Source: an uncultured Acidobacteriota bacterium
GTDB lineage: Bacteria; Acidobacteriota; Thermoanaerobaculia; UBA5066; Gp7-AA6
Assembly: GCA_963707935.1 (NCBI GenBank)
Contig: CAVPRN010000001.1
Location: forward strand, 589,030-653,029
Direction of reading: 5' to 3'
Length of the DNA: 64,000 nucleotides
The translations under genes were made by a program, and so were the position numbers. Below the pieces are notes generated by a model. That model did no database searches, was not told the DNA's origin, and worked only from the letters and a program-made list of their open reading frames with translations. Shown here piece after piece: positions 1 to 64,000 of the stretch (position 1 is its first letter; each line of letters starts with the position of its first letter).

Positions 1-468
1 GAGGCCGCGCGCGCGGATCTCGTGCTCTACGTCTTCGAGGCGGAGGGGCTCGACGCGGAGGACCGGGCGGCGGCCGAGTCGCTCCGCGGGAAGCCCGTTC
101 TCCTCGTCGCCAACAAGATCGATCGCGGGCGGCCCCAGGGCCCGCTTCCCGACGGGGCGATTCCGGTCTGCGGGCTCTCTCCGGAGGCGGGCGCGCTCCT
201 GCGCGACCGGCTTTCGCGGGAGATCCTCTCGAGCCTCGACGCGGAGGGAAGCTCCGAGGTCCTCGCCTCGCTGCGGCAGCGGGACCTCGCCGATCGGGCG
301 AGGCGCGAGGCCGCGCGGGCGCTGGATTCCCTCGCCCGCGGGGAGTCGCCCGAATACGCCGCCTCCCGAGTCCACGACGCGATCGACGCGATGGCGGACC
401 TCTTCGGCGAGACGACGAGCGAGGACGTGCTGCGGCAGATCTTCGAGACGTTCTGCATCGGGAAGTAG
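1..468 (+). CDS. mnmE: tRNA modification GTPase MnmE, 3' end (5' part lies outside the window)
   Basis: Frame is open from base 1. The C-terminus ...LRQIFETFCIGK carries the conserved MnmE CIGK tail, and mnmG follows directly. Confidence 0.85.
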   Translation, partial: EAARADLVLYVFEAEGLDAEDRAAAESLRGKPVLLVANKIDRGRPQGPLPDGAIPVCGLSPEAGALLRDRLSREILSSLDAEGSSEVLASLRQRDLADRARREAARALDSLARGESPEYAASRVHDAIDAMADLFGETTSEDVLRQIFETFCIGK

Positions 469-487
469 ACCGGGCCGGGCGAAAGTC

Positions 488-575
488 GGGGTCAGGTCTA
501 TATTATATACTAGCCAGGGCCGCCTTGGGCCGAGGGAAGCTAGTGGTTGCTAGTATATAATATAGACCTGACCCC
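488..575. repeat. Perfect 27-bp inverted repeat with a 34-nt spacer, A/T-rich core
   Basis: Arms 488-514 (GGGGTCAGGTCTATATTATATACTAGC) and 549-575 (GCTAGTATATAATATAGACCTGACCCC) are exact reverse complements. It lies in the mnmE-mnmG intergenic gap. Confidence 0.9.
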
Positions 576-596
576 ACCCTTTGATACTTTCCCCCC

Positions 597-2460
597 GTGG
601 ACTTCGACGTCCTCGTCATCGGCGGCGGGCATGCGGGCATCGAGGCGGCGCACGCCGCGGCGCGCCTCGGCCGCCGCACGGCCCTGCTGACCGCGGCGAT
701 CCCGGCGATCGGCCGCATGTCGTGCAATCCCGCGATCGGCGGGCTCGCCAAGGGGCAGCTCGTGCGCGAGATCGACGCCCTGGGCGGGCTCATGGGGACG
801 CTCGCCGACGGCGCCGGCATCCAGTTCAAGATCCTGAACCGCTCCCGCGGGCCGGCCGTGTGGGGGCCCCGCGCCCAATGCGATCGGGCGCTCTACGCGA
901 AGCTCGCTCGCGAAGCCCTCGAGAAAACACCCGGCCTGACCCTCGTCGAAGGAATGGCCGAGGAGCTCCTCGAGGAGGACGGGCGGATCGCCGGCGCCAC
1001 GACGGCCGGCGGCGAGAGGATCGGTGCGCGCGCCGTGGTCGTCACCGCGGGGACGTTCCTGCGCGGTCTCATGCACACGGGCGAGCGCCAGACCGCGGGG
1101 GGGCGCGTCGGGGAAGCCGCCGCGGTCGGACTCTCCGCTGCGCTCGCGCGCCTCGGTCTGCGCCTCGGCCGCTTCAAGACGGGGACGCCTCCGCGGGTCC
1201 ACCGCGACTCGGTGGAATACGCCGCCTGCCAGCCGCAGCGGGGGGACGAGCCCCCCGTTCCCTTCTCGTTCCGCACCGAACGCCTCTCCGAGTCGCAGGC
1301 GTTCTGCTGGCTGACTTCCACCAACGAGCGCGTGCACGCGCTCATCCGCGAGAACCTCGCACCGGAGCCCGATGTACTCGGGGCGAATCCAGGGGATCGG
1401 CCCGCGCTACTGCCCGTCGGTCGAGGACAAGGTGGTCAAGTTCGCCGACAAGCCGAAGCACACGCTCTTTCTCGAGCCGGAGGGATGGGACGCCCCGGAG
1501 ATCTACATCAACGGCCTCTCGACGTCGCTTCCCGAGGAGATCCAGCGCCGCATCCTGGCCGAGATCCCCGGCCTCGAGCGCGCGGCCATGATCCGCCCGG
1601 GCTACGCGGTCGAATACGACTACAGCTTCCCGGACCAGCTCGCTTCGACGCTCGAGGCGCGCGGAATTCCGGGCCTCTTCCTCGCGGGACAGATCAACGG
1701 GACATCGGGCTACGAGGAAGCGGCCGCGCAGGGCCTCTGGGCCGGCATCAACGCCGCCCTGGACGTGGCGGGAGAGGCGCCGTTCCTGCTCGAGCGCTCG
1801 GAGGCGTACGCGGCGGTGATGGTGGACGACCTCATCCGGACCGGCCTCGAAGAGCCGTATCGCCTCTTTACCTCCCGGGCCGAATACCGCCTGCTTCTCG
1901 GCGTGGACTCGGTCCTGCCGAGGCTCCTCCCGCATGGAAGGCGCCTGGGCTTGATCGGCGAAGCCGAGTACGAGCGGGCCATGCGGAGCGAAAGGCGTCT
2001 GGCCGCCGCCATGCATCGACTCTCGAGTGAGACAATTATTCCCACTGCCGTGAAACGCGCGGAGATGCTCGAAGCTCTCGGAATCGCCGTCGACGCGCCG
2101 ACAACCGCATATAATCTTCTGAAAAGGAACGACTTGTCGGTCGAAGGTCTGGCCGCATGGGCCCCGGCGGCCTTCGAGGGACTGAGCCGCGAGGAGCTGT
2201 CGGTCCTCGAAACGCGGGTGCGCTACGAGGGATACATCCGGCGCGAGAACGATCGGGTCGAGCGATTGAAGCCGCTCGAGTCGCGGGCGATCCCGCCGGA
2301 CTTCCGCTACGAAGAGATCCCCGGCCTCTCGCGGGAGGTGGTCGAGAAGTGCCGCAAGCGCCTGCCGCGCACCGTGGGCGAAGCCTCTCGGATCCCGGGC
2401 GTGACGCCGGCGGCGGTGGCGGTAATCTCCGCGTGTGTTGCGAGGAGCGCGCGAGCCTGA
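597..2460 (+). CDS. mnmG: tRNA uridine 5-carboxymethylaminomethyl modification enzyme MnmG (GidA), with one apparent +1 frameshift near 1359
   Basis: N-terminal FAD motif [18 protein letters not shown]. The frame starting at 597 reads ...IRENL and the frame containing 1372 continues [24 protein letters not shown]. Removing one base around 1356-1360 restores the canonical [11 protein letters not shown] junction. Confidence 0.85.
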
Positions 2461-3097
2461 GGATTTCGAGCGGCTGCTCGAGAGCGGCCTTCCCCGTTTC
2501 GGTCTCGACCTTCCGGCCAGATCCCTTTCGGCGCTCGCCCGCTACCTCGACGAGCTCGATCGCTGGCGCCAGAGGATCAATCTCACCGGGAATCTGTCGC
2601 GCGTCGAGGTCGCGGAGCACGCCCTCGAGTCCGCCTTCGGCGCCGACTTAATTCCTCATGGCGCTCGAGTTATTGACATCGGGTCGGGCGCCGGCTTCCC
2701 TGGGCTGCCCCTCGCCATCGCGAAGCCCGAGCTGTCAATAACGCTCACTGAGCCTCGGGGAAAACGAGCTGCCTTCTTGAAGCACGTTTGCCGCTCTCTC
2801 AATCTTGCAAACACCGAGGTTCTCGAGGCGCGACTGCCGTATGTCGACGGAGGCAAATGGGATGTCGCGACGTCGAGGGCGGCGGGAGACTTGTCTGAGA
2901 TTCTTGGTGGGGCCACTTTTCTCTCACCCAGGGGAGTTCTCGTCGTCTGGACGACGTCGAGGAAGGCCCGAGCGGATCCGCCCCGAGAGTTTCGACTCTC
3001 GAGAAGTCTTCGGATTCCCGAGTCCCGTGACAAAGTCATCGCCGTCTACGAGAAGGAAGCCGCCGACGGATCCCCGAACGGGCCACGACCGACCTAA
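2435..3097 (+). CDS. rsmG: 16S rRNA (guanine527-N7)-methyltransferase RsmG (GidB)
   Basis: SAM-binding motif [17 protein letters not shown], typical size, and position after mnmG. Start codon is uncertain (GTG 2435 or TTG 2438, overlapping the mnmG end). Confidence 0.85.
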
Positions 3098-3612
3098 CGA
3101 CCCGGCAGCAAGGGTCCCGGGTCGCCGAACCACTCCGCATTTCGGGGAGAGGCCTCGGACAGCTTGTGCGCGAGCGAATCGAGCGTGTCACCGCGCTGTC
3201 GAGGGGGTAGCTTCTTGACGGCGACCATCTCCTTCCAGATTGCATAGGAACGCGTCTTTAGCCCCCGCAGAGGGTAGATGTCGAAGTGAGAGACGATTCG
3301 ATCGAGCTCGACCGTCTTGCATACGCGGTAATACGCGGCGGCCTTTGTAAACCCACTCCGGGGGATCGGAGCTCTCGGCTTCACGCGATAGATCCTGCCT
3401 GCGCCGCCGAAGAAGATCCGGATAGCGTCCAGCAGGGCGGCATCCGCCCCGGTTAGCTTGATCGCAAAATAAAGTGCCATCTGGCGTCCGGACCGGCTGT
3501 AAGTGAAGCAGCCTTCCCCCTCGACGAAGCCGGTTATGTACCAGGGGTCCAAAGCGGGAGGGTGCTGGGACACGTGCAATGATACCTCGATTTCATGTTT
3601 CGGATGAAACAT
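3094..3612 (-). CDS. Free-standing single-motif LAGLIDADG-family homing endonuclease
   Basis: From Met at 3612: MFHPKHE...DPWYITGFVEGEGCFTYSRSG..LYFAIKL..DAALLDAIRIFFGGAGRIY...IVSHFDIYPLRGLKTRSY. This shows the LAGLIDADG core (ITGFVEGEGCF) and downstream family blocks. About 172 aa, I-CreI-like size. Visibly lower G+C than its neighbours. Confidence 0.8.
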   Translation of the reverse strand: MFHPKHEIEVSLHVSQHPPALDPWYITGFVEGEGCFTYSRSGRQMALYFAIKLTGADAALLDAIRIFFGGAGRIYRVKPRAPIPRSGFTKAAAYYRVCKTVELDRIVSHFDIYPLRGLKTRSYAIWKEMVAVKKLPPRQRGDTLDSLAHKLSEASPRNAEWFGDPGPLLPGR

Positions 3613-3652
3613 CGTTTCGCAAACGCGAGAAGCGCTGTTAGGCTCTCGAAAC

Positions 3653-4429
3653 GTGATTCCCTCGGAGAATCGTACGGTAGCGGTTGCTAACCAGAAGGGC
3701 GGCGTCGGGAAGACCACAACCGCCATCAACCTGGCGGCGTCCCTCGCGGCCCTCGACCGCCGGGTTCTGCTGGCAGATCTCGACCCTCAGGCCAATGCCA
3801 CCTCGGGCCTCGGATTCCCGCGCTCCCAAGGCGTCTCCGGTACATACGAGGCTCTCCTGGGGGGTGGTGCCTCAAAGTGGATCCGGCCGACCCAATTCCC
3901 GAATCTTTCGATACTGCCATCGGGGCGAGATCTCGTAGGTGCTGAGATCGAGCTCGTCGAACGTGAGGATCGCGAGCATTGCCTGAGGGCGGCGCTTTCG
4001 CCAGTCGCCGAGCGGTTCGACTTCATCCTGATCGACTGCCCTCCCTCCCTATCCCTCCTGACGGTCAACGCGCTCTCGGCGGCCGACTCCGTGCTCGTCC
4101 CCATGCAGACCGAGTACTTCGCGCTCGAGGGGGTGAGCGAGCTCCTGAACACAGTCGAGCGGGTCCGCAACGCCTTCAATCCGGCCGTGCGGCTGGAAGG
4201 GATCGTCTTGACGATGTTCGACGAGCGGACTAACCTCGCCAGGCAGGTCATCGACGACATCCGAAAGCACCTCGGAGGAAGCGTTTTCGACACCGTGATA
4301 CCGAGAAACGTCCGTCTGGCTGAGGCCCCGTCTTTCGGAAAGCCGGCCCTCGCGTACGACGTGAAGTCGAAAGGGGCGGAGGCCTATCTGGCGCTTGCCC
4401 GCGAGCTTCTGAGGAGGCGGGGAGCTTGA
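3653..4429 (+). CDS. parA: Chromosome partitioning ATPase ParA/Soj
   Basis: Deviant Walker A motif VANQKGGVGKTTTAINLA and ParA-family blocks throughout. GTG start. Confidence 0.9.
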   Translation: MIPSENRTVAVANQKGGVGKTTTAINLAASLAALDRRVLLADLDPQANATSGLGFPRSQGVSGTYEALLGGGASKWIRPTQFPNLSILPSGRDLVGAEIELVEREDREHCLRAALSPVAERFDFILIDCPPSLSLLTVNALSAADSVLVPMQTEYFALEGVSELLNTVERVRNAFNPAVRLEGIVLTMFDERTNLARQVIDDIRKHLGGSVFDTVIPRNVRLAEAPSFGKPALAYDVKSKGAEAYLALARELLRRRGA

Positions 4430-5283
4430 CGGCCCGCAAGCAGGTCCTGGGTCGAGGTCTCTCAGCTCTCCTTCCGGGAGGGGAGGACGTTCCACGGGGA
4501 ACGCCTCTTCTGGAGGTCGAGATCGACAGGCTGGTGACGGGGCGGTTCCAGCCCCGGCGGGGCTTCGAGGAGGGGAGCCTGGCGGAGCTCGCGGCTTCGA
4601 TCCGGGAGCACGGGGTCGTGCAGCCTCTCGTCGTCGTCGTCAGCGGAGACCGCTACGAGATCGTCGCCGGAGAGCGCCGGTTCCGCGCCGCGCGCCTGGC
4701 GGGCCTCGAGCGGGTCCCCGTCGTCGTTCGGGAGAGGCCGTCGGACCGGGAACTCCTCGAGCTCGCCCTGGTCGAGAACCTCCAGAGAGAGGACCTGAAC
4801 GCAATGGAGGAGGCCGAGGCCTTCGGCCGTCTGCGTGAGGAGTTCTCTCTGACCCAGGAGCAGATCGCCGCGAGGGTCGGCAAGGACCGCGCAACCGTCG
4901 CTAACTCATTGAGATTATTGAAGTTATCGTCAAGCGTCAAGGATCTCATCCGGAGCGGAGCGCTCTCGGGGGGCCACGCCCGCGCAATTGCCTCCCTTCC
5001 CACCCCGGATGAGCAGCAGGGGCTCGCCGAGGAGGTCATCCGGCGCGGTCTCTCGGTCCGGCAGACGGAGAAGCGAGTCGCGCGCATCTCGGGGGGGCCG
5101 CGCGTCTTGCGCGAGAAGCGCCGCGACCCCTTCACGCGCGACGCCGAGGAGAAGCTGTCGCGCCACCTCCAGACCCGCGCGCGAATCGTGCGCCGCCGGC
5201 GCGGGGGAAGGATCGAGCTCGGGTTTTCCTCCGAGGAGGAGCTGATCGGACTCTACGAGCGGCTGACGCGGGAGGCACGATGA
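4426..5283 (+). CDS. parB: Chromosome partitioning protein ParB/Spo0J
   Basis: GRGLSALL N-terminal box, GERRFRAARLAG arginine patch, and an HTH region. The TTG start overlaps the parA stop. Confidence 0.9.
   Translation: MTARKQVLGRGLSALLPGGEDVPRGTPLLEVEIDRLVTGRFQPRRGFEEGSLAELAASIREHGVVQPLVVVVSGDRYEIVAGERRFRAARLAGLERVPVVVRERPSDRELLELALVENLQREDLNAMEEAEAFGRLREEFSLTQEQIAARVGKDRATVANSLRLLKLSSSVKDLIRSGALSGGHARAIASLPTPDEQQGLAEEVIRRGLSVRQTEKRVARISGGPRVLREKRRDPFTRDAEEKLSRHLQTRARIVRRRRGGRIELGFSSEEELIGLYERLTREAR
4488..4503. promoter_or_regulatory. Candidate parS centromere site inside the parB 5' region
   Basis: CGTTCCACGGGGAACG is one substitution from the perfect palindrome CGTTCCACGTGGAACG. Its 14-nt core matches the parS core GTTNCACGTGNAAC at 13 of 14 positions. 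Confidence 0.4.
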
Positions 5284-5663
5284 AGTTGAAGACCGAGGGC
5301 ACGTCGTTGAACGGATTCCTCGACAAGGGGAGTCACTTCCAGGGGGAGCTCGAGTTCGAGGAGACCTTCCGCATCGACGGGAAGTTCGAGGGGAAGATCC
5401 GCTCGGGAAGCGAGCTCATCCTCGGCGACTCCGCCGAGGTCGACGGCGAGATCGAGGTCGGCCGTATCTCGGTCAACGGAATGCTCAAGGGCACCGTGCG
5501 GGCGACGGAGCGCATCGAGCTCCACGCGCGGGCGCGCGTCGAAGCGGACCTTTCGACGCCGGTTCTCAAGATCGAAGAGGGGGCGCGTTTCGACGGCTCG
5601 TGCCGGATGGGAGAATCCGCGAGATCGAACGTGATCGACCTCCCTTCGGCGCCGCGCAAGTGA
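5280..5663 (+). CDS. Bactofilin-family cytoskeletal protein
   Basis: Beta-helical bactofilin (DUF583) pattern: FQGELEFEETFRIDGKFEGKIRSGSELILGDSAEVDGEIEVGRISVNGMLKGTVRATERIELHARARVEADL. Its ATG overlaps the parB stop (ATGA). Confidence 0.85.
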   Translation: MKLKTEGTSLNGFLDKGSHFQGELEFEETFRIDGKFEGKIRSGSELILGDSAEVDGEIEVGRISVNGMLKGTVRATERIELHARARVEADLSTPVLKIEEGARFDGSCRMGESARSNVIDLPSAPRK

Positions 5664-5875
5664 TGTAAACGTCGCCGGCTCAGAGACTTCCGGGCCACGT
5701 GCGGGCTCGCCGGCGGCGTCTCTTCGGAGCGCACTCCCTTTTCTCGAACCCGCCGGCCGATTCGCGCTCGACTCTCGACTCCCCCTGTGCTATTTCTCCG
5801 CGCTCTCGGGCAGAGCAGACAACACGCAAGTCGCTCGCGGTGTCTGGGCACGCCGCATGAGGTCCACAGGACTCG

Positions 5876-6310
5876 ATGATCAAGCTCCCGGACGTCACGA
5901 CTCTCTATGTGATTCTCTGTTTCGGGATCGCTTACGTGATCCTGAAGCGCTACCTCTTCCTCCCCCTGGGCGCCATCCTGGACGCGCGCGATCGCGACGA
6001 GAAGGAAGCGGAGTCCCTCCACGCCGAGAGCCTCGCCCGCCTCCAGAAAGCGATGGCCGACGCCGAGCGGAGCCTCGCGGACGCCCGGCGCGAGGCGCTC
6101 AAGATGCGCGAGGAGCTGCGCGGAAAGGGCCGAAGCGTTCTCGAGAAGCGCCTGGCGGAAGCGAGCGCCGAGGCCGCGGCGGCGATCGAGAGCGCCAGCC
6201 GCGAGATCCAGGAGAAGGCCCGCGAGCTCTCCGGGCAGCTGCCCGACCGCTCCCGCAGCCTGGCGCGCACACTGGCCGAGAAGATCCTCGGGCGGACGCT
6301 CGCCGCGTGA
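5876..6310 (+). CDS. F-type ATP synthase Fo subunit b' (second b-type subunit)
   Basis: One N-terminal TM helix followed by a long charged coiled coil. First gene of the atp cluster. Confidence 0.7.
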   Translation: MIKLPDVTTLYVILCFGIAYVILKRYLFLPLGAILDARDRDEKEAESLHAESLARLQKAMADAERSLADARREALKMREELRGKGRSVLEKRLAEASAEAAAAIESASREIQEKARELSGQLPDRSRSLARTLAEKILGRTLAA

Positions 6311-6900
6311 AGGTTCCGGGGTCCCGCACGGCGCGTCGCCTCTCGGCCGCGGCCCTGCTCGCGCTGCCGGCCCCGCTCCTGCTCGCGGCCGAGGAAGGCG
6401 CCGAGCACGCCGGCAAGGTGCTGGGGCTGCCGGCCTGGATCTGGCAGCTCGTCAACCTCGTTCTTTTTCTCGGGGTGCTCGTCTATTTCGTCGCGCGGCC
6501 GCTGGCGGAGGCGTTCCGCAAGCGCCAGCTCGAAGTGGAGGAGCGTCTCAGGGCGGCTCGCGAGCGCCGGGCCGAGGCGACGCGTTTCGAGCAGGACATC
6601 CACCGGCGCATGGTCGAGCTCGAGCGCGAAGTCGCCGAGATTCGCAAGCAGGGGCAGGCGGAGGGCGAGAGCGCCCGGGCGGCGCTCGAGCAGCGCGCCA
6701 GGGAGGAGGCCGATCGGGTCCGCGAGGCCTCGACGGAAGAGATCGCCCGGCGCCTTTCCGCCGCCAAGGCGGAGCTGCGCGAGGCGGCCGCCGGCCTGAC
6801 CGCTTCCACGGCCGCCCAGATCCTGTCCCGCGAGATCACCGACGAAGACCGCCGCCGGCTTCTGACCGACAGCGTCTCGCGGTTGAAGGAAATGCGGTGA
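6307..6900 (+). CDS. atpF: F-type ATP synthase Fo subunit b
   Basis: The GTG at 6307 overlaps the previous stop (GTGA). TM helix WIWQLVNLVLFLGVLVYFV, then a coiled coil rich in E/R/A. Confidence 0.75.
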   Translation: MKVPGSRTARRLSAAALLALPAPLLLAAEEGAEHAGKVLGLPAWIWQLVNLVLFLGVLVYFVARPLAEAFRKRQLEVEERLRAARERRAEATRFEQDIHRRMVELEREVAEIRKQGQAEGESARAALEQRAREEADRVREASTEEIARRLSAAKAELREAAAGLTASTAAQILSREITDEDRRRLLTDSVSRLKEMR

Positions 6901-7445
6901 GCAACGCCTTCACCCATCCGTACGCGCGGGCGTTTCTCGAGTGCGCCCCGGCCGGCTACGACCTCGCCGCCTTCTTCCGCGCCGCGGAAGCGCTCGTCGC
7001 GGCCGTCGAATCCAACGCGACACTCCGCGCGTTTCTGCGCACGCCGGCGGTGCCCCGCGAGGTTAAGAGCCGGGCGATCGCGGAGCTCTCGCGCAAGGCG
7101 GGGCTGGACGACTACGGCGCGCGCTTCCTGCAGGTCATGTTGAAGAACCACCGGCTGCTCGAGGCCGGACAGGTCTTGAAGACGCTCCGGGAGCTGAACG
7201 ACTCGCGGCAGGGCATCCTGCGAGTGCGCGTCACCGTGCCGGCGCCGATCAGCGAGGAGGAGAAGAAGGCGATCGAAGAGGCGATCGCCTTGCGCACCGG
7301 CAAGACGGTACGAACCAACGTGGACATCGACCCGAAGCTTCTGGGCGGCTTCGTGGCGCGAGCCGGATCCAGCCTCTTCGACGGATCGGTCACGGCCGCG
7401 CTCCGGCGGTTTCAGGAGCAGTTGAAGGAGAAAGTGGGAGCCTGA
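6897..7445 (+). CDS. atpH: F-type ATP synthase subunit delta (OSCP)
   Basis: Position between b and alpha. OSCP-like C-terminus ...[22 protein letters not shown]. Confidence 0.8.
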
Positions 7446-7446
7446 G

Positions 7447-9054
<1,608 letters not shown>

Positions 9055-9065
9055 CGCCCATCGGA

Positions 9066-11482
<2,417 letters not shown>

Positions 11483-11488
11483 AGCGCG

Positions 11489-11890
11489 ATGGCGGGAGTT
11501 CTGAAGCTCCAGGTCGTCACCCCGGAGCGTAAGGTCGTCGAGGAAGAAGCGGACGGGGTCGAGCTCCCCGGCGCCGAGGGCTATCTCGGAATCCTGCCGG
11601 GGCACACACCACTGCTCGCGCTCCTCAAGGCGGGCGTCCTCTCTTTCCGGCGCGGCGGGACGAGCCGCGCTCTGGCGATCTCCGCGGGGATCGCCGAGAT
11701 CGCCGAGGACCGGGTCTCGGTGCTCGCGGACTCGGCCGAGACGGCCTCCGAGATCGACGCCGCCGCGGCCGAGGGGGAGCGCGCCGCGGCCGAGCAGGAG
11801 CTCTCGAAGGCGAGTCTCGAGACGCTCCCCGAGATCACGGCGCGCTTCGATCTCGCCAAGGCGAGACTCGCCGTCGCACGATCGAGGTAA
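11489..11890 (+). CDS. atpC: F-type ATP synthase subunit epsilon
   Basis: N-terminus LKLQVVTPERKVVEEEADGVELPGAEGYLGILPGHTPLL is typical of epsilon. Confidence 0.9.
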   Translation: MAGVLKLQVVTPERKVVEEEADGVELPGAEGYLGILPGHTPLLALLKAGVLSFRRGGTSRALAISAGIAEIAEDRVSVLADSAETASEIDAAAAEGERAAAEQELSKASLETLPEITARFDLAKARLAVARSR

Positions 11891-11892
11891 TC

Positions 11893-11955
11893 GACCAAGG
11901 ACCAGGGACCAGGGACTAGGGACAGTCCTTGGTCCTTTGTCCGTAGTCCCTCGTC
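11893..11955 (+). terminator. Long imperfect hairpin built from GGGACYN heptad repeats; probable atp operon terminator
   Basis: Left arm GACCAAGGACCAGGGACCAGGGACTAGGGAC (11893-11923) pairs, with G-U wobbles, to GTCCTTGGTCCTTTGTCCGTAGTCCCTCGTC (11925-11955). It starts 3 nt after the atpC stop. Confidence 0.55.
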
Positions 11956-11976
11956 GGGCGAGAGTACGATCCTCCG

Positions 11977-12780
11977 ATGTCGGCCGAGAAACCCAAGGGC
12001 ACCGGGTCGGAGGCGTCCGAGCGCTTCTTCCTCGAAGGGCCGCGCTCCCGCAAGAGCGAGCTCTTCTCGGTCGTCCAGATCGCGCTCGAGTTCATCAAAG
12101 GTTTCCGCACGCTCCACTTCGTCGGGCCCTGCGTAACCGTGTTCGGCTCCGCGCGCTTCCCGCAGGACCACCCCTACTGCGCCCTGGCCCGCCAAGTCGG
12201 ATCGAGCCTCGCGCGGTTGGGCTTGACGGTGATGACGGGAGGCGGCCCGGGGATCATGGAGGCCGCCAACCGCGGCGCCAAAGAGGCGGGCGGCCGATCC
12301 GTCGGCTGCAACATCCTGCTGCCCGTGGAGCAGAAGTTGAACCCCTACCTCGACGTCTGCGTCACCTTCGAGCACTTCTTCGTCCGCAAGGTGATGCTCG
12401 TGAAGTACTCGTACGCGTTCGTCGTCATGCCGGGGGGGCTCGGCACGATGGACGAGCTCTTCGAGTCCGCGACACTCATCCAGACCGGCAAGATCGAGGA
12501 GTTCCCCGTCGTCGTCTTCGGCCGGGAGTACTGGAAACCGCTCTTCGATCTCCTGCAGGATATGGTCCGCGTCGGGACGATCGCTCCCGGAGATCTCGAC
12601 CTCCTCCTCATGACCGATTCGGTGGACGAAGCGATGGCGCACATCCAGAAGCACGCGATCGAGCGATTCGGCCTCGTGAGGCGAAGCCTCCCGCGGCGGT
12701 CGCGGATCCTGGGGGAGCGGCTCGCGTCGCTCCGCCGGAAGGATCAGGCCGGCGGGGGCGAGGCTCCCGGGATCCGGTAG
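11977..12780 (+). CDS. LOG-family (TIGR00730) nucleotide phosphoribohydrolase-like protein
   Basis: Motifs VFGSARF, VMTGGGPGIMEAANRGA and PGGLGTMDELFE are typical of the LOG/lysine-decarboxylase-like family. Confidence 0.8.
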   Translation: MSAEKPKGTGSEASERFFLEGPRSRKSELFSVVQIALEFIKGFRTLHFVGPCVTVFGSARFPQDHPYCALARQVGSSLARLGLTVMTGGGPGIMEAANRGAKEAGGRSVGCNILLPVEQKLNPYLDVCVTFEHFFVRKVMLVKYSYAFVVMPGGLGTMDELFESATLIQTGKIEEFPVVVFGREYWKPLFDLLQDMVRVGTIAPGDLDLLLMTDSVDEAMAHIQKHAIERFGLVRRSLPRRSRILGERLASLRRKDQAGGGEAPGIR

Positions 12781-13673
12781 CGGCCGAGGACGACGGTCAC
12801 GTTGTCCTTGCCGCCGGCCTCGAGGGCGAGATCCACGAGCTTCCGGCAGACGTCCGCGGCGGGCCCAGGGGTCCGAAGCGCCCCGGCGATGACGTCCTCG
12901 GCGACCATCTCCGTCAGCCCGTCGGAGCAGAGGAGGACCTGATCGCCGTCCTGGAGGCGCGAGCGGGAGAGCTCGACCTGCGTGAAGGCGCCGCGCGTCG
13001 CGAGGGCGCCGGTCAGGACATGCCGCCCGGGATGGGTCGCCACCTCGTCCGGCCGGATCGCGCCGGCGTCGGCGAGCGACTGCGCCATGGTCTGGTCGCG
13101 GGTCAGCCGCGAGAGCCGCCCTCCGCGGAAGAGATAGGCGCGCGAATCGCCCACGTGCGCCACGAGAAGCTCGATGCCGAGGCTGCAGGCGGCGGTCATC
13201 GTCGTCGCCATTCCCCGGAGCTTCGGGTCGGCCTTCGCCCGCTCGACCAGGACCTCGCGGACTTTCTGGAACCGCCGCTCCAGGCGCTCGAGGACTTCGC
13301 GGGCGAGCTGGTCGTCCAACCGCATGATCCAGTCGGGCGTGTCGATCACGAGTTCCACGAGGGCGAGGATCGCCGTGCGGCTCGCGATTTCGCCCGCCGC
13401 GGCGCCGCCGACGCCGTCGGCGACGAGCAGGCCGTACGCGGTCTCGTCGTACTCCCGCGGCACTTCGCCTGCCGGCAGGTTCGTCAGGAGTGTCCGCATG
13501 GCGCGGTCGAAGCGCGCGACGATGAAGTGGTCTTCGTTGTTCTCGCGCACCCGGCCGGGGTGCGACAGAGCCGCGAGCTCGACCTCGACGAGAGCCGAAG
13601 CGCCCGCGGGCGAGAGCCGTTCCGGGTCCCGCTCCGCCGGGAGCTCGGCCGTGTCCTCGGAATCGGTCGGCAT
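12744..13673 (-). CDS. PP2C-family Ser/Thr protein phosphatase
   Basis: Motifs RVRENNEDHF, VADGVGGAAAGEIAS, HVGDSRAY, LLCSDGL and GGKDNVTVV. Confidence 0.8.
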   Translation of the reverse strand: MPTDSEDTAELPAERDPERLSPAGASALVEVELAALSHPGRVRENNEDHFIVARFDRAMRTLLTNLPAGEVPREYDETAYGLLVADGVGGAAAGEIASRTAILALVELVIDTPDWIMRLDDQLAREVLERLERRFQKVREVLVERAKADPKLRGMATTMTAACSLGIELLVAHVGDSRAYLFRGGRLSRLTRDQTMAQSLADAGAIRPDEVATHPGRHVLTGALATRGAFTQVELSRSRLQDGDQVLLCSDGLTEMVAEDVIAGALRTPGPAADVCRKLVDLALEAGGKDNVTVVLGRYRIPGASPPPA

Positions 13674-13680
13674 GACGTAT

Positions 13681-15770
13681 CTACCGCGCCACGGTGTCGA
13701 GCGCCTTCTCCGTCGCCGAGAGCAGCGCCTCGGGCCCCACCGGGGCGCCCGTCGCCTGCTTCATCCAGATGTCGGGCGCGACGTTGCCGATCCGCGCCAT
13801 CCGCTCGAACTCGGGGCCGAGTCGGCCCGCCTTCTCCATCTGCCGCTCGATCTGGAACGCGATCAGGTGCCCGATCGGGTAGTCCGGCAGATAGAGGAAC
13901 GAATCGATCATGTGGGAGTAGATGCCGAGGAGCACGACGTCGCGTTTGCCGAAGACCGGCGCGTAGTAGCGGTTCCAGACGTCGCGGCAGATGCCGAGGG
14001 TGGCGTCCTTGAGCTCCGCCGGGGTCGCCTCGGGATGGTCGTACATCCAGTGCCAGACCGCCATGTCCACGAGCGCCACGCCGGCGATCTCGTAGGTGCC
14101 CCAGAAGTCGTTCAAGGTCTTCAACGCCTCCGCCTGCGCGTCCGGCTTGGCGAGCCCGAGCAGCTCCAGGTCGTGCGCCTGGAACACGAAGGCGAGCGCC
14201 TCGGTGAAGGCCGTGTTGGGCACGCCCTGCAGCAGGGTCGAGTCCACGTCGTTCAGGGAGAAGGTCTGCTCGACGTTGTGTCCCATCTCGTGGACGGCGA
14301 TGTTGAAGCCCTTGTAGTTCATGCCGTCCTTCTCGACGCGCGTGCGCAGGTGGGCGTGGTCCGCCCGCCGCGCCGCGCCGAGGGCGTGGCCCGAGCCCCG
14401 CGCCGGATCGACCTCGATGTGGTCGGCCAGGTACTGCGCGCGCTCCTTGGAGAAGCCGAGCTCCACGAGCAGATTCGGGATGTCCCGCTTGTACGCCTCC
14501 GGGGTCGGGTATTTCGCCTTGACGATCCGGTCGAGCTCCTCCTCCGAGTAGGCGCCGCGCGGCTTGAAGCCCGCGTACCAGATGTCGAAGGGCTCGAGCT
14601 TCCGGCCGAGGCGCTTCTCGATCAGCGCGGCGACCTCGGGGCACGAGCGGCGAGGAGACGACCGCCTCGAGCATCTTCCGGACGCGCGCCTCGGGGATCT
14701 GGCGGTTCTCGTCGAAGCGGCGCGCGATCAGCGTCGGCGCGGTCGGGGAGTAGGGATCGGCCTGCCGCGCCGCGCGGTAGCAGTTCAGAGCAGCATCGCG
14801 TAGCGCGTGTCCGGCTCGGCGTCGCTCGAGGCGGCGAAGGCCTTCACGGCCGACGGGCTCCGAGTCCTTCACGGCCGCGGCGGCGACGGCGTTCGTCGTA
14901 CGGGTTCCAGTCCAACCCGGGGTTGTTCACGACCGCTCTCGGGATCGTCTGCGTGACGATCCGCTCCATGACCTTCGGCGATCTGCCGCTGCTTGGCGAG
15001 GCCCGTCTGGCCGCGTCGCCGTAGTCGGCCTTCAGCTGGTCGCGCAGGTTCCAGTGGGAGAGCAGGCGCATCTTCGGCGGGAAGAGGCGCCGGCCCTTCT
15101 CGTCGACCAGGTGGTGCATCCAGATGTTGTACTCGGCGATGTACTGTGCCGACTCGGCCGCGGCCTTGCGCGATCGCCAGGTTGACCTCGGCGGGGACGC
15201 GCTTGGAGAAACGGTCCGCCAGCCGCGCCTCGGCCCACTGCCGCCGCGACCAGCGCCTCGCCCTCGCGGCAGGCGCTCGGCGAGCGTGGTCAGCGGGAAG
15301 TTCAGGAGCACCGCGAACGCGAGCCTGTTCCGGAAGAAGTCGTCGACGAAGTGCGGCGCCGGGATCGTAGCCGGCGAGCACCTCGTCGAAGGGATAGATC
15401 GGTCCCGAGGTCGAGGTCCGACTGGCGGCGAAAGTCGCGGCCGATCTCGTTCATGTGGCCGTCGTAGCGACTCGAGCGCGAACTCCATGCGGGAGAAGAG
15501 CGCCTCCCGCGTCTCCTTGTCGCCGGCGAAGTACGTTCGCGCCACCTCTTCGAAGGCGCCGGCGTTCCCGTCCTCATCCCGCCAGAAGTCCGCCGCCTGG
15601 GCGAGCCCGCCGCGGATCCGGGCGCGCTCAGACTCCCCGTATTTCGAGACGAGCTCCGCTTCGAGTTTCGTGGTCGTTTCCTTCATGCCTTCTCGTCCTG
15701 CCTGCGGCGCGGCTCCGGCCATCGCGAGGGCCGAGGCGAGCGCCGTTGCCGCGATTCGCGCGCGCGTCAT
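13681..15770 (-). pseudogene. Secreted zinc metallopeptidase (HEMGH motif), reading frame broken at least six times
   Basis: Signal-like N-terminus MTRARIAATALASALAMAGAAP at 15770. The C-terminal 261 aa are intact, with NIAVHEMGHNVE and a downstream TEALAF. Between about 15480 and 14620 the coding-looking sequence hops between all three frames. Confidence 0.7.
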
Positions 15771-15798
15771 GCCGTGCCTCCCACGCCTCTCCCGACGC

Positions 15799-17496
15799 TC
15801 AAGAGCCCGCCCTCCACCCCGGCCCGCGCAGCGCCTTGCCGGGCCGCGCGTCGGTGATCCTTCCACCGTCGACGACCGGCACCCCGTTGACGACGACGTA
15901 GGGGATCCCCTCGCTGTACTGGTTCGGCTTCTCGAAGGTCGCGCGGGCGTTCACAGTCCTGGGATCGAAGATCGTCAGGTCCGCCCAGAACCCGGCCTTG
16001 ACGAGGCCTCGGTCGGGGATGCCCGCCGCTTCCGCCGCGAACGAGGTCATCTTGCGGACCGCTTCCTCGAGGCGCAGGACCTTCTCGTCGCGCACGTAGT
16101 AGCCGAGGATACGCGCGGCCGAGCCCCAACCCCGCGGGTGCGACGTCTCGCGCGCGAAAGGCCCGTCGGTCGCCTTCGCCTGGGAGTCGGTGCAGAAGGA
16201 GACGAGGGGATGGGCGAGCGCCGCCCGCACGTCCTTCTCGTCCATGATCGAGATGATGCAGTAGGCGTTGGCCCGATCGGCGACGACGAGGTCGATGACG
16301 ACGTCGCGCGGGTCCTTCTTCTCGGCCGCGGCGATCGCGGCGATCGTCTTTCCCTCGTACGGCTTCAGCTTCTCGGACAGGACCTCGGCGACCATGACGC
16401 CTTCGGCGCCGCCGGCGCCCAGCCACTGGTTCTCCCAGTCGGCCGCGTCCTTCGCCATGTCCGCCTTGACGCGCTCGCGGGTCGCCGGGTCGGCGAGGCG
16501 CTTCAAGAGCGGGTCGCGCCCCCCCTCCCGGACCCAGGGCGGCAGGCACGCGTCGAGGCCGTTGGAGGCGCGGTTCCAGGGGTACTGGTTCGCCGCGACG
16601 TCGATTCCCTGCGCGCGGGCGTCCTCGATCTTGCGGAGCATCGCCGGCATCTTCCCGAAGTTCGGAGCGTAGGCCGTCTTGAAGTGCCAGACCTGCGCGC
16701 GCAGCCCCCCTTCCTTCGCGATGCGGAGCACCTCGTCCATCGACTGGTCCATGCGGCCCGACTCCGAGCGCTGGTGTGTGAAGTACGCGCCGCCGTACTT
16801 CGCCGCGACCTTCGCCATCGCGATGAGCTCCTCGGTCGAGTTGTACATGTCGGGCACGTACTGGAGCGAGGAGGAGAGGCCGAGCGCGCCGTCGCGCATC
16901 GCCTGATCCACGACCTCGCACATCTTCGCGAGCTCCTCCGGGGTCGCGCGGTGCTCGGCTTTTCCGAGGACGTAGTCGCGGACACCGCCGGCGCCGACGA
17001 AGGTCGCGAGGTTGATCGAGACGCCGCGCTTCGCGAAGGTCTGGAAGTAGCCGTCGAGGGTGCGGAAGTCGGGGGTGTAGCCGTATTTCTTGTATTGGTC
17101 CTGGTTGTCCGCGAGCATCCGGTCGTTGACGGGGGCGATCGAGTAGCCCTCGCCCGTGACCTCGGTCGTGATGCCCTGGGTAATCTTGGAGGCCGCGCGG
17201 CCGTCGACCAGAACGTTGTACTCGGACTGGCCGAGGAGGTCGATGAACCCCGGCGCGACGACGAGCCCGGTCGCGTCGATGACGCGGGCAGCCTTCGCCC
17301 CCGAGAGATTGCCCACTGCCGCGATGCGGCCGTTTCGGACGGCGACGTCGGCCGCGAACCACGGCGCGCCCGAGCCGTCCACGACCCGGCCCCCGCGCAC
17401 GAGGAGGTCGTACTCGGCCGTCGCCGGCTCCGCGGCCGGCAGGAACGCGGCGGCGAGGAGGATCAGGAAAGCGAAGACGCCCGATTTCTTGTTCAT
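15799..17496 (-). CDS. Secreted N-acyl-D-amino-acid deacylase (D-aminoacylase) family amidohydrolase
   Basis: Signal peptide MNKKSGVFAFLILLAAAFLPAA. Then YDLLVRGGRVVDGSG...NGRIAAVG...VVAPGFIDLLGQSE and a C-terminus ...GIPYVVVNGVPVVDGG typical of the family. Confidence 0.85.
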   Translation of the reverse strand: MNKKSGVFAFLILLAAAFLPAAEPATAEYDLLVRGGRVVDGSGAPWFAADVAVRNGRIAAVGNLSGAKAARVIDATGLVVAPGFIDLLGQSEYNVLVDGRAASKITQGITTEVTGEGYSIAPVNDRMLADNQDQYKKYGYTPDFRTLDGYFQTFAKRGVSINLATFVGAGGVRDYVLGKAEHRATPEELAKMCEVVDQAMRDGALGLSSSLQYVPDMYNSTEELIAMAKVAAKYGGAYFTHQRSESGRMDQSMDEVLRIAKEGGLRAQVWHFKTAYAPNFGKMPAMLRKIEDARAQGIDVAANQYPWNRASNGLDACLPPWVREGGRDPLLKRLADPATRERVKADMAKDAADWENQWLGAGGAEGVMVAEVLSEKLKPYEGKTIAAIAAAEKKDPRDVVIDLVVADRANAYCIISIMDEKDVRAALAHPLVSFCTDSQAKATDGPFARETSHPRGWGSAARILGYYVRDEKVLRLEEAVRKMTSFAAEAAGIPDRGLVKAGFWADLTIFDPRTVNARATFEKPNQYSEGIPYVVVNGVPVVDGGRITDARPGKALRGPGWRAGS

Positions 17497-17566
17497 GGCG
17501 GGAGAGTCTATGTTGACCCGGCCCAGTTCACGCCGCGTTCATGCGGCGCCACGTAGGCTCGGCCCG

Positions 17567-17941
17567 ATGCTGCGGGACTCGTGCAGGGCAGCCGTCGGGA
17601 TCGGGGCGTCGTTTCTCTTCGCGGCCGCCGCCGGAGCCGCCGATCCGCCCGCTTCCCGGAGCCACGCGCACTCCCTTTCCGGCACGGTCGCTTCCGTGGA
17701 CGGACCGGGACACTCCCTCACCGTCCGCGACTCGAAAGGCAAAGAGATGCGGATCACGACGACCGCGGCGACGCGGGTCTCCGGCGACAAGCTCGAGCCC
17801 GGCGCGAAGGTGACCGTGCGCTGGATGATCCGGGACCACAGGAACGTCGCGACGGCGGTCCTCGTCCACGCGCCCGAGGCGGAGCGGACGGCGTCGGTGA
17901 CGCCGTCGTCGCCGCTCAATCCGACGCCCCGCGCGCCGTAG
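17567..17941 (+). CDS. Small secreted hypothetical protein
   Basis: MLRDSCRAAVGIGASFLFAAAAGAA signal-like start, then a beta-rich body (SGTVASVDGPGHSLTVRDSKGKEMRITT...). No family recognised. Confidence 0.5.
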   Translation: MLRDSCRAAVGIGASFLFAAAAGAADPPASRSHAHSLSGTVASVDGPGHSLTVRDSKGKEMRITTTAATRVSGDKLEPGAKVTVRWMIRDHRNVATAVLVHAPEAERTASVTPSSPLNPTPRAP

Positions 17942-17949
17942 GCGGCGTC

Positions 17950-18295
17950 GGCCATGGTGAATGTTGCGCGTCGTCGCAGCGACGTTGCGGTCCGGATGTA
18001 GGGGGCGGGGCTTGCCCCCGCCCGGGCGTGAATCGAGCGTCATAGCGACTGCACCGCCGGGCGGCCACAAGGGCCGCCCCGACATCGATCATGGCGAATG
18101 TTGTACGCCGTCGCGGCAATGGCGCGCTCCGGGTGTAGGGGCGGGGCTCGTCCCGCCCGCGGTGAACAATTGCCACGTTGATGCGGGCGGCCGCAAGGGC
18201 CGCCCCTACACCCCGCCGAGGCGCATCTCCCTGGGCGTCGATGGCGCGTTTCCGGGTGTAGGGGCGGGGCTTGTCCCCGCCCGCGCTGCGCGTCG
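17950..18295. repeat. REP/BIME-like array 1: alternating-orientation GC hairpins with conserved linkers
   Basis: GTAGGGGCGGGGCTYGYCCCCGCCCG copies start at 17998, 18135 and 18258. The inverted partner GGGCGGCCRCAAGGGCCGCCCC(TAC) sits at about 18059 and 18185. The linkers are also repeated (ATGGCGAATGTTG...TCCGG). Confidence 0.85.
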
Positions 18296-18303
18296 CGCGG
18301 ATG

Positions 18304-19746
18304 CTATTCCGATCCGGCTGAGCCTGGTCCCGTAGCTTCTGCCGCTGGAAGGCTGACCCGGAATACCGCCCCGCCGCCTTCGCGCGCTTCGACCGAGACC
18401 TCGCCGCCGTGGGCCCGCACGACCTGGTCCACGATGGCGAGGCCCAGCCCCGAGCCCTCCGGGTGCCGGGAGCGTGCCGGGTCGAGGCGCACGAACCGCT
18501 CGAAGATGCGGCGCCGGTCCTCCTCGGCCACACCGGGCCCCCGGTCGCGCACCTCGAGGAGGACGCGCGCCTCCGCGCGAGTGACCGCGACCTCCGCTTC
18601 GGTTCCCGGCGCCGTGTACTGGAGGGCGTTCGTGACGAGGTTCGACACGACGCGCAGGAGCGCGGATCGGTCCCCCGAAACGAGGGCCGCCTCGTAGCAA
18701 ACGACCCGGCAACGCGCGCCCCGCGACGCGCCGAGCGGCTCCGCGGCGGCGACGGCATCGGCGGCCACGCGGGCGAGGTCGACCGGCTCGCGCCGGGAGG
18801 GGAGCGCCGCGTCGCCCCGGGCGAGCAGGAGCAGCCCGTCCACTTCCCGGGCGAGCCCGCGGGCGGCGCGCTCGATCGTCAGGAGCGACCGGCTTCGCTC
18901 CTCGCCGGTCGCGTCCGCGCGGCCCGCCTCCTGCGCCTCGCCCAGGAGCACCGCCGTCGGCGTCTTCAGCTCGTGGGCCGCGTCGGCGACGAGCCGCCTC
19001 TGGGCGCGAAACGCGTTCTCCAGGCGGTCGAGGAGCGAATTGATGACGGCCGCGAGTCGCCGGAACTCCTCTCCGCCGGACGTGATCTTCACCCGCCGGG
19101 AGAGGTCGCTCGCCTCGAGCTCTTCGGCCAGAAGCGTGATCCCCTCGACCGGACGGATCGCGCGTCCCACGGCGAAGGCGAGGATGCCGGCCGTGCCGAG
19201 GAAACCGATTGCGACGATCGCGGCGAGCGCGCGGTCGAGCCGGGCGAGGGCCTGGACGCTCTGCTCGATCGGGCGAAAGAGGACGAGGGTCGAGCCCTTC
19301 GACTTCCCCGAGAGTCGGGTGACGAGGAAGCGGCAGACGCGGCGCTGGCCGCTGTAGGGCTCGACCGCCGTGTAGGGCGTCTCCCCCTTGTCCGCGTAGG
19401 GCGCGATCCCGACGGGGAGCGTCGTGCGGAGCAGGTTGCCGGAGGCTTCGAAGAGCGTGTCCCCCTTGAAGAGGATCGCCGAGTGGTTCGCCAGCCGGAA
19501 CTCGAACGCGTTCGCCTCGAGCCCCGCCCGCAGGGCGTCGCGGCGGGACTGCTCGAGACCCTCCAGCTCGAAGCTCGATCCGACCGCGGCCGCGAGCGTG
19601 TAGAGCTCCTCGTCGATGTCGGCGAAGGTCATGCGGCGAACGACGGCGCGCGTCGTGAGCGCGAGCGCGATCAAGAACGCCGCCGAGAGGAGCGCCCCGG
19701 CCAGCGCGATGCGGGTCCGAGACCTCTTCAGCGATGGGAGGTTCAA
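18304..19746 (-). CDS. Sensor histidine kinase (two TM helices, HAMP, HisKA, HATPase)
   Basis: H-box ADAAHELKTPTAV, N-box VVSNLVTNALQYT, and G-boxes RDRGPGV and GSGLGLAIV. Confidence 0.85.
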   Translation of the reverse strand: MNLPSLKRSRTRIALAGALLSAAFLIALALTTRAVVRRMTFADIDEELYTLAAAVGSSFELEGLEQSRRDALRAGLEANAFEFRLANHSAILFKGDTLFEASGNLLRTTLPVGIAPYADKGETPYTAVEPYSGQRRVCRFLVTRLSGKSKGSTLVLFRPIEQSVQALARLDRALAAIVAIGFLGTAGILAFAVGRAIRPVEGITLLAEELEASDLSRRVKITSGGEEFRRLAAVINSLLDRLENAFRAQRRLVADAAHELKTPTAVLLGEAQEAGRADATGEERSRSLLTIERAARGLAREVDGLLLLARGDAALPSRREPVDLARVAADAVAAAEPLGASRGARCRVVCYEAALVSGDRSALLRVVSNLVTNALQYTAPGTEAEVAVTRAEARVLLEVRDRGPGVAEEDRRRIFERFVRLDPARSRHPEGSGLGLAIVDQVVRAHGGEVSVEAREGGGAVFRVSLPAAEATGPGSAGSE

Positions 19747-19761
19747 TCGCTTCCGCCTCGC

Positions 19762-20442
19762 TCAACGGCCCGCCGGCCGTACCAGCCGATACCCCATCCC
19801 CCGCACGGTCTCGATGCGCGAATTCTTCCTCGGATCGTCGATCTTCTTGCGCAGTCGCGCGACGAGGACGTCCACGGTGTTCGACATCGGCTCCTCCCGC
19901 TCGCCCCAGGCCTGCTCCAGGATCTCCTCGCGGCTGACGACGGCGCCGGGCTTGCGGAGAAAGGCCTCCAGAATCGCGAACTCGCGGGCGGTGAGCGCGA
20001 GGGTCTCCTTGCCCTTCCAGGCCGTGCGCTTCCCCGGGTCGAGGCGCAGGTCTCCGCTCGAGAGCTCGACGGTCGGCCGCCGGTCGTTGCGGCGGAGCAG
20101 CGCCCGCGCCCGCGCGGCCAGGACCTCGAGGTCGAACGGCTTTCCGAGGTAATCGTCCGCTCCTTCCGACAGCCCCTCGACCGTCGATTCGGGGTCGTCG
20201 AGCGCGGTCAGCATCAGGATCGACTGCGTGAAGCCGCGCAGGCGCGCGCGGCGGCACACGTCCAGGCCCTCGCCGTCCGGGAGCCGGCGATCGAGGACGA
20301 GGAGGTCGTAGGCGTGGAGGTCGAGCAGCTCCTCGGCCGCCTCGATCTTCTCCGCCTCGTCGCAGGCGAGCCCGGCGCGCGTCAGGGTCCTCACGACGAG
20401 CGACCGCAGGCGCGCATCGTCTTCGAGAACGAGGGCTCGCAT
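19762..20442 (-). CDS. OmpR-family response regulator
   Basis: MRALVLEDDARLR...LLVLDRRLPDGEG receiver domain and a winged-helix C-terminus ...LTAREFAILEAFL...VETVRGMGYRL. Confidence 0.9.
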   Translation of the reverse strand: MRALVLEDDARLRSLVVRTLTRAGLACDEAEKIEAAEELLDLHAYDLLVLDRRLPDGEGLDVCRRARLRGFTQSILMLTALDDPESTVEGLSEGADDYLGKPFDLEVLAARARALLRRNDRRPTVELSSGDLRLDPGKRTAWKGKETLALTAREFAILEAFLRKPGAVVSREEILEQAWGEREEPMSNTVDVLVARLRKKIDDPRKNSRIETVRGMGYRLVRPAGR

Positions 20443-20488
20443 CGCGCGGAATTCTAGCTTTCGATTCACTCCGGTAGGATCGCCTGCC

Positions 20489-22168
20489 ATGTGGAACCTG
20501 CTGCTCGCGCTCTCCCTCTCCGCGGCTCCAGCCGACCCCGTGTCCGCATACGTCGAGAAGTACTTCGAGACGTACCCCGGCCGCGCCACCGAGGCGGGCC
20601 GGCACGACCGGGATCGGGCGCTCGAGGATCTGACCCCCGAGCGCCTCGCGGCCTGGATCGACTTCAACCGCAAGACGCTCGAGGCGCTCCGGAGGCTGCC
20701 GCCCTCGACCGCCGAGGCCGAACGCCTGGACGCCGAGCTCCTCGGAAGCGAGATCGAGTGGCAGCTCTTCCAGCTCGAGACGTGCGAGCGCCCGTCGCGG
20801 GATCCGCTCTTCTGGACCGGCATCGCCGGCAACGCGACCGTCTTTCTCCTCGTCCGGGAGGACCGTCCGCAGGCGGAGCGCCTCGCGGCGGCGCGGGCGC
20901 GCGTGCGGGAGCTGCCGCGCTTCTGCCGGCAGGCCCGGGAGACGCTGTCGAAGACACCGCCCGCGGAGATCGCCGCCGACTTCGCGCGCATCGCGGCCGG
21001 CCAGGCGCGGGCCTCGGCGCAGTTCTACCGGGAGGGGTTCGCGGGCCTCTTCACCGGCGAGGAGAAGGCGGCGGCGTCGAAGGAATCCGCCGGAGCGGCG
21101 GCGGCCCTGGAGGAGCTCGCGGCCTTCTGCGACGACCTCTCGCGCCGCGCGACCGGCTCGCCGCGCCTCGGAGCGACCTACCGCGATGCCCTGCGCATCC
21201 AGACCGGACAGCCCGATCCCGACGCGATGCTCGCGCGGGCGGTCGCGGACCTCGAAGCGAAGAGGAAGGAAGCGGCGGACTACGGCCGCTCGGTCTGGAA
21301 GGAGATCTTCCCGAGTGTCGAGCCGCCGTCCGGCGATCGCGACGTGCTCGCGAAGCTCTTTGCGCGGGTTTCGGCCGACCGGGCGAAGACGGTCGAGGAG
21401 TTCGTCGCCGACTATCGCAAGCAGGTGTCGGACCTCGACGCCTTCCTCCACGCGCACGAGGTCGTGACGCTTCCCGACCCGCTCACGCTCTACGTCGGGC
21501 GCTCCCCCGGCTTCTTCGTCGGCCAGGCCGTCGGCGGCGTCTACGCCGCGGGGCCGTACGCGCCGGACGCGAAGACGCTGTGGTTCCTACCGACGCCACC
21601 CGACGCGGCGACCCCCGAAGAGAAGGACGGCTTCTTCCGCGACTTCAACCACCACTTCAACGTCATGATCACGCCGCACGAGATCCTGCCGGGCCATTAC
21701 CTGCAGCTGAAGGTCGCCGCGCATCAGCCGCGCAAGGTCCGGGCGCTCTTTCCCGATGGCGTCTACGTCGAGGGGTGGGGGACCTTCTGCGAACGGCTGA
21801 TGCTCGATCTCGGATGGGGCGCGCCGCTCGACCGCCTGGCGCACCTGAAGAAGCAGATGGAGAACATCGCGCGCGCGATCGTGGACGTGCGCGTGCACAC
21901 GAAGGAGATGCCGCGGGCGGAGGTGCTCCGGTTCGTCAAGGAGGACGCGCTCCAGGACGAGCAGTTCGCCTCCAACATGTGGACGCGCGCGATCACGACT
22001 CCGACGCAGATCACGACGTACTGGCTCGGATACCGGCAGGTGACGGATCTCTACGAGGACGTGAAGAAGGCGCGAGGCGAGAAGTTCCGCCTGAAGGAGT
22101 TCATGGACGCGATGCTCGCGGGCGGGCCCGTGCCGGTGGCGAGATATCGAGAGAAGCTGCTGCGGTAA
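20489..22168 (+). CDS. DUF885-family protein (putative metallopeptidase-like, secreted)
   Basis: Signal-like N-terminus and the conserved block HHFNVMITPHEILPGHYLQ characteristic of DUF885. Confidence 0.8.
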   Translation: MWNLLLALSLSAAPADPVSAYVEKYFETYPGRATEAGRHDRDRALEDLTPERLAAWIDFNRKTLEALRRLPPSTAEAERLDAELLGSEIEWQLFQLETCERPSRDPLFWTGIAGNATVFLLVREDRPQAERLAAARARVRELPRFCRQARETLSKTPPAEIAADFARIAAGQARASAQFYREGFAGLFTGEEKAAASKESAGAAAALEELAAFCDDLSRRATGSPRLGATYRDALRIQTGQPDPDAMLARAVADLEAKRKEAADYGRSVWKEIFPSVEPPSGDRDVLAKLFARVSADRAKTVEEFVADYRKQVSDLDAFLHAHEVVTLPDPLTLYVGRSPGFFVGQAVGGVYAAGPYAPDAKTLWFLPTPPDAATPEEKDGFFRDFNHHFNVMITPHEILPGHYLQLKVAAHQPRKVRALFPDGVYVEGWGTFCERLMLDLGWGAPLDRLAHLKKQMENIARAIVDVRVHTKEMPRAEVLRFVKEDALQDEQFASNMWTRAITTPTQITTYWLGYRQVTDLYEDVKKARGEKFRLKEFMDAMLAGGPVPVARYREKLLR

Positions 22169-22199
22169 GCCGTTGGCCGGCCGGCCGGCTCGACAGGGA

Positions 22200-22523
22200 T
22201 GGCGTCCGGTCAGGCTTCTCCGGGCGTAGGGGCGGGGCTCGTCCCCGCCCGCCTGAATCGAGCGTGAGAGCGCCTGCACCGCCGGGCGGCCACAAGGCCC
22301 GCCCCTACACCCGCCACGGCGAAAGTCGCGCGCCGCGCGAATTGGATGCCCTCCAGATGTCGGGGCGGGGCTCGTCCCCGCCCGGCCTGAATCGAGCGTG
22401 AGAGCGACTGCACCGCGGGCGGCCACGAGGGCCGCCCCTACACCCACCACGGCGAATGTCGCGCGCCGGCGGGGAACGGATGCCCTCCGGATGTCGGGGC
22501 GGGGCTCGTCCCCGCCCGGCGAT
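22200..22523. repeat. REP/BIME-like array 2, same family and orientation as array 1
   Basis: GT(A/C)GGGGCGGGGCTCGTCCCCGCCCG copies start at 22226, 22359 and 22493. GGGCGGCCACRAGGSCCGCCCCTAC sits at about 22282 and 22412. The roughly 133-bp units share the linkers CCTGAATCGAGCGTGAGAGCG.CTGCACCGC and CCACGGCGAA.GTCGCGCGCC. Confidence 0.85.
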
Positions 22524-23265
22524 CTAGAATACGAACACTCCGATCGCCGCCGCGAACATCAGCAGCGCGGTCGCCGCGACGGCCGCGCGCGCGAGCGGCG
22601 AGCTCGGCTGGCCCTTCATCAAGGCGCGGTCCGAGGCAACGGCGAGGATGGCGACGAGGAGAAACGGCGCGAGGAGACCGTTCGCGACGGCGCTCCCGTA
22701 TAGAGCCCGCACGGGGTTGACGTCGGCGAAATCGAGCGCCACGCCGGCCGCCGTCGAGAGCGTCATGACGGCGTAGAAGTAGCGCGCCCCGGAGAGCTTC
22801 TGGTCGAGCCCCTGTTTCCGACGCCGAAGAGCACGACGAAGAGGTGCGAATTCCATCCCGTCAGCATTTCGGCGGCGTCCGCCATGCCGGCGAGGTCCGC
22901 CGCGATGTTGATCGTGTTGGCGAGCAGAAGCGCGACCGACACGGCGACGAGCACGCGCTTCGGGAACTTGCGCCGCAGCGCCCCCGCGAGGCCGCGCCCG
23001 GTCACCATGCCGATCCGCGCGCACATCATCTGCACCGCGGCCATGAGGGGCCAGGTCAGGAGCGCCGTCCAGAGGAGCGTCGTGCCGAGCTGGGCGCCCG
23101 CGACCGAATAGGTCGCCACCCCGGAAGGATCGTCGTCCGCCGCGCCCGCGACGATGCCGGGCCCCAGGGCCTCCCGCCACGCGCCGGAAGGGCGTCGGCG
23201 GAGGCGGCGTCTGGTCGATTTCGAGTTGCGGCTCGGGCACGCGCGGCTTTCTCCATCGGAAAACT
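22524..23265 (-). pseudogene. Nramp-family divalent metal transporter remnant (frame changes and a missing central part)
   Basis: The N-terminal part GPGIVAGAADDDPSGVATYSVAGAQLGTTLLW...ANTINIAADLAGMADAAEML is in one frame. The C-terminal part YFYAVMTLSTAAGVALDFADVNPVRALYGSAVANGLLAPFLLV...IGVFVF is in another. Together they give only about 225 aa, against the roughly 400+ aa expected for 11-TM Nramp proteins. Confidence 0.65.
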
Positions 23266-23311
23266 TCGGCGCGGGAGATACGATTCCGAGAGATTCGAAG
23301 GAGAGACCACG

Positions 23312-24712
23312 ATGAACTTCGATCGCCGCCGCTTCCTCGCAGCCTCCGGGGCCGCCGCCGCGGCCTCGTTGTCCGGCGCTTCCGCGTCGTCGACGCCGCC
23401 AGCATCCGGCGCCGGCACCCGCTCGGCTTCGCTGTTCCTGACCGAGGACGACGGCCTGAAGCCCGCGACGGTCGATCGCCTGCCGCTCGGGTGGCACCAG
23501 GGGAGGCTCCAGGCGCTCCAGGCGAAGCTCCGCGAGCGGGATTACGCGGGCCTGCTCCTGCGCGACCGGTGGAACATCATCTACTTCACGGGTCTCTACT
23601 TCACGACGACCGAGCGCCCCTTCCACGTCTTCCTGCCGACCGACCGGCTCGCCGCGATCTGGTTCTACCCGAGCCTCGACCGCGACCTCGTCTCGAGCTG
23701 GTGGGCGACGGACGCCGAGTCCTACTTCGATTTCCGCCACGCCGACGGTGCCTTCCCCAACGAGGGCCGCGTCCAGCAGGGAGCGAGCGTCGATCTCTTC
23801 GAGTGGATGGCGAAGGGCCTCAAGAAGCGCGGCCTGGACGGCAAGCGGATCGCGACGGACTGGGAGCTCTCGCGTTCCGAGCAGTCGACCGTCGGCCGGG
23901 TCTTCACGAAGGAAACGCGTTTCGACTCGGTCGCGGAAGAGTGCGAGCGGATGCGGATGGTGAAGACCCCCGAGGAGCTCGCGCTCTGGCGCCGCGCCTA
24001 CCGCATCTTCGACGAGACGCACGCCTTCGCGCGCGACCTCCTGCTCGAGAAGGGAACCGATCTGACGGACTACCAGCTCGCCATGGCCGCAACCGAGCAC
24101 GGCATGGGACTCCTCATGAAGGACATCCGGCGCGACGGCCGGCCGCACACGGCGGTCGGGATCGAGCTCGAGATCGGCTGCCGGGTCGGTGCGGGCAACG
24201 CCTACCCGCACCCCAACCAGTTCCACTACAACCGGATCGAGAAGGGGAAATCGCTCCAGATCGACGGCGGCGTCGCGATCGCCGGCTGCGGAGGCGAGCT
24301 CTACCGCCAGTTCCTGATCGCCCCGACCACCGACCACCAGAGGAAGGTGTGGACGGTCGTGCGCGACTGCTGCCTGATGCAGAAGGACCTTTCCCGGGAA
24401 GGCGTCGCCTGCTCGACGGTCGCGTACCGGATCCACCAGTACCAGATGAAACAGGGGGTCCAGAAGTACATCTACCACCGGCCCGCCCACGGGATGGGGA
24501 TGGAAGGGCATCAGCCGCCGTACCTCGCGCTCGGCGACTACACGATGCTCGAGCCGGGGATGATCTTCTCCGTCGAGCCGGGCCTCTTCGATCCGGATGT
24601 CGGGTTCGGCGTGAACTTCTCCGACGGCTTCGTCGTGCAGTCGGGGGACCGGCCTTCGCTCCAGATGTCGCGGCTGCCCTGGTCGGAGGAGTGGTGCCTG
24701 GTCACGCTGTAG
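23312..24712 (+). CDS. M24-family (creatinase/prolidase fold) protein with twin-arginine signal, paralog 1
   Basis: RBS GAAGGAG. Tat motif MNFDRRRFLAASGAAAAA. Pita-bread fold blocks MRMVKTPEELALWRRAY, HRPAHGMGMEGHQPP and PGMIFSVEPGLF. Confidence 0.8.
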   Translation: MNFDRRRFLAASGAAAAASLSGASASSTPPASGAGTRSASLFLTEDDGLKPATVDRLPLGWHQGRLQALQAKLRERDYAGLLLRDRWNIIYFTGLYFTTTERPFHVFLPTDRLAAIWFYPSLDRDLVSSWWATDAESYFDFRHADGAFPNEGRVQQGASVDLFEWMAKGLKKRGLDGKRIATDWELSRSEQSTVGRVFTKETRFDSVAEECERMRMVKTPEELALWRRAYRIFDETHAFARDLLLEKGTDLTDYQLAMAATEHGMGLLMKDIRRDGRPHTAVGIELEIGCRVGAGNAYPHPNQFHYNRIEKGKSLQIDGGVAIAGCGGELYRQFLIAPTTDHQRKVWTVVRDCCLMQKDLSREGVACSTVAYRIHQYQMKQGVQKYIYHRPAHGMGMEGHQPPYLALGDYTMLEPGMIFSVEPGLFDPDVGFGVNFSDGFVVQSGDRPSLQMSRLPWSEEWCLVTL

Positions 24713-24762
24713 GCCGCCGATTCGCTGGTACGATTCGCTGCGATTCTCGAAGGAGGTTTCGA

Positions 24763-26154
24763 ATGACCTGGAACCGGCGCCGTTTCCTCTCGACGTCGGG
24801 AGCCGCGGTGGGCTCGCTCGCCCTGGCGTCCTCCGCGCGCGCGGCCGCCGCGCCCGCTTCCCGATCGGCCGCCCTCTTCCTGACGGAGGACGACGGCCTG
24901 AAGCCCTCGACCCTCGATCGGCTGCCTCTCGAGTGGCACCAGGCGCGCCTGAAGCTGCTGCAGGGGAAGCTCCAGGAAGACGGGTACGCCGGGATCCTGC
25001 TCGGGGACCCGATGAACATCATCTACTTCACCGGGCTCTTCTTCACGTCCACGGAGCGCCCGTTCCGCGTGTACCTGCCGGCCGACCGCCTCGCGGCCAT
25101 CTGGTTCGTCCCCGGGATCGACCGGGATTCGGTCAAGAGCTGGTGGGCGACGGAGGAGGAGGTCTACTTCGACTTCCCGCACGCCGAGGGAGGCTTCCCG
25201 AACGAAGGGAAGGTCCAGCAGGGTGAGACCGTGGATCCCCTCGAGTGGGCGTTTCAGGGCTTGAAGAAGCGCGGGCTCGACGGCAAGAAGATCGCGACGG
25301 ACTGGGAGCTGTCGCGCGGACAGCTCGCGAAGGTCGGCAAGGTGTTCTTGAAGGACACGAAGATCGAGTCGGTCGCGGACCGCTGCGAGAAGATGCGCAT
25401 GGTCAAGACGCCCGAAGAGCTCGCCCTCTGGCGCCGCGCCTACCGCGTCTTCGACGAGACGCACGCCTTCGCGCGGGACCTGCTCCTCGAGAAGGGGACC
25501 GACCTGACGGATTTCGAGCTCGGCATGGCGGCGACCGAGTGGGGCACCAATCGGCTCATGGAGTCGATCAAACGCGACGGGGGCTCGCACACCGCGGTCG
25601 GGATCGAGTGCGAGATCGGTGTGCGGGTGGGACGCGGAACGGCGTATCCGCATCCGAACCAGTTCCACCACAACAAGATCCAGAAGGGTCAGGCGCTCCA
25701 GATCGCGGGAGGCGTCGGCATCGCGGGCTGCGGCGGCGAGCTCTATCGGGCGTTCCTGATCGCCCCCTGGACCGATCAGCAGAAGAAGCTCTGGACGGTG
25801 TCGCGCGACTGCTGCGTCATGCAAAAGGACCTTTCGCGCGCGGGGGTGGCCTGCTCGACCGTGGCCTACCAGATCCACCGGCACCAGGTGAAGAACGGGG
25901 TGCAGAAATACATCTACCACCGGCCGGCACACGGCATGGGGATGGAGGGGCACCAGCCCCCGTACCTCGCGCTCGGGGACTACACGATGCTCGAGCCCGG
26001 GATGATCTTCTCGGTCGAGCCGGGTCTGTACGACCTCGAGAATGGATTCGGCGTCAACTTCTCCGACGGATTCTTCGTCCAGGCGGGGGACAAACCGTCG
26101 CTCCAGATGTCGCGCCTGCCCTGGTCGGAAGAGTGGTGTCTGGTCAAGCTCTGA
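24763..26154 (+). CDS. M24-family protein with twin-arginine signal, paralog 2 (tandem duplicate)
   Basis: Tat motif MTWNRRRFLSTSGAAVG. Long runs are identical to paralog 1, for example YIYHRPAHGMGMEGHQPPYLALGDYTMLEPGMIFSVEPGL and PSLQMSRLPWSEEWCLV. Confidence 0.8.
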   Translation: MTWNRRRFLSTSGAAVGSLALASSARAAAAPASRSAALFLTEDDGLKPSTLDRLPLEWHQARLKLLQGKLQEDGYAGILLGDPMNIIYFTGLFFTSTERPFRVYLPADRLAAIWFVPGIDRDSVKSWWATEEEVYFDFPHAEGGFPNEGKVQQGETVDPLEWAFQGLKKRGLDGKKIATDWELSRGQLAKVGKVFLKDTKIESVADRCEKMRMVKTPEELALWRRAYRVFDETHAFARDLLLEKGTDLTDFELGMAATEWGTNRLMESIKRDGGSHTAVGIECEIGVRVGRGTAYPHPNQFHHNKIQKGQALQIAGGVGIAGCGGELYRAFLIAPWTDQQKKLWTVSRDCCVMQKDLSRAGVACSTVAYQIHRHQVKNGVQKYIYHRPAHGMGMEGHQPPYLALGDYTMLEPGMIFSVEPGLYDLENGFGVNFSDGFFVQAGDKPSLQMSRLPWSEEWCLVKL

Positions 26155-26167
26155 GGGATTCGGCGAT

Positions 26168-26839
26168 ATGAAGCTCTGGAAGAAGATCCTCCTCGGCCTC
26201 GGGCTCCTCGTCCTCGCGGTCGTCGCCTACGGCGTCGTCTCGTTCGGCCCCAAGAACGTCATCGGGATGCTGCGCTACGACCAGCGCGAAAAGGGGAAGC
26301 TGAAAGTCGGCGATGCGGCTCCGGATGTCGCGCTCCTCGCTCTGGACGGCTCGACCCCGGTGAAGCTCCAGGATTCGATCGGCGGAAAGCCCCTCGTCCT
26401 CGTCTTCGGCAGCTTCACCTGACCCCCCTTCCGCCGCTCGGTCGAGCGCGTGCAGGCGATGAACCGCAAGTACGGAGAGCGGGTGCGGTTCCTGACCCTC
26501 TACATCAAGGAGGCGCATCCCGAAGACGAGTGGCAGATGGAATCCAACGCGAAGGACAAGGACAACGTCTGCTACAAGCAGCCCCGGACCACGGCGGAGC
26601 GCGTGGCGATCGCCAACGACTTCGTCAAGCGATTTCACTACGACATCCCGCTCGTCGTCGATCCGATCGAGAACCGCGCCAACGCCGTCTACGCGGGCTG
26701 GCCCGAGCGCTTCTACATCGTGGACGAGCAGGGCACGATCGTCTACAAGGGCAAGCCCGGCCCCTTCGGCTTCCACCCCGAGGAGGTCGAGGCCTGGCTC
26801 GCGAAGCGCTTTCCGGAGAGCACAGCGGCGGGAGGCTAG
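26168..26839 (+). CDS. Membrane-anchored iodothyronine-deiodinase-like thioredoxin-fold selenoprotein (in-frame TGA = Sec at 26420-26422)
   Basis: ORFs 26042..26422 and 26450..26839 share one frame. The joined sequence is KPLVLVFGSFT-U-PPFRRSVERVQAMNRKYGERVRFLTLYIKEAHPEDEW ... YAGWPERFYIVDEQGTIVYKGKPGPFGF. This matches the deiodinase signatures FGSxTUPPF, YIxEAHPxDxW and ERxYVI..G.I.Y.G..GP. N-terminal TM helix KKILLGLGLLVLAVVAYGVV. Confidence 0.85.
26432..26450 (+). promoter_or_regulatory. Candidate bacterial SECIS hairpin
   Basis: CG(C)CGCUC-GGUC-GAGCGCG forms a 7-bp stem with one bulged C and a GGUC loop. It starts 9 nt after the UGA, so the loop G-U sits 22-23 nt from the U of UGA. Confidence 0.6.
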
Positions 26840-27573
26840 ACCGGGCGCCGCAGCTCTTCCTCCGATAGGCAAGGGTTGATCTCGAGCCACAGGATCTGTG
26901 TTCTCTGCATCTGTCGGCCGGACTCGAGCTCCACCTGTTCGGAGGCGAAGGGAAACAGGACGCCGTCGACGGGGCGGAAGTCCGAATAGCGGTTCTCGAT
27001 CCAGACCGGCCGCGGATCGACGTCCGGGTGGAGCGGGCGCAGGTCGCGCTGGATCGTGATCTGACCGGTCACGGTGTCGATCCAGCGCCACGTCCGAAAG
27101 CCATCCGAGAGCTCGAGCCGCAGCACGTCGTACTGCCGGCCGGCGGAAGTCCGATGTCCCTCGAGCACGATCCGGTGGCCGAGGCGCGGCAGCTCCTGGA
27201 GGCCGTACAGGTTGAAGAGCCGGCCGTGCTCGAGCGCGGCGACGCCATCCTCGGTCGCGTCCCGAGGAGGTCCGCTTTTGCCCATCGACCAGCCTCCCCG
27301 CTCGTCCAGCCCTTCGGAAAAGACGCGGCGTCCCTGAAGGAAGATGTCCACGCGCACGCGGCCCTCGCGTTCGGCCAAATAGGTGCCTTCCACCGCGAAG
27401 CCCGGCTCTTCGACCCGCAGGCGCACCCGTATCGAGCGGGTCGCTTCCACCGCCGCGGCGCCTCCACGGGATTGCGCGTTTCGGGCGAGGACATCCTCGA
27501 GCGAAGGGGCGCCTGCGGCCACGCGCCACAGGACCAGGCAGGCTCCGAGGCTCTTCCATCCGCACGCTGTCAT
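26836..27573 (-). CDS. Secreted hypothetical protein (possibly a LolA-like lipoprotein-sorting fold)
   Basis: Signal-like MTACGWKSLGACLVLWRVAAGAP and a beta-rich body. The family assignment is tentative. Confidence 0.45.
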   Translation of the reverse strand: MTACGWKSLGACLVLWRVAAGAPSLEDVLARNAQSRGGAAAVEATRSIRVRLRVEEPGFAVEGTYLAEREGRVRVDIFLQGRRVFSEGLDERGGWSMGKSGPPRDATEDGVAALEHGRLFNLYGLQELPRLGHRIVLEGHRTSAGRQYDVLRLELSDGFRTWRWIDTVTGQITIQRDLRPLHPDVDPRPVWIENRYSDFRPVDGVLFPFASEQVELESGRQMQRTQILWLEINPCLSEEELRRPV

Positions 27574-27605
27574 CCTGCGGATTGGACGGTCCGCCGCGGA
27601 TTCGG

Positions 27606-28118
27606 TTAGGAAGGCCCCGCCGTCCCCCGGCGGAACTCGTTTCGCCTCGTCCAGACGAAGACGAGGATCGCCAGGTTGACGGCGAAGAGCAGGTAGCCGC
27701 GCGGGTCGTGCGGGCGCTCGGCGATCTCGCGGAGCTCGACGGGGATTCCGAGCGCGGTCAGGAAGATCGTGAAGTACGTCGCCCACCAGATCCGCGCCGC
27801 GAGGAAGGATCCCTCGGCGCCGAAGACGATCCCGATCAGGATCGTCGCCAGACCGAGAGACTGGACCTGCCCGGGCGTGAAGCGCTCGAAGAACTCCTGG
27901 AGCTTCTCGACCCCGAAGCGGTGCGCGTTGACGCCCAGCATCTCCGCGAGCTCCATCGTCGGATCCTTCCGGGAGAGGTGCGCGATGTGGAGAACGGTCG
28001 CGCCGAGCAGGAGGAAGCCGATCGCTTTCAGATACTTGAAGACAATGACCCCGATGAATCCGGCCGTCAGCTTCGGCAGGCGTTTCGAGTCGCGCGGGAG
28101 GTCCGTCTCTTCGGTCAT
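27606..28118 (-). CDS. DUF2127-like integral membrane protein
   Basis: Four predicted TM helices, including FKYLKAIGFLLLGATVL near the N-terminus and a WWATYFTIFLTALGIPVELREI block. Confidence 0.55.
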   Translation of the reverse strand: MTEETDLPRDSKRLPKLTAGFIGVIVFKYLKAIGFLLLGATVLHIAHLSRKDPTMELAEMLGVNAHRFGVEKLQEFFERFTPGQVQSLGLATILIGIVFGAEGSFLAARIWWATYFTIFLTALGIPVELREIAERPHDPRGYLLFAVNLAILVFVWTRRNEFRRGTAGPS

Positions 28119-28248
28119 CGTCTCCGGGGAGCGAAGTTTCGCACATAGAATCCCGTTCGCGAATTTCTGACCAGAGACGCCGACTCACGGGATGCGCGGG
28201 CCATCCGTCCGGGCCCGAGCGCCGCGGAGGCATGGGAAGGAGAGGGCG

Positions 28249-29254
28249 ATGAAGAGACGGGTGATCGGTCTGCTGATCTTCGCAGCGGCGGTCTCGGCCA
28301 GGGCGCAGGAGCCGGTGCTCCGCTACGTGCCGAAGCACGAGGAGTTGAAGTACACCTTCGGCGGGGTCGCGCCGACGCACCGGATCAAACCGGGGACGCG
28401 GATCGTCACCTGGACGGAGGACTGCTACGACGGCGGGCTCACGAAGCGGGGACAGAAGCCGAGCGAGGTCCTCCAGCCCGGCCACGACAATCCGCAGACG
28501 GGCCCCTTCTACGTCGAGGGGGCGGAGCCGGGGGACACGCTCGTCGTCCGCATCGAGAAGCTCGAGCCGGCGCGCGACTACGCCTTCTCCGTCATGTTCC
28601 CGGGATTCGGCGCCCTGAAGGGCACCGACAAGACGGCGATCCTGAACCCGGAGCTGCCGGAGACTCGCCTGGTACTACGAGGTGGACCGCGGCAAGGGCG
28701 TCGCCCGCACGCGCTCGCAGGACGGGAAGCACTCGTGGGAGGTGCCGCTCGCGCCTTTTCTCGGCTGCCTGGGAGTCTCGCCGGCCTGGGGCGAAGCCCG
28801 CTCGACGATCGTGCCGGGCGACTTCGGCGGCAACATGGACTGTCCCGAAGTGCGCGCCGGCAACACCGTCTATCTCGGCGTGCGCGTGCCGGGCGCCCTC
28901 GTCTCCTTCGGCGACGGGCACTACGCCATGGGAGACGGCGAGATCATGGGCACGGCGATCGAGGGCGCGATGAACGTCGAGCTGACCGTGGACCTGATCA
29001 AGAAGAAGGAGACGCCCTGGCCGCGGATCGAGAACGCGGAATGGATGATGTCGCTCGGCGCCGCGCGGCCGCTCGAAGACGCCGCCCGCATCGCGTTCAA
29101 GGACATGGTGCGTTGGGTCGCGGAGAAGACGGGCATGGGCGAGCTCGACGCCTACGAGTTCGTCTCCCAGAATGCGAAGGCGCCGATCGTCGAGCTCGTG
29201 GACCCCGAGTACACGGTCCTCGTCAAGATCCCGAAGAGCCGTCTGCCGAAATAG
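28249..29254 (+). CDS. Secreted acetamidase/formamidase-family amidohydrolase, with one apparent +1 frameshift near 28668
   Basis: Signal MKRRVIGLLIFAAAVSARA. Family blocks GPFYVEGAEPGDTLVV and, after the frame change, WYYEVDRGKG...GNMDCPEVRAGNTVYLGV...GDGHYAMGDGEI. Confidence 0.8.
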
Positions 29255-29264
29255 CCCGTCGGGA

Positions 29265-29288
29265 AACTATATCAACTTTGATATAGTT
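29265..29288. repeat. A/T-rich palindrome AACTATATCAA-CT-TTGATATAGTT between convergent genes
   Basis: 11-bp perfect arms. It overlaps the last codons and stop (29267-29269) of the dehydrogenase gene and lies about 10 nt after the formamidase stop. Confidence 0.8.
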
Positions 29289-30391
29289 GGCCGGACGAGG
29301 GCCTTCACGACCCGCAGCGCCGCCATGTCCTCGAGCGCGCGGCCCGCTTCCTCGAGCGGGTACTCGCGCGTCACGAGCTCTCTCCAGCGAAAGCGTTCCC
29401 GGTGCTTCGCCATGAGTACCAGCGCCCGGTGGAGGTGCGTGAACTCGTAGCCCCACGAGCCGAGGATCGTCGCGTGCTTGCGGTTGATGTGGCGGTGCGG
29501 ATTCAGAGCCGTGTCCCCGGCGTCCGTGTACTGCCCGACGACGACGTACCGGCCGGCGTCCCGGAGCATCTCGAGCCCCTCGGGCACGGCGGCCGGGTTG
29601 CCCGAGGCCTCGATCACGACGTCGGCGCCGCGCCCCGAGGTCCGGTCGCGCACCCAGCGGACGCGCTCGGCCGGGTCGGCCGCCGCCGTGATGTCGCAGA
29701 CGTCCTCGGCGCCGAGCCGGCGGGCCGCGTCGAGGCGCGCGGCCGGCGCGCCGATCACGAGGACCCGCGCCGCCCCGGCGAGCTGCGCGAAGATCGCGGC
29801 GTTCAGCCCGACCGGGCCGCTCCCCTGGACGACGACGGTGTCGGCCAGAAGGATCTCCGCGCGCTCGATCGCGTGGAAGGCCGTCGGCAGGCCGCATCCG
29901 CCTCCGAGAAACTCCTCCGCATCGATCCCGGCCGGAAGCGGCACGACGCGCGCGCCCGGCTTCACCTCGATTGCCTCCGCCCATCCGCCGAGCAGGCCCT
30001 CCTCCGCCGAGGTCGTGATGCCGTACACGCGGCGGCTCGGGCAGCGCGTCGAGGCCTTCGCGACGAGGCAGTGCCAGCAGGCGCCGCAGGTCCCGAAGAC
30101 GTCGTAGATCGTGACGAGCGTCCCGGTCGGGATCTCCGCGCCCTCGACGTCCCGAAGCGTCCCGTTCGTTTCGGCGAGGCGACCGCAGGCGACGTGGCCG
30201 GGGATGATCGGGTAGGGAACGCCGGCGAGTCTTCCATGGTGGAGGTGCACGTCGGTCCCGCAGACCTCGGAGGCGACGGTCTCGAGCACGAGCGCCGCCC
30301 GGCTCCGGGCGCGGGCGCGGGTACGCGCGAAGCTCGATCGGCCGGTTCGGCCCCGGCATCACGGCCGCGCGGATCGTGTCTCGGATCGCCA
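29267..30391 (-). CDS. Zinc-dependent medium-chain alcohol dehydrogenase family protein, with one apparent +1 frameshift near 30296
   Basis: SEVCGTDVHL, GHVACG and GTCGACWHCLVAKASTRC zinc motifs, plus VVVQGSGPVGL Rossmann motif. The N-terminal AAVMPGPNRPIELRAYPRPRPEPG lies in the adjacent frame. Start codon is uncertain. Confidence 0.75.
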
Positions 30392-30718
30392 CGGCGGCGA
30401 GTCTATCGAGCCGGCCCGGCCCGGCGGCGCGCCGAGAGGAGGAGAGCGACGGCACAGGTCGCGGCCGCTCCGAGGAGCGAGTACCAGGGTCACGCGATGC
30501 GGCGGCCGAGCGGAAAGTCGATCCAGCCTTTCGACCCGAGCCACAGGAAGAGAAGAAGCGCGGTCGAGACGAAGAGCGTCCGGAGGAGATCGGTCTCCCC
30601 GACGCGCCGCGCGAAGCGCGCGAGCCGGAACGCGCCGAGGAGTGCTCCCGCGGTCACCGACATCTGCGCGAAGCGCGAGCGGGACCGACTCCATTGAGGC
30701 GGGCCGAAGACGCCCTGA

Positions 30719-31934
30719 TCAGCGGGGCGCCGCGGCCCGGCGTCGCGCCCCTCGGGCCGAGAGGTCCGCGGCGTCGAGCCGCCGCGCCGCTTCGCGGAGC
30801 GTCTCTTCCTTCTTCGCGAAGTTGACGCGGGCGCGGGTCTTCCCGCCGCCGCGCGCGTAGAAGGAAGACCCCGGCACCGCGAGCACGCCGACTCTCCGCG
30901 CGAGAAAATCGACGAACTCCCAGTCGTCCTTCCAGCCGAGGCGGCGCGGCGTCCACCATGACGTAGTAGGAACCCTCCGGTTCCGCGTGGTCGAGCCCCG
31001 CACGGGTCAGGGCCGGCAGCAGGATGTCGCGCCGCGCCGCGTAGGCCCGGCGCAGGTCGTAGTAGTACGAATCGGGCAACGCCAGCGCCGTCTTGCCCGC
31101 CTCCTGGAAGGGGGCCGGCGCGCAGATCGTCAGGTAGTCGTGCACCTTGCGGACGAGCGCGGTCAGCGGCGCCGCGGCGACCGCCCAGCCCACGCGCCAG
31201 CCGGTCACGGCGTAGGTCTTCCCGAGACCCGAGAGCGTCACGCAGCGGTCCTCCATTCCGGGCAGCGACCCGAGGCTCACGTGCCGGTGGCCCTCGTACC
31301 AGATGTGCTCGTAGATCTCGTCGACGACCGCGATGAGGCCGTGTCGCTGGCAGATGCGCGAGATCTCCTCGAGCTCGTCGCGGCGAAGGACGCGGCCCGA
31401 CGGATTCCCCGGCGTGTTGAGGAGCAGCAGCCGCGTCCGCTTGCGAATCGCGCGCTCGAGGCGCCGAAGATCGATCGCGTAGTCCGGCTCGCGCATCGGG
31501 ACGAACCGCGGCGTCACGCCCGCGAGCACGCAGGCCGGCAGGTAGTTCTCGTACCAGGGCTCGAGGATCACGACTTCGTCGCCGGGCTCCGTCAGGGCGA
31601 GCACCGCCGCGACCTCGGCCTCGGAGACGCCGCACGTCACCGTGATGTCGGTCGCGGGATCGACGTCCATGGCATTGAAGCGCCGGTACTTCTCCGCGAG
31701 GGCCTCCCGGAAGGATTCTTCGCCCCACGGATACGTGTACTGGTGGAAGCCGGGGCCGGCCGCGCGCGCGAGCGCCGCGAGGAGCTCCGGCGGCGGATCG
31801 AAGTCGGGCAGGCCCTGCGCGAGGTTGACGCCGCCCACCTCGGCGCCGAGGCGCGTCATCTCCCGGATGACCGACTCCTGGAAGGGGCGCGTGCGGCGGG
31901 AGAGGCGCAGCTTGCGACGGGAAGCGGGGCGCAT
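30719..31934 (-). CDS. Class I/II pyridoxal-phosphate aminotransferase, with one apparent +1 frameshift near 30940
   Basis: VNLAQGLPDF, LLLNTPGNPSG and SLSGLGKTYAVTGWRVGW (PLP lysine block). The C-terminal LGWKDDWEFVDFLARRVGVLAVPGSSFY lies in the next frame. Confidence 0.8.
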
Positions 31935-31966
31935 CGCCGACTTAGACTATCCCGTCTCCCGCCGCG

Positions 31967-33352
31967 ATGAAGAACGAACCGCGCCTCTCGCGCACGCTGA
32001 CGCGCGACCGAGTACTTCACGTTCGGTTTCGGGACGATGGTCGGCGTGGGCTGGGTCGTCCTCATGGACGACTGGCTCTCGCGCGGCGGGCCGGCCGGCG
32101 CGGCGCTCGGATTCCTGATCGGCGGGATTCTGCTCCTGCCCGTCGCGGCGACCTACGGCCGGATGGTGCGGCAGCTGCCCGACGCCGGCGGCGAGATCGC
32201 GTACGCCGAGGGCGTCTTCCCGGCGCCGGTCGGCCTTCGCGGCCGCCTGGACGATGGTTCTCGCCTACGCGATCGTCTGCCCGTGGGAGGCGGTCGCCGT
32301 CGGGAACCTCCTCGCGCGCGTCTTTCCGGCGCTGTTCAACGCGATGCCACTCTACGAAGTCGCGGGCAAGACGATCACGCTGCCGCGCCTCGCCGTGGGC
32401 CTCGGCTTGACGGCTTTCATCGCGTGGATCAACTTCCGCGGGATCCGGCCGAGCGCCGCGGCGCAGAAGGTCGCTGACGTTCGGGCTCCTCGCGCTCTTC
32501 GCCGTCTTCACGGTCCTCGGCTTCGCGCGGGGGAGCGCGGCGAACCTCCCGCCTCTCTTCGCCCGACGCGGGCGCGGGCGGCGCCGCTCTCTCGATCCTG
32601 CTCGTGCTCCAGATCGTGCCGTACTTCATGACCGGGCTTCGAGTCGGTCGGCAAGGGGTCCGAGGAGGCGCGGCCCGGCTTCGATCCGCGCGACTTCGGG
32701 CGCGCGATCCTCGCCGCCGCGTCGATCGGCGCGCTCTTCTACGTGACGATCGTGCTCGCCGTGTCTCTTCGTCTTCCCCTGGAAGACGCTCGTCGCCGAG
32801 CATCTCGGCACCGAGGCGGCTTTCGAGCGGGCCTTCTCGTCTCGCCTCGTGTCGCGGGCGATCCTCCTTGCGGCGTTCTTCTCGCTCGTGAAGATCTTCA
32901 ACGGCAATTTCGTCGCGGCGACGCGAATGCTCTTCGGAATCGCGAGGCGCCGGCTCGCGCCCGCCTCGCTCTCCCGCGTCCATTCGGTCCATGGGACGCC
33001 GCACCGGGCCATCGCCCTCATGGCGATCCTGTCCGCGGCCGCTTCTTTCCTCGGGGACGCGATCCTCGTGCCGGTCTCCGAGGTCGGGTCGCTCGCCGTC
33101 GGAGTCGGGTGGCTCTCGACCTGCCTCTCCGAGCGCGCGCGGGCGCGGCGCGACCGGCGGCCTCTCGACGTCGGCGGCGTTCTGTCCTGGGCGGGCGCCG
33201 CCGTCTCGCTCGCGGTCATCGCGATGAAGGCGCTGCCGTTCGTCGCGGGGAGCTTCTCCCGCTCCGAGTGGATCGCCTTCGCCGCCTGGTCGGTGTTGGG
33301 AGCGGTCTTCTGGACGATGAGGAAGCGGAGGACGAAGCCGACTGCGGACTGA
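31967..33352 (+). pseudogene. APC-superfamily amino acid permease, interrupted by six successive +1 frame changes
   Basis: Coding-looking segments run in frames 2,0,1,2,0,1,2 (coordinate mod 3). Junctions lie near 32009, 32240, 32472, 32560, 32637 and 32768. The sequence reads EYFTFGFGTMVGVGWVVL.., AAAWTMVLAYAIVCPWEAV.., LTFGLLALFAVFTVLGF.., AALSILLVLQIVPYFMTG, FESVGKGSEEA.., FVFPWKTLVAEHLG... Confidence 0.75.
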
Positions 33353-33424
33353 GGACTCGGGACTGAGGACTGCGGTGGCAATCGCCACGGGAGTCCTCGG
33401 TCCTCAGTCCTGGGTCCTCAGTCC
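33346..33424. terminator. Long heptad-built hairpin spanning both stop codons of a convergent gene pair
   Basis: GGACTGAGGACTCGGGACTGAGGACTGCG-GTGGC-AATC-GCCAC-GGGAGTCCTCGGTCCTCAGTCCTGGGTCCTCAGTCC. It contains the permease stop (33350-33352) and the GAF gene stop (33404-33406). Confidence 0.55.
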
Positions 33425-33823
33425 GTTCGAGGTCACCAGCCTGGCCCCTTCCACCATCAGCCTCTCCGTCTCTTCCGGCGTGTATTCGTACACGCGATGC
33501 ACGCCGATGCCGAGGGTTCCTCGCACGGCGCCCGAGCCGTCGCGCACGGGAACCACGATCGCGCCGTTGACGCCGGTCTGCTTCGCGCCCGGTCGGACGT
33601 CGCCGCTCGCATCGGTCTGGATGTTGCACGCGGCGACCGGCGCGTTGCGTTCCGCCGCGAGCCCGGCCATCCCCTTGCCGACGGGCACCCGGCGCACGAT
33701 CTCCTGGACGTGCGGCGGCAGTCCCACCTGCCCCTTCAGGACGAGGACTCCGTTCTCCATCAGGTGCAGGGTCCCCGTGTCCGCTCCGAAGCTCCGGACG
33801 ATCTCTTCGAGCCTCTCCTGCAT
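33404..33823 (-). CDS. Stand-alone GAF-domain protein
   Basis: About 139 aa. GTLHLMENGVLVLKGQVGLP...VPVGKGMAGLAAERNAPV...IVVPVRDGSGAVRGTLGIG is typical of GAF. Confidence 0.7.
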   Translation of the reverse strand: MQERLEEIVRSFGADTGTLHLMENGVLVLKGQVGLPPHVQEIVRRVPVGKGMAGLAAERNAPVAACNIQTDASGDVRPGAKQTGVNGAIVVPVRDGSGAVRGTLGIGVHRVYEYTPEETERLMVEGARLVTSNGLRTQD

Positions 33824-33911
33824 GGAGTTGCGAGGGTAGCATGCCCAGACGCGCGCGGGCCGGCACGAACGGGGGCTTGACCCGGGGTGCGAAGCTTGAA
33901 AAGGTTGGGGT

Positions 33912-34529
33912 GTGAGCGATCCGGAATCCCCCGAATACCTCCCCTCGATCGCCCAGGTCCTGAAGCGCGCGGGCGCTCTCGATCGAGTCGGGGGGGTGGA
34001 CCTCCTGGTGGTGTCGAGGCTCCCGGTCTTCCACGGCCGGGCCTGGAAGCGCGCGATCTCGGAGTTCCTTCGCTGGTCCGGCACGACGCCCGACCTTTGG
34101 GGATTGTCGTCGGTGTTCCAGCTCGTCCTCTGCCACGGGCCCTCGGGGGCGCGGGCCCTCTTCGAGGCCTATCGGCAGGACCGACTCGAGCGGTCGGAGG
34201 ATTTTGAAGAGGCGGACACGCAGCTCGAGGCGGTGCGCACGATCGTGAGCATGGCGGCTTATTGGATCCACGCGATCTCCTGGGACCTGCGCGACGCGCC
34301 CCGCCTTTCCGCCGAGGAGTTTCGGATCCGGCGGCGCGGGCTCAGGATCTCCGACGCCGGGGGAACGGAGCGCTCGGAGTCGCGGCGCTCGGACTCGGTC
34401 CGTCCGACGCTCCTCGACGAGTCCGAAGCCGGCCGGCGCGCCTCCCGGCCCTCCTTGGGCGCACCGGTCTTCCCGGCTGACCCTTCGCTGCCGAACCTCT
34501 GGAAGCGGCCGACCCGGACGGACCTCTGA
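33912..34529 (+). CDS. Hypothetical protein
   Basis: GTG start and a non-repetitive composition, but no recognisable motif. Confidence 0.45.
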   Translation: MSDPESPEYLPSIAQVLKRAGALDRVGGVDLLVVSRLPVFHGRAWKRAISEFLRWSGTTPDLWGLSSVFQLVLCHGPSGARALFEAYRQDRLERSEDFEEADTQLEAVRTIVSMAAYWIHAISWDLRDAPRLSAEEFRIRRRGLRISDAGGTERSESRRSDSVRPTLLDESEAGRRASRPSLGAPVFPADPSLPNLWKRPTRTDL

Positions 34530-34541
34530 TCCGGCGCGGGT

Positions 34542-36386
34542 CTAACCCGCGAAGAGCTCGAGGGCGGTCGTCGGACTCTTGAACGGCGCGATCACGTAGG
34601 CGCCCTGCGCGCGCCGCCGGGCCTCGGCCAGGATCTCCCGCGCGATCGCGAACCCTTCCTCGCGCGCCCGCGCGCCCGCCTTCTCGAGGAGGCCGAGCAC
34701 CCGATCCGGCACGACGATGCCGGGCACCTCGTGATGGATCCGCAGCGCCAGGCGGTGGCTCGTCAGCGGCCAGACCGCGACGAGCGCCGGGATCGGAAGC
34801 GCTCCGCCGAACCGCGTGAGGAAGCGCTCCCAGCACTCCCACTCGAAGAAGACCTGCGTCATCGCGAAGTCGGCGCCGTGCTCGACTTTTCGCCGGAAGC
34901 GCTCGACTTCGCGGTCGAGGTCCGGCTCGTTCGGGTTGACGGCGACACCGATCAGGAAGTTCGGCGGGCTGCCGACGGGGTTTCCGGCGGCGTCGTGCCC
35001 GTCGTTCAATTCCCGCACGACTTTGACCAGGCCGACGCTGTCGGTCTGGTAGACGTCGGTCGAGCCGGCGCGGTCGCCGATCTGGGACGGATCGCCCGTG
35101 ATCACGAGCACGTTCTGGACGCCGAGCGCCCAGGCCCCGAGCAGGTTCCCGCAGAGGCCCATCAGGCTCGCGTCGCGCGGCGTGATGTGTGGGATCGCCT
35201 CGAGGCCCTCCCGCTGGCAGGCGATCGCCATCCACAGCGAGTCGAGATGGAGGTGCGCGAGCGGGTTCGAGTTGATGTCCACGGCGTGGACGAGGCCCGA
35301 GTCGCGGAAGGCCCGCACCGCGGCGATTCCGGCTTCGAGGTCGGTCCCCTTGGGCGGGTCGATCTGCATCGAGACGACGAACTCGCCGCGCGCGAGCCGG
35401 GTCGCGACCCCGGAGGTCTTGGGCAGGGCGTGCGTCTCCTCCGAAGAGAGCGGCGCCGCGATCGCGGCCGGGGCGCTCTGCGCCCGCGCGGGGGTCATCC
35501 CCTCGAGGGCCGCCGCCACCGCGCGGATGTGCTCGGGGGTCGAGCCGCAGCAGCCGCCGATCAACCGCGCCCCGAGCCGGGCGGCCTCGCGGGCGAAGGA
35601 CGCGAAGTACTCGGGGGAGGATTCCGGGTAAACGAAACGGCCCGCGACGAAAGAGGGCACGCCCGTATTCGGCGCCGCGAAGAGCGGCATCCGGGTCGCG
35701 GCGGCCATGCCCTCGAGCACCGTCAGCAGGTCGCGCGGGCCGAGCGAGCAGTTGGTCCCGATCGCGTCGGCGCCCAGGCCCTCGAGGCGGCGCGCGACTT
35801 TGCCGGGCCAGTCGCGGTCCTCGAGGTCCTCCCAGGCGTCTCCGGGGAAGGTCACCGATGCCACGACCGGAAGCCCCGAGACTTCGCGCACCGCCTCCAG
35901 GGCGACCCGGATCTCCGAAAGCGACGCGAAGGTCTCGAGGAAGAAGAGGTCCACGCCGCGCGCGTCCAGGGCCCTCGCCTGCTCCCGGAACACTTCGCGC
36001 AGCGCCTCCTCCGAGTCGGCGTCGACCGGGTCGAAAGCGAGCGCCGTCGGGCCGATCGAACCGGCGACGAGGACCTCCTTGCCCGAGACCTCCCGCGCCT
36101 TTCGGGCGAGCTTGGCGGCGGCCGAGTTGATGGCCTCGACCTCGTCGCGCAGGCCGACGCTCTTGAGCTTGTGCCGGTTCGCGCCGAACGTGTTCGTCTC
36201 GATCACCCGGGCGCCGGCCTCGATGTAGGCGAGGTGCGCCTCGAGGACCGCGTCGGGCTCCGAGAGGCAGAGCTCCTCGACCGCCCCGCGCGGCGGGACG
36301 ACGCGGGCGAGCAGGTAGGACCCCATCGCCCCGTCCACGACGAGGAGCGTCTCCTCGAGCATCCGCCTGAGTCGCGACGCCTTCAC
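34542..36386 (-). CDS. Bifunctional homocysteine S-methyltransferase / 5,10-methylenetetrahydrofolate reductase (YitJ-like)
   Basis: N-terminal Hcy-binding domain (LVVDGAMGS, ETNTFGAN, GGCCGSTPEHI) fused to a MetF-like domain (VSMQIDPPKG, HITPRD, FAMTQVFF). Confidence 0.85.
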   Translation of the reverse strand: MKASRLRRMLEETLLVVDGAMGSYLLARVVPPRGAVEELCLSEPDAVLEAHLAYIEAGARVIETNTFGANRHKLKSVGLRDEVEAINSAAAKLARKAREVSGKEVLVAGSIGPTALAFDPVDADSEEALREVFREQARALDARGVDLFFLETFASLSEIRVALEAVREVSGLPVVASVTFPGDAWEDLEDRDWPGKVARRLEGLGADAIGTNCSLGPRDLLTVLEGMAAATRMPLFAAPNTGVPSFVAGRFVYPESSPEYFASFAREAARLGARLIGGCCGSTPEHIRAVAAALEGMTPARAQSAPAAIAAPLSSEETHALPKTSGVATRLARGEFVVSMQIDPPKGTDLEAGIAAVRAFRDSGLVHAVDINSNPLAHLHLDSLWMAIACQREGLEAIPHITPRDASLMGLCGNLLGAWALGVQNVLVITGDPSQIGDRAGSTDVYQTDSVGLVKVVRELNDGHDAAGNPVGSPPNFLIGVAVNPNEPDLDREVERFRRKVEHGADFAMTQVFFEWECWERFLTRFGGALPIPALVAVWPLTSHRLALRIHHEVPGIVVPDRVLGLLEKAGARAREEGFAIAREILAEARRRAQGAYVIAPFKSPTTALELFAG

Positions 36387-36438
36387 GGCCGGTGATTATG
36401 CGGGAAGCGAGGGAGGAATCCCGCCCGGCCCCGACGGG

Positions 36439-37458
36439 CTACTCCGGCCGGGGCGAGACTTCGACCGCGTTGCGCCCCGCGTGCTTGGCGCGATAGAGCG
36501 CGCGGTCGGCCGCCTCGAAGAGCTCCTGAGGCCCCTTCATGTCGGAGTGGTATTCCGCGACACCGAAAGAGCAGGTCACCCGGAGCGGCGTGCCGGCGTA
36601 GGCGAATTCGTGGTTGGCCACCCGGGCGCGCAGGCGCTCGGCCAGGATGCGGGCTCCGTCGATGCGGGCTTCGGGGGTGAGAACGGCGAACTCGTCGCCG
36701 CCGACGCGCGCGAACGTCTGCTCCTTGCGGAAGAAGTCGTTGACGAGATGGACGATCTCCTTCAGGACGAAATCCCCGCACAGATGCCCGTTGGTGTCGT
36801 TGACGGCCTTGAAGCAATCGACGTCGAAGAGGATGAGCGAGAGGGGCCGTCCGTACCGCTTGGCGCGCGCGACCTCGCGCACCGCCTCCTCCTCGTATTT
36901 GCGCTTGTTGGCGGTCTGCGTCAGCCCGTCGCGCACCATCATTTCGTGGATCGCCTGGTGGTAGGCGTTCTCGACGTCGCGGTCCTGGAGGAATTTGAAG
37001 TGGACCGAACCGATCTGGAAGCGATCGCCGCTGCGCAACAGCGTCGGCTGCTCGATGCGCACGTCGTTGACGTACGTTCCGTTGGTCGAACCGAGGTCCT
37101 CCAGGATGACCGACTCGATGCGGTAGGTCAGCGACGCGTGCCGCCGCGAGAGCGACGAGGCGTCGGGGATGCTCACGTCGGTGTTCTTGCCGCGCCCCAG
37201 GATCACCGTCGAGCCGGGCCGGAAGCGGTAGCGCGCGCCGAGGTTCTGGCTGCGCGGATGGGCGATCATGATGATGTTGGCTTCGGGGCCCGGGTCGGTC
37301 GCGCGGCGCCTCGGGGTGACGGAGGTCTCGTCCCCTTCGAAGCGGTCGGAGGCCGCTTCCGGTTCGGACGAAATCTCGAACCGGGACGTGTCGCCATCCC
37401 CTCGGCCCCGCAGCGGGGGTGGGCCGGAATCCATTGAGCCTCTCCGAAAGTTGTCCAA
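36439..37458 (-). CDS. FHA-domain diguanylate cyclase (FHA + GGDEF)
   Basis: FHA block ILGRGKNTDVSIPDASSLSRRHASL...GSTNGTYVND. GGDEF domain with an intact RVGGDEFAVL site and GHLCGDFVLKE. Confidence 0.85.
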   Translation of the reverse strand: MDNFRRGSMDSGPPPLRGRGDGDTSRFEISSEPEAASDRFEGDETSVTPRRRATDPGPEANIIMIAHPRSQNLGARYRFRPGSTVILGRGKNTDVSIPDASSLSRRHASLTYRIESVILEDLGSTNGTYVNDVRIEQPTLLRSGDRFQIGSVHFKFLQDRDVENAYHQAIHEMMVRDGLTQTANKRKYEEEAVREVARAKRYGRPLSLILFDVDCFKAVNDTNGHLCGDFVLKEIVHLVNDFFRKEQTFARVGGDEFAVLTPEARIDGARILAERLRARVANHEFAYAGTPLRVTCSFGVAEYHSDMKGPQELFEAADRALYRAKHAGRNAVEVSPRPE

Positions 37459-37813
37459 TTATCGCACAGGAACGTCGCGCAGGCTTGCTCGGGACCTGTC
37501 AGCCGCCCACAAGGTGTTCGCCGAAAGCCACTTCCCGGCGGGCGGCTGCCACCGGCGAACGATCCGGCCAAGAGGGACTCGATCGTTCGCCTGGTCCTCG
37601 CGGCGCCTGCGCTCCCGCGGCGCGCGGACGTCCTCCGCTGCCCTCGCGGAGATTCCGCGCGCCGCGAGCAAACAGCCTTTCGGCGGCGGATCCCGGAACT
37701 CCTCGGTGGTCATCCCGAGGAGTCCGCGACGAGGGATCCCGAGCTTGTGCGCGGTCGACGCCAACCCTCCGGCTCGGAGCCTGCCGAGCTCGGGATGGAG
37801 GGCCTGGCCGAAC

Positions 37814-38374
37814 CTAGCTGACCAAACTCGGTCGCGTCGTGAATCCGTTGGCCAGGAACGAATCGCCGAGCGGCATCCAGCGCGGGCTGCGCACGACCTT
37901 CAAGAGCGCTCGAGCGATCGCCAGAGCCCGGCTCCTTCCGCTCGCCGACACGAAGGAGGCGACCGGGACCGCCGACCCGTTCGACTTCGGAGTCCCCTTC
38001 TCCGTGAAAGTCGCCATCCAGGCGTTCCCGCAGAAGGAGAGGTGGAAAGACCAGGAGCTCTGGCGCCCGACGAGCTCGGCCAGCGCCATGGCCGCCCAGT
38101 CCTCCGAAGAGTAGGGAGGCACGGGCATTTCGCTCGGACCTCCGAGCACGCGGCGCGCGAGCGTCCGATCGAGGTCGGGTCCGGCCGTATCGGCGAAACG
38201 CGCTCCTGCCCGCGCGTCGTACGCGTGGGTATCGGTCCCGTCGTTCGACCCGCGCCCCGAGGCCTCCTTCGGCGTTCCGCAGTTGGGGCACTCGCAGGAC
38301 GGATTCCCGTCGTCCGAGCTCGTCATCACGACGGCGTCACATTCCGCGCAGTGCCACATGACCTTCTGGCTCAT
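37814..38374 (-). CDS. Hypothetical protein with an N-terminal zinc ribbon
   Basis: MWHCAECDAVV...CECPNCGTP (CxxC...CxxC). RBS GGGGAAAGAGG upstream. The rest of the protein is unrecognised. Confidence 0.5.
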   Translation of the reverse strand: MSQKVMWHCAECDAVVMTSSDDGNPSCECPNCGTPKEASGRGSNDGTDTHAYDARAGARFADTAGPDLDRTLARRVLGGPSEMPVPPYSSEDWAAMALAELVGRQSSWSFHLSFCGNAWMATFTEKGTPKSNGSAVPVASFVSASGRSRALAIARALLKVVRSPRWMPLGDSFLANGFTTRPSLVS

Positions 38375-38715
38375 TGAGACCTCTTTCCCCGGGTGGCCGG
38401 GAGCTCGATGGAAGTGATGAACTTCGCTCTCATGGAGCTCTCTGTCTATCTCTTGCGCTTTTATCCGGCCTTCAGTCCGGGTTAGGAACGAGAGTAGCGG
38501 CGAGCCCGCTCTCTGCCAATCGCCAGTCGGTGCAGCGGAGATGGCACGAGGGTGCCGTTGGTTCAGGGGTCAGGGCTCCGGGCGGATGACGGTGTCCGGG
38601 TCGCCGGGCCCCCGGCCCGTGACCATCCATCTGGACGTCGCACGGCCGGAGCGCGCCCTCGTTGCCGTGCGCGTCGCGGTGCCGGGGTCAAATACACTCG
38701 GCGGGCGCGCGCGAT

Positions 38716-39681
38716 TCAGGGTCGGCGGGCGGCGTCCGAGGAGCGCTCCGCCTGAAGGGAAAAGCTCTCGCCTGAATCCGCCCGCGATGGCGACGCCGGA
38801 TCGGCCTCCTCCTCGCGAATGAGCAGCGTCTGCTGCGTCGCGTGGGCCTCGTGGAGGACCCTCTCGCCGTGCCGCAGCACTTCGCGGGGGTCGTCGGGCG
38901 GCTCAACGAACCGAACGAGGCCGATGCGGGCGGCGATCGGCGTCGAGGGATCCCCGGTCGCGAGCGCCTCCACTCCCGAGATCACGCGGCGAAGAGTCTT
39001 CTCGAGGGCGTCCCGTTCGACATCCCAGAAAGCGATGCCGAATTCTTCGCGGTCGAGCCGCGCCGGAAAGTCCGAGGCGCGGATCGCGCGGCGCAGTACC
39101 CCGGCGATCTTCTTGACGAGATCATCGACGGAAGAAGAGTCGTGCCCGTCCTGGTAGGGCTCGAGCCCCTCGATGTCGATGCAGGCGAGGCTGAAAGAGA
39201 GTCCCCGGCGCCGGGGGTCGGAGAGCTCCCGGTCGAGCCGCTCGAGAAACCCGTTGGCGTTGGGCAGCTCCGTCGTCAGATCGGTGCGAGCACGGAGGCT
39301 CTCCTCCTCCAGAACCCGGCGGGAGCGCCGCAGGCGGCGCTCGTCGGAACGCACGCGCGCCACCAGGAGACCGACCAGGAGGAAGATCGCGAGGCGCGTG
39401 AAGCCGTTCCACAGGGAGAAGCGCGCCTCCCCGAAAGCCCGGCGCTGGAGGTCGGCGTAGGTCCAGGCCGCGGCGGCGAGGACCGCCGCGATCCCGGCGT
39501 AGCGCCGGCCAAGCCACCACCCCGCGGCCGCCACGGCGGCGACGTAGAAAAGGGAGAAGTCTGCATCGACCGTCTCCCTCGAGTCGATGAAGGCGCAGAG
39601 GAGGAGCGCGGCGAAGATTGCGGCGATCCAAAGCGGCGGGCGTTTCGCGAACGGCGGCCGCCGGCGAGTTGGACGCGGCAT
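38716..39681 (-). CDS. Membrane-bound protein with a degenerate GGDEF domain
   Basis: Three or four TM helices at the N-terminus. The GGDEF-fold body carries LDREEF in place of GGDEF (ARLDREEFGIAF), so it probably does not make c-di-GMP. Confidence 0.65.
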   Translation of the reverse strand: MPRPTRRRPPFAKRPPLWIAAIFAALLLCAFIDSRETVDADFSLFYVAAVAAAGWWLGRRYAGIAAVLAAAAWTYADLQRRAFGEARFSLWNGFTRLAIFLLVGLLVARVRSDERRLRRSRRVLEEESLRARTDLTTELPNANGFLERLDRELSDPRRRGLSFSLACIDIEGLEPYQDGHDSSSVDDLVKKIAGVLRRAIRASDFPARLDREEFGIAFWDVERDALEKTLRRVISGVEALATGDPSTPIAARIGLVRFVEPPDDPREVLRHGERVLHEAHATQQTLLIREEEADPASPSRADSGESFSLQAERSSDAARRP

Positions 39682-39727
39682 GGCGATTCGAGAATTGTAC
39701 GCCGCGAGCGGTGCGGCCCGCGGCGGA

Positions 39728-39937
39728 CTACAGCGGCTCGGGCGGGATCTGCTCCGGGCGCTTGCCTCGGTTGACCGGATCCCGCCGCGCGTGCTTCTTC
39801 GGATCGAACGGCTCCCCGGCATAGCAGATCGGGCATTTGAGCCGCCCGTCGCGCGGAATCGTGGCGAATCGCGCGGCGCGGCAGCCCCGACAGATCCAGC
39901 GCGCGAATCGACGTTCCTCGAGGGATTGGACGGCCAT
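39728..39937 (-). CDS. Small zinc-ribbon protein (69 aa)
   Basis: WICRGCRAARF...LKCPICYAGEP, two CxxC pairs. Lies directly downstream of the PhnD-like gene. Confidence 0.4.
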   Translation of the reverse strand: MAVQSLEERRFARWICRGCRAARFATIPRDGRLKCPICYAGEPFDPKKHARRDPVNRGKRPEQIPPEPL

Positions 39938-39950
39938 CGGCTGGCCAATC

Positions 39951-40835
39951 CTAACGCCGGGAGCCGTCCGGGGCGACGAATTTTGGCGGCGCGCCGCCGC
40001 GGCGCGACCCGGGAGGACTCGGCGCGTCCGCCGAACGGATCGCCGGCAGCGGTTCGAGCCGCGCGTAGGCGGCCTCCTCGACCTTCGCGAACCGCGCGAC
40101 ACCGAACCGGGCGAGGGCGGAGCGGCCGCCGCTCCGGGCGTCGAGCAAAAGAAGAGCGTCCGTGATCCGGTGGCGCAGGCCGTGCTCGAGCCCGGCGTGC
40201 GCAAGCACCGGCTGAATGGGCATCGGGCCCCAGGACTCGATCACGCGCAGGCGATGTCCCGCGGCCGTTCCCTCTCGCCGCGCGAGCCAGAGGGTGTTCG
40301 AATCGATCGCCGCGGCGTCGGCCGCGCCCTCCGAAACGAGCTCGAGCGACCTCAGGTGGGAACCGGATTGCACGAGGCCGCGGAAGAAGGTCTCGGGCCC
40401 TCCGGAGTGCCCGAGCTCGGCCAGGCGGGCGAGCATGTTGTGCCAGCCGCTGCGCGAGCGGCGATCGTTGTAGGACCAGACCGAGCCGGCGAGCTCCTCG
40501 AACCACTGCGCCGGATGCTTCTGCCGCACCACGATGTCGGAGAAGTAGACCGGGCGCCCCTCCGACCTCGGTTCGGCGAAGACCGGCGCCGCGGGCAGGA
40601 GCACGACCGGCGAGCCGGCCTCGCGGAGCATCGGGTAGGAAGGCGCGCAGACGAAGGCGAGGTCCGCCCTCCCTTCGCGGAAGGGATCGTCCTTCGGCGT
40701 GGGGCCCGACACGCGCGTCTCGTAGTCCACGGAAACGGGAAGCCCCGTGCGCCGCGCGAGTTCGCCCCCGACGAACTCGAAGAGCCCTTCCGGCAGGCTC
40801 GGCGCGAGGTACGAGAGGAGGCGCAGCGGGGGCAT
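39951..40835 (-). CDS. PhnD/SsuA-type (phosphonate-binding fold) substrate-binding-like protein, no obvious signal peptide
   Basis: Blocks GRADLAFVCAPSY, YFSDIVVRQ, SYNDRRSRSGWH and DAAAIDSNTL resemble the Phosphonate-bd family. Confidence 0.6.
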   Translation of the reverse strand: MPPLRLLSYLAPSLPEGLFEFVGGELARRTGLPVSVDYETRVSGPTPKDDPFREGRADLAFVCAPSYPMLREAGSPVVLLPAAPVFAEPRSEGRPVYFSDIVVRQKHPAQWFEELAGSVWSYNDRRSRSGWHNMLARLAELGHSGGPETFFRGLVQSGSHLRSLELVSEGAADAAAIDSNTLWLARREGTAAGHRLRVIESWGPMPIQPVLAHAGLEHGLRHRITDALLLLDARSGGRSALARFGVARFAKVEEAAYARLEPLPAIRSADAPSPPGSRRGGAPPKFVAPDGSRR

Positions 40836-40847
40836 GCCCGGGAGACT

Positions 40848-41162
40848 CTACATGTACAGCCGCACCTGCACGCGCACGAAATGGTCGTGGGCGGGGGCGC
40901 CGGGCCGCTGCCGGTGGAGCGTCGAGTACTCGCCGAGCAGCTTCACGTTGTGCTTGCGGAAATAGTAGGTCGCGGCGGCGTTGACTTCGCTCTGCTGGTC
41001 CCGCGTCACCGCGCGGTTGGAGTCGATCGAGGAATAGCGGGCCGCGATGCCGAGGCACGGAAGCGTCATCGCGCTCACTTCGGCGTAGTAGCCGCGCGCG
41101 TTCAGGTTGACGACGCCCGCCACACCGCGCCAACGCCTCCGACCTCCGGTTGTACGGACCAT
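40848..41162 (-). pseudogene. 3'-terminal fragment of an OprO/P-type porin gene (partial duplicate of 42731-43010)
   Basis: ...LNARGYYAEVSAMTLPCLGIAARYSSIDSNRAVTRDQQSEVNAAATYYFRKHNVKLLGEYSTLHRQRPGAP..RVQVRLYM parallels the C-terminus of the intact porin. A 64-nt stretch at 40946-41009 is identical to 42829-42892. Confidence 0.75.
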
Positions 41163-41203
41163 TTCCCTGGACAGCCGCGGCGCTAGCGCGAGCCCGAGTC
41201 CTT

Positions 41204-42625
41204 TCAGGCAATCCCGAGCAGTCTGGTGGCCAATCTGAAAGCGTGGTCCCTCAGCTCGGGGACGGCCGTCGCCTCCCAGTCGCGAGCCTTGAGCAGCGGA
41301 CCGACCAGCGAGAGCACCGGCGAGGGTCTGCCGGCGGCATCGAGCAACGCGCCGTCAGCGTCCGCCTCGAGACCCAAGCCCAGTGGATCCGGCCGTATCA
41401 AGCCGGCCTCGCGGAGAGATCCGATCAACCGGTCGTCGAGTCGCCGGGCGTCGGTCGAGGGCCCAGTGCAGTTGACGACGCGTGCGACCCGAAGACTCTC
41501 CTCCTGCGATCCCCCTCGCGGGCGGAGCCGGACGTCGACGCCATCGCCTCGCTCGGCCAGCGCGAGGATCCTGCCGGCACGGACCCGGAGCTCCCCCTGC
41601 TCCCGCATTCTCTCGATCGCTCGAGCGGTCTCGGGAGCCGCCCGGTGCCGATGGACGTCCCACCACGGACGCACGTGTCTCAGGAATCGAGCACGTTCCC
41701 GCAGGTCGAGCTGCTTCCAGAGGAAAGGAGTGAGCGGCCGAGCCGCCCCGAGAACGCTTCGCCAGTCGCGACCCTCTGCGCCATTGGCCGCCACGGCCGC
41801 TCGCAGCTGATGCATCAACCCGCGCGCCGTTGCCGGGGAGGGCGATGAGAAGCCTGCCGGTAGCTTCGCGGCCGGGCCCGCGCCGGCACCGTCTCGATGC
41901 GGACGAGGCAGCAGACCGTGGCGCGACACCGCATGAAATGGGCCGTGGATCCCCCGCGCCCGCAGATCGAGCGCAATGTCCATCGTCGTCAATCCCGTGC
42001 CGATCATCAGGACGGGCTCGCCGCGATCGATGACATCGAGAGAGCCGCGGATCCACGGGTCGCGCACGTAGCGAGAGCTCTCGAAGAACCGTGGGTCCTG
42101 AATCGGCAGATCTGCAGGCGAGTAGTTGCCGAGCGCGAGCGCGACGTGGTCCGAGGCGAGAATTCGGCCGTCGGCGAACCGCATTTGAACGACAGGCAAG
42201 ACCCGGCCGTCGGCGGAGAGGACCCGAGCGACGGCTTGGTCCACGTCGAGCGAGCAAGCCTCACCGATAAGGCGCTCGAGAACGACGCGCTCGGGCGCGC
42301 GCGCCTCGGCGTCGGCGAGTACGCGCTCCAGATATTCGCCGTAGAGCCGGCGCGGCAGGAAGGTCTCGGCCGTGATGCCCGGATCGCGCTCGCGCGCGAA
42401 TCTGAGGAACCCGTCGGGCTCGTCGGGAAACACGCTCATCTGCCCGGCCGGGACGTTCAGGACGTGGGCTTCCAGGCGCGTTTGATAGGCCACACCACGG
42501 CCGATCGGGCCGAATCGGCTGGCCAGCAGAACATGGACGGGACGATTCTGACGAAGCAGGTTCGCCGCCAGGGCGACGCCGGAGAAACCGGCGCCGATGA
42601 TCAAGACGCGGGGCGCGAGAGTCAT
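41204..42625 (-). CDS. FAD/NAD(P)-binding protein (YdhS-like, FAD-NAD(P)-binding family)
   Basis: Start MTLAPRVLIIGAGFSGVALA (GxGxxG) preceded by GGAGA, with a second dinucleotide fold VLMIGTGLTTMD. An upstream ATG at 42673 is an alternative start. Confidence 0.7.
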   Translation of the reverse strand: MTLAPRVLIIGAGFSGVALAANLLRQNRPVHVLLASRFGPIGRGVAYQTRLEAHVLNVPAGQMSVFPDEPDGFLRFARERDPGITAETFLPRRLYGEYLERVLADAEARAPERVVLERLIGEACSLDVDQAVARVLSADGRVLPVVQMRFADGRILASDHVALALGNYSPADLPIQDPRFFESSRYVRDPWIRGSLDVIDRGEPVLMIGTGLTTMDIALDLRARGIHGPFHAVSRHGLLPRPHRDGAGAGPAAKLPAGFSSPSPATARGLMHQLRAAVAANGAEGRDWRSVLGAARPLTPFLWKQLDLRERARFLRHVRPWWDVHRHRAAPETARAIERMREQGELRVRAGRILALAERGDGVDVRLRPRGGSQEESLRVARVVNCTGPSTDARRLDDRLIGSLREAGLIRPDPLGLGLEADADGALLDAAGRPSPVLSLVGPLLKARDWEATAVPELRDHAFRLATRLLGIA

Positions 42626-42730
42626 GAGAGTCTCCGGTTTCGTGGCGGAACTTCCGCGCTCCTTGGTCGGCACGGACGGAAGCCCCCACCGCTTGGTTCA
42701 ACGCATCTGACCCGGCTGGAATCGCGAGGC

Positions 42731-43972
42731 TCACAGGTACAGCTGCACCTGCACCCGCACGAACCGGTCGTTGGCCGGAGCGCCGGCGCGCTGCCGGTGG
42801 AGCGTCGAGTACTCGAGCAGCAGTTTCGCGTTGTGCTTGCGGAAATAGTAGGTCGCGGCGGCGTTGACTTCGCTCTGCTGGTCCCGCGTCACGGCCCGAT
42901 TGGAGTCGATCGAGGAATAGCGCAGCGCGAGGCCGAGGCACCCGATCGTCATGGCGCTCACTTCGGCGTAGTAGCCGCGCGCGTTCAGGGCGACGCCGCT
43001 CGCGACGCCGCGTGCGTACCCGATCAGGTATTCGCCCTGGAAGGTCAGCCCGAGCCAGGCGACCTGCGTGTCGACGCCGGCCGATCCGACCTCGACGTCC
43101 TCGCCGGTCTGGAAGAGGCCGACGTTCTGCCCGAGCCAGCCGGTGGCGCTGGCGTAGGAGGGAAAGGCGCTTTCGAAGCCCGTCGCCGAAGTCTTCCGCA
43201 GCGTGTTGTAGAAGCCGTTCGCGCCGATCGAGAGCTTCGGCTTCGGCGAGCGGTGCAAGTCCGGTTCCCCGACACGCGGATCTCCGAAGGTCGACCAGAC
43301 GACCCGAGCGATCGGCATGACGTGGTTCGTGCCCCGCAGCGTCGTCTGGCCAGCCCCGCCGAAGACGCCGGCGGCGTACTGGAAGACGGAGCCCTTGGAG
43401 AAGCCGAGCATCATGACGCCGGAGTCGCGATTCGGCTTGAACGCGTCGATCGCGATCGACCGCTCCGCGAACATCAGCACGCCGTCGTTCATCAGCTCCT
43501 GCCGTCCGAAGGGAGTCTTCGACTGACCCGCCTGGACCTGCAGGAGCTCGGCGAATTTCCAGTTGAGCCAGGCGTCGTCGAGGAGCCTCACATTGTTCGC
43601 ATTCTCGAAGGCGAGCTGGAAGCGGTAGGTCAGCCGGGGATCGAAGGCGAACCCGGTCAGATAGAACTTGAACCGCCGGACCCGGAACTCGGTGGCCGAT
43701 CCGGGTCCGTCCACGTCGAGGTCCGAAAAGCGCACCTGCAGGTTCGAGCCGACGGCGAGGTCGAAGAGCCCGTCCGACGTCCGGAAATCGAAGCCGCGCC
43801 CCTCGATATACGTCGGATTCGGACGCGGCTCCGGCTTGGCCGGCTCCTCGGCTGTCTTCGACGGAGCCTCCGAAGACGCCGCGGCCGCCGAATCGGAGCC
43901 TTCGCCCCTCTCCGCGGTCGCCGAGACGGGGCCTACCAGCAACACCGCCAGGGCCAGACAGGTCCTTCGCAT
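42731..43972 (-). CDS. Phosphate-selective porin O/P family outer-membrane porin
   Basis: Signal peptide MRRTCLALAVLLVGPVSATA. Beta-barrel pattern with LQVRFSDL, RVRRFKFYLTG and a C-terminal ...RFVRVQVQLYL. Confidence 0.8.
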   Translation of the reverse strand: MRRTCLALAVLLVGPVSATAERGEGSDSAAAASSEAPSKTAEEPAKPEPRPNPTYIEGRGFDFRTSDGLFDLAVGSNLQVRFSDLDVDGPGSATEFRVRRFKFYLTGFAFDPRLTYRFQLAFENANNVRLLDDAWLNWKFAELLQVQAGQSKTPFGRQELMNDGVLMFAERSIAIDAFKPNRDSGVMMLGFSKGSVFQYAAGVFGGAGQTTLRGTNHVMPIARVVWSTFGDPRVGEPDLHRSPKPKLSIGANGFYNTLRKTSATGFESAFPSYASATGWLGQNVGLFQTGEDVEVGSAGVDTQVAWLGLTFQGEYLIGYARGVASGVALNARGYYAEVSAMTIGCLGLALRYSSIDSNRAVTRDQQSEVNAAATYYFRKHNAKLLLEYSTLHRQRAGAPANDRFVRVQVQLYL

Positions 43973-44053
43973 AGTCGCCTCCGACGGGGGAGTTGACCCC
44001 AGCTATTCGATCTTGTCAACGGAATCCATAGTAAATCGTATATAATCGTTTAT

Positions 44054-44461
44054 ATGGACCAACGACTTCCGGACAGGCTCACCGCGGCCGAGGCGGCGAA
44101 GGCCGTGGGCGTGAGCTACGCGACGCTCAAGCAGTGGATCTATGGCAAGAAGATCCGATCGGTGCGCACGCCCGGCGGGCACCATCGCATTCCGGTTTCC
44201 GAGGTCGCGCGGCTGCGGGGCGCGGCCGTCGGGCCGCTGCCGTCTCTGGAATCGATCAGCGGGCGCAACAAGCTCGCGGGCATCGTGACGCGGGTGAGGA
44301 TGTCCGGGCTGCTGGCGGAGATTACGATGGACATCGGCGGGCAGAGTTTGACGGCCATGATGACGAAGACGACGGCACAGAGGCTCCAACTCCGCTCCGG
44401 CGCGCCCGCGGTGGCGGTGATCAAGGCAATGGATGTCATGGTCATCGCAGGTCAGGCGTGA
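44054..44461 (+). CDS. MerR/excisionase-type HTH fused to a TOBE (Mop) molybdate-binding domain; probable molybdate-responsive regulator
   Basis: HTH LTAAEAAKAVGVSYATLKQWIYGKKIRSVRTPGGHHRI. TOBE block SGRNKLAGIVTRV...AEITMDIGG..LTAMMT...GAPAVAVIKA. A TATAAT at 44041-44046 sits 7 nt upstream of the ATG. Confidence 0.8.
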   Translation: MDQRLPDRLTAAEAAKAVGVSYATLKQWIYGKKIRSVRTPGGHHRIPVSEVARLRGAAVGPLPSLESISGRNKLAGIVTRVRMSGLLAEITMDIGGQSLTAMMTKTTAQRLQLRSGAPAVAVIKAMDVMVIAGQA

Positions 44462-45222
44462 AGACAAGAGTGATCGTTCTGGCGGCCCTGGTCGGAGTCT
44501 TCGGGCTCGGGGCCTCGCGGCCGCCCGCCGGGCCGGAGCTCCTGGTCTTCGCCGCCGCGAGCCTGACGGAATCCGCGCAGGAGCTCGGCAAAGCGTTCGA
44601 AGCGAAGACGGGAACGCCGGTCCGCTACTCCTTCGGCGCCTCGTCCGACCTGGCCCGACAGATCAAGGCCGGCGCGCCGGCCGACGCCTTTTTTTCGGCC
44701 GACACGGCGAAGATGGACTATCTCGAGGCGGCGGGTCTCGTCCGCAGCGAAGACCGCCGCGAGTTCCTCTCCAACCGGCTCGCCGTCGTCGTCCCCGCCG
44801 GCGCCTCGTCCGCGCCCGCGACCGCCGCGGAGCTCGCCCGCCTTCCGCGCATTGCGCTCGCCGACCCGCAGGCGGTTCCGGCGGGCATCTACGCGAAGAA
44901 GTGGCTGGAATCCGTTGGGCTCTGGTCCGAAGTCGAGCCGAAGGTCGTCCCGACGCTCGACGTGCGGGCGGCCCTCGCGGCGGTCGAGACAGAGGCCGCC
45001 CCCGCGGCCGTGGTGTACACGACCGACGCGGCGATCTCGAAGAAGGTGCGCGTGGCCTTCGTCATCGAGAAGGGACCCGAGATCACCTACTCGCTCGCGC
45101 GCGTGGCGGCCGCGAAGAATTCCGCCGCGGCCGAGGCCTTCGTCGACTTCCTCGCCGGTCCGGACGGGCGCACGGTCTTCGAGAAGCGCGGCTTTCTCGT
45201 GCGCCCGAGACCACGCCCCTAG
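44458..45222 (+). CDS. modA: Molybdate ABC transporter substrate-binding protein ModA (no modB or modC adjacent)
   Basis: GTG start overlaps the regulator stop. LVFAAASLTES, YSFGASSDLARQI, ADAFFSAD and VPAGIYAKKWLES are ModA blocks. Confidence 0.85.
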   Translation: MKTRVIVLAALVGVFGLGASRPPAGPELLVFAAASLTESAQELGKAFEAKTGTPVRYSFGASSDLARQIKAGAPADAFFSADTAKMDYLEAAGLVRSEDRREFLSNRLAVVVPAGASSAPATAAELARLPRIALADPQAVPAGIYAKKWLESVGLWSEVEPKVVPTLDVRAALAAVETEAAPAAVVYTTDAAISKKVRVAFVIEKGPEITYSLARVAAAKNSAAAEAFVDFLAGPDGRTVFEKRGFLVRPRPRP

Positions 45223-45321
45223 GTCCGGCCGCTCGCCCGGTCCCGGAACCGCTGGCCGTCAGGAGGTCGGCGAGATTAGGATTGGAGACCAACAGGACAA
45301 CTGACGAGCGATCGAGACCTG

Positions 45322-46275
45322 ATGAGCTTGCAGGCGAGCGTCGTCATCGCGACGTGGAATCGAGCGCATCTTCTTCAGGGGACGCTCGACGCGCTCGCCG
45401 CGCAGAAGGTCGACGATTCCCTGGAGTGGGAGATCGTCGTCGTGGACAACGACTCGAGCGATGCGACGGAGCAGGTCGTCGCCGCCTTCGCGAAGACGAC
45501 GGCGACGCCGGTCCGCTACGTGCTCGAGCGCCGTCCGGGCGCTTCGAACGCCCGGAATCGAGGCCTCCGGGAAGCCCGCGGCGCGATCATCGCCTTCACG
45601 GACGACGACGTCCTGCCGGCGCCCGATTGGCTCGCGGCCCTGGTCGCGGCGATCGGGCGCTGGAACGCGGATGGCGTCGGCGGGCGAATCCTTCCCCGGT
45701 GGGAAGCGCCCCCGCCGCGCTGGCTCACGCGAAACGAGGTCCTGCTCTCGCGCCTGGCAATCATGGACGACGAGAGGAGCGGATTTCTCGCCTTGACGTC
45801 GAAGAGGCCCCAGGTCTGGGGCCCGAACATGGCCTTCCGCCGCGAGTTCTTCGAGAAGGTCGGGAATTTCGACCCGAACCGCGGAGTCGTCCGCGAGAAA
45901 CTTTTTCGCGACGAGGAGTCGGACCTGATCCACCGAGGTCTCGAGCGGAATTTGAAGATCGCCTACGACCCGGCGCCGACCGTCTTCCATCGGATCGGCC
46001 CCGACCGCATGCGAAGGGCGTACTTCCGAAAGCTGTTCTTCGACTCGGGACAGTGCCGCGCGCTCGTGACCCCCGTCGGGGACGCGCCCTCGTTCCTGGG
46101 AGCCCCGCTGCGGCTCTATGGCCTCCCCTTGAGCATCCTGAAATGGGTTGTCCTGCTCCTCCTCGGGCGGCCGTCGGCCTTCAACCAGCAGCTCGGCTGC
46201 TTCTGGCAGCTCGGGAGGCTCTCGGGGTACTGGAAGACCTGGCGCCGCGGCTCGTCCGAAGCCGCGAGCTCGTGA
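45322..46275 (+). CDS. Family 2 glycosyltransferase
   Basis: ASVVIATWNRAHLL...VVVDNDSSDAT...ARNRG...IAFTDDDVLP (GT-A fold with DxD). Confidence 0.8.
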   Translation: MSLQASVVIATWNRAHLLQGTLDALAAQKVDDSLEWEIVVVDNDSSDATEQVVAAFAKTTATPVRYVLERRPGASNARNRGLREARGAIIAFTDDDVLPAPDWLAALVAAIGRWNADGVGGRILPRWEAPPPRWLTRNEVLLSRLAIMDDERSGFLALTSKRPQVWGPNMAFRREFFEKVGNFDPNRGVVREKLFRDEESDLIHRGLERNLKIAYDPAPTVFHRIGPDRMRRAYFRKLFFDSGQCRALVTPVGDAPSFLGAPLRLYGLPLSILKWVVLLLLGRPSAFNQQLGCFWQLGRLSGYWKTWRRGSSEAASS

Positions 46276-46296
46276 TCGAGGCGGCCCTTCTCGGCG

Positions 46297-48210
46297 TCAG
46301 ATGTGCTCCGGCCTCTCCGACGGGGACGATCGAACGACGCGTTCATACCACTCCTGCACGACGTAGACGCGGAACCACAGGGAGGCTCTCTTCCGGTTGA
46401 CGGAGTCGGTCTGGAAGGACTCCGCGCAGCGGCGAGACCAGAGCCCGCTGGCGCGGAACGGCTCGGAATGGAGCATGTCCAGGAACCGGGGCCGGAGAGC
46501 CTCGAAGACGACGTAGTCGTTGTTTCCCGGAGTGGCCAGTTTCCTCGGGAACGCGCTCACCTCCGCCGCGAGCAGCCCCTGCACCGCCTTTCGAAGGACG
46601 GCTTTGTTTCGCCCCCGCTCCATGAACCGGTGAAAAGGGAAGGCGAGCGCCGCCTCGACGAGCTCGTGGTCCATGTACGGAGCGCAGAGATCGAGCCCGT
46701 GCGCCATGGCACTGCGGTCCTCCAGCCGCACGAGCAGCGACATGTTCGTCCGCAGGCAATCGAGGAGGCTTCGGAAGAAGGCTCGGCCGCGGCGGATCCC
46801 GCGAAGATCGATCTCCACCGGATCGGTCGAGCCCGGGATCTCTTCCCTCTCGTCCTCGAGCGGCGCGAGGAGCTCCAATTGCGTCGGAGGCGTGGGACGC
46901 CGCCGCCGAAAACGCTCCGCGCCGACGGCCCGCTTGACGGATCGCGCGAGAGACACCCGGACGTACCGCAACGCATCCCCGAGGATTTGCGTCGCGGGCA
47001 ACTTCAGAAAATCCCTTCCGCCGAACACGAAGCGGGCCGCTGCAGCCAGCCGGCCGTCGGCCAGCAGGGCGACGAGGAAGGGCGGGGCGAGGTAATGGTA
47101 GCCGGCGAAGATCTCGTCGGCTCCATAGCCGACGAGAACGGCCCGACACCCCGCTTCCGCCATTCGCCTCCGCACGAGGAACTGGTAGAAGACCCCGGAG
47201 GACTGGACCGGCTCGTCCTGAGCGTCGATCAACTGCGCGAAGGAGCGCGGGTAGTCGAGCCCGTCGAGCGGGACATAGGAATGCGGAATCCCGGTGTGCC
47301 GGACGGTCGCGTCGATCAAAGAGCTCTCGTCGTCCGTCTCCGGAGGCGTGATGCTGAACGCCTGGAGGTCGGACACCCCCCGAAAGGGGGGCAGCGCGAG
47401 GATGGCTGCGATGCTCGCGCTGTCGATGCCTCCGCTCAAGGAGAGGCCGACGCGAACGTCCGGCGGCGTGTGGCGCTCGACCGCCGTCGTGAGCCGGTCG
47501 AGGATGGAGTCCGCGGTCGCTCCCGGCGCCGCGCAGGGGCGCAGGGTCCAGTAGCGCGCACTCGCGACGCGGTCTCCGTGGATCCGGAGGTTGCTCCCCG
47601 GCGGGACCGGGCGCACACGGGCGAAGAGCGTGTCCGCCCAGTCGTCGATGCGGCCGCTGCGGACGAACTCGCGCACGCGCCCGCGGTCCATCTCACGGGC
47701 CCCGGCATGGAGCGCCCGCAGAGCCTTGATCTCGGAGGCGAACAGAAACCGGGAGCCGTCGGAGAACCAGTAGAGCGGCCGCACGCCGAGGCGGTCGCGG
47801 CTGGCGAGGAGCTCTTCGGTCCGCTCGTCCCACAGGAGGGCGGACCAGATTCCTTTCAATCTCTCGAAGCACCCGTCTCCGTATTCCGCGTAGGCGGCGA
47901 GCAGGAGCGCCGCGTCCGAAGAGAGACCCGCCGGGGTCCCGCGCGCGCGAAGGGCGCGGGCGAGCTCCTCGCGGTTGTGGATGTGGCCGTCCAGGACGAC
48001 CGCGATCTTTCCCTGGAGGCCGACCGCGGGCTGAGGCCCGCCCGCGCCCCGGCCGACCGAGGAGACCCGCGCCCCGAGAAAGACGTTCCTGCGAAGGAGC
48101 GTGCCCTCCCCGTCCGGGCCGCGGTGAGCCAGGCGCCGGAGCGCCGACACGTAAGGATCCGGCTCCTGGGCGATTCCCGACGCGTCGTAGACGCCGAGCA
48201 GACCGCTCAT
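46297..48210 (-). CDS. Asparagine synthase (AsnB)-like amidotransferase with Ser in place of the N-terminal catalytic Cys
   Basis: Starts MSGLLGVYD where class II glutamine amidotransferases have MCG. The synthetase domain has the PP-loop-like block GLSLSGGIDSASI. Confidence 0.75.
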   Translation of the reverse strand: MSGLLGVYDASGIAQEPDPYVSALRRLAHRGPDGEGTLLRRNVFLGARVSSVGRGAGGPQPAVGLQGKIAVVLDGHIHNREELARALRARGTPAGLSSDAALLLAAYAEYGDGCFERLKGIWSALLWDERTEELLASRDRLGVRPLYWFSDGSRFLFASEIKALRALHAGAREMDRGRVREFVRSGRIDDWADTLFARVRPVPPGSNLRIHGDRVASARYWTLRPCAAPGATADSILDRLTTAVERHTPPDVRVGLSLSGGIDSASIAAILALPPFRGVSDLQAFSITPPETDDESSLIDATVRHTGIPHSYVPLDGLDYPRSFAQLIDAQDEPVQSSGVFYQFLVRRRMAEAGCRAVLVGYGADEIFAGYHYLAPPFLVALLADGRLAAAARFVFGGRDFLKLPATQILGDALRYVRVSLARSVKRAVGAERFRRRRPTPPTQLELLAPLEDEREEIPGSTDPVEIDLRGIRRGRAFFRSLLDCLRTNMSLLVRLEDRSAMAHGLDLCAPYMDHELVEAALAFPFHRFMERGRNKAVLRKAVQGLLAAEVSAFPRKLATPGNNDYVVFEALRPRFLDMLHSEPFRASGLWSRRCAESFQTDSVNRKRASLWFRVYVVQEWYERVVRSSPSERPEHI

Positions 48211-48341
48211 GGCGAAAGGGTTCTCCCGAGTTTCCTGCCCGGCGCCTGCCGCCAGGAGCCTTCCCCGATGCGGCCCCGGTCCATACGAGGATGATGACGG
48301 AACTCGGTGATTTCCGGGCGGGCGCCTCCGCCGGTCCCCGA

Positions 48342-48365
48342 CTCCAGCAGCCTGCTGAAAAATGG
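48342..48365 (-). promoter_or_regulatory. Shared upstream motif, copy 1 (faces the AsnB-like gene)
   Basis: The minus strand reads CCATTTTTCAGCAGGCTGCTGGAG. The 13-bp palindrome CAGCAGCCTGCTG is at 48345-48357. Confidence 0.45.
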
Positions 48366-48586
48366 ATGCGGGCGTCGTGTCCGGCACTTTGCATCCGGCG
48401 CCCCCCTGCCACGATCGATCGATCCGTCATCGCCGACCAAGGGGTGCCGGCAAAGTGCCGTCCACCCTTCGGGTTACGGCGGCGCGGGGCCATCTGCGGC
48501 GTCATCGCTCCTCGACGATGCAAAGGCATCGCCGTCGTCGCGCTTCCTTGCATCTGACCCCGCGGCGCTCGTAACACCATCCCACA

Positions 48587-48610
48587 CCCTTTTTCAGCAA
48601 CCTGCTGGGG
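48587..48610 (+). promoter_or_regulatory. Shared upstream motif, copy 2 (faces the dehydrogenase/PKD gene)
   Basis: The plus strand reads CCCTTTTTCAGCAACCTGCTGGGG. It is an inverted copy of the motif at 48342-48365. Confidence 0.45.
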
Positions 48611-48727
48611 TAAGCTCCGTCCGTTCGACCGTCCGCGGAGGCAGGCATGACCGTCCGCGGGAAGAACAATCCGTCGAATTTACGTCACGGGGGCCGATCC
48701 GACCACCCGGATCGAGAGGAGAGGACT

Positions 48728-51543
48728 GTGCATTTCCCAGCAAGATTTCGAGCAGCGAGTCTCGTCCTGTCGATCGGCCTCGTCCTCTCCGCCGCCGCGC
48801 GGTCGGCGACTCTGCCGGCGGGCTTCCAGGAGACCGTCGTCTTCTCCGGTCTCTCGAAGCCGACCGCGATCCAGTTCGCCTCCGACGGGCGGGTCTTCGT
48901 CGCGGAGAAGAGCGGTCTCATCAAAGTGTTCGCGAGCCTGAGCCGCGACGACCCCCACGGTTTTCGCCGACCTCCGCACGAAGGTTCACAACTACTGGGA
49001 CCGCGGACTGAACGGCCTCGCGCTCCATCCGAACTTCCCGACCGAGCCCTGGGTCTATGTCCTGTACACCCACGATGCCTCGATCGGCGGCACGGCGCCG
49101 AAGTGGGGAACCGCCGACGCAACCACCGACACCTGCCCCGACCCGCCCGTCGGGCCCGGCGGCACGGCGGACGGATGCGCCGTGAGCGGCCGGCTCTCGC
49201 GGCTTCAGGCTTCGGGAAGCGTCATGACCGGCGCGGAGCAGGTCTTGATCGAAGGCTGGTTCCAGCAGTTCCCGAGCCACTCGGTCGGCAGCCTGGCTTT
49301 CGGAAACGACGGCGCGCTCTACGTCAGCGGGGGGGACGGGGCGAGCTTCTACTTCACCGACTACGGCCAGAAGGGGATCCCGCTGAACCCGGGCGGCGAC
49401 CCGCCGGTTGCGGTCGGCGGCGTGCAGACGCCTCCGACGGCCGAGGGAGGAGCGCTTCGCTCGCAGGACCTGCGCACGAGCGGCGATCCGGTCGGATTGA
49501 ACGGGGCGATCCTGCGTGTCGATCCCGCGACCGGCGCCGCGATGGCGGGCAATCCCCTCGCGGCCAATCCCGATCCGAACGCGCGGCGCATCATCGCCTA
49601 CGGGCTGCGCAACCCGTTTCGGATGACCTTTCGGCCGGGCACCGAAGAGATCTGGATCGGAGACGTCGGCTACCACACGTGGGAAGAGATCGACCGGATT
49701 GCCTCCTCGACAAACTCGACCGTCGAGAACTTCGGCTGGCCCTGCTACGAAGGCTCCGCGAAGCAGAGCGCCTACGACGCCGCTGGCCTGAACATCTGCG
49801 AGAACCTCTACGCGGCGCCGGGCACCGTGACCGCGCCGTATTTCAAGTACGCCCAGCTGCAGGACGTCGTCCCCGGCGAAACCTGCCCGAACGGGAGCTC
49901 CTCGATTTCGGCGATCGCCTTCTACAACGGATCGAGCTACCCGGCGTCCTATCGGGTGCGCTCTTCTTCGCCGACTACTCGCGGCAGTGCATGTGGGTGA
50001 TGCCGAAGGGGGCCAACGGCCAGCCCGACCCCGCCGCGGTGGCGGTTTTCGGCGCGGGCGTCAACCGTCCCGTGGACTTGAAGGCCGGGCCCAACGGCGA
50101 TCTCTTCTACGTCGATCTCCTGGGAGGCACGGTCCGCCGGATCCAGTACACCGGAACCAACCAGGCGCCGACGGCGGTGATCCAGGCGCTCCCTTCGAGC
50201 GGCCCGCTTCCACTTCTCGTCCATTTCGACGGCACCGGCTCGACCGACCCGAACGCCGGCGACACGCTGACCTACGCGTGGGACCTGGACGGGGACGGGG
50301 CGTTCGACGACTCGACCGCCGCGAAGCCGACCCGCAACTACACGGTCGCGGCGCAGACCACCGTCCGCCTTCGCGTCACCGATCCCCTGAGCGCGAGCTC
50401 GACGGCTTCGATCGTGATCACAGCCGGCGATTCGCCGCCGACGGCGACGATCCTTTCGCCCGCGCCGACTTTCACCTGGAAGGTCGGCGACCCGATCACC
50501 TTCTCCGGCTCCGCCACGGACGCCCAGGATGGAGCGCTGCCCGCGTCGGCGCTCACCTGGTCGCTTCTGCTGCACCACTGCCCGGCGATCTGCCACGTCC
50601 ATCCGATTCAGGACTTCGCCGGCGTCGCGGGCGGCTCCTTCGCGGGACCGGACCACGAGTATCCGTCGCACCTGGAGCTCAAGCTGACGGCGACCGACTC
50701 CTCCGGTCTGACCGATACGAAGAGCGTGACGTTGAATCCCAAGACGGTCACCGTCGGGCTCCAGTCGAGCCCTCCCGGCCTGCAGCTCGTTCTCGGAAGC
50801 GGAGCCGAGACGGCGCCTTTCAACAAGACCGTGATGATCGGATCGTTCAATACCGTCAGCGCGCCGCTCGCCCAGACCGTGGGACCAACCAACTACGAGT
50901 TCGGCTACTGGTCCGACGGCCGTCCGGAGACGCACGACCTGACGGCCCCCGCGACGCTGACGACCCTGACGGCGACCTATGGCGAGTCGCTTCCCGACCC
51001 GTGGCTTCATCAGGACGTCGGCGCCGTCGCCGCCGCCGGAACCGCGGTTGAGCTCGACCGGCGGGCGACTTCGCGGTGACCGCGACCGGCGCGGACATCT
51101 TCTTCCCCCCCGATCAGTTCCACTTCGTCTATCAGCCGATGTCCGGGGACGGTGAGATCGTCGCGCGGGTCGTGAGCCTCCAGAAGACAAACGACATGGC
51201 CAAGGCGGGGGTCATGATCCGGCAGAGTCTGGCCCCCGGCTCGCCGTACGCCATGATGGAGATCCTGGCGAAGAAGACATCGGGGTTCCAGTGGCGACTG
51301 ACGCCGGGCAAGCGGAGTTTCTCCAACGGCTCGAGCGGCGCGACTCCCTACTGGATCCGGCTGGTTCGCGCGGGCAACAACTTCACGGCCTACCGGTCGC
51401 CCGACGGAACGACGTGGATCCAGGTCGGCTCGACGAAGACGGTCAGTCTGGCGACGAACGTCTACGTCGGCCTCGCCGTCACCGCGCACAACAACGCGGC
51501 CACATGCACCGCCGTCTTCGACAACGTCAGCGTGACGCCGTGA
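48728..51543 (+). pseudogene. Secreted PQQ-type glucose/sorbosone dehydrogenase beta-propeller + PKD domain + C-terminal concanavalin-like domain, with three frame changes
   Basis: GTG start after GAGAGGAGAGG, then signal FRAASLVLSIGLVLSAAA. Blocks LPAGFQETVVFSGLSKPTAIQFASDGRVFVAEKSG, IAYGLRNPFRMTF and WIGDVGYHTWEEI. PKD-like LVHFDGTGSTDPNAGDTLTYAWDLDGDG. Frame changes at the C5 run 48952-48956, the G3 run 49954-49956 and about 51063. Confidence 0.75.
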
Positions 51544-51566
51544 GGTGAGATCCCCGATCCGGGTCC

Positions 51567-53201
51567 CTACAAGAGAGTCCGTCCGCTGATGGGCGACCGC
51601 GGCCGGTCTCCCAGAAGCCCCGCGATCGTCGGGACGACGTCGAAGGCCGACCGCACGCCACGGTCGCCGGGCGCGATGCCGGGCGCCGCGACGTAGGCCA
51701 TCCCGTGGGCTCCGGTGTGGCCGCCGGTGCGCCGCAGCGGGACCGGCCCGACGAGCCCCAGGCGCGGATGCTCGAGAGCGGCGACGACGCCCCTCCAGAT
51801 GATCTGGAGATCGGCCTCCGAGCCCGAAAGCTCGAGCGGATTCCTCGTCGAGGCGCGTTCGAACGCCTCGACGACCGGCTCCCCGGTGCGGGGGTTGCGG
51901 CACTCGAGAAGCAGCGTCTCGAGCTCCCGCAGCGTCTCTTCGTATCGGGACGGCTCGACCATGCCGTCGCGCTCGCGCCCCGCGAGGTTCACGCGGATGC
52001 GTCCGTCGTAGAACGAGGGTATGGCGAAGGCCGGCATTTTCGGCCAGTGATTCCGGTAGCGCCGGGCCGGCTGCCAGTCGAGCTCCTGTCTCGGCGCCGC
52101 TGTGCCGGCGGGTTTCCAGGACGAGACCGCGTCCCGGACGCCCTTCAACGCGTTCTGGATCGGCCGCGGCAGGCGGCGGGCGAGGGACAGGGCTTCGGAA
52201 GAGAGCGGCTCGCGCTTCTCTTCGGACGCCGGCACCCATCTCCGACTCGCTTCAGCCCAGCGCTCCTCCTCGCCCAGGGGCGGAAGACTCTCCGGCGCCG
52301 CGGTCCATTCCGGCGGCAGGGCGAGGAGCGGGCGGCCGAAGGCGCGCCGGTACAGGAGCTCCGGCAGGAGGACCATCGACGCGACGTCCGAATGGTTCGG
52401 GCCCATCCCGCCCATCGTGAAGACGACGACCGCGGCGTCGCCGGCGACGGCGAGGAGGTCGCCCACCATCCGGTCCGCGGCCCGGTGCAGCTCGGTGAGC
52501 GACCGCCTCGCGGCCGCCGCGGAAGGGTGCGCGTGAAGCGGATGACTCGAGTCCACCCCATGCCACAGCCCTTCGATCGCGCCGTGAATCTCGCCCGCGA
52601 CGGCGAGGAAGAAGTCCCAGTCCGGGAGGCGCTCGGCCGCGAGCCACCGCGCCGCCCGCGAGCGGACGTCGATCGCGCGGCAAAGCGCCTCGCCCATCTC
52701 CCGCGCGCGCGCCGCGGACGGCCACGGTAGCCCGTACGTCCACGGCGACGCGGGATAGTTGCCGATTCGCCGCCGGAATTCCGGGAGGAGCCGGCGGGGG
52801 GCGCCGGACAGGACCGTCCCCGGATCGTGCGCGCCCCAGCCCACGACGCCCCGCGTGTGCGGCGCCCGTGCGAGATCCGTGTAAGGCGTATCGAACACGA
52901 CGACGGACCGGTCGAGGCCGGCCCACCAGGGCGTGAAACGGGCGCCCTCCTGCCACGTGTCATATGTCGCCGGATCGAACTCCACGGCGGCCCACCGGTG
53001 CCCCGCCTCGGGCGAGAGCCCGGAAGCGACGTGCTCCCACGCGAGTCCCGTGCGCTGCGCCGGCCCGTGGTCGAGGCGGAAACAGGCGGCGCGCCGGCGG
53101 AGCGCCGAAAGCGCCGGCATCTCGCCTTCGGCCATGAGCCGCTCGGCGAGAGTGATTTCCAGACCGTCGAGGCCCAGAGCCAGGACGCGCGGCCGCGCCA
53201 T
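51567..53201 (-). CDS. Alkaline-phosphatase-superfamily (type I phosphodiesterase/nucleotide pyrophosphatase-like) protein
   Basis: MARPRVLALGLDGLE..., ...VVFTMGGMGPN and ...RTGGHTGAHGMAYV blocks resemble the AlkP-core family. Assignment is at family level only. Confidence 0.6.
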   Translation of the reverse strand: MARPRVLALGLDGLEITLAERLMAEGEMPALSALRRRAACFRLDHGPAQRTGLAWEHVASGLSPEAGHRWAAVEFDPATYDTWQEGARFTPWWAGLDRSVVVFDTPYTDLARAPHTRGVVGWGAHDPGTVLSGAPRRLLPEFRRRIGNYPASPWTYGLPWPSAARAREMGEALCRAIDVRSRAARWLAAERLPDWDFFLAVAGEIHGAIEGLWHGVDSSHPLHAHPSAAAARRSLTELHRAADRMVGDLLAVAGDAAVVVFTMGGMGPNHSDVASMVLLPELLYRRAFGRPLLALPPEWTAAPESLPPLGEEERWAEASRRWVPASEEKREPLSSEALSLARRLPRPIQNALKGVRDAVSSWKPAGTAAPRQELDWQPARRYRNHWPKMPAFAIPSFYDGRIRVNLAGRERDGMVEPSRYEETLRELETLLLECRNPRTGEPVVEAFERASTRNPLELSGSEADLQIIWRGVVAALEHPRLGLVGPVPLRRTGGHTGAHGMAYVAAPGIAPGDRGVRSAFDVVPTIAGLLGDRPRSPISGRTLL

Positions 53202-53314
53202 CGCGTGGCAGTGTAGCGCCGAAGGCGTCCGGCCGGAGGCTCCTGCCGGCACTCTGGGCGGGTGCGGTCAGGGCGACGGAGAACCGTTTCCTCGGTGCGG
53301 CTCCCTGAGACTCC

Positions 53315-53815
53315 TCAAGTGGGCCGTGTCGGGGCACCGGAAGAAATCCCGGCGTCGGGACTCTCCCGCAGGAACGGATCGGTGAGCGAGGCCAGGATTC
53401 GGCCAGCCTCCTCTCTTGCGGACTCTGCGGCGCCGACTGTCGCGACCTCGATCCGCGGCGGCTCCGCGAGATGCCGCTTGACCGTGCACTGATCCACGGC
53501 GCGCACGATCGCCTCACGATACTTCGCAGGGAACGATCTCGGCAACGCGATCTCGATCCGAATGCGGGCGACCCGCTTGCCGTCGAGATCCCGCTCGGGA
53601 GTCACGTTGAGCGACAGTCCCTCGGTGTCGAGGTTTCGCTGCCGGCAGAAGCGGAGCGCGAAGTAGCCGGCGCATGTGCCGATCGAGGCGAGGAAGAGGT
53701 CGAACGGAGGGGGCGCCGTCCCGTCGCCGCCGTGATCGACGGGCTGGTCCGTGCGGATCCAGTACCCCTCGTGCAGGGCGTCGACTCTCATGCCGCCCGG
53801 GAACGAGATTTCCAT
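53315..53815 (-). CDS. OsmC/Ohr-family protein
   Basis: APPPFDLFLASIGTCAGYF and AVDQCTVKRHL carry the two conserved Cys blocks of OsmC. Confidence 0.8.
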   Translation of the reverse strand: MEISFPGGMRVDALHEGYWIRTDQPVDHGGDGTAPPPFDLFLASIGTCAGYFALRFCRQRNLDTEGLSLNVTPERDLDGKRVARIRIEIALPRSFPAKYREAIVRAVDQCTVKRHLAEPPRIEVATVGAAESAREEAGRILASLTDPFLRESPDAGISSGAPTRPT

Positions 53816-54157
53816 GAGCCGAGGATCTCCCGCCGCGCGGCCGGCCGCCTGATGCTTCTGAATCAGTCCGCGGGCGGCGCTATTTGCGGTCCCGCCGCGG
53901 ATTCGCATGCGCGGGCGGCTCGCCGGAAGGCGGCTTCCGTCCATCGGGAATCGGGCAGTCGCAGTAGATGAACTCTGCTCCGCTCCCCAGGGCGTCGCCT
54001 CGAATAGCCGGCCTTTGTGATCTCCGCGCCCGAAGCCAGGTTCAGGATCGCGAAGGAGAGACGGATCCGGATCCGCGTCGCCGTCACCTGTTCGCGCACA
54101 TTATCCGTCTTACGTGGACAGGGCGTGGCTCGTCCCGCGCCCCGGGCGAATCCTCGA

Positions 54158-54823
54158 ATGCTACGCTTCGAGCTCTCCCCCGCGATGATGAAGCGCTATC
54201 TCCTGCTCACGGCGGCGATGATCGGCGTGATGCTGTTGCTCTTCGCGCTCGTCGAGGCGCTCGGCATCCCGCTCCTGACGAATCCCTTAGCCTCGCTCTC
54301 GCGGCTCGGAGCCCTGGCCGCGCCGATGGGGGTGGGCCTGCTCGTCGCCGACGTGGTGCTGCCGGTGCCGTCGAGCCTCGTGATGGTCGCCCACGGCGCG
54401 CTCTTCGGCGTCGCGCTCGGCGCTCTCCTCTCGCTCATCGGGTCGCTCGGCGCCGGGCTCTTCGGCTTCGGTCTCGGCCGGAGAGGCGGGCCGCTGCTCG
54501 CCCGCCTCGTCCCGGCGGATGAGCGAGCGCGCGCGAACCGCCTGCTCGACCGCTGGGGCGATCTCGCCGTCATCGCCACGCGGCCCGTGCCCGTTCTCGC
54601 GGAAACCGTGGCGATCCTCGCCGGCGCCTCGCCGATGACGTGGCGGCGAATGACCATGGCGACCCTCGTGGGGGCGCTGCCGGCCTGCCTGCTCTACGCG
54701 ATCGCGGGCGCGACGGCGGCGGCCCTCGACTCGGGCGTCGCCGTCTTCGCTCTCGTGCTGGCGGTCTCCGGAGTATTCTGGCTGCTCGGGCGCAGGCGCC
54801 GGCGCCCGCGCGGTTCGCGCTGA
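54158..54823 (+). CDS. DedA/TVP38-TMEM64 (VTT-domain) membrane protein
   Basis: Multi-TM protein with LVADVVLPVPSSLV...GALFG and VIATRPVPVLAETVAILAG, typical of VTT domains. Start uncertain (54158 or 54185). Confidence 0.7.
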   Translation: MLRFELSPAMMKRYLLLTAAMIGVMLLLFALVEALGIPLLTNPLASLSRLGALAAPMGVGLLVADVVLPVPSSLVMVAHGALFGVALGALLSLIGSLGAGLFGFGLGRRGGPLLARLVPADERARANRLLDRWGDLAVIATRPVPVLAETVAILAGASPMTWRRMTMATLVGALPACLLYAIAGATAAALDSGVAVFALVLAVSGVFWLLGRRRRRPRGSR

Positions 54824-54834
54824 AGTCTCCGTCC

Positions 54835-57720
<2,886 letters not shown>

Positions 57721-57886
57721 CTCCAGTCACGACATCATAGGCGACGGGTCTCCCCGAGACGGGATTGTCGTTCGGAACGTTGAAGCAGGAGGCTGTCAGG
57801 GTCTGTTGCCGTGCCGAATGCCCGGGTGACGAACACGAGCTGCAGGTGACCGCCCGCTTGCTAGAATGGCGAAGCGAGGAGCAAGA

Positions 57887-58348
57887 ATGCACTCCACGGG
57901 TATCGCCCGGATTCTTGTTCTCGCGCTCGTATCCACATTCCTGTCTTCCCCTGGGCGCGGGCAAGCCTTTTCCCTGTTTTCCGCGGATGCTTTTTCGGCG
58001 GAGACGGGCGGCCGCCAACTCGACTTGGGGGTGGCAAGCCTCCACGGACCGTTTTCAATTCGGACGCAGATGAATCTCTCGCCGAAGCAGGCTCCCGCGC
58101 TCGACCGCGAAGACCTCGAGAGGATTGTCTGGCTCCCCTACGAACCTCCTGGAGAAACTACCGGGGGATCCGCTTACCGGGGACTTGCCGATCGTGTTTC
58201 ATGCGTCGTTCCCTGCGATCCCCTGCTTCCATTCCAGGAAGCGCCCATCGACGCCGACCGCATCCTGGCCCGCTGCGACAAGGGATTCTGGAGCCTGATC
58301 ACAGGGAGTCTTCGAGCTCTTTCCCTGGGCGCGAACGAAATCCGATAG
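57887..58348 (+). CDS. Secreted hypothetical protein
   Basis: ATG after GAGGAG. Signal MHSTGIARILVLALVSTFLSSPGRGQA. Lower G+C than its neighbours and no recognisable family. An upstream ATG at 57866 is an alternative start. Confidence 0.45.
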   Translation: MHSTGIARILVLALVSTFLSSPGRGQAFSLFSADAFSAETGGRQLDLGVASLHGPFSIRTQMNLSPKQAPALDREDLERIVWLPYEPPGETTGGSAYRGLADRVSCVVPCDPLLPFQEAPIDADRILARCDKGFWSLITGSLRALSLGANEIR

Positions 58349-58473
58349 CACGCGCGTGTGCGACCTGGCGACCGGCCAGCTCTCCGGCGGCTCTTTGGCC
58401 ACGGCGTCCCGAACTGTGTACGACCGCGTGCGTGACTGGGCGGACCATCGAAGAGGTGCGCGCGAAAGCTTCA

Positions 58474-59499
58474 TCATCCCGCCCCTGCGCGCCGCCGATA
58501 CAGGAAGAAGTAGTCGTGCACGTTCACGAGCTCGCGCGAGGTCGGATCGGCGATGACCGGCTCGCGCACGTCGAGCTCGTAGCCGTGCGCGGCGAAGAGC
58601 GCGTCGAACGGCCGGCGCTCGCCGTGCTCCTCCGTCGAGAGCAGGCGCCCGGCGTCGTTGGGCACGACGAACAGCCGGGGCACCTGCAGGCGCTCGAGCA
58701 GCGCCAGCCAGCCGTCGATCGCGCGCGCGCTCATCTCCGAAAAGCTGTGCACGTTCACGGCCAGATCGATGCGCCGGCCGGGCAGGCGCCCGTCGATTTC
58801 GTCGAGCGGAATCACCTCGGCGCGGTCCAGGCATCCCCGAAAGCGCAGGTAGTACTCGCACAGAAAGGTCGATTCCGGCACGGCGTCGGTGCACAGGTAG
58901 CGCAAGGACGGGGCCGCCGCGATCGCGCGGTGGGCGAGCCGGCCGTACCCGGCGCCGATGTCGAGCACCGTGCGCGGCTCGTCTCGGCGCTGCAGCAGGC
59001 CGAGCTGGCGGTCCAGGAAATACAGCTCGTTGATGGAGTCGAGCAGGTCTCGGCTCACCGGCGGCCAGCCCGGATACTCGAAGGTCCAGCAGCCGAAGAG
59101 CCCGTCCTCGCCGAGCCGGCCGAGGAGTCCCTGCGTGTCGCGCGCGGCCACGTCGCGCAGATACCGGTAGTACCTGAGGTTGGCGTCGGAACCGACTTTG
59201 CGGAACTGCCAGACGTAGGCGTTGTCGCCGCGGAAGGCGCGCAGGTCGAGCTCGCGTTCGAGATATCCGGGCTCCCAGAAAGTGCGCGCCGCCATGGGCA
59301 CCGTGGCGCGCGCATAGCGCTCGCGCAGCTCGAGCAGGCGCGGATGGTCCGCGCGCAGCTCGATCTCCGCCCCGGCCGGCAGTCCCCGGCGGATGTCGAA
59401 GCTGGTGTGTCGGTATCGCGGATCCTGCGGCAGCGCACCCGCGAGCCGGTGTCCGATGCGGCGCAGCACGCCCCGCACGGCCTGCGGAAGACGTCGCAC
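58474..59499 (-). CDS. Class I SAM-dependent methyltransferase (sugar O-methyltransferase-like)
   Basis: SAM motif VLDIGAGYGRLAH. Sits in a glycosyltransferase cluster. Confidence 0.6.
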   Translation of the reverse strand: MRRLPQAVRGVLRRIGHRLAGALPQDPRYRHTSFDIRRGLPAGAEIELRADHPRLLELRERYARATVPMAARTFWEPGYLERELDLRAFRGDNAYVWQFRKVGSDANLRYYRYLRDVAARDTQGLLGRLGEDGLFGCWTFEYPGWPPVSRDLLDSINELYFLDRQLGLLQRRDEPRTVLDIGAGYGRLAHRAIAAAPSLRYLCTDAVPESTFLCEYYLRFRGCLDRAEVIPLDEIDGRLPGRRIDLAVNVHSFSEMSARAIDGWLALLERLQVPRLFVVPNDAGRLLSTEEHGERRPFDALFAAHGYELDVREPVIADPTSRELVNVHDYFFLYRRRAGAG

Positions 59500-59517
59500 C
59501 GCGCCGAGCGCCTCGGC

Positions 59518-60495
59518 TCACCCTCGCGGATCGCCGGCCCGGACGTGGCGCCTGGCCAGATCGATCAGGAAGGCGTCGAGCCAGTTCGAGAAGCGCCGTG
59601 CCAGCCGCTGTCCGCCGAATGCGACGACGCGACGCAGTCGTCGAAACGCCAGGCGCCGATGGTAGACGCCGAACCGAACGACGTGGTCGTCGTAGGTCAG
59701 GTCCCATTTTCGGTGGAAGTGCTGCTCCGACGCGATGTTCCAGGCGTCGCTCCAGCGGAGGGTGTAGTACGGAACGTCCGTCAGGGCGACGGGCGGGGGC
59801 GCCTGATAGGTCACCAGCGCCCGCGGCTCGAAGAGAATCGATCCTCCGGCGTGGCGGACGGTGAGGCTGAAGTCGAGATGTTCGGACATCGAGAGAAGCG
59901 CTTCATCGAAGGGACCGATCCGATCGAACAGCGAGCGACGGACGAAGACGCAGTGGAACTCGGCGAGCTCGGTGGGCTCTCGAACCAGCCGGTCGCGCAC
60001 CGAGGCCACGGGAGTACCCTCGAAGCGTTGCACTTCTTTGAACCGGCGCACGCCGCCCTCCTCCAGAATCGTCGTCTGACCGCCCGCGACGTGAATCCGG
60101 GTGTGCACGGGTCGGCCGATGCAGATCAGCGGAGTGACGACGTCGGCCCCCGTCGCGTCGGCGCAGGCGAGGAGGGCGTCGAGCCAGCCCGGCGCGAAGA
60201 TGACGTCGTTGTCCGCCAGGACGAGATAGGGCGTCGTGGCGCGGGCCAGGACGAGGTTCCGGGCGGAGTTGGGGGAGATGTAGCGCGGCCGCTGGATGAG
60301 CTGCATCCCGCGCGCCGAGGCCTGGGACTCGAGATAGCGGCGGACGTGGCGCGGCGAGCCCGCGTCGACGTTGATCAGCTCGAAGGGGACCGAGGTGGAG
60401 GCGTACAGGGACTCCAGCGATTCGCGCGTGACGCTGAACCGCTCTCTCTGCACGATGCCGATCGTCACGCGGGGCACACCCGGAGACAGGCTCAT
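59518..60495 (-). CDS. Family 2 glycosyltransferase
   Basis: VTIGIVQRERF...LINVDAGSP...ARN...LVLADNDVIF (GT-A fold). Confidence 0.7.
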   Translation of the reverse strand: MSLSPGVPRVTIGIVQRERFSVTRESLESLYASTSVPFELINVDAGSPRHVRRYLESQASARGMQLIQRPRYISPNSARNLVLARATTPYLVLADNDVIFAPGWLDALLACADATGADVVTPLICIGRPVHTRIHVAGGQTTILEEGGVRRFKEVQRFEGTPVASVRDRLVREPTELAEFHCVFVRRSLFDRIGPFDEALLSMSEHLDFSLTVRHAGGSILFEPRALVTYQAPPPVALTDVPYYTLRWSDAWNIASEQHFHRKWDLTYDDHVVRFGVYHRRLAFRRLRRVVAFGGQRLARRFSNWLDAFLIDLARRHVRAGDPRG

Positions 60496-60553
60496 CGCCT
60501 TCGCCTTTCCGGCCGCCGCCGTCGGGCCCGACCTTCGAGCGACCGCCCGATCT

Positions 60554-61648
60554 TCATGAAAACGCGCCCTGAGCGCGGACGATATCGATGAAGGCCGACG
60601 TGACGGCGACCTCTCGAAACTCCGCGCGGCTGGCGTGCGCGGCGGCAGCGTCGGAGAGGGACCGGTAGGCCGACGAGTCGTCCCACAGCGTCGCCAGCGC
60701 CCGTTCCCATTGCGCGAGATCGGCTCCCGCTTCGATGAGAATGCCGCCCGGCCCCACCGCCTCGGGTAACCCGCCGCACCGGCTCGCCAGCGCGGGGATG
60801 CCGCTCACCTGGGCCTCGCTGATGACACGTCCCCACCCCTCCTCCCAGCGGCTGGGAGCCAGAATCAGCTTCGCCACAAGGTACACCGGCTTCATGTCGA
60901 GTCCCCACCGGCGCCAGCGCACGTTCGGCAATCGGGCGGCCTCCTTGAACAGCGGGCGCCGAATCGCCGACGCGATTTCCCACGACTCCACGAACTCGAA
61001 CGGAATGTCGGGCCGACGCCGGGCGAGTGCCAGCGCGATGTCGACGCCCTTGACCGGGTGGGGATTCACGAAGACGACGCTCCGCCGCTCGCTCTCGACC
61101 CGGTAGAGCTCCGGTGTGACGAGGGGCATCAGAACCGGCGGCCGGAAGCCGTAGGTTTGAGCGACCTTTTCCGCCGTGAAGCGAGAGTTCGCGAGGAATC
61201 CGAGCCCCGGCCGTCGTTGGAGCGTGCCGCCGAGCCTGTGAAATTCGACATCGTGGAAGTAGAGGATGGTCGGGATGCCCATCCCCGCGAATGCCTCCGC
61301 GAGCGGTACGGGGGCGCCCGCCTGGACGACGACCAAAGAAGGTCGGACGGTGTCGGCAACGGGGCGCACGCTTTCGATGACCGACGCGACGCGATACACG
61401 GGATAACCCATCTCGGTATCGCTCGACACACGAGGTTTGCCGGGCCAAAGGCGACGCGCCAATAGGGACAGGCGGCTCCAGGCGCGCCCCCGAAGCGACA
61501 TTGCGAGGACACTGCAGTGCCACCCGCGTCTCATGAGGGCGAGACTCAGTTCGTGGGTCGTGGACTCCGATCCGCCCACCCGGTCGGGCGGATAGGAATG
61601 ACCGGTCGCGAACAGGCAGCGCAGCCGCCCCGGGCCGGTCGGAGTCAC
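60554..61648 (-). CDS. Family 4 (GT-B) glycosyltransferase
   Basis: C-terminal EEGWGRVISEAQVSGIPALASRCGGLPEAV matches the GT4 E-x7-E region. Confidence 0.8.
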   Translation of the reverse strand: MTPTGPGRLRCLFATGHSYPPDRVGGSESTTHELSLALMRRGWHCSVLAMSLRGRAWSRLSLLARRLWPGKPRVSSDTEMGYPVYRVASVIESVRPVADTVRPSLVVVQAGAPVPLAEAFAGMGIPTILYFHDVEFHRLGGTLQRRPGLGFLANSRFTAEKVAQTYGFRPPVLMPLVTPELYRVESERRSVVFVNPHPVKGVDIALALARRRPDIPFEFVESWEIASAIRRPLFKEAARLPNVRWRRWGLDMKPVYLVAKLILAPSRWEEGWGRVISEAQVSGIPALASRCGGLPEAVGPGGILIEAGADLAQWERALATLWDDSSAYRSLSDAAAAHASRAEFREVAVTSAFIDIVRAQGAFS

Positions 61649-61727
61649 GGCCGGAGCCGCCCGCCGGCCGAATCGTCAGGGGCGGGCCATTCCTCGGAAA
61701 TCCACAGCGATCCGTCGGCGGGAGCAA

Positions 61728-61916
61728 GTGTCGCTTCCAAGGTCTTTGCGGATTGACGAGAAATCAATCATCGCACGCGGCTTTGGGACGCTGCAGAAGC
61801 GCGGGGTGAAGGTGCTCGCCGGCCCGGTAGACAGGCCGTGGGGCATGCGCACGGCGAACTTCGCCGATCCCGCCGGTCACAGCTGGGAGGTCGGCGAGAG
61901 AGTCGATCGAAAGTAG
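61728..61916 (+). pseudogene. C-terminal fragment of a glyoxalase/bleomycin-resistance (VOC) family gene
   Basis: ...LQKRGVKVLAGPVDRPWGMRTANFADPAGHSWEV is the last beta-alpha-beta-beta-beta module of VOC proteins. No N-terminal half is present in any frame upstream. Confidence 0.55.
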
Positions 61917-62034
61917 CCGACTGCGGATGCCTCCGAATCTGGGCCTATCTCATTGACAATGAGGAGCATAGGCGATCTTCCGAAGCGCCATCCGCCTTTA
62001 CACCATCTACATGTCCATTAAATAGATTGCACAC

Positions 62035-62304
62035 ATGCCATTGACGCTCGATGAAGACCGCAGCAACAAGCAGTTGCTGAAGCGGTTCGAGGGGGGGTAT
62101 TCACACTTGTCTCTGGAGCTCGCCTGGCGCGCGCGGGGGAGCTCGGTCGGGGTGTGGACGGCGATCGTGAGGGTGAAAGAGGACGGGCGGATGGTGGCTT
62201 CGGGAGTTCGGCGAAATCAAGCGCTGGCGATTGGCGCGGCGCTCGGCGGGATACCAGAGATGTTGCGACGGACGCCGACTCGCAACGTCGATTCGCTTCC
62301 CTAG
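62035..62304 (+). CDS. Hypothetical small protein in a low-G+C patch
   Basis: ATG start and a non-repetitive 89-aa product. No family recognised, so this is a weak call. Confidence 0.3.
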   Translation: MPLTLDEDRSNKQLLKRFEGGYSHLSLELAWRARGSSVGVWTAIVRVKEDGRMVASGVRRNQALAIGAALGGIPEMLRRTPTRNVDSLP

Positions 62305-62568
62305 ACCGCGGGGCATAAACCGCGACGAACCTGCCGCGCAAAGACTAGCCTTCAGACTTCATCACCGGCATGCGGCGGCGTTCTCCGAGAATACGCCCGT
62401 CGTCGGGCTGCGGCGGTCGGACATGCTGCCAGTCAGCCCGCACCGACGCCTGGCGGTCTCGCGTCTCGCCGCACCGGCTTGACATCCGTCTTGGGAATTT
62501 CTAACCCATGACCTTCTGCGCCGGGAAATCAGAGAATCCGGACTGACCCCAACCCGCCGAGGATTCCG

Positions 62569-63750
62569 TTGTCGGATCAGACACCCTACGACGTCGTGGC
62601 ATATCGGCCGGCCTTCCAGAGCCAGATCGTCGCCCTTCAAGCCCATTCGTGGGGTGCCGACCTGGACCCGGCCGTCTGCGCGGCCTATCTGGACTGGAAG
62701 TACACGCGCAATCCCTACGCCGACGGGGTGATTCACGTGGTCCTGCGCGGGAGCGAAGTGGTGGGCATGCGAGGGCTCTACGGCGCCAGGTGGCTGTTGA
62801 GTCGACCCGCACGGCAGCTCGTGGGCCTGTGTGCTGGAGACCTGGTCATCGCCCCGGACCACCGGCACCGCGGACTCTTCCAGAGGCTCGCACGGGCCGG
62901 CCTCGAGGAGGCCGCGCGGCGTGGTTACCCCTACGTCTTCAGCTTCAACCCGAGCCCCACGACTTCCCTCGGCCTCACGGCGATGGGATGGCATGTCCTC
63001 GGCTCCCCGGAGCCGATGCGTTGGGAGTCGAGATGGAGGAGACTCGTGCGTCACGTCCGGGATCGCGCCGCGTGGCGGCGTGTTCGGAGCGTGTGGCAGT
63101 ACACCCGGCGGCTGGGTGTCGCTCGGAAGATGCGGGAGTCCGTCGAGCGATTATCCGCGGCCGGGCGGCGGACGCGACGGCCACCGTTCGAAGGCCTCGA
63201 CCGGCACGGTGCCCGTGCGAGGTCGGGCGATCCCATTCTCGCTACGTCGGAGCCGGAACCCGAGGTCCTGGCCGAGCTGGTCGAAAGGATCGGCCACAAC
63301 GGACGAATCCGTCACGTGAGGGACTCGGAGTATTTCCGCTGGCGCTTTCGCAATCCGGCCTCGCGCTACCGGTTTCTTCTGTGGAAGGAGCGCGCGAGGC
63401 TCGAAGGGTATCTCGTCCTTCAATCGTCCGTCCTCTCCGACAGCAGGCAGATCAACGTCGTGGACTGGCAGGCCAGCAGCGGGGAGGTGCGGGCGGAGTT
63501 GCTCCGTGCGGCGGTTCGGAGCTGCCGGTTTGAGGACCTGACGATCTGGTCGGCGACGCTGTCGGAAGATGCGCGAGCCCTCCTCCGGGACGCGGGCTTC
63601 CGTCGCATCGTAGAAGTCTCCGTGCCGCGCCGCATTCTGGTTCGATCCGTCCAGGACGAACTGCCGGGCGAGCAATGGGTCGTCGGGGGACGGCGACTGC
63701 TCGACCTCGCCGACTGGGACCTGCGAATGGTCGATTCCGACGCCTGCTAG
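62569..63750 (+). CDS. GNAT-family N-acetyltransferase-like protein (two-lobed)
   Basis: Acetyl-CoA-binding-like block LVIAPDHRHRGLFQRLARAGLEEAARRG. TTG start 7 nt after GAGGA (uncertain). Confidence 0.6.
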   Translation: MSDQTPYDVVAYRPAFQSQIVALQAHSWGADLDPAVCAAYLDWKYTRNPYADGVIHVVLRGSEVVGMRGLYGARWLLSRPARQLVGLCAGDLVIAPDHRHRGLFQRLARAGLEEAARRGYPYVFSFNPSPTTSLGLTAMGWHVLGSPEPMRWESRWRRLVRHVRDRAAWRRVRSVWQYTRRLGVARKMRESVERLSAAGRRTRRPPFEGLDRHGARARSGDPILATSEPEPEVLAELVERIGHNGRIRHVRDSEYFRWRFRNPASRYRFLLWKERARLEGYLVLQSSVLSDSRQINVVDWQASSGEVRAELLRAAVRSCRFEDLTIWSATLSEDARALLRDAGFRRIVEVSVPRRILVRSVQDELPGEQWVVGGRRLLDLADWDLRMVDSDAC

Positions 63751-63858
63751 GTTGCCGGAGCCGAAGAGCGTTCCCACGTGGCGCGATACGCCGACACGGA
63801 AGACACGGAAAGTCGGAGGTCGCAAGGAGGATCGGATCGGCCAATTCGCCGGAAGATT

Positions 63859-63931
63859 TGGTGCGCCCGCCGCGATTCGAACGCGGGACCTTTAGCTCCG
63901 GAGGGCAGGACGGCGAGGAGCCTACGGGAGC
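63859..63931 (-). pseudogene. Degenerate tRNA-Arg(CCG)-like element
   Basis: The minus strand reads GCUCCCG-UA-GGCUCCUCGCCGUC-CUGCC-CUCCGGA-GCUAA-AGGUC-CCGCG-UUCGAAU-CGCGG-CGGGCGC-A-CCA. The T arm, variable loop, CU-CCG-GA anticodon loop and acceptor stem (one U:C mismatch) are canonical. The D arm lacks GG, and the 3' anticodon stem does not pair. Confidence 0.5.
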
Positions 63932-64000
63932 GGACGACAGTTCAGAGTAGACGAATCAACGACTTGGCTGCACGAGTCTGCTTTGGACCTTCTACAACTG

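Follow-up and report, generated by a model that had tools for sequence, protein, structure and literature searches.

An endonuclease gene between rsmG and parA: a candidate parS-targeting homing element in Acidobacteriota

Introduction

Bacterial rsmG and parA genes are often close neighbors on the chromosome. In the 64,000-nucleotide stretch of Acidobacteriota DNA analyzed here (hereafter 'the window'), a LAGLIDADG endonuclease gene stands between them. How did such a gene come to lie there, and which sequence would its product recognize? To our knowledge, free-standing LAGLIDADG genes have hardly been described in bacterial chromosomes, and full-text literature searches returned no report tying a homing endonuclease to parS or parAB. 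We argue that the gene is probably (at roughly 60%) a parS-targeting homing endonuclease gene, brought in by break repair with co-conversion and co-opted in some lineages.

An intact, single-domain LAGLIDADG gene

The gene occupies positions 3094..3612 on the minus strand, where the first-pass annotation had indeed placed an antisense, single-motif LAGLIDADG gene. It lies tail to tail with rsmG (2435..3097, plus strand), which encodes the 16S rRNA m7G527 methyltransferase (PF02527, E = 2.9e-33). On the other side, 40-70 nt separate it from the divergent parA (3653..4429, plus strand; Pfam AAA_31, CbiA and ParA). The 4-nt overlap first reported for the rsmG and endonuclease stops holds for the two open reading frames, but the stop codons themselves share 2 nt (TAA at 3095-3097 for rsmG, TAG at 3096-3094 for the endonuclease gene). 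Likewise, the length of 172 aa given at first follows from the ATG at 3612, but the TTG at 3579 is the more likely start, giving 161 aa, since a GAGG ribosome-binding site (3587-3590) precedes it by 8 nt and the public gene call P0001 uses it. The ATG falls on a palindrome (3596-3611), and upstream of it the reading frame stays open as far as a TTG at 3729.

Short contigs from four public metagenome runs of a single study, possibly the window's own source, span both junctions (3054-3204 and 3524-3674) with 0-1 differences, which makes a chimera from contig joining unlikely. An attempt to read population polymorphism from these data was abandoned: the organism is present at a depth of 2-4 in the four runs, with contigs of 150-270 nt and no joints. 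An Rfam scan of 2300-3900 returned no intron, and a group I intron remnant around the gene was rejected. As the reading frame is also separate from and antisense to rsmG, we regard the gene as free-standing and not intron- or intein-borne.

PF00961 (LAGLIDADG_1) is the sole Pfam domain of the protein, with no helix-turn-helix domain detected; the match covers profile positions 1-101 of 102 (E = 4.2e-12) and scores 47.3 bits, against a curated cut-off of 23.1 bits. An AlphaFold2 model (pLDDT 91.2) displays an alpha-beta-beta-alpha-beta-beta-alpha core, with helices at 23-33, 55-67 and 100-112 and strands at 34-41, 44-54, 73-77 and 92-97. The best 50 Foldseek matches shown are all LAGLIDADG nucleases, including I-OnuI-family domains; the best single-domain match is the homodimeric I-TnaI (PDB 5gkk, TM 0.72), and a PDB sequence search found I-PanMI (E = 3e-14). 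The catalytic acidic residue is present: within the motif ITGFVEGEG, E33 of GFVEGEG aligns with the E of DGEG in I-PanMI. The protein retains E31, E33 and K119. Across 121 family members, position 33 is acidic in 110 and position 119 is K in 116 and R in 5. The DNA-facing beta-strand residues F36, T37, S39, R40, Y48, Y75 and R96 show about 100% conservation among phyla, in keeping with a conserved target, and a C-terminal helical extension (W126, K133, L151) is conserved as well. There is one motif per chain of 161-172 aa, and a conserved palindrome upstream of the gene. Judged from sequence and modeled fold, the gene is free-standing and intact and encodes a LAGLIDADG homing endonuclease with a single domain (homodimer type).

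Gene-less relatives hold parS at the same position

The first six relatives' loci that we retrieved were all occupied, as if the gene were an ancient universal resident. This was rejected for the window's clade, since relatives sampled neutrally, via rsmG or ParB, proved empty: five of six clade members lack the gene. Thus the endonuclease is not a fixture of the rsmG-parA junction, in line with the first annotation; the spacer is empty in L172 and L174-L177 and occupied in the window, L013 and L173. The nearest relative found, L172, lacks the gene even though its flanks are about 85-93% identical in nucleotide sequence to the window, and its proteins are close to the window's (MnmG 89-91%, ParA 89%, ParB 88% identity). 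Its 53-nt rsmG-parA spacer holds a perfect parS. In all the empty sites parS lies 10-14 nt past the rsmG stop, with a core that is perfect in four of five and a CGGG variant in L175. In the host tree, the window and L172 are sisters (support 100/100), and carriers and non-carriers are interleaved so that at least five changes are required.

Such a distribution may also be read as vertical descent: an old resident of the Thermoanaerobaculia clade ancestor would have been lost repeatedly, in L172 and L174-L177 through deletion or conversion from empty alleles, and the break in rsmG described below would be due to no more than ordinary recombination in a gene that evolves fast. Comparison of the endonuclease and host trees does not reject this scenario (AU p = 0.32, from 147 columns with little signal). 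Moreover, the endonuclease clade formed by L004, L014 and L016 matches a host clade, endonuclease and ParA identities correlate (Mantel r = 0.83), endonuclease GC3 follows host G+C (0.27-0.47 in Omnitrophota, about 0.7 in the window), and a GC3 trough over rsmG and the endonuclease gene is common to all carrier relatives. However, this scenario requires at least four independent losses among 12 taxa, the endonuclease branch leading to the window (0.46) is longer than the corresponding host branch by a factor of about 2.7, and the empty sites hold a clean perfect parS with no scar. These observations, together with the direction of the divergence reported in the next section, lead us to consider it unlikely.

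A probable conversion tract renders rsmG chimeric

The endonuclease gene sits in the lowest-G+C kilobase of the window. The low-G+C tract noted at first from about 2640 is confirmed by calculation: G+C is 0.604 at 2640-3652 against a window mean of 0.687, and only 0.12% of the 1013-nt windows across the 64 kb are as low. GC3 is 0.65 in the 3' part of rsmG, 0.72 in the endonuclease gene and 0.77 in parA, versus 0.85-0.93 in mnmE, mnmG, parB and the bactofilin gene. Real as this trough is, it does not prove that the gene is foreign: the gene-less L172 (0.74/0.69), L174 and L175 have an rsmG GC3 that is just as low, so that an argument from composition was rejected.

The divergence profile is more informative. 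Nucleotide identity between the window and L172 is 0.86-0.87 in mnmG and 0.79-0.81 in rsmG at 2435-2710, drops to 0.53-0.56 from 2711, and is restored about 100 nt into parA, with a diffuse right edge. A maximum chi-square scan places the best breakpoint at 2701 (chi2 = 42.3, permutation p < 0.001) and detects no break in control pairs. A compositional break and a divergence break are therefore both present, and the tract boundary that the first-pass annotation located within rsmG does exist, although at 2701 instead of about 2640. That annotation had proposed homing with co-conversion from a lower-G+C donor; the break at 2701 and the empty sites favor the homing and co-conversion, while the lower G+C of the donor is not diagnostic.

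We delineate a putative gene-conversion tract at 2701..3760, comprising the 3' part of rsmG, the endonuclease gene, the spacer and the first ~100 nt of parA. Its left edge falls within the sequence coding for the SAM-binding motif I of RsmG (2675-2720), its right edge near that coding for the ParA Walker A motif (about 3683-3730). With respect to L172, rsmG is host-like over its 5' 266 nt, and over its 3' ~390 nt it diverges as much as any two members of the clade do; at the protein level, identity is 74% for the N part of RsmG and 46% for the C part. Which of the two lineages changed? In the first 108 nt of parA (3653-3760), identity to L176 is 0.856 for L172 and 0.692 for the window, and in the 3' part of rsmG it is again the window, slightly, and not L172 that is the outlier relative to L175 and L176. 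The tract thus looks acquired by the window's lineage, which speaks against vertical residence. Even minimally read, this is a clean bacterial case of homing-type co-conversion making a core gene, rsmG, chimeric.

The probable mechanism is double-strand-break repair templated on a diverged donor allele. Such repair would have brought the gene into the window's lineage, copying along the last ~390 nt of rsmG and the first ~100 nt of parA, and the exchange junctions would fall where the coding sequence is next strongly conserved, at RsmG motif I on one side and at ParA Walker A on the other.

The position of the left edge raises the possibility that the homing target lies inside rsmG itself, near the motif I coding sequence (about 2700), and that adjacency to parS is incidental; the enzyme would then cut sensitive rsmG alleles, and the element would comprise the endonuclease gene together with an rsmG 3' end that resists cleavage. 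Indeed, the 2701 break lies in the most conserved RsmG motif and the entire 3' end of the gene is replaced, the very pattern described for WHO elements and FBA1 (PMC7282813), and rsmG neighbors the endonuclease gene in Acidobacteriota, Eremiobacterota and Myxococcota. Yet about 30 Omnitrophota and Nitrospirota loci have no rsmG near the gene, the carrier/non-carrier pair L173/L174 displays no rsmG break, no duplicated rsmG fragment is found downstream, no carrier-specific allele of RsmG motif I is observed, and the sole universal neighbor is the parS array described below. We hold a target within rsmG to be quite improbable.

A parS-like array accompanies the family

We retrieved 142 homologues of the endonuclease. 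Its family spans at least five phyla: Acidobacteriota, Eremiobacterota, Myxococcota, Nitrospirota and Omnitrophota. The gene had been presented as a rare free-standing copy at a core locus; free-standing it is, but it belongs to an old family spread across several phyla and is no isolated oddity. A search for carriage by phages ended with a single distant match (34%) in IMG/VR, which yielded no par-type copy.

The cassette occurs in both orientations and adjoins rsmG (in Acidobacteriota, Eremiobacterota and Myxococcota), parA, cca or other genes. Its only constant neighbor is a parS-like array just upstream of the gene. A parS-like site is present within 140 nt upstream of the LDPW motif in 40 of 47 par-type loci (0.006 expected), and in none of 37 intron-type relatives. 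Unit 1 of the array is a near-perfect parS with one altered arm (GTTCCACGTGAAAA); unit 2 has parS arms around a scrambled centre, forming the palindrome TGTTCC-N4-6-GAAACA; a third parS-like unit is frequent. The phased array is absent from 68 gene-less parA upstream regions (taken from metagenome ParA sequences, 51-64% identical among the matches listed), 44% of which contain a parS. Within Omnitrophota, a subclade of nine members (support 99) carries another middle palindrome, CATTGTG-N-ACAATG, at 9/9 loci, which indicates that the site co-varies with the protein. An extended palindrome of 26 nt barely exceeds shuffled sequences (7.7 versus 6.9 pairs), and what speaks for it is that the sequence is conserved rather than that it is symmetric.

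In the window, unit 2 corresponds to TGTTTCGGATGAAACA (3596..3611), with perfect parS arms and a scrambled centre. This palindrome, located 17-32 nt upstream of the TTG start and overlapping the ATG, is among just three sites in the 64 kb with at most three mismatches to the 16-nt parS consensus (0.47 expected). Next to it, CGTTTCGCAAACG (3613..3625) is a decayed parS remnant lacking three central bases; it is matched by position to the perfect parS of the empty sites and is followed by the same 'gcgag...ctgtta...GTG' spacer as in L172 and L175-L177. Overall, the window's array is decayed, with 3 nt missing from unit 1 and the outer arms from unit 2.

Carriers also differ from non-carriers in other parS sites. 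The only site in the 64 kb with at most one mismatch to the 14-nt parS core lies within parB, in the DVPRGT codons (4488..4503, plus strand), where a synonymous change turns the center CACGTG into CACGGG. This parB-internal site is perfect in four of five gene-less relatives and in none of seven gene-bearing ones. Within the clade, the parS contrast is 4/5 gene-less loci with a perfect site versus 0/8 carriers (13 loci, three sister pairs). Across phyla, in a comparison confounded by taxonomy, we counted 2 perfect parS cores in 466 kb of intact-carrier loci and 96 in 453 kb of gene-less par loci, with 2 in 59 kb of catalytically dead loci. One catalytically intact carrier, L008, keeps two perfect cores about 120 nt upstream. 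A further candidate site, GATGTTCC in L013, turned out to be merely rsmG coding sequence, and nothing convincing was seen elsewhere.

Probable homing on parS and possible domestication

The family's constant position beside a parS-derived array makes the chromosome's centromere site the probable target. In the window's clade, the likeliest homing target would be the parS palindrome that gene-less genomes hold at exactly the same position. A symmetric 16-bp site fits a homodimer, and would explain why the cassette is found in both orientations and beside different genes. Carriers would avoid self-cleavage by retaining only variant parS sites; as unit 1 of the array keeps a CACGTG center, immunity would hinge on one altered arm. 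The protein may in addition bind the scrambled-centre palindrome, possibly as an autoregulator. The data document the fold with its catalytic residue, the empty sites, the patchy distribution, the break in rsmG, the array and the depletion of parS; that the enzyme cleaves, that parS is its target and that it binds the palindrome we infer.

Binding could also be the whole function. Under this hypothesis, the partition locus has domesticated the protein as a DNA-binding factor that recognizes the scrambled-centre palindrome and regulates parAB/parS or its own promoter, its nuclease being vestigial. In Omnitrophota, the gene is the first cistron of a parAB operon and its stop overlaps the parA start, an arrangement that suggests an established part of the operon more than a selfish gene. 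The order in Omnitrophota and Nitrospirota is a sigma-70-like promoter, the array, the gene, parA and parB, with overlapping stop and start codons. All 27 Omnitrophota copies fall in one clade that co-diverges with ParA (r = 0.66). Eleven of the 121 members (L016, L021, L023, L042 and L049 among them) have Q, A, G or V in place of the acidic residue, and three of four Eremiobacterota copies have lost it by different substitutions, with reading frame and beta-sheet DNA-binding residues intact. Precedents for such a role are I-TevI, a repressor of its own gene, and WhiA, a LAGLIDADG derivative that regulates parAB2 (PMC3384342). However, the gene is dispensable in the window's own clade, as its absence from most sampled relatives attests, the window's array is decayed, and the catalytic E is kept in 91% of members, every Omnitrophota copy included. 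Pure domestication is thus an unlikely explanation for the family, and homing on parS, with local co-option, is the reading that we retain.

A more general proposal would be that the family homes on the near-universal parS, reshapes the parS repertoire of its carriers and has been captured repeatedly, as an operon member in Omnitrophota and as a dead parS-adjacent binder in Eremiobacterota. We put its chances at somewhat below even. If true, it would describe a selfish element that first exploits the chromosome-segregation machinery and then becomes part of it. With parS as the target, the enzyme would be a selfish nuclease directed against the bacterial centromere, and so far unexplained differences among parS sites near par loci, in sequence as in number, would follow from it. 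In that case the family would also supply a compact natural nuclease that acts as a homodimer on a 16-bp site found in most bacteria, and its mobile, operon-integrated and catalytically dead members would form a gradation in which to study homing-endonuclease domestication.

Comparison with known systems

The closest known enzymes are the homodimeric LAGLIDADG endonucleases of rRNA group I introns, such as I-CreI and I-TnaI, which share the Pfam family and fold, a length of about 150-170 aa, and a single motif closed by an acidic residue. Palindromic targets are expected for homodimeric LAGLIDADG enzymes (PMC13619312). The nearest outgroup of our family (31-40% identity) consists of single-motif endonuclease genes inside 23S rRNA genes of Solirubrobacterales, Anaerolineales, Aquificaceae and Gammaproteobacteria; of five outgroup loci scanned with Rfam's group I intron model, three reach its threshold. 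The present family differs in residing in an intergenic spacer of the bacterial chromosome with no intron or intein, in its presumed target, parS instead of rDNA, and in its conserved C-terminal helical extension.

In their way of life, the Seg and Mob endonucleases of phage T4 are similar. Their genes stand alone between conserved genes, spread via break repair that co-converts the flanks, and are patchily distributed among relatives. The locus described here shares the stand-alone position between conserved genes, the co-conversion of flanks and the patchiness among close relatives. Seg and Mob, however, are GIY-YIG or HNH enzymes of phage genomes, whereas ours is a LAGLIDADG enzyme in cellular chromosomes. 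Free-standing T4 homing endonuclease genes are also mentioned in PMC13619312.

WHO elements and HO of budding yeasts offer a eukaryotic parallel: a LAGLIDADG-type gene lies beside a core gene whose 3' end is replaced upon integration, leaving the two ends with different histories, the carriers' target alleles are resistant, and one lineage has been domesticated (PMC7282813). WHO proteins, which derive from inteins, combine two domains with a zinc finger, and their target is the FBA1 coding sequence (PMC7282813). In contrast, we observe a single domain, parS as the constant neighbor, and no duplicated gene fragment.

Finally, WhiA (DUF199) has two degenerate LAGLIDADG domains and a helix-turn-helix, and its catalytic residues are gone. 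It regulates a parAB operon, and I-TevI represses its own promoter (PMC3384342). Unlike WhiA, the protein encoded in the window retains E31, E33 and K119 and lacks a helix-turn-helix domain. By analogy with WhiA and I-TevI, the upstream palindrome and the dead but otherwise intact Eremiobacterota copies suggest a regulatory side role for the family.

A free-standing homing-endonuclease gene at the rsmG-parA junction

The gene order in the window is mnmE', mnmG, rsmG (2435-3097, +), an antisense ORF (3094-3612, -), parA (3653-4429, +), parB, a bactofilin gene and atp genes. The first-pass annotation described a stop codon overlapping that of rsmG and a low-G+C tract, and both are confirmed: the overlap is present in the window sequence, and G+C over 2640-3652 is 0.604 (mean of the whole window 0.687), placing the tract among the lowest 0.12% of equal-length windows. 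Both junctions of the ORF are spanned by short public contigs with 0-1 differences (four soil/sediment runs from one study).

Elsewhere in the locus, mnmG lies in two frames (597..2030 and 1372..2460); alignment to L172, the window's closest relative, whose 620-aa mnmG is intact, shows a single 1-nt gap at 1340-1372, which could equally well be a sequencing indel in the assembly or mark a genuine pseudogene. The bactofilin gene (5280-5663) directly follows parB in every clade member, its start overlapping the parB stop in the window; downstream of it, Thermoanaerobaculia loci carry split atp genes (b', b, delta, alpha and others).

Against Pfam LAGLIDADG_1 the antisense ORF scores 47.3 bits, above the cut-off of 23.1. 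The AlphaFold2 model (31-sequence alignment, pLDDT 91.2) has an alpha-beta-beta-alpha-beta-beta-alpha LAGLIDADG core and, C-terminal to it, two helices; its best Foldseek matches are LAGLIDADG nucleases only: single I-OnuI-family domains and the homodimeric I-TnaI (TM 0.72 on target). A PDB sequence search matched I-PanMI at E=3e-14, aligning GFVEGEG to its GFVDGEG. Of 121 family members, 110 have an acidic residue at the catalytic position (E33), and F36, T37, S39, R40, Y48, G72, Y75, R96, H109, K119 and W126 are 96-100% conserved across the set. The earlier identification of a free-standing LAGLIDADG homing-endonuclease gene (HE) is upheld.

Intron-type and par-type relatives

A protein search returned 142 homologues of 130-220 aa, every one with PF00961, and a scan with one genome per species gave 133 relatives, which divide into two tiers. 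The intron-type tier (31-40% identity to the window's protein) is found in Solirubrobacterales, Anaerolineales, Aquificaceae and Gammaproteobacteria. Its genes lie inside 23S rRNA genes in all five loci scanned (L054, L055, L057, L063, L086), three of which (L057, L063, L086) match an Rfam group I intron model at threshold; the same location probably holds for L054-L091 as a whole. These are classical intron-borne enzymes. The intron ORFs of L054 and L063 measure 229-233 aa.

The par-type tier (37-70% identity) occupies an origin-proximal gene cluster whose arrangement varies by lineage: rsmG> <HE parA> in Thermoanaerobaculia, rsmG> HE> parA> in one Acidobacteriota MAG, rsmG> <HE cca> parA> in Eremiobacterota, rsmG> HE> with no parA nearby in Myxococcota, and HE>parA>parB in Nitrospirota and about 27 Omnitrophota loci. 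The called genes overlap by 1 nt in L011 (Omnitrophota) and, by estimate, in most other Omnitrophota loci. In L017 (4550-5968; an Eremiobacterota MAG) and L028 (4211-5794; on a contig that bears the label Pacearchaeota and is probably from a CPR bacterium), HE and a gene for a CCA-adding enzyme (PolyA_pol + HD) are divergently oriented, with a parS-like array in between.

A parS-like array upstream of the gene

More widely, the gene is one member of a family linked to parS, the chromosome's centromere site. A parS-like site occurs within 140 nt upstream of the conserved LDPW motif in 40 of 47 carrier loci, covering every phylum (0.006 expected), and in none of 37 intron-type loci. Aligned with one another, these sites fall into an array phased at 15 nt: unit 1, GTTCCnCGTG(A/G)AAA, is parS with one arm altered; unit 2, TGTTCC-N-GAAACA, has parS arms around a scrambled centre and is set between AAAA and TTTT; unit 3, often present, is TTTTCACGTGGAAC, whose in-frame reading gives the 'ETFSRGT' N-terminus of many homologues. 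No such array was found in 68 gene-less parA upstream regions of other bacteria, 44% of which contain parS. A TTGACA-N17-TATAAT-like promoter lies 5' of the array in Omnitrophota and Nitrospirota, and in one Omnitrophota HE subclade of nine members every locus carries another middle palindrome. In the window itself the array has decayed, unit 2 reading TGTTTCGGATGAAACA (3596-3611).

Empty sites and a conversion tract

The HE tree sorts by phylum, with Omnitrophota monophyletic (support 99), and HE identity correlates with ParA identity (Mantel r=0.83, 0/2000 permutations as high), suggesting an old resident. This picture changed with empty relatives, sampled via RsmG and ParB rather than via HE. 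L172 (MnmG 89-91% identical, ParA 89%, ParB 88%, bactofilin 93%) has no HE and a 53-nt rsmG-parA spacer; L174, L175, L176 and L177 also lack the gene, while L173 has an uncalled copy. The long-read metagenome contigs L173 and L177 have split or uncalled genes (mnmG, parA, rsmG; HE in L173), and presence there was scored by tblastn because their gene calls are unreliable. The MnmG+ParA+ParB tree intersperses carriers with non-carriers as (window+, L172-) at 100/100, (L013+, L175-, L176-) with L177- adjoining, (L173+, L174-) and (L004+, L014+, L016+), requiring at least five state changes. Four of five empty sites contain a perfect parS core (GTTCCACGTGGAAC) 10-14 nt past the rsmG stop, and that of L175 has a CGGG centre; the window's homologue, CGTTTCGCAAACG (3613-3625), lacks three central bases.

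Nucleotide identity between the window and L172 is 0.86-0.87 in mnmG and 0.79-0.81 over rsmG 2435-2710, falls to 0.53-0.56 over 2711-2990, which is the background between any two clade members, and is 0.72 in the first 108 nt of parA, 0.90 in its 3' part and 0.84 in parB. A maximum-chi-square scan places a break at 2701 (chi2 42.3, p<0.001) and finds no significant break in four control pairs; identity between L175 and L176, a gene-less control pair, stays level over rsmG 2435-2990 (0.66-0.73). At the parA 5' end L172 is 0.856 identical to L176, against 0.692 for the window, and in the rsmG 3' part L172 is slightly nearer than the window to L175 and L176. By these comparisons the window, not L172, is the outlier in the tract. 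The left junction falls within the codons for RsmG SAM-binding motif I and the right near those for ParA Walker A. No conserved islands lie closer, and recombination with a diverged donor would be expected to resolve at such places. Empty sites, the break and the outlying position of the window bear out the proposed arrival with co-converted flanks.

The compositional argument fared less well. The trough is real, and low GC3 of rsmG and HE is common to all carrier relatives, but as a sign of origin it is less informative because rsmG GC3 is also low in gene-less L172, L174 and L175. Across L004-L016 and L172-L177, RsmG identity is only 43-67%, against 65-91% for ParB and MnmG, and the gene carries little host-congruent signal except between the window and L172 in the N-terminal part. 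Repeated exchange at the locus may lie behind this, or simply weak constraint.

Depletion of parS and catalytic decay

In this Thermoanaerobaculia clade a second parS lies within parB, in DVPRGT codons (window 4488-4503; L172 5008; L174 5046), so that the centromere site and the ParB N-terminus constrain each other. It is perfect in four of five gene-less clade members, carries a synonymous central change (CGTG to CGGG) in the carriers window, L013 and L006, and is lost in carriers L173, L004, L014 and L016. The 64-kb window contains no site within two mismatches of the 16-nt parS consensus. Perfect 14-nt parS cores number two (both in L008) in 466 kb from 42 loci with catalytically intact HE, two (L021 and L049, at the HE start) in 59 kb from six loci whose catalytic centre is dead or deleted, and 96 in 453 kb from 85 gene-less par loci, a contrast confounded by taxonomy across phyla. 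Within the clade it is four of five gene-less against none of eight carrier loci, resting on three sister pairs.

The catalytic position is substituted in L016 (G), L021 (C), L023 (A), L042 (Q) and L049 (S), with intact ORFs and the FT(Y/F)SR strand kept, and HE of L053 has an internal deletion. Such decay is compatible with the late phase of a homing cycle, or with selection that maintains only DNA binding.

Comparison with known systems

A homing element that arrived with conversion of its flanks is a reading we hold with good confidence; that parS would be its cleavage target stands at about even odds. For the two together our confidence is 0.6. A full-text literature search found no link between homing endonucleases and parS. 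Analogues of HE include homodimeric intron enzymes such as I-CreI and I-TnaI, the free-standing Seg and Mob genes of phage T4, and the WHO elements of yeast, in which the FBA1 3' end is replaced at each integration (PMC7282813). Further analogues are I-TevI, with its autorepression, and WhiA, a LAGLIDADG-derived regulator of parAB2 (PMC3384342).

Follow-up and report, generated by a model that had tools for sequence, protein, structure and literature searches.

In the window, by which we mean the whole 64,000-nucleotide stretch of DNA that was analyzed, two genes for M24-fold proteins (here M24a and M24b) are followed by a gene for a deiodinase-like selenoprotein (Table 1). The coordinates in the initial annotation are exact, as are the spacers of 50 and 13 nt that it gave between these three + strand genes. 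The surroundings of the trio consist of genes for exported hydrolases, namely a secreted amidohydrolase, a DUF885 protein and an FmdA-like amidase in addition to the M24 proteins themselves. The convergent gene which closes the co-directional run had no match in Pfam or NCBIfam. At the other end lies what is left of an Nramp gene, to which the intact Nramp of a related locus (L033) could be matched by tblastn only over residues 1-112 and, in another frame, 304-401. Intact Nramp genes adjoin the M24 gene, divergently transcribed, in six related loci (L026, L031, L032, L033, L035 and L036).

Table 1. Features of the M24-selenoprotein locus, with positions counted from the first nucleotide of the window.
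Feature	Position	Strand	Remarks
M24a	23312-24712	+	466 aa; Creatinase_N and Peptidase_M24 (Pfam, E=1.9e-24); fast-evolving copy of the tandem pair
M24b	24763-26154	+	463 aa; Creatinase_N and Peptidase_M24 (Pfam); conservative orthologue of the single-copy genes of relatives
Deiodinase-like selenoprotein gene	26168-26839	+	223 aa; PF00837, 132.5 bits; motif FGSFT-U-PPF
UGA selenocysteine codon	26420-26422	+	In-frame TGA; SelB and tRNA-Sec in the genome
Bacterial SECIS hairpin CGCUC-GGUC-GAGCG	26435-26448	+	Begins 12 nt past the UGA
Predicted Tat signal peptide of M24a, MNFDRRRFLAASGAAAAASLSGASA	23312-23389	+	RR is family-wide; predicted cleavage site
-10-like hexamer TACGAT	23279-23284	+	27 nt 5' of the M24a start codon; putative promoter element
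-10-like hexamer TACGAT	24729-24734	+	Within the 50-nt M24a-M24b spacer
Convergent gene, no assigned family	26836-27540	-	Gene call; overlaps the selenoprotein stop codon
Nramp remnant	22524-23152	-	5' of M24a; tblastn fragments

The third gene had been described as encoding a membrane-anchored selenoprotein. It is a true selenoprotein gene, for which a SECIS element, SelB (312 bits, over the cut-off) and a tRNA-Sec with anticodon tca were all found, and its product has a predicted transmembrane anchor at residues 7-25 (mean Kyte-Doolittle value 2.6) with an N-terminal flank carrying +3 charges. The match to T4_deiodinase (PF00837) has an E value of 2e-38 and lies far above the cut-off of 27 bits, while the NCBIfam model deiodinase_rel, whose cut-off is 250 bits, scores 198.8 and is covered at positions 177-340 of 347, its C-terminal half. 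Nearly all selenoprotein orthologues of the class and the phylum retain the in-frame TGA. The apical loop GGUC of the SECIS hairpin is present in 51/51 orthologues, and its stem covaries, with a compensatory change of CG to GC in three sequences and of UA to UG in six. Distant orthologues have a 7-bp stem of other sequence at roughly the same location. The folding energy of the hairpin is by itself not significant (z = -0.44), and no Rfam family matched it.

The FGSxT-U-PPF active-site motif resembles that of animal deiodinases. Bacterial deiodinase-like selenoproteins were reported in the Sargasso Sea selenoproteome (Zhang et al. 2005, PMC1088965), and deiodinase-like proteins are among the listed prokaryotic selenoprotein families (PMC13188914). 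The protein in the window shares with them PF00837, a selenocysteine in a thioredoxin-fold active site and a SECIS element with a G in its small apical loop just past the UGA, whereas the published motif is UxxC and that of the window's protein is U-P-P-F. It is a member of this bacterial family and does not differ from it in any essential way. In the literature on the family we found no published activity for any bacterial member, and the selenoprotein remains an orphan enzyme.

M24a and M24b are 74% identical over their full length, in keeping with their first description as close paralogs. PF00557 scores 87.1 and 79.5 bits for the two proteins (cut-off 23) and PF01321 scores 31.3 and 29.6 bits (cut-off 22). 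With a structure model of medium quality (pLDDT 68), Foldseek gave a probability of 1.00 against prolidases and creatinases, the top matches being 4fkc, 1wn1 and 1chm. None of the named NCBIfam M24 equivalogs (PepQ, PepP, YpdF-type aminopeptidase, DddP and MetAP) was matched above its cut-off; the best score was 57 bits against 393, and the others likewise fell far short.

Alignment to the prolidase structure PDB 4rgz and to 82 family sequences bore out the suspicion of an altered metal site in both M24 proteins, as the canonical metallopeptidase set of Asp, Asp, His, Glu and Glu is absent there. Against 4rgz, M24a has D and M24b has A at the position of the first Asp ligand. The second Asp is replaced by Glu in both proteins (GCGGE), the metal-ligand His and the first Glu are retained in both, and the last Glu is replaced in both by Ser, NFSD being found in place of RIED. 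Four of the five positions are Glu, His, Glu and Ser in 82/82 sequences of the M24 subfamily to which the two proteins belong, while the fifth, that of the first Asp, can be A, E, S or D. Strictly invariant throughout this set are also H300, C326, E329, H389, H393, H400, E422, S437 and the string YPHPNQ, and M24a, though faster-evolving, retains every one of these residues. Because the invariance extends over 82 homologues from 79 loci, the altered ligands are family traits and not chance. The active site appears to have been remodelled, with Glu, His and Glu kept, the last Glu exchanged for Ser and the first Asp apparently dispensable, so that catalysis with a single metal ion or with none is predicted. 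A single metal might sit where His171 and Glu204 coordinate it in E. coli MetAP; alternatively, the invariant His300 might serve a creatinase-like, metal-free catalysis. With the structure model only of medium quality, both options are read from sequence. M24a and M24b would most likely be hydrolases of small peptide-like or amide substrates.

The twin-arginine N-termini quoted in the initial annotation, MNFDRRRFL in M24a and MTWNRRRFL in M24b, are correct, and both contain RRxFL. In each protein a Tat motif of the S/T-R-R-x-F-L type, a mildly hydrophobic stretch and a putative AxA-type cleavage site can be recognized (DRRRFLAASGAAAAASLSGASA in M24a and NRRRFLSTSGAAVGSLALASSARA in M24b). The RR pair is present in all 68 N-termini covered in the set of 82 homologues. 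The Pfam TAT_signal model gives 16.6 bits for M24a, under its cut-off of 22.7, and does not match M24b; it matches 11 of 16 subfamily members, every one under the threshold. TatC is encoded in the genome (211 bits, over the cut-off), and M24a and M24b are probably exported in folded form into the periplasm by this pathway. M24 enzymes had been described in the initial annotation as normally cytoplasmic; in this organism an exported M24 protein is no exception, a third one with a Tat signal, having canonical ligands, being encoded in the genome.

The proposal that the three genes form an operon stands in part. They are on the same strand with short gaps, and a weak consensus scan of 22100-27700 found no terminator-like site; against a simple operon, a conserved -10-like motif precedes M24b. 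This motif in the 50-nt spacer suggests an internal promoter, and the three genes therefore need not be a single transcription unit. G.TAC.AT is invariant in 12/12 upstream regions of the clade in which M24 and selenoprotein genes adjoin, and TAnnAT hexamers (TACGAT, TAGCAT, TAGGAT) are found roughly 30-39 nt before the ATG at many, though not all, Thermoanaerobaculia loci. Each M24 gene would thus retain a -10-like promoter element of its own. The 13 nt between M24b and the selenoprotein gene are too few to house a promoter and contain no terminator, and the selenoprotein gene is probably reached by read-through from the M24 promoters.

The M24 genes that adjoin a selenoprotein gene form one clade in the M24 tree (96/98). 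Within it M24b groups on short branches with L026_2 and the single-copy genes of L032, L020, L033 and L009, while the long stem branch (0.2) that leads to M24a is shared with L026_1 and L001_1. The tandem pair is present in three of the four genomes of the genus and also in L001 and L036; the fourth genome of the genus (G068) and most members of the subfamily are single-copy. The tandem copy arose within the window's genus, and M24a is the fast-evolving one. Because the same motif precedes M24a and the single-copy orthologues, the TACGAT in the spacer appears to have been duplicated with the gene. The gap from M24 to the selenoprotein gene measures 13-26 nt in 8 of the 10 genomes of the clade, a tightness that a lineage-specific functional link could explain as well.

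The three genes had been put forward as a module, and their neighbourhoods were compared among relatives. Of 301 genomes of the class, 76 encode the selenoprotein, 20 a member of the M24 subfamily and 13 both. Adjacency of the two was found among these 301 genomes only in four of the window's genus (G000, G068, G240 and G292 of g1) and one of a sister genus (G288 of g7), and in four others (G092, G040, G172 and G056) the genes are on the same contig but 14-73 kb apart. Viewed from the M24 side, a selenoprotein gene is present at only 11 of 79 genome loci of the subfamily, all from close Thermoanaerobaculia relatives and all sharing the whole block DUF885-(Nramp)-M24-Dio-DUF2127-FmdA-ADH. Even there the junction can be broken, an unrelated TonB_C-like gene being inserted between the two in L032 and L033. 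In other genera of the same family the selenoprotein gene is preceded by FmdA (gap of 8-13 nt), by a gene of 321 aa or by a divergent response regulator; since its neighbours differ between genera, they give no clue to its function. At the 32 deiodinase-like loci surveyed in the phylum's other classes, no gene of the M24 fold was found within 6 kb. At 52 loci outside the family, a canonical PepP gene was found near the selenoprotein gene in two lineages (at 2-3.5 kb in f3 and at 92 nt in f8), slightly above the roughly 0.7 expected by chance. The genes are not neighbours in relatives beyond the genus-level clade, and with adjacency limited to two genera, that of the window and a sister genus, the arrangement looks local.

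We therefore consider it probable that the trio reflects a genus-level rearrangement among exported-hydrolase genes and not a conserved functional module. In the genus of the window and one sister genus, a gene of a widespread M24 subfamily would have been placed immediately 5' of the selenoprotein gene; within the window's genus it would then have been duplicated in tandem along with about 40 nt of leader. The selenoprotein itself is probably an independently distributed, membrane-anchored thioredoxin-fold selenol enzyme, likely to face the periplasm. A closer association would exist if the periplasmic M24 pair and the selenoprotein acted in sequence on one class of substrates, for example if M24 cleaved a peptide to free an amino acid, halogenated or modified in another way, which the selenoprotein then reduced or dehalogenated. 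The shared strand, the 13-nt gap with no terminator found, the junction held short in eight genomes of the clade, the predicted periplasmic orientation of both products, the M24-fold genes near the selenoprotein gene in two further lineages and the likeness of the active-site motif to that of animal deiodinases all speak for this. However, the M24 subfamily is missing from 63 of the 76 selenoprotein genomes, and the selenoprotein from 7 of the 20 M24-subfamily genomes; adjacency does not extend past two genera or into the 32 loci of other classes, the pair is split in L032 and L033, and the upstream partner of the selenoprotein gene changes from genus to genus. Already weakened by this absence of conserved co-occurrence, sequential action seems improbable to us. 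The tempting story of a selenoprotein coupled to a periplasmic peptidase is removed as unsupported, and the case shows how thoroughly adjacency needs checking before genes are declared a module.

Two further alternatives concern the M24 proteins themselves. In two-domain M24 enzymes like prolidase and creatinase, which are dimeric, the N-domain of one subunit forms a lid over its partner's active site, and the Tat pathway exports pre-assembled oligomers. M24a and M24b could accordingly have been retained as an obligate heterodimer, with M24a as a specialised or regulatory subunit, and the persistence of the pair in most genomes of the genus and in L001 and L036 would agree with this, as would the intact set of invariant residues in the faster-evolving M24a. 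Yet both copies come with a Tat signal and a promoter-like motif of their own, and because most subfamily members, including that of G068, are single-copy, a homodimer is sufficient; we think such a heterodimer unlikely, if a little less so than a conversion of the proteins into non-enzymes. That conversion, by which catalysis was lost with the metal ligands and periplasmic binding or scaffold proteins remained, has precedents in the non-peptidase M24 homologues Ebp1/PA2G4 and the N-domain of Spt16, and indeed two to three canonical ligands out of five have been exchanged and the RxED block has disappeared. It is nevertheless very improbable: a set of residues in catalytic and substrate-binding positions shows no variation across phyla (82/82), creatinase is active with none of the metals, and M24-subfamily genes recur beside catabolic hydrolase genes.

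What stays of interest is the M24 subfamily, which is large, cross-phylum, always export-tagged and uncharacterised. It comprises more than 1000 protein clusters, spread over Acidobacteriota, Binatia, Methylomirabilota, Steroidobacteraceae, Woeseiaceae and Sphingomonas, is present in 325 species genomes, and carries the invariant signature GCGGE / HRPAHG / EGHQPP / FSVEPG / N-x-S-D. Its names in public records are all generic ("M24 family metallopeptidase", "Xaa-Pro aminopeptidase"). In three lineages its recurrent neighbours belong to the amidohydrolase superfamily, with three separate Pfam families represented, and the Sphingomonas loci add genes for a TonB-dependent receptor, a DHDPS-like protein and a GntR regulator. 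The cultured Sphingomonas flavalba and S. zeicaulis each have a member. To judge by its residues, the invariant site would be unable to bind the usual two metal ions. Taken jointly, these observations allow the tentative reading, which we hold possible but do not expect to prevail, that the Tat-signal M24 subfamily is an undescribed class of periplasmic enzymes in which a two-metal peptidase site was rebuilt for other chemistry. The rebuilt site would then hold one metal ion or a Cys/His/Glu arrangement and would not perform Xaa-Pro cleavage, the enzymes would have a role in nutrient-scavenging loci with secreted amidohydrolases and TonB-dependent receptors, and in the genus the fast M24a, whose first ligand position has reverted to Asp, would be evolving towards a new specificity. 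Once known, the substrate of the subfamily would shed light on the extracytoplasmic processing of organic nitrogen by Acidobacteriota of soils and sediments.

Several known systems share parts of this picture. The Mn-cupin MncA of Synechocystis is a Tat-exported metalloenzyme that folds and loads its metal in the cytoplasm, and M24a and M24b resemble it in bearing a twin-arginine signal on a metal-dependent hydrolase fold. The Nramp genes (Mn/Fe importers) divergent from M24 in the six related loci extend the likeness, although this neighbour is limited to one clade and is a remnant in the window. Ectoine hydrolase EutD/DoeA (PDB 6twk, 6yo9) and the DMSP lyase DddP (4b28, 4s01) have the same fold, at Foldseek ranks 25-47, and exemplify its recruitment for small-molecule C-N and C-S chemistry. 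Their similarity to the window's proteins is far weaker than that of prolidases and creatinase, NCBIfam DddP matches are weak, DddP retains the full metal-ligand set, and we know of no Tat-exported enzyme among them.

The PepQ-type prolidases or Xaa-Pro dipeptidases (MEROPS M24B) have the two-domain Creatinase_N and pita-bread fold in common with M24a and M24b, and supply the best sequence matches (E of about 1e-19 to 1e-24) and structural matches, namely 4fkc/4rgz of Thermococcus sibiricus, 1wn1/1wy2 of Pyrococcus horikoshii and 1pv9 of P. furiosus. Their substrate-site histidines, metal-ligand His and first Glu are conserved in both proteins. However, prolidases work in the cytoplasm with two metal ions held by Asp, Asp, His, Glu and Glu, whereas M24a and M24b carry a Tat signal and altered ligands, with HE changed to HQ and R-I-E-D to N-F-S-D, an identity of only about 20% and a family-specific insertion in the N-domain (residues ~121-158). 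Creatinase (creatine amidinohydrolase; PDB 1chm, 1kp0, 7yto), likewise of the two-domain fold, is also cytoplasmic and only 15-20% identical to the window's M24 proteins. It is aligned over the greatest length, C-terminal tail included (profile positions 177-456), ranks 3rd, 4th and 8th in Foldseek, and is an M24-fold enzyme that works without a two-metal centre.

The two tandem creatinase/prolidase-fold genes (M24a and M24b) and the deiodinase-like selenoprotein gene lie exactly where the initial annotation had placed them, on the forward strand at 23312-26839, with gaps of 50 nt between M24a and M24b and 13 nt between M24b and the selenoprotein gene. Its description of M24a and M24b as close paralogs also holds, the two proteins being 74% identical over their full length. 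AGGAG-type ribosome-binding sites are found ahead of both M24 genes, and a GAGGGA site overlapping the M24b stop codon is found ahead of the selenoprotein gene. Genes were called by third-codon-position G+C, and gene starts were taken from alignments because the caller cuts signal-peptide starts. Clustering of neighbours on all ORFs was rejected, as spurious antisense ORFs of the 70% G+C DNA swamped the result. The co-directional run ends at the selenoprotein gene, since a convergent gene overlaps its stop codon. This convergent gene has no Pfam or NCBIfam match and, among the loci examined, is common only to the window and its closest relative, locus L026. Because the exact M24a protein is absent from public records, locus context was taken from relatives.

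Features of the M24-selenoprotein locus and of related sequences (window positions unless another sequence is named)
Feature	Position	Strand	Remarks
Nramp pseudogene	22524-23152	-	residues 1-112 and 304-401 of the intact L033 relative, in two different frames
TACGAT -10-like hexamer	23279-23284	+	27-28 nt before M24a ATG
M24a	23312-24712	+	466 aa
TACGAT -10-like hexamer	24729-24734	+	27-28 nt before M24b ATG
M24b	24763-26154	+	463 aa
Deiodinase-like selenoprotein gene	26168-26839	+	223 codons; sole interruption TGA 26420-26422
Convergent gene	26836-27540	-	~234 aa; overlaps selenoprotein stop codon by 4 nt
Secreted FmdA/AmdA-type amidase gene	28249-29254	+	split by a single frameshift at ~28666-28669 (versus intact L020 copy)
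Inserted gene with TonB C-terminal-like end	L032 ~9410-10490; L033 9845-10489		between M24 and the deiodinase-like gene
Third Tat-signal M24 gene	G000:C5 ~2485400-2486600	+	window's own genome, outside the window

Two genes near the trio are not intact in this sequence. Relative to the intact L033 copy, the Nramp remnant is without residues 113-303, about 570 nt having been deleted from the middle; an intact Nramp gene is divergent from M24 in six related loci, among them L026, L032, L033, L035 and L036. The FmdA/AmdA-type amidase carries residues 1-141 in frame 1 and residues 143-337 in frame 2, and its frameshift could stem from an error in the sequencing and need not mark a pseudogene.

The initial annotation had suggested that the M24 pair and the selenoprotein could form a processing module, an idea that failed the neighbourhood test beyond the genus level. 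With each GTDB species represented by a single genome, scanning gave 325 loci of the M24 subfamily, and in the best 79 of these 325 the selenoprotein gene is present at 11 M24 loci only. All 11 belong to close Thermoanaerobaculia relatives, which have the entire block in common (response regulator and kinase, DUF885, in some cases Nramp, M24, selenoprotein, DUF2127, FmdA, ADH), and outside them the M24 neighbours differ from lineage to lineage. Among 301 genomes sampled from the class, 76 contain the selenoprotein gene, 20 the M24 subfamily and 13 both. Adjacency is confined to four genomes of the window's genus and one of the sister genus, g7; in four other genomes with both genes, 14-73 kb of a single contig separates them. 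Within the same family the gene ahead of the selenoprotein gene can be an FmdA-like amidase (gap 8-13 nt), a 321-aa gene or a divergent response regulator, and the sole constant neighbour is a convergent DUF2127 gene. Even within the clade, L032 and L033 have an unrelated TonB_C-like gene separating M24 from the selenoprotein gene.

We also considered whether deiodinase-like genes might be linked with M24-fold genes in general. Outside the family, the 6-8 kb flanks of 52 selenoprotein loci were searched with five M24 queries, and an M24-fold gene was found nearby in two lineages only, in both cases a canonical cytoplasmic-type PepP, 2-3.5 kb downstream of the selenoprotein gene in lineage f3 and 92 nt upstream in f8. 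In the f3 loci L122 and L124 this PepP lies 3 kb beyond a TlpA-like gene. None of the 32 selenoprotein loci of other classes had an M24-fold gene within the same flanks. A PF00557 scan of 70 genomes gave 5-8 M24 genes per 4-6 Mb genome among the matches listed, a density at which about 0.7 cases would be expected by chance among some 45 lineages. The two or three observed are not a convincing excess and, together with the 0/32 result, led us to reject a general link. As adjacency is limited to two genera in the class sample, is missing from the 32 loci of other classes, and is interrupted in L032 and L033, the three genes are not conserved neighbours beyond the genus level. The pairing brings together two gene families of independent distribution and is seen at the genus level only, with a recent tandem duplication and probably an internal promoter.

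In a maximum-likelihood tree all selenoprotein-adjacent M24 genes fall in one clade (96/98). M24b and the second tandem copy at L026 (93% identical) cluster with the single-copy genes of L032, L020, L033 and L009 on short branches, and M24a groups with the first L026 copy (91% identical) and L001_1 on a stem 0.2 substitutions per site long. From these placements, the duplication arose within the selenoprotein-adjacent group; the downstream copy has remained conservative and the upstream copy has accelerated, with all invariant residues kept. When the upstream regions of the clade were aligned, a motif, G.TAC.AT, proved invariant in 12/12, and the duplication took in the leader that contains it. 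TAnnAT variants occur 30-39 nt before the M24 ATG in many, not all, Thermoanaerobaculia loci. One or other form is found 27-39 nt before the M24 start in L001, L005, L017, L020, L026, L027, L031-L037 and L044, whatever the upstream gene, and is likely a -10 element travelling with the M24 gene. The motif emerged only from the alignment, a simple consensus scan of 22100-27700 having found no terminator-like or sigma-70 consensus sites.

These observations divide the evidence on whether the trio is an operon, as had been suggested. The tight spacing and the lack of a terminator-like site in 22100-27700 speak for it; against it, the conserved hexamer before M24b resembles a -10 element, and M24b therefore probably has its own promoter. 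The M24-selenoprotein gap is 13-26 nt in 8/10 clade genomes, and since the 13-nt gap of the window leaves no room for a promoter, the most economical reading is that the selenoprotein gene would be transcribed by read-through from M24b. The only sequencing runs found to hold part of the stretch were four DNA metagenomes, with 9-12% of sampled words, and no RNA run was found among those searched. Overall, the observation holds in every detail, and its interpretation in the initial annotation is only partly supported.

The selenoprotein itself is real. The gene matches T4_deiodinase (Pfam) at 2e-38 and reads through its TGA as KPLVLVFGSFT-U-PPF, and the genome contains both SelB (312 bits, above cut-off) and tRNA-Sec. 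A hairpin, CGCUC-GGUC-GAGCG, begins 12 nt past the UGA. Because its folding energy alone is not significant (z = -0.44) and Rfam gave no match, a covariation comparison was needed. The GGUC loop is invariant in 51 distinct orthologous sequences, including at two synonymous third-codon positions, and base pairs of the stem change from CG to GC and from UA to UG; in more distant orthologues a 7-bp stem with another sequence occupies about the same position. One in-frame TGA is kept in all but a handful of orthologues from the class and phylum samples. In one homologue, at L136 (G126:C104), Sec is replaced by Ser (codon TCG; FGSYT-S-PGF), and the SECIS hairpin is absent. The N-terminus contains a hydrophobic segment preceded by a flank with +3 charges and no negative ones, which favours a predicted N-in, C-out anchor. 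In L122 and L124 (G080 and G204) a secreted TlpA-like thioredoxin-fold gene with a CPVS motif comes next after the selenoprotein gene, in the same orientation, and its product could serve as a redox partner. This protein is a member of the bacterial deiodinase-like selenoprotein family, which was described in 2005 from the Sargasso Sea metagenome (PMC1088965). A literature search on dehalogenation by bacterial deiodinases returned only a Dictyostelium paper, which dealt with another enzyme.

The trio is of modest overall interest, and its M24 subfamily, an uncharacterised variant of a known fold, outweighs the already described selenoprotein family. M24a and M24b both match Creatinase_N and Peptidase_M24 (Pfam), with no curated NCBIfam M24 equivalog near its cut-off. 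Their best sequence matches of solved structure, at about 20% identity, are archaeal and bacterial prolidases and creatinase. An AlphaFold model from a 16-sequence alignment was of medium quality (pLDDT 68), and a fold search with it returned prolidases (4fkc, 1wn1) and creatinases (1chm, 1kp0, 7yto) with near-equal scores and could not tell one from the other. The metal site was assessed from sequence, not from the model. A word-indexed search gave more than 1000 homologous clusters, labelled generically in naming sources (e.g. "M24 family metallopeptidase", "Xaa-Pro aminopeptidase"). The 325 loci of the species scan come from Thermoanaerobaculia, other Acidobacteriota, Binatia, Methylomirabilota, Steroidobacteraceae, Woeseiaceae and the cultured Sphingomonas flavalba and S. 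zeicaulis. Literature searches on Tat-exported M24 proteins or periplasmic prolidases found nothing relevant.

No neighbour is universal to the subfamily. Amidohydrolase-superfamily genes of three different Pfam families recur beside it in three lineages. Thermoanaerobaculia have Amidohydro_3 (at L023 and L038 and, in the window, 6 kb upstream), Acidoferrales-type loci have Amidohydro_2 (L049, L052, L057), and Sphingomonas has two secreted Amidohydro_1 genes together with a TonB-dependent receptor and a DHDPS-family gene; a GntR/FCD regulator is found in related loci. The Proteobacterial loci are L075 and L078 (S. flavalba), L083 (S. zeicaulis) and L077, and their Amidohydro_1 genes weakly match a Caulobacter Xaa-Pro dipeptidase model. 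The Proteobacterial locus resembles one for catabolic uptake and occurs in cultured strains. The window cluster itself sits among genes for exported hydrolases (amidohydrolase, DUF885, FmdA). The divergent Nramp gene is a weak, clade-limited hint of an Mn or Fe cofactor loaded into M24 before Tat export. The best reading of the subfamily is a putative periplasmic hydrolase of small peptide-like or amide nutrients.

The putative twin-arginine export signal is conserved, with RR in 68/68 alignment-covered N-termini of the subfamily; Pfam TAT_signal matches 11/16 members, every score falling below the gathering score, and TatC is present in the window's genome. The initial annotation had noted that M24 enzymes are normally cytoplasmic. 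The same genome encodes a third Tat-signal M24 protein, with the twin-arginine N-terminus MLVTRRRLIVTAGAAASAA... (MLVTRRRLIVTAGAAASAAALPFTARG) and fully canonical Asp/Asp/His/Glu/Glu ligands, a candidate Tat-exported PepQ-like prolidase. For this organism, then, predicted export of an M24 enzyme is nothing out of the ordinary.

The non-canonical metal site noted at the outset is real when M24a and M24b are aligned to prolidase 4rgz. Where prolidase has its first ligand Asp, M24a has D and M24b has A; the second Asp is replaced by Glu, the ligand His and first Glu are retained, and the last Glu is replaced by Ser; HE becomes HQ, and R-I-E-D becomes N-F-S-D. Across 82 subfamily sequences from the best 79 of 325 loci, E329, H393, E422, S437, H300, H389, H400, Q401, C326, N435 and D438 do not vary. 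At the first-Asp position 44 sequences have A, 33 have E, 3 have S and 2 have D, the last being M24a and the first L026 copy. Judged from these alignments, the altered site and the Tat signal are family traits. We take the retained residues to be the equivalents of the tight-metal-site ligands and substrate-site histidines of E. coli MetAP, and the dispensable position presumably corresponds to the ligand that serves the second metal alone in that enzyme. Because the tight-site ligands are retained and the second-metal-only ligand is dispensable, the analogy with MetAP suggests a site that may hold one metal ion or support creatinase-like metal-free catalysis.
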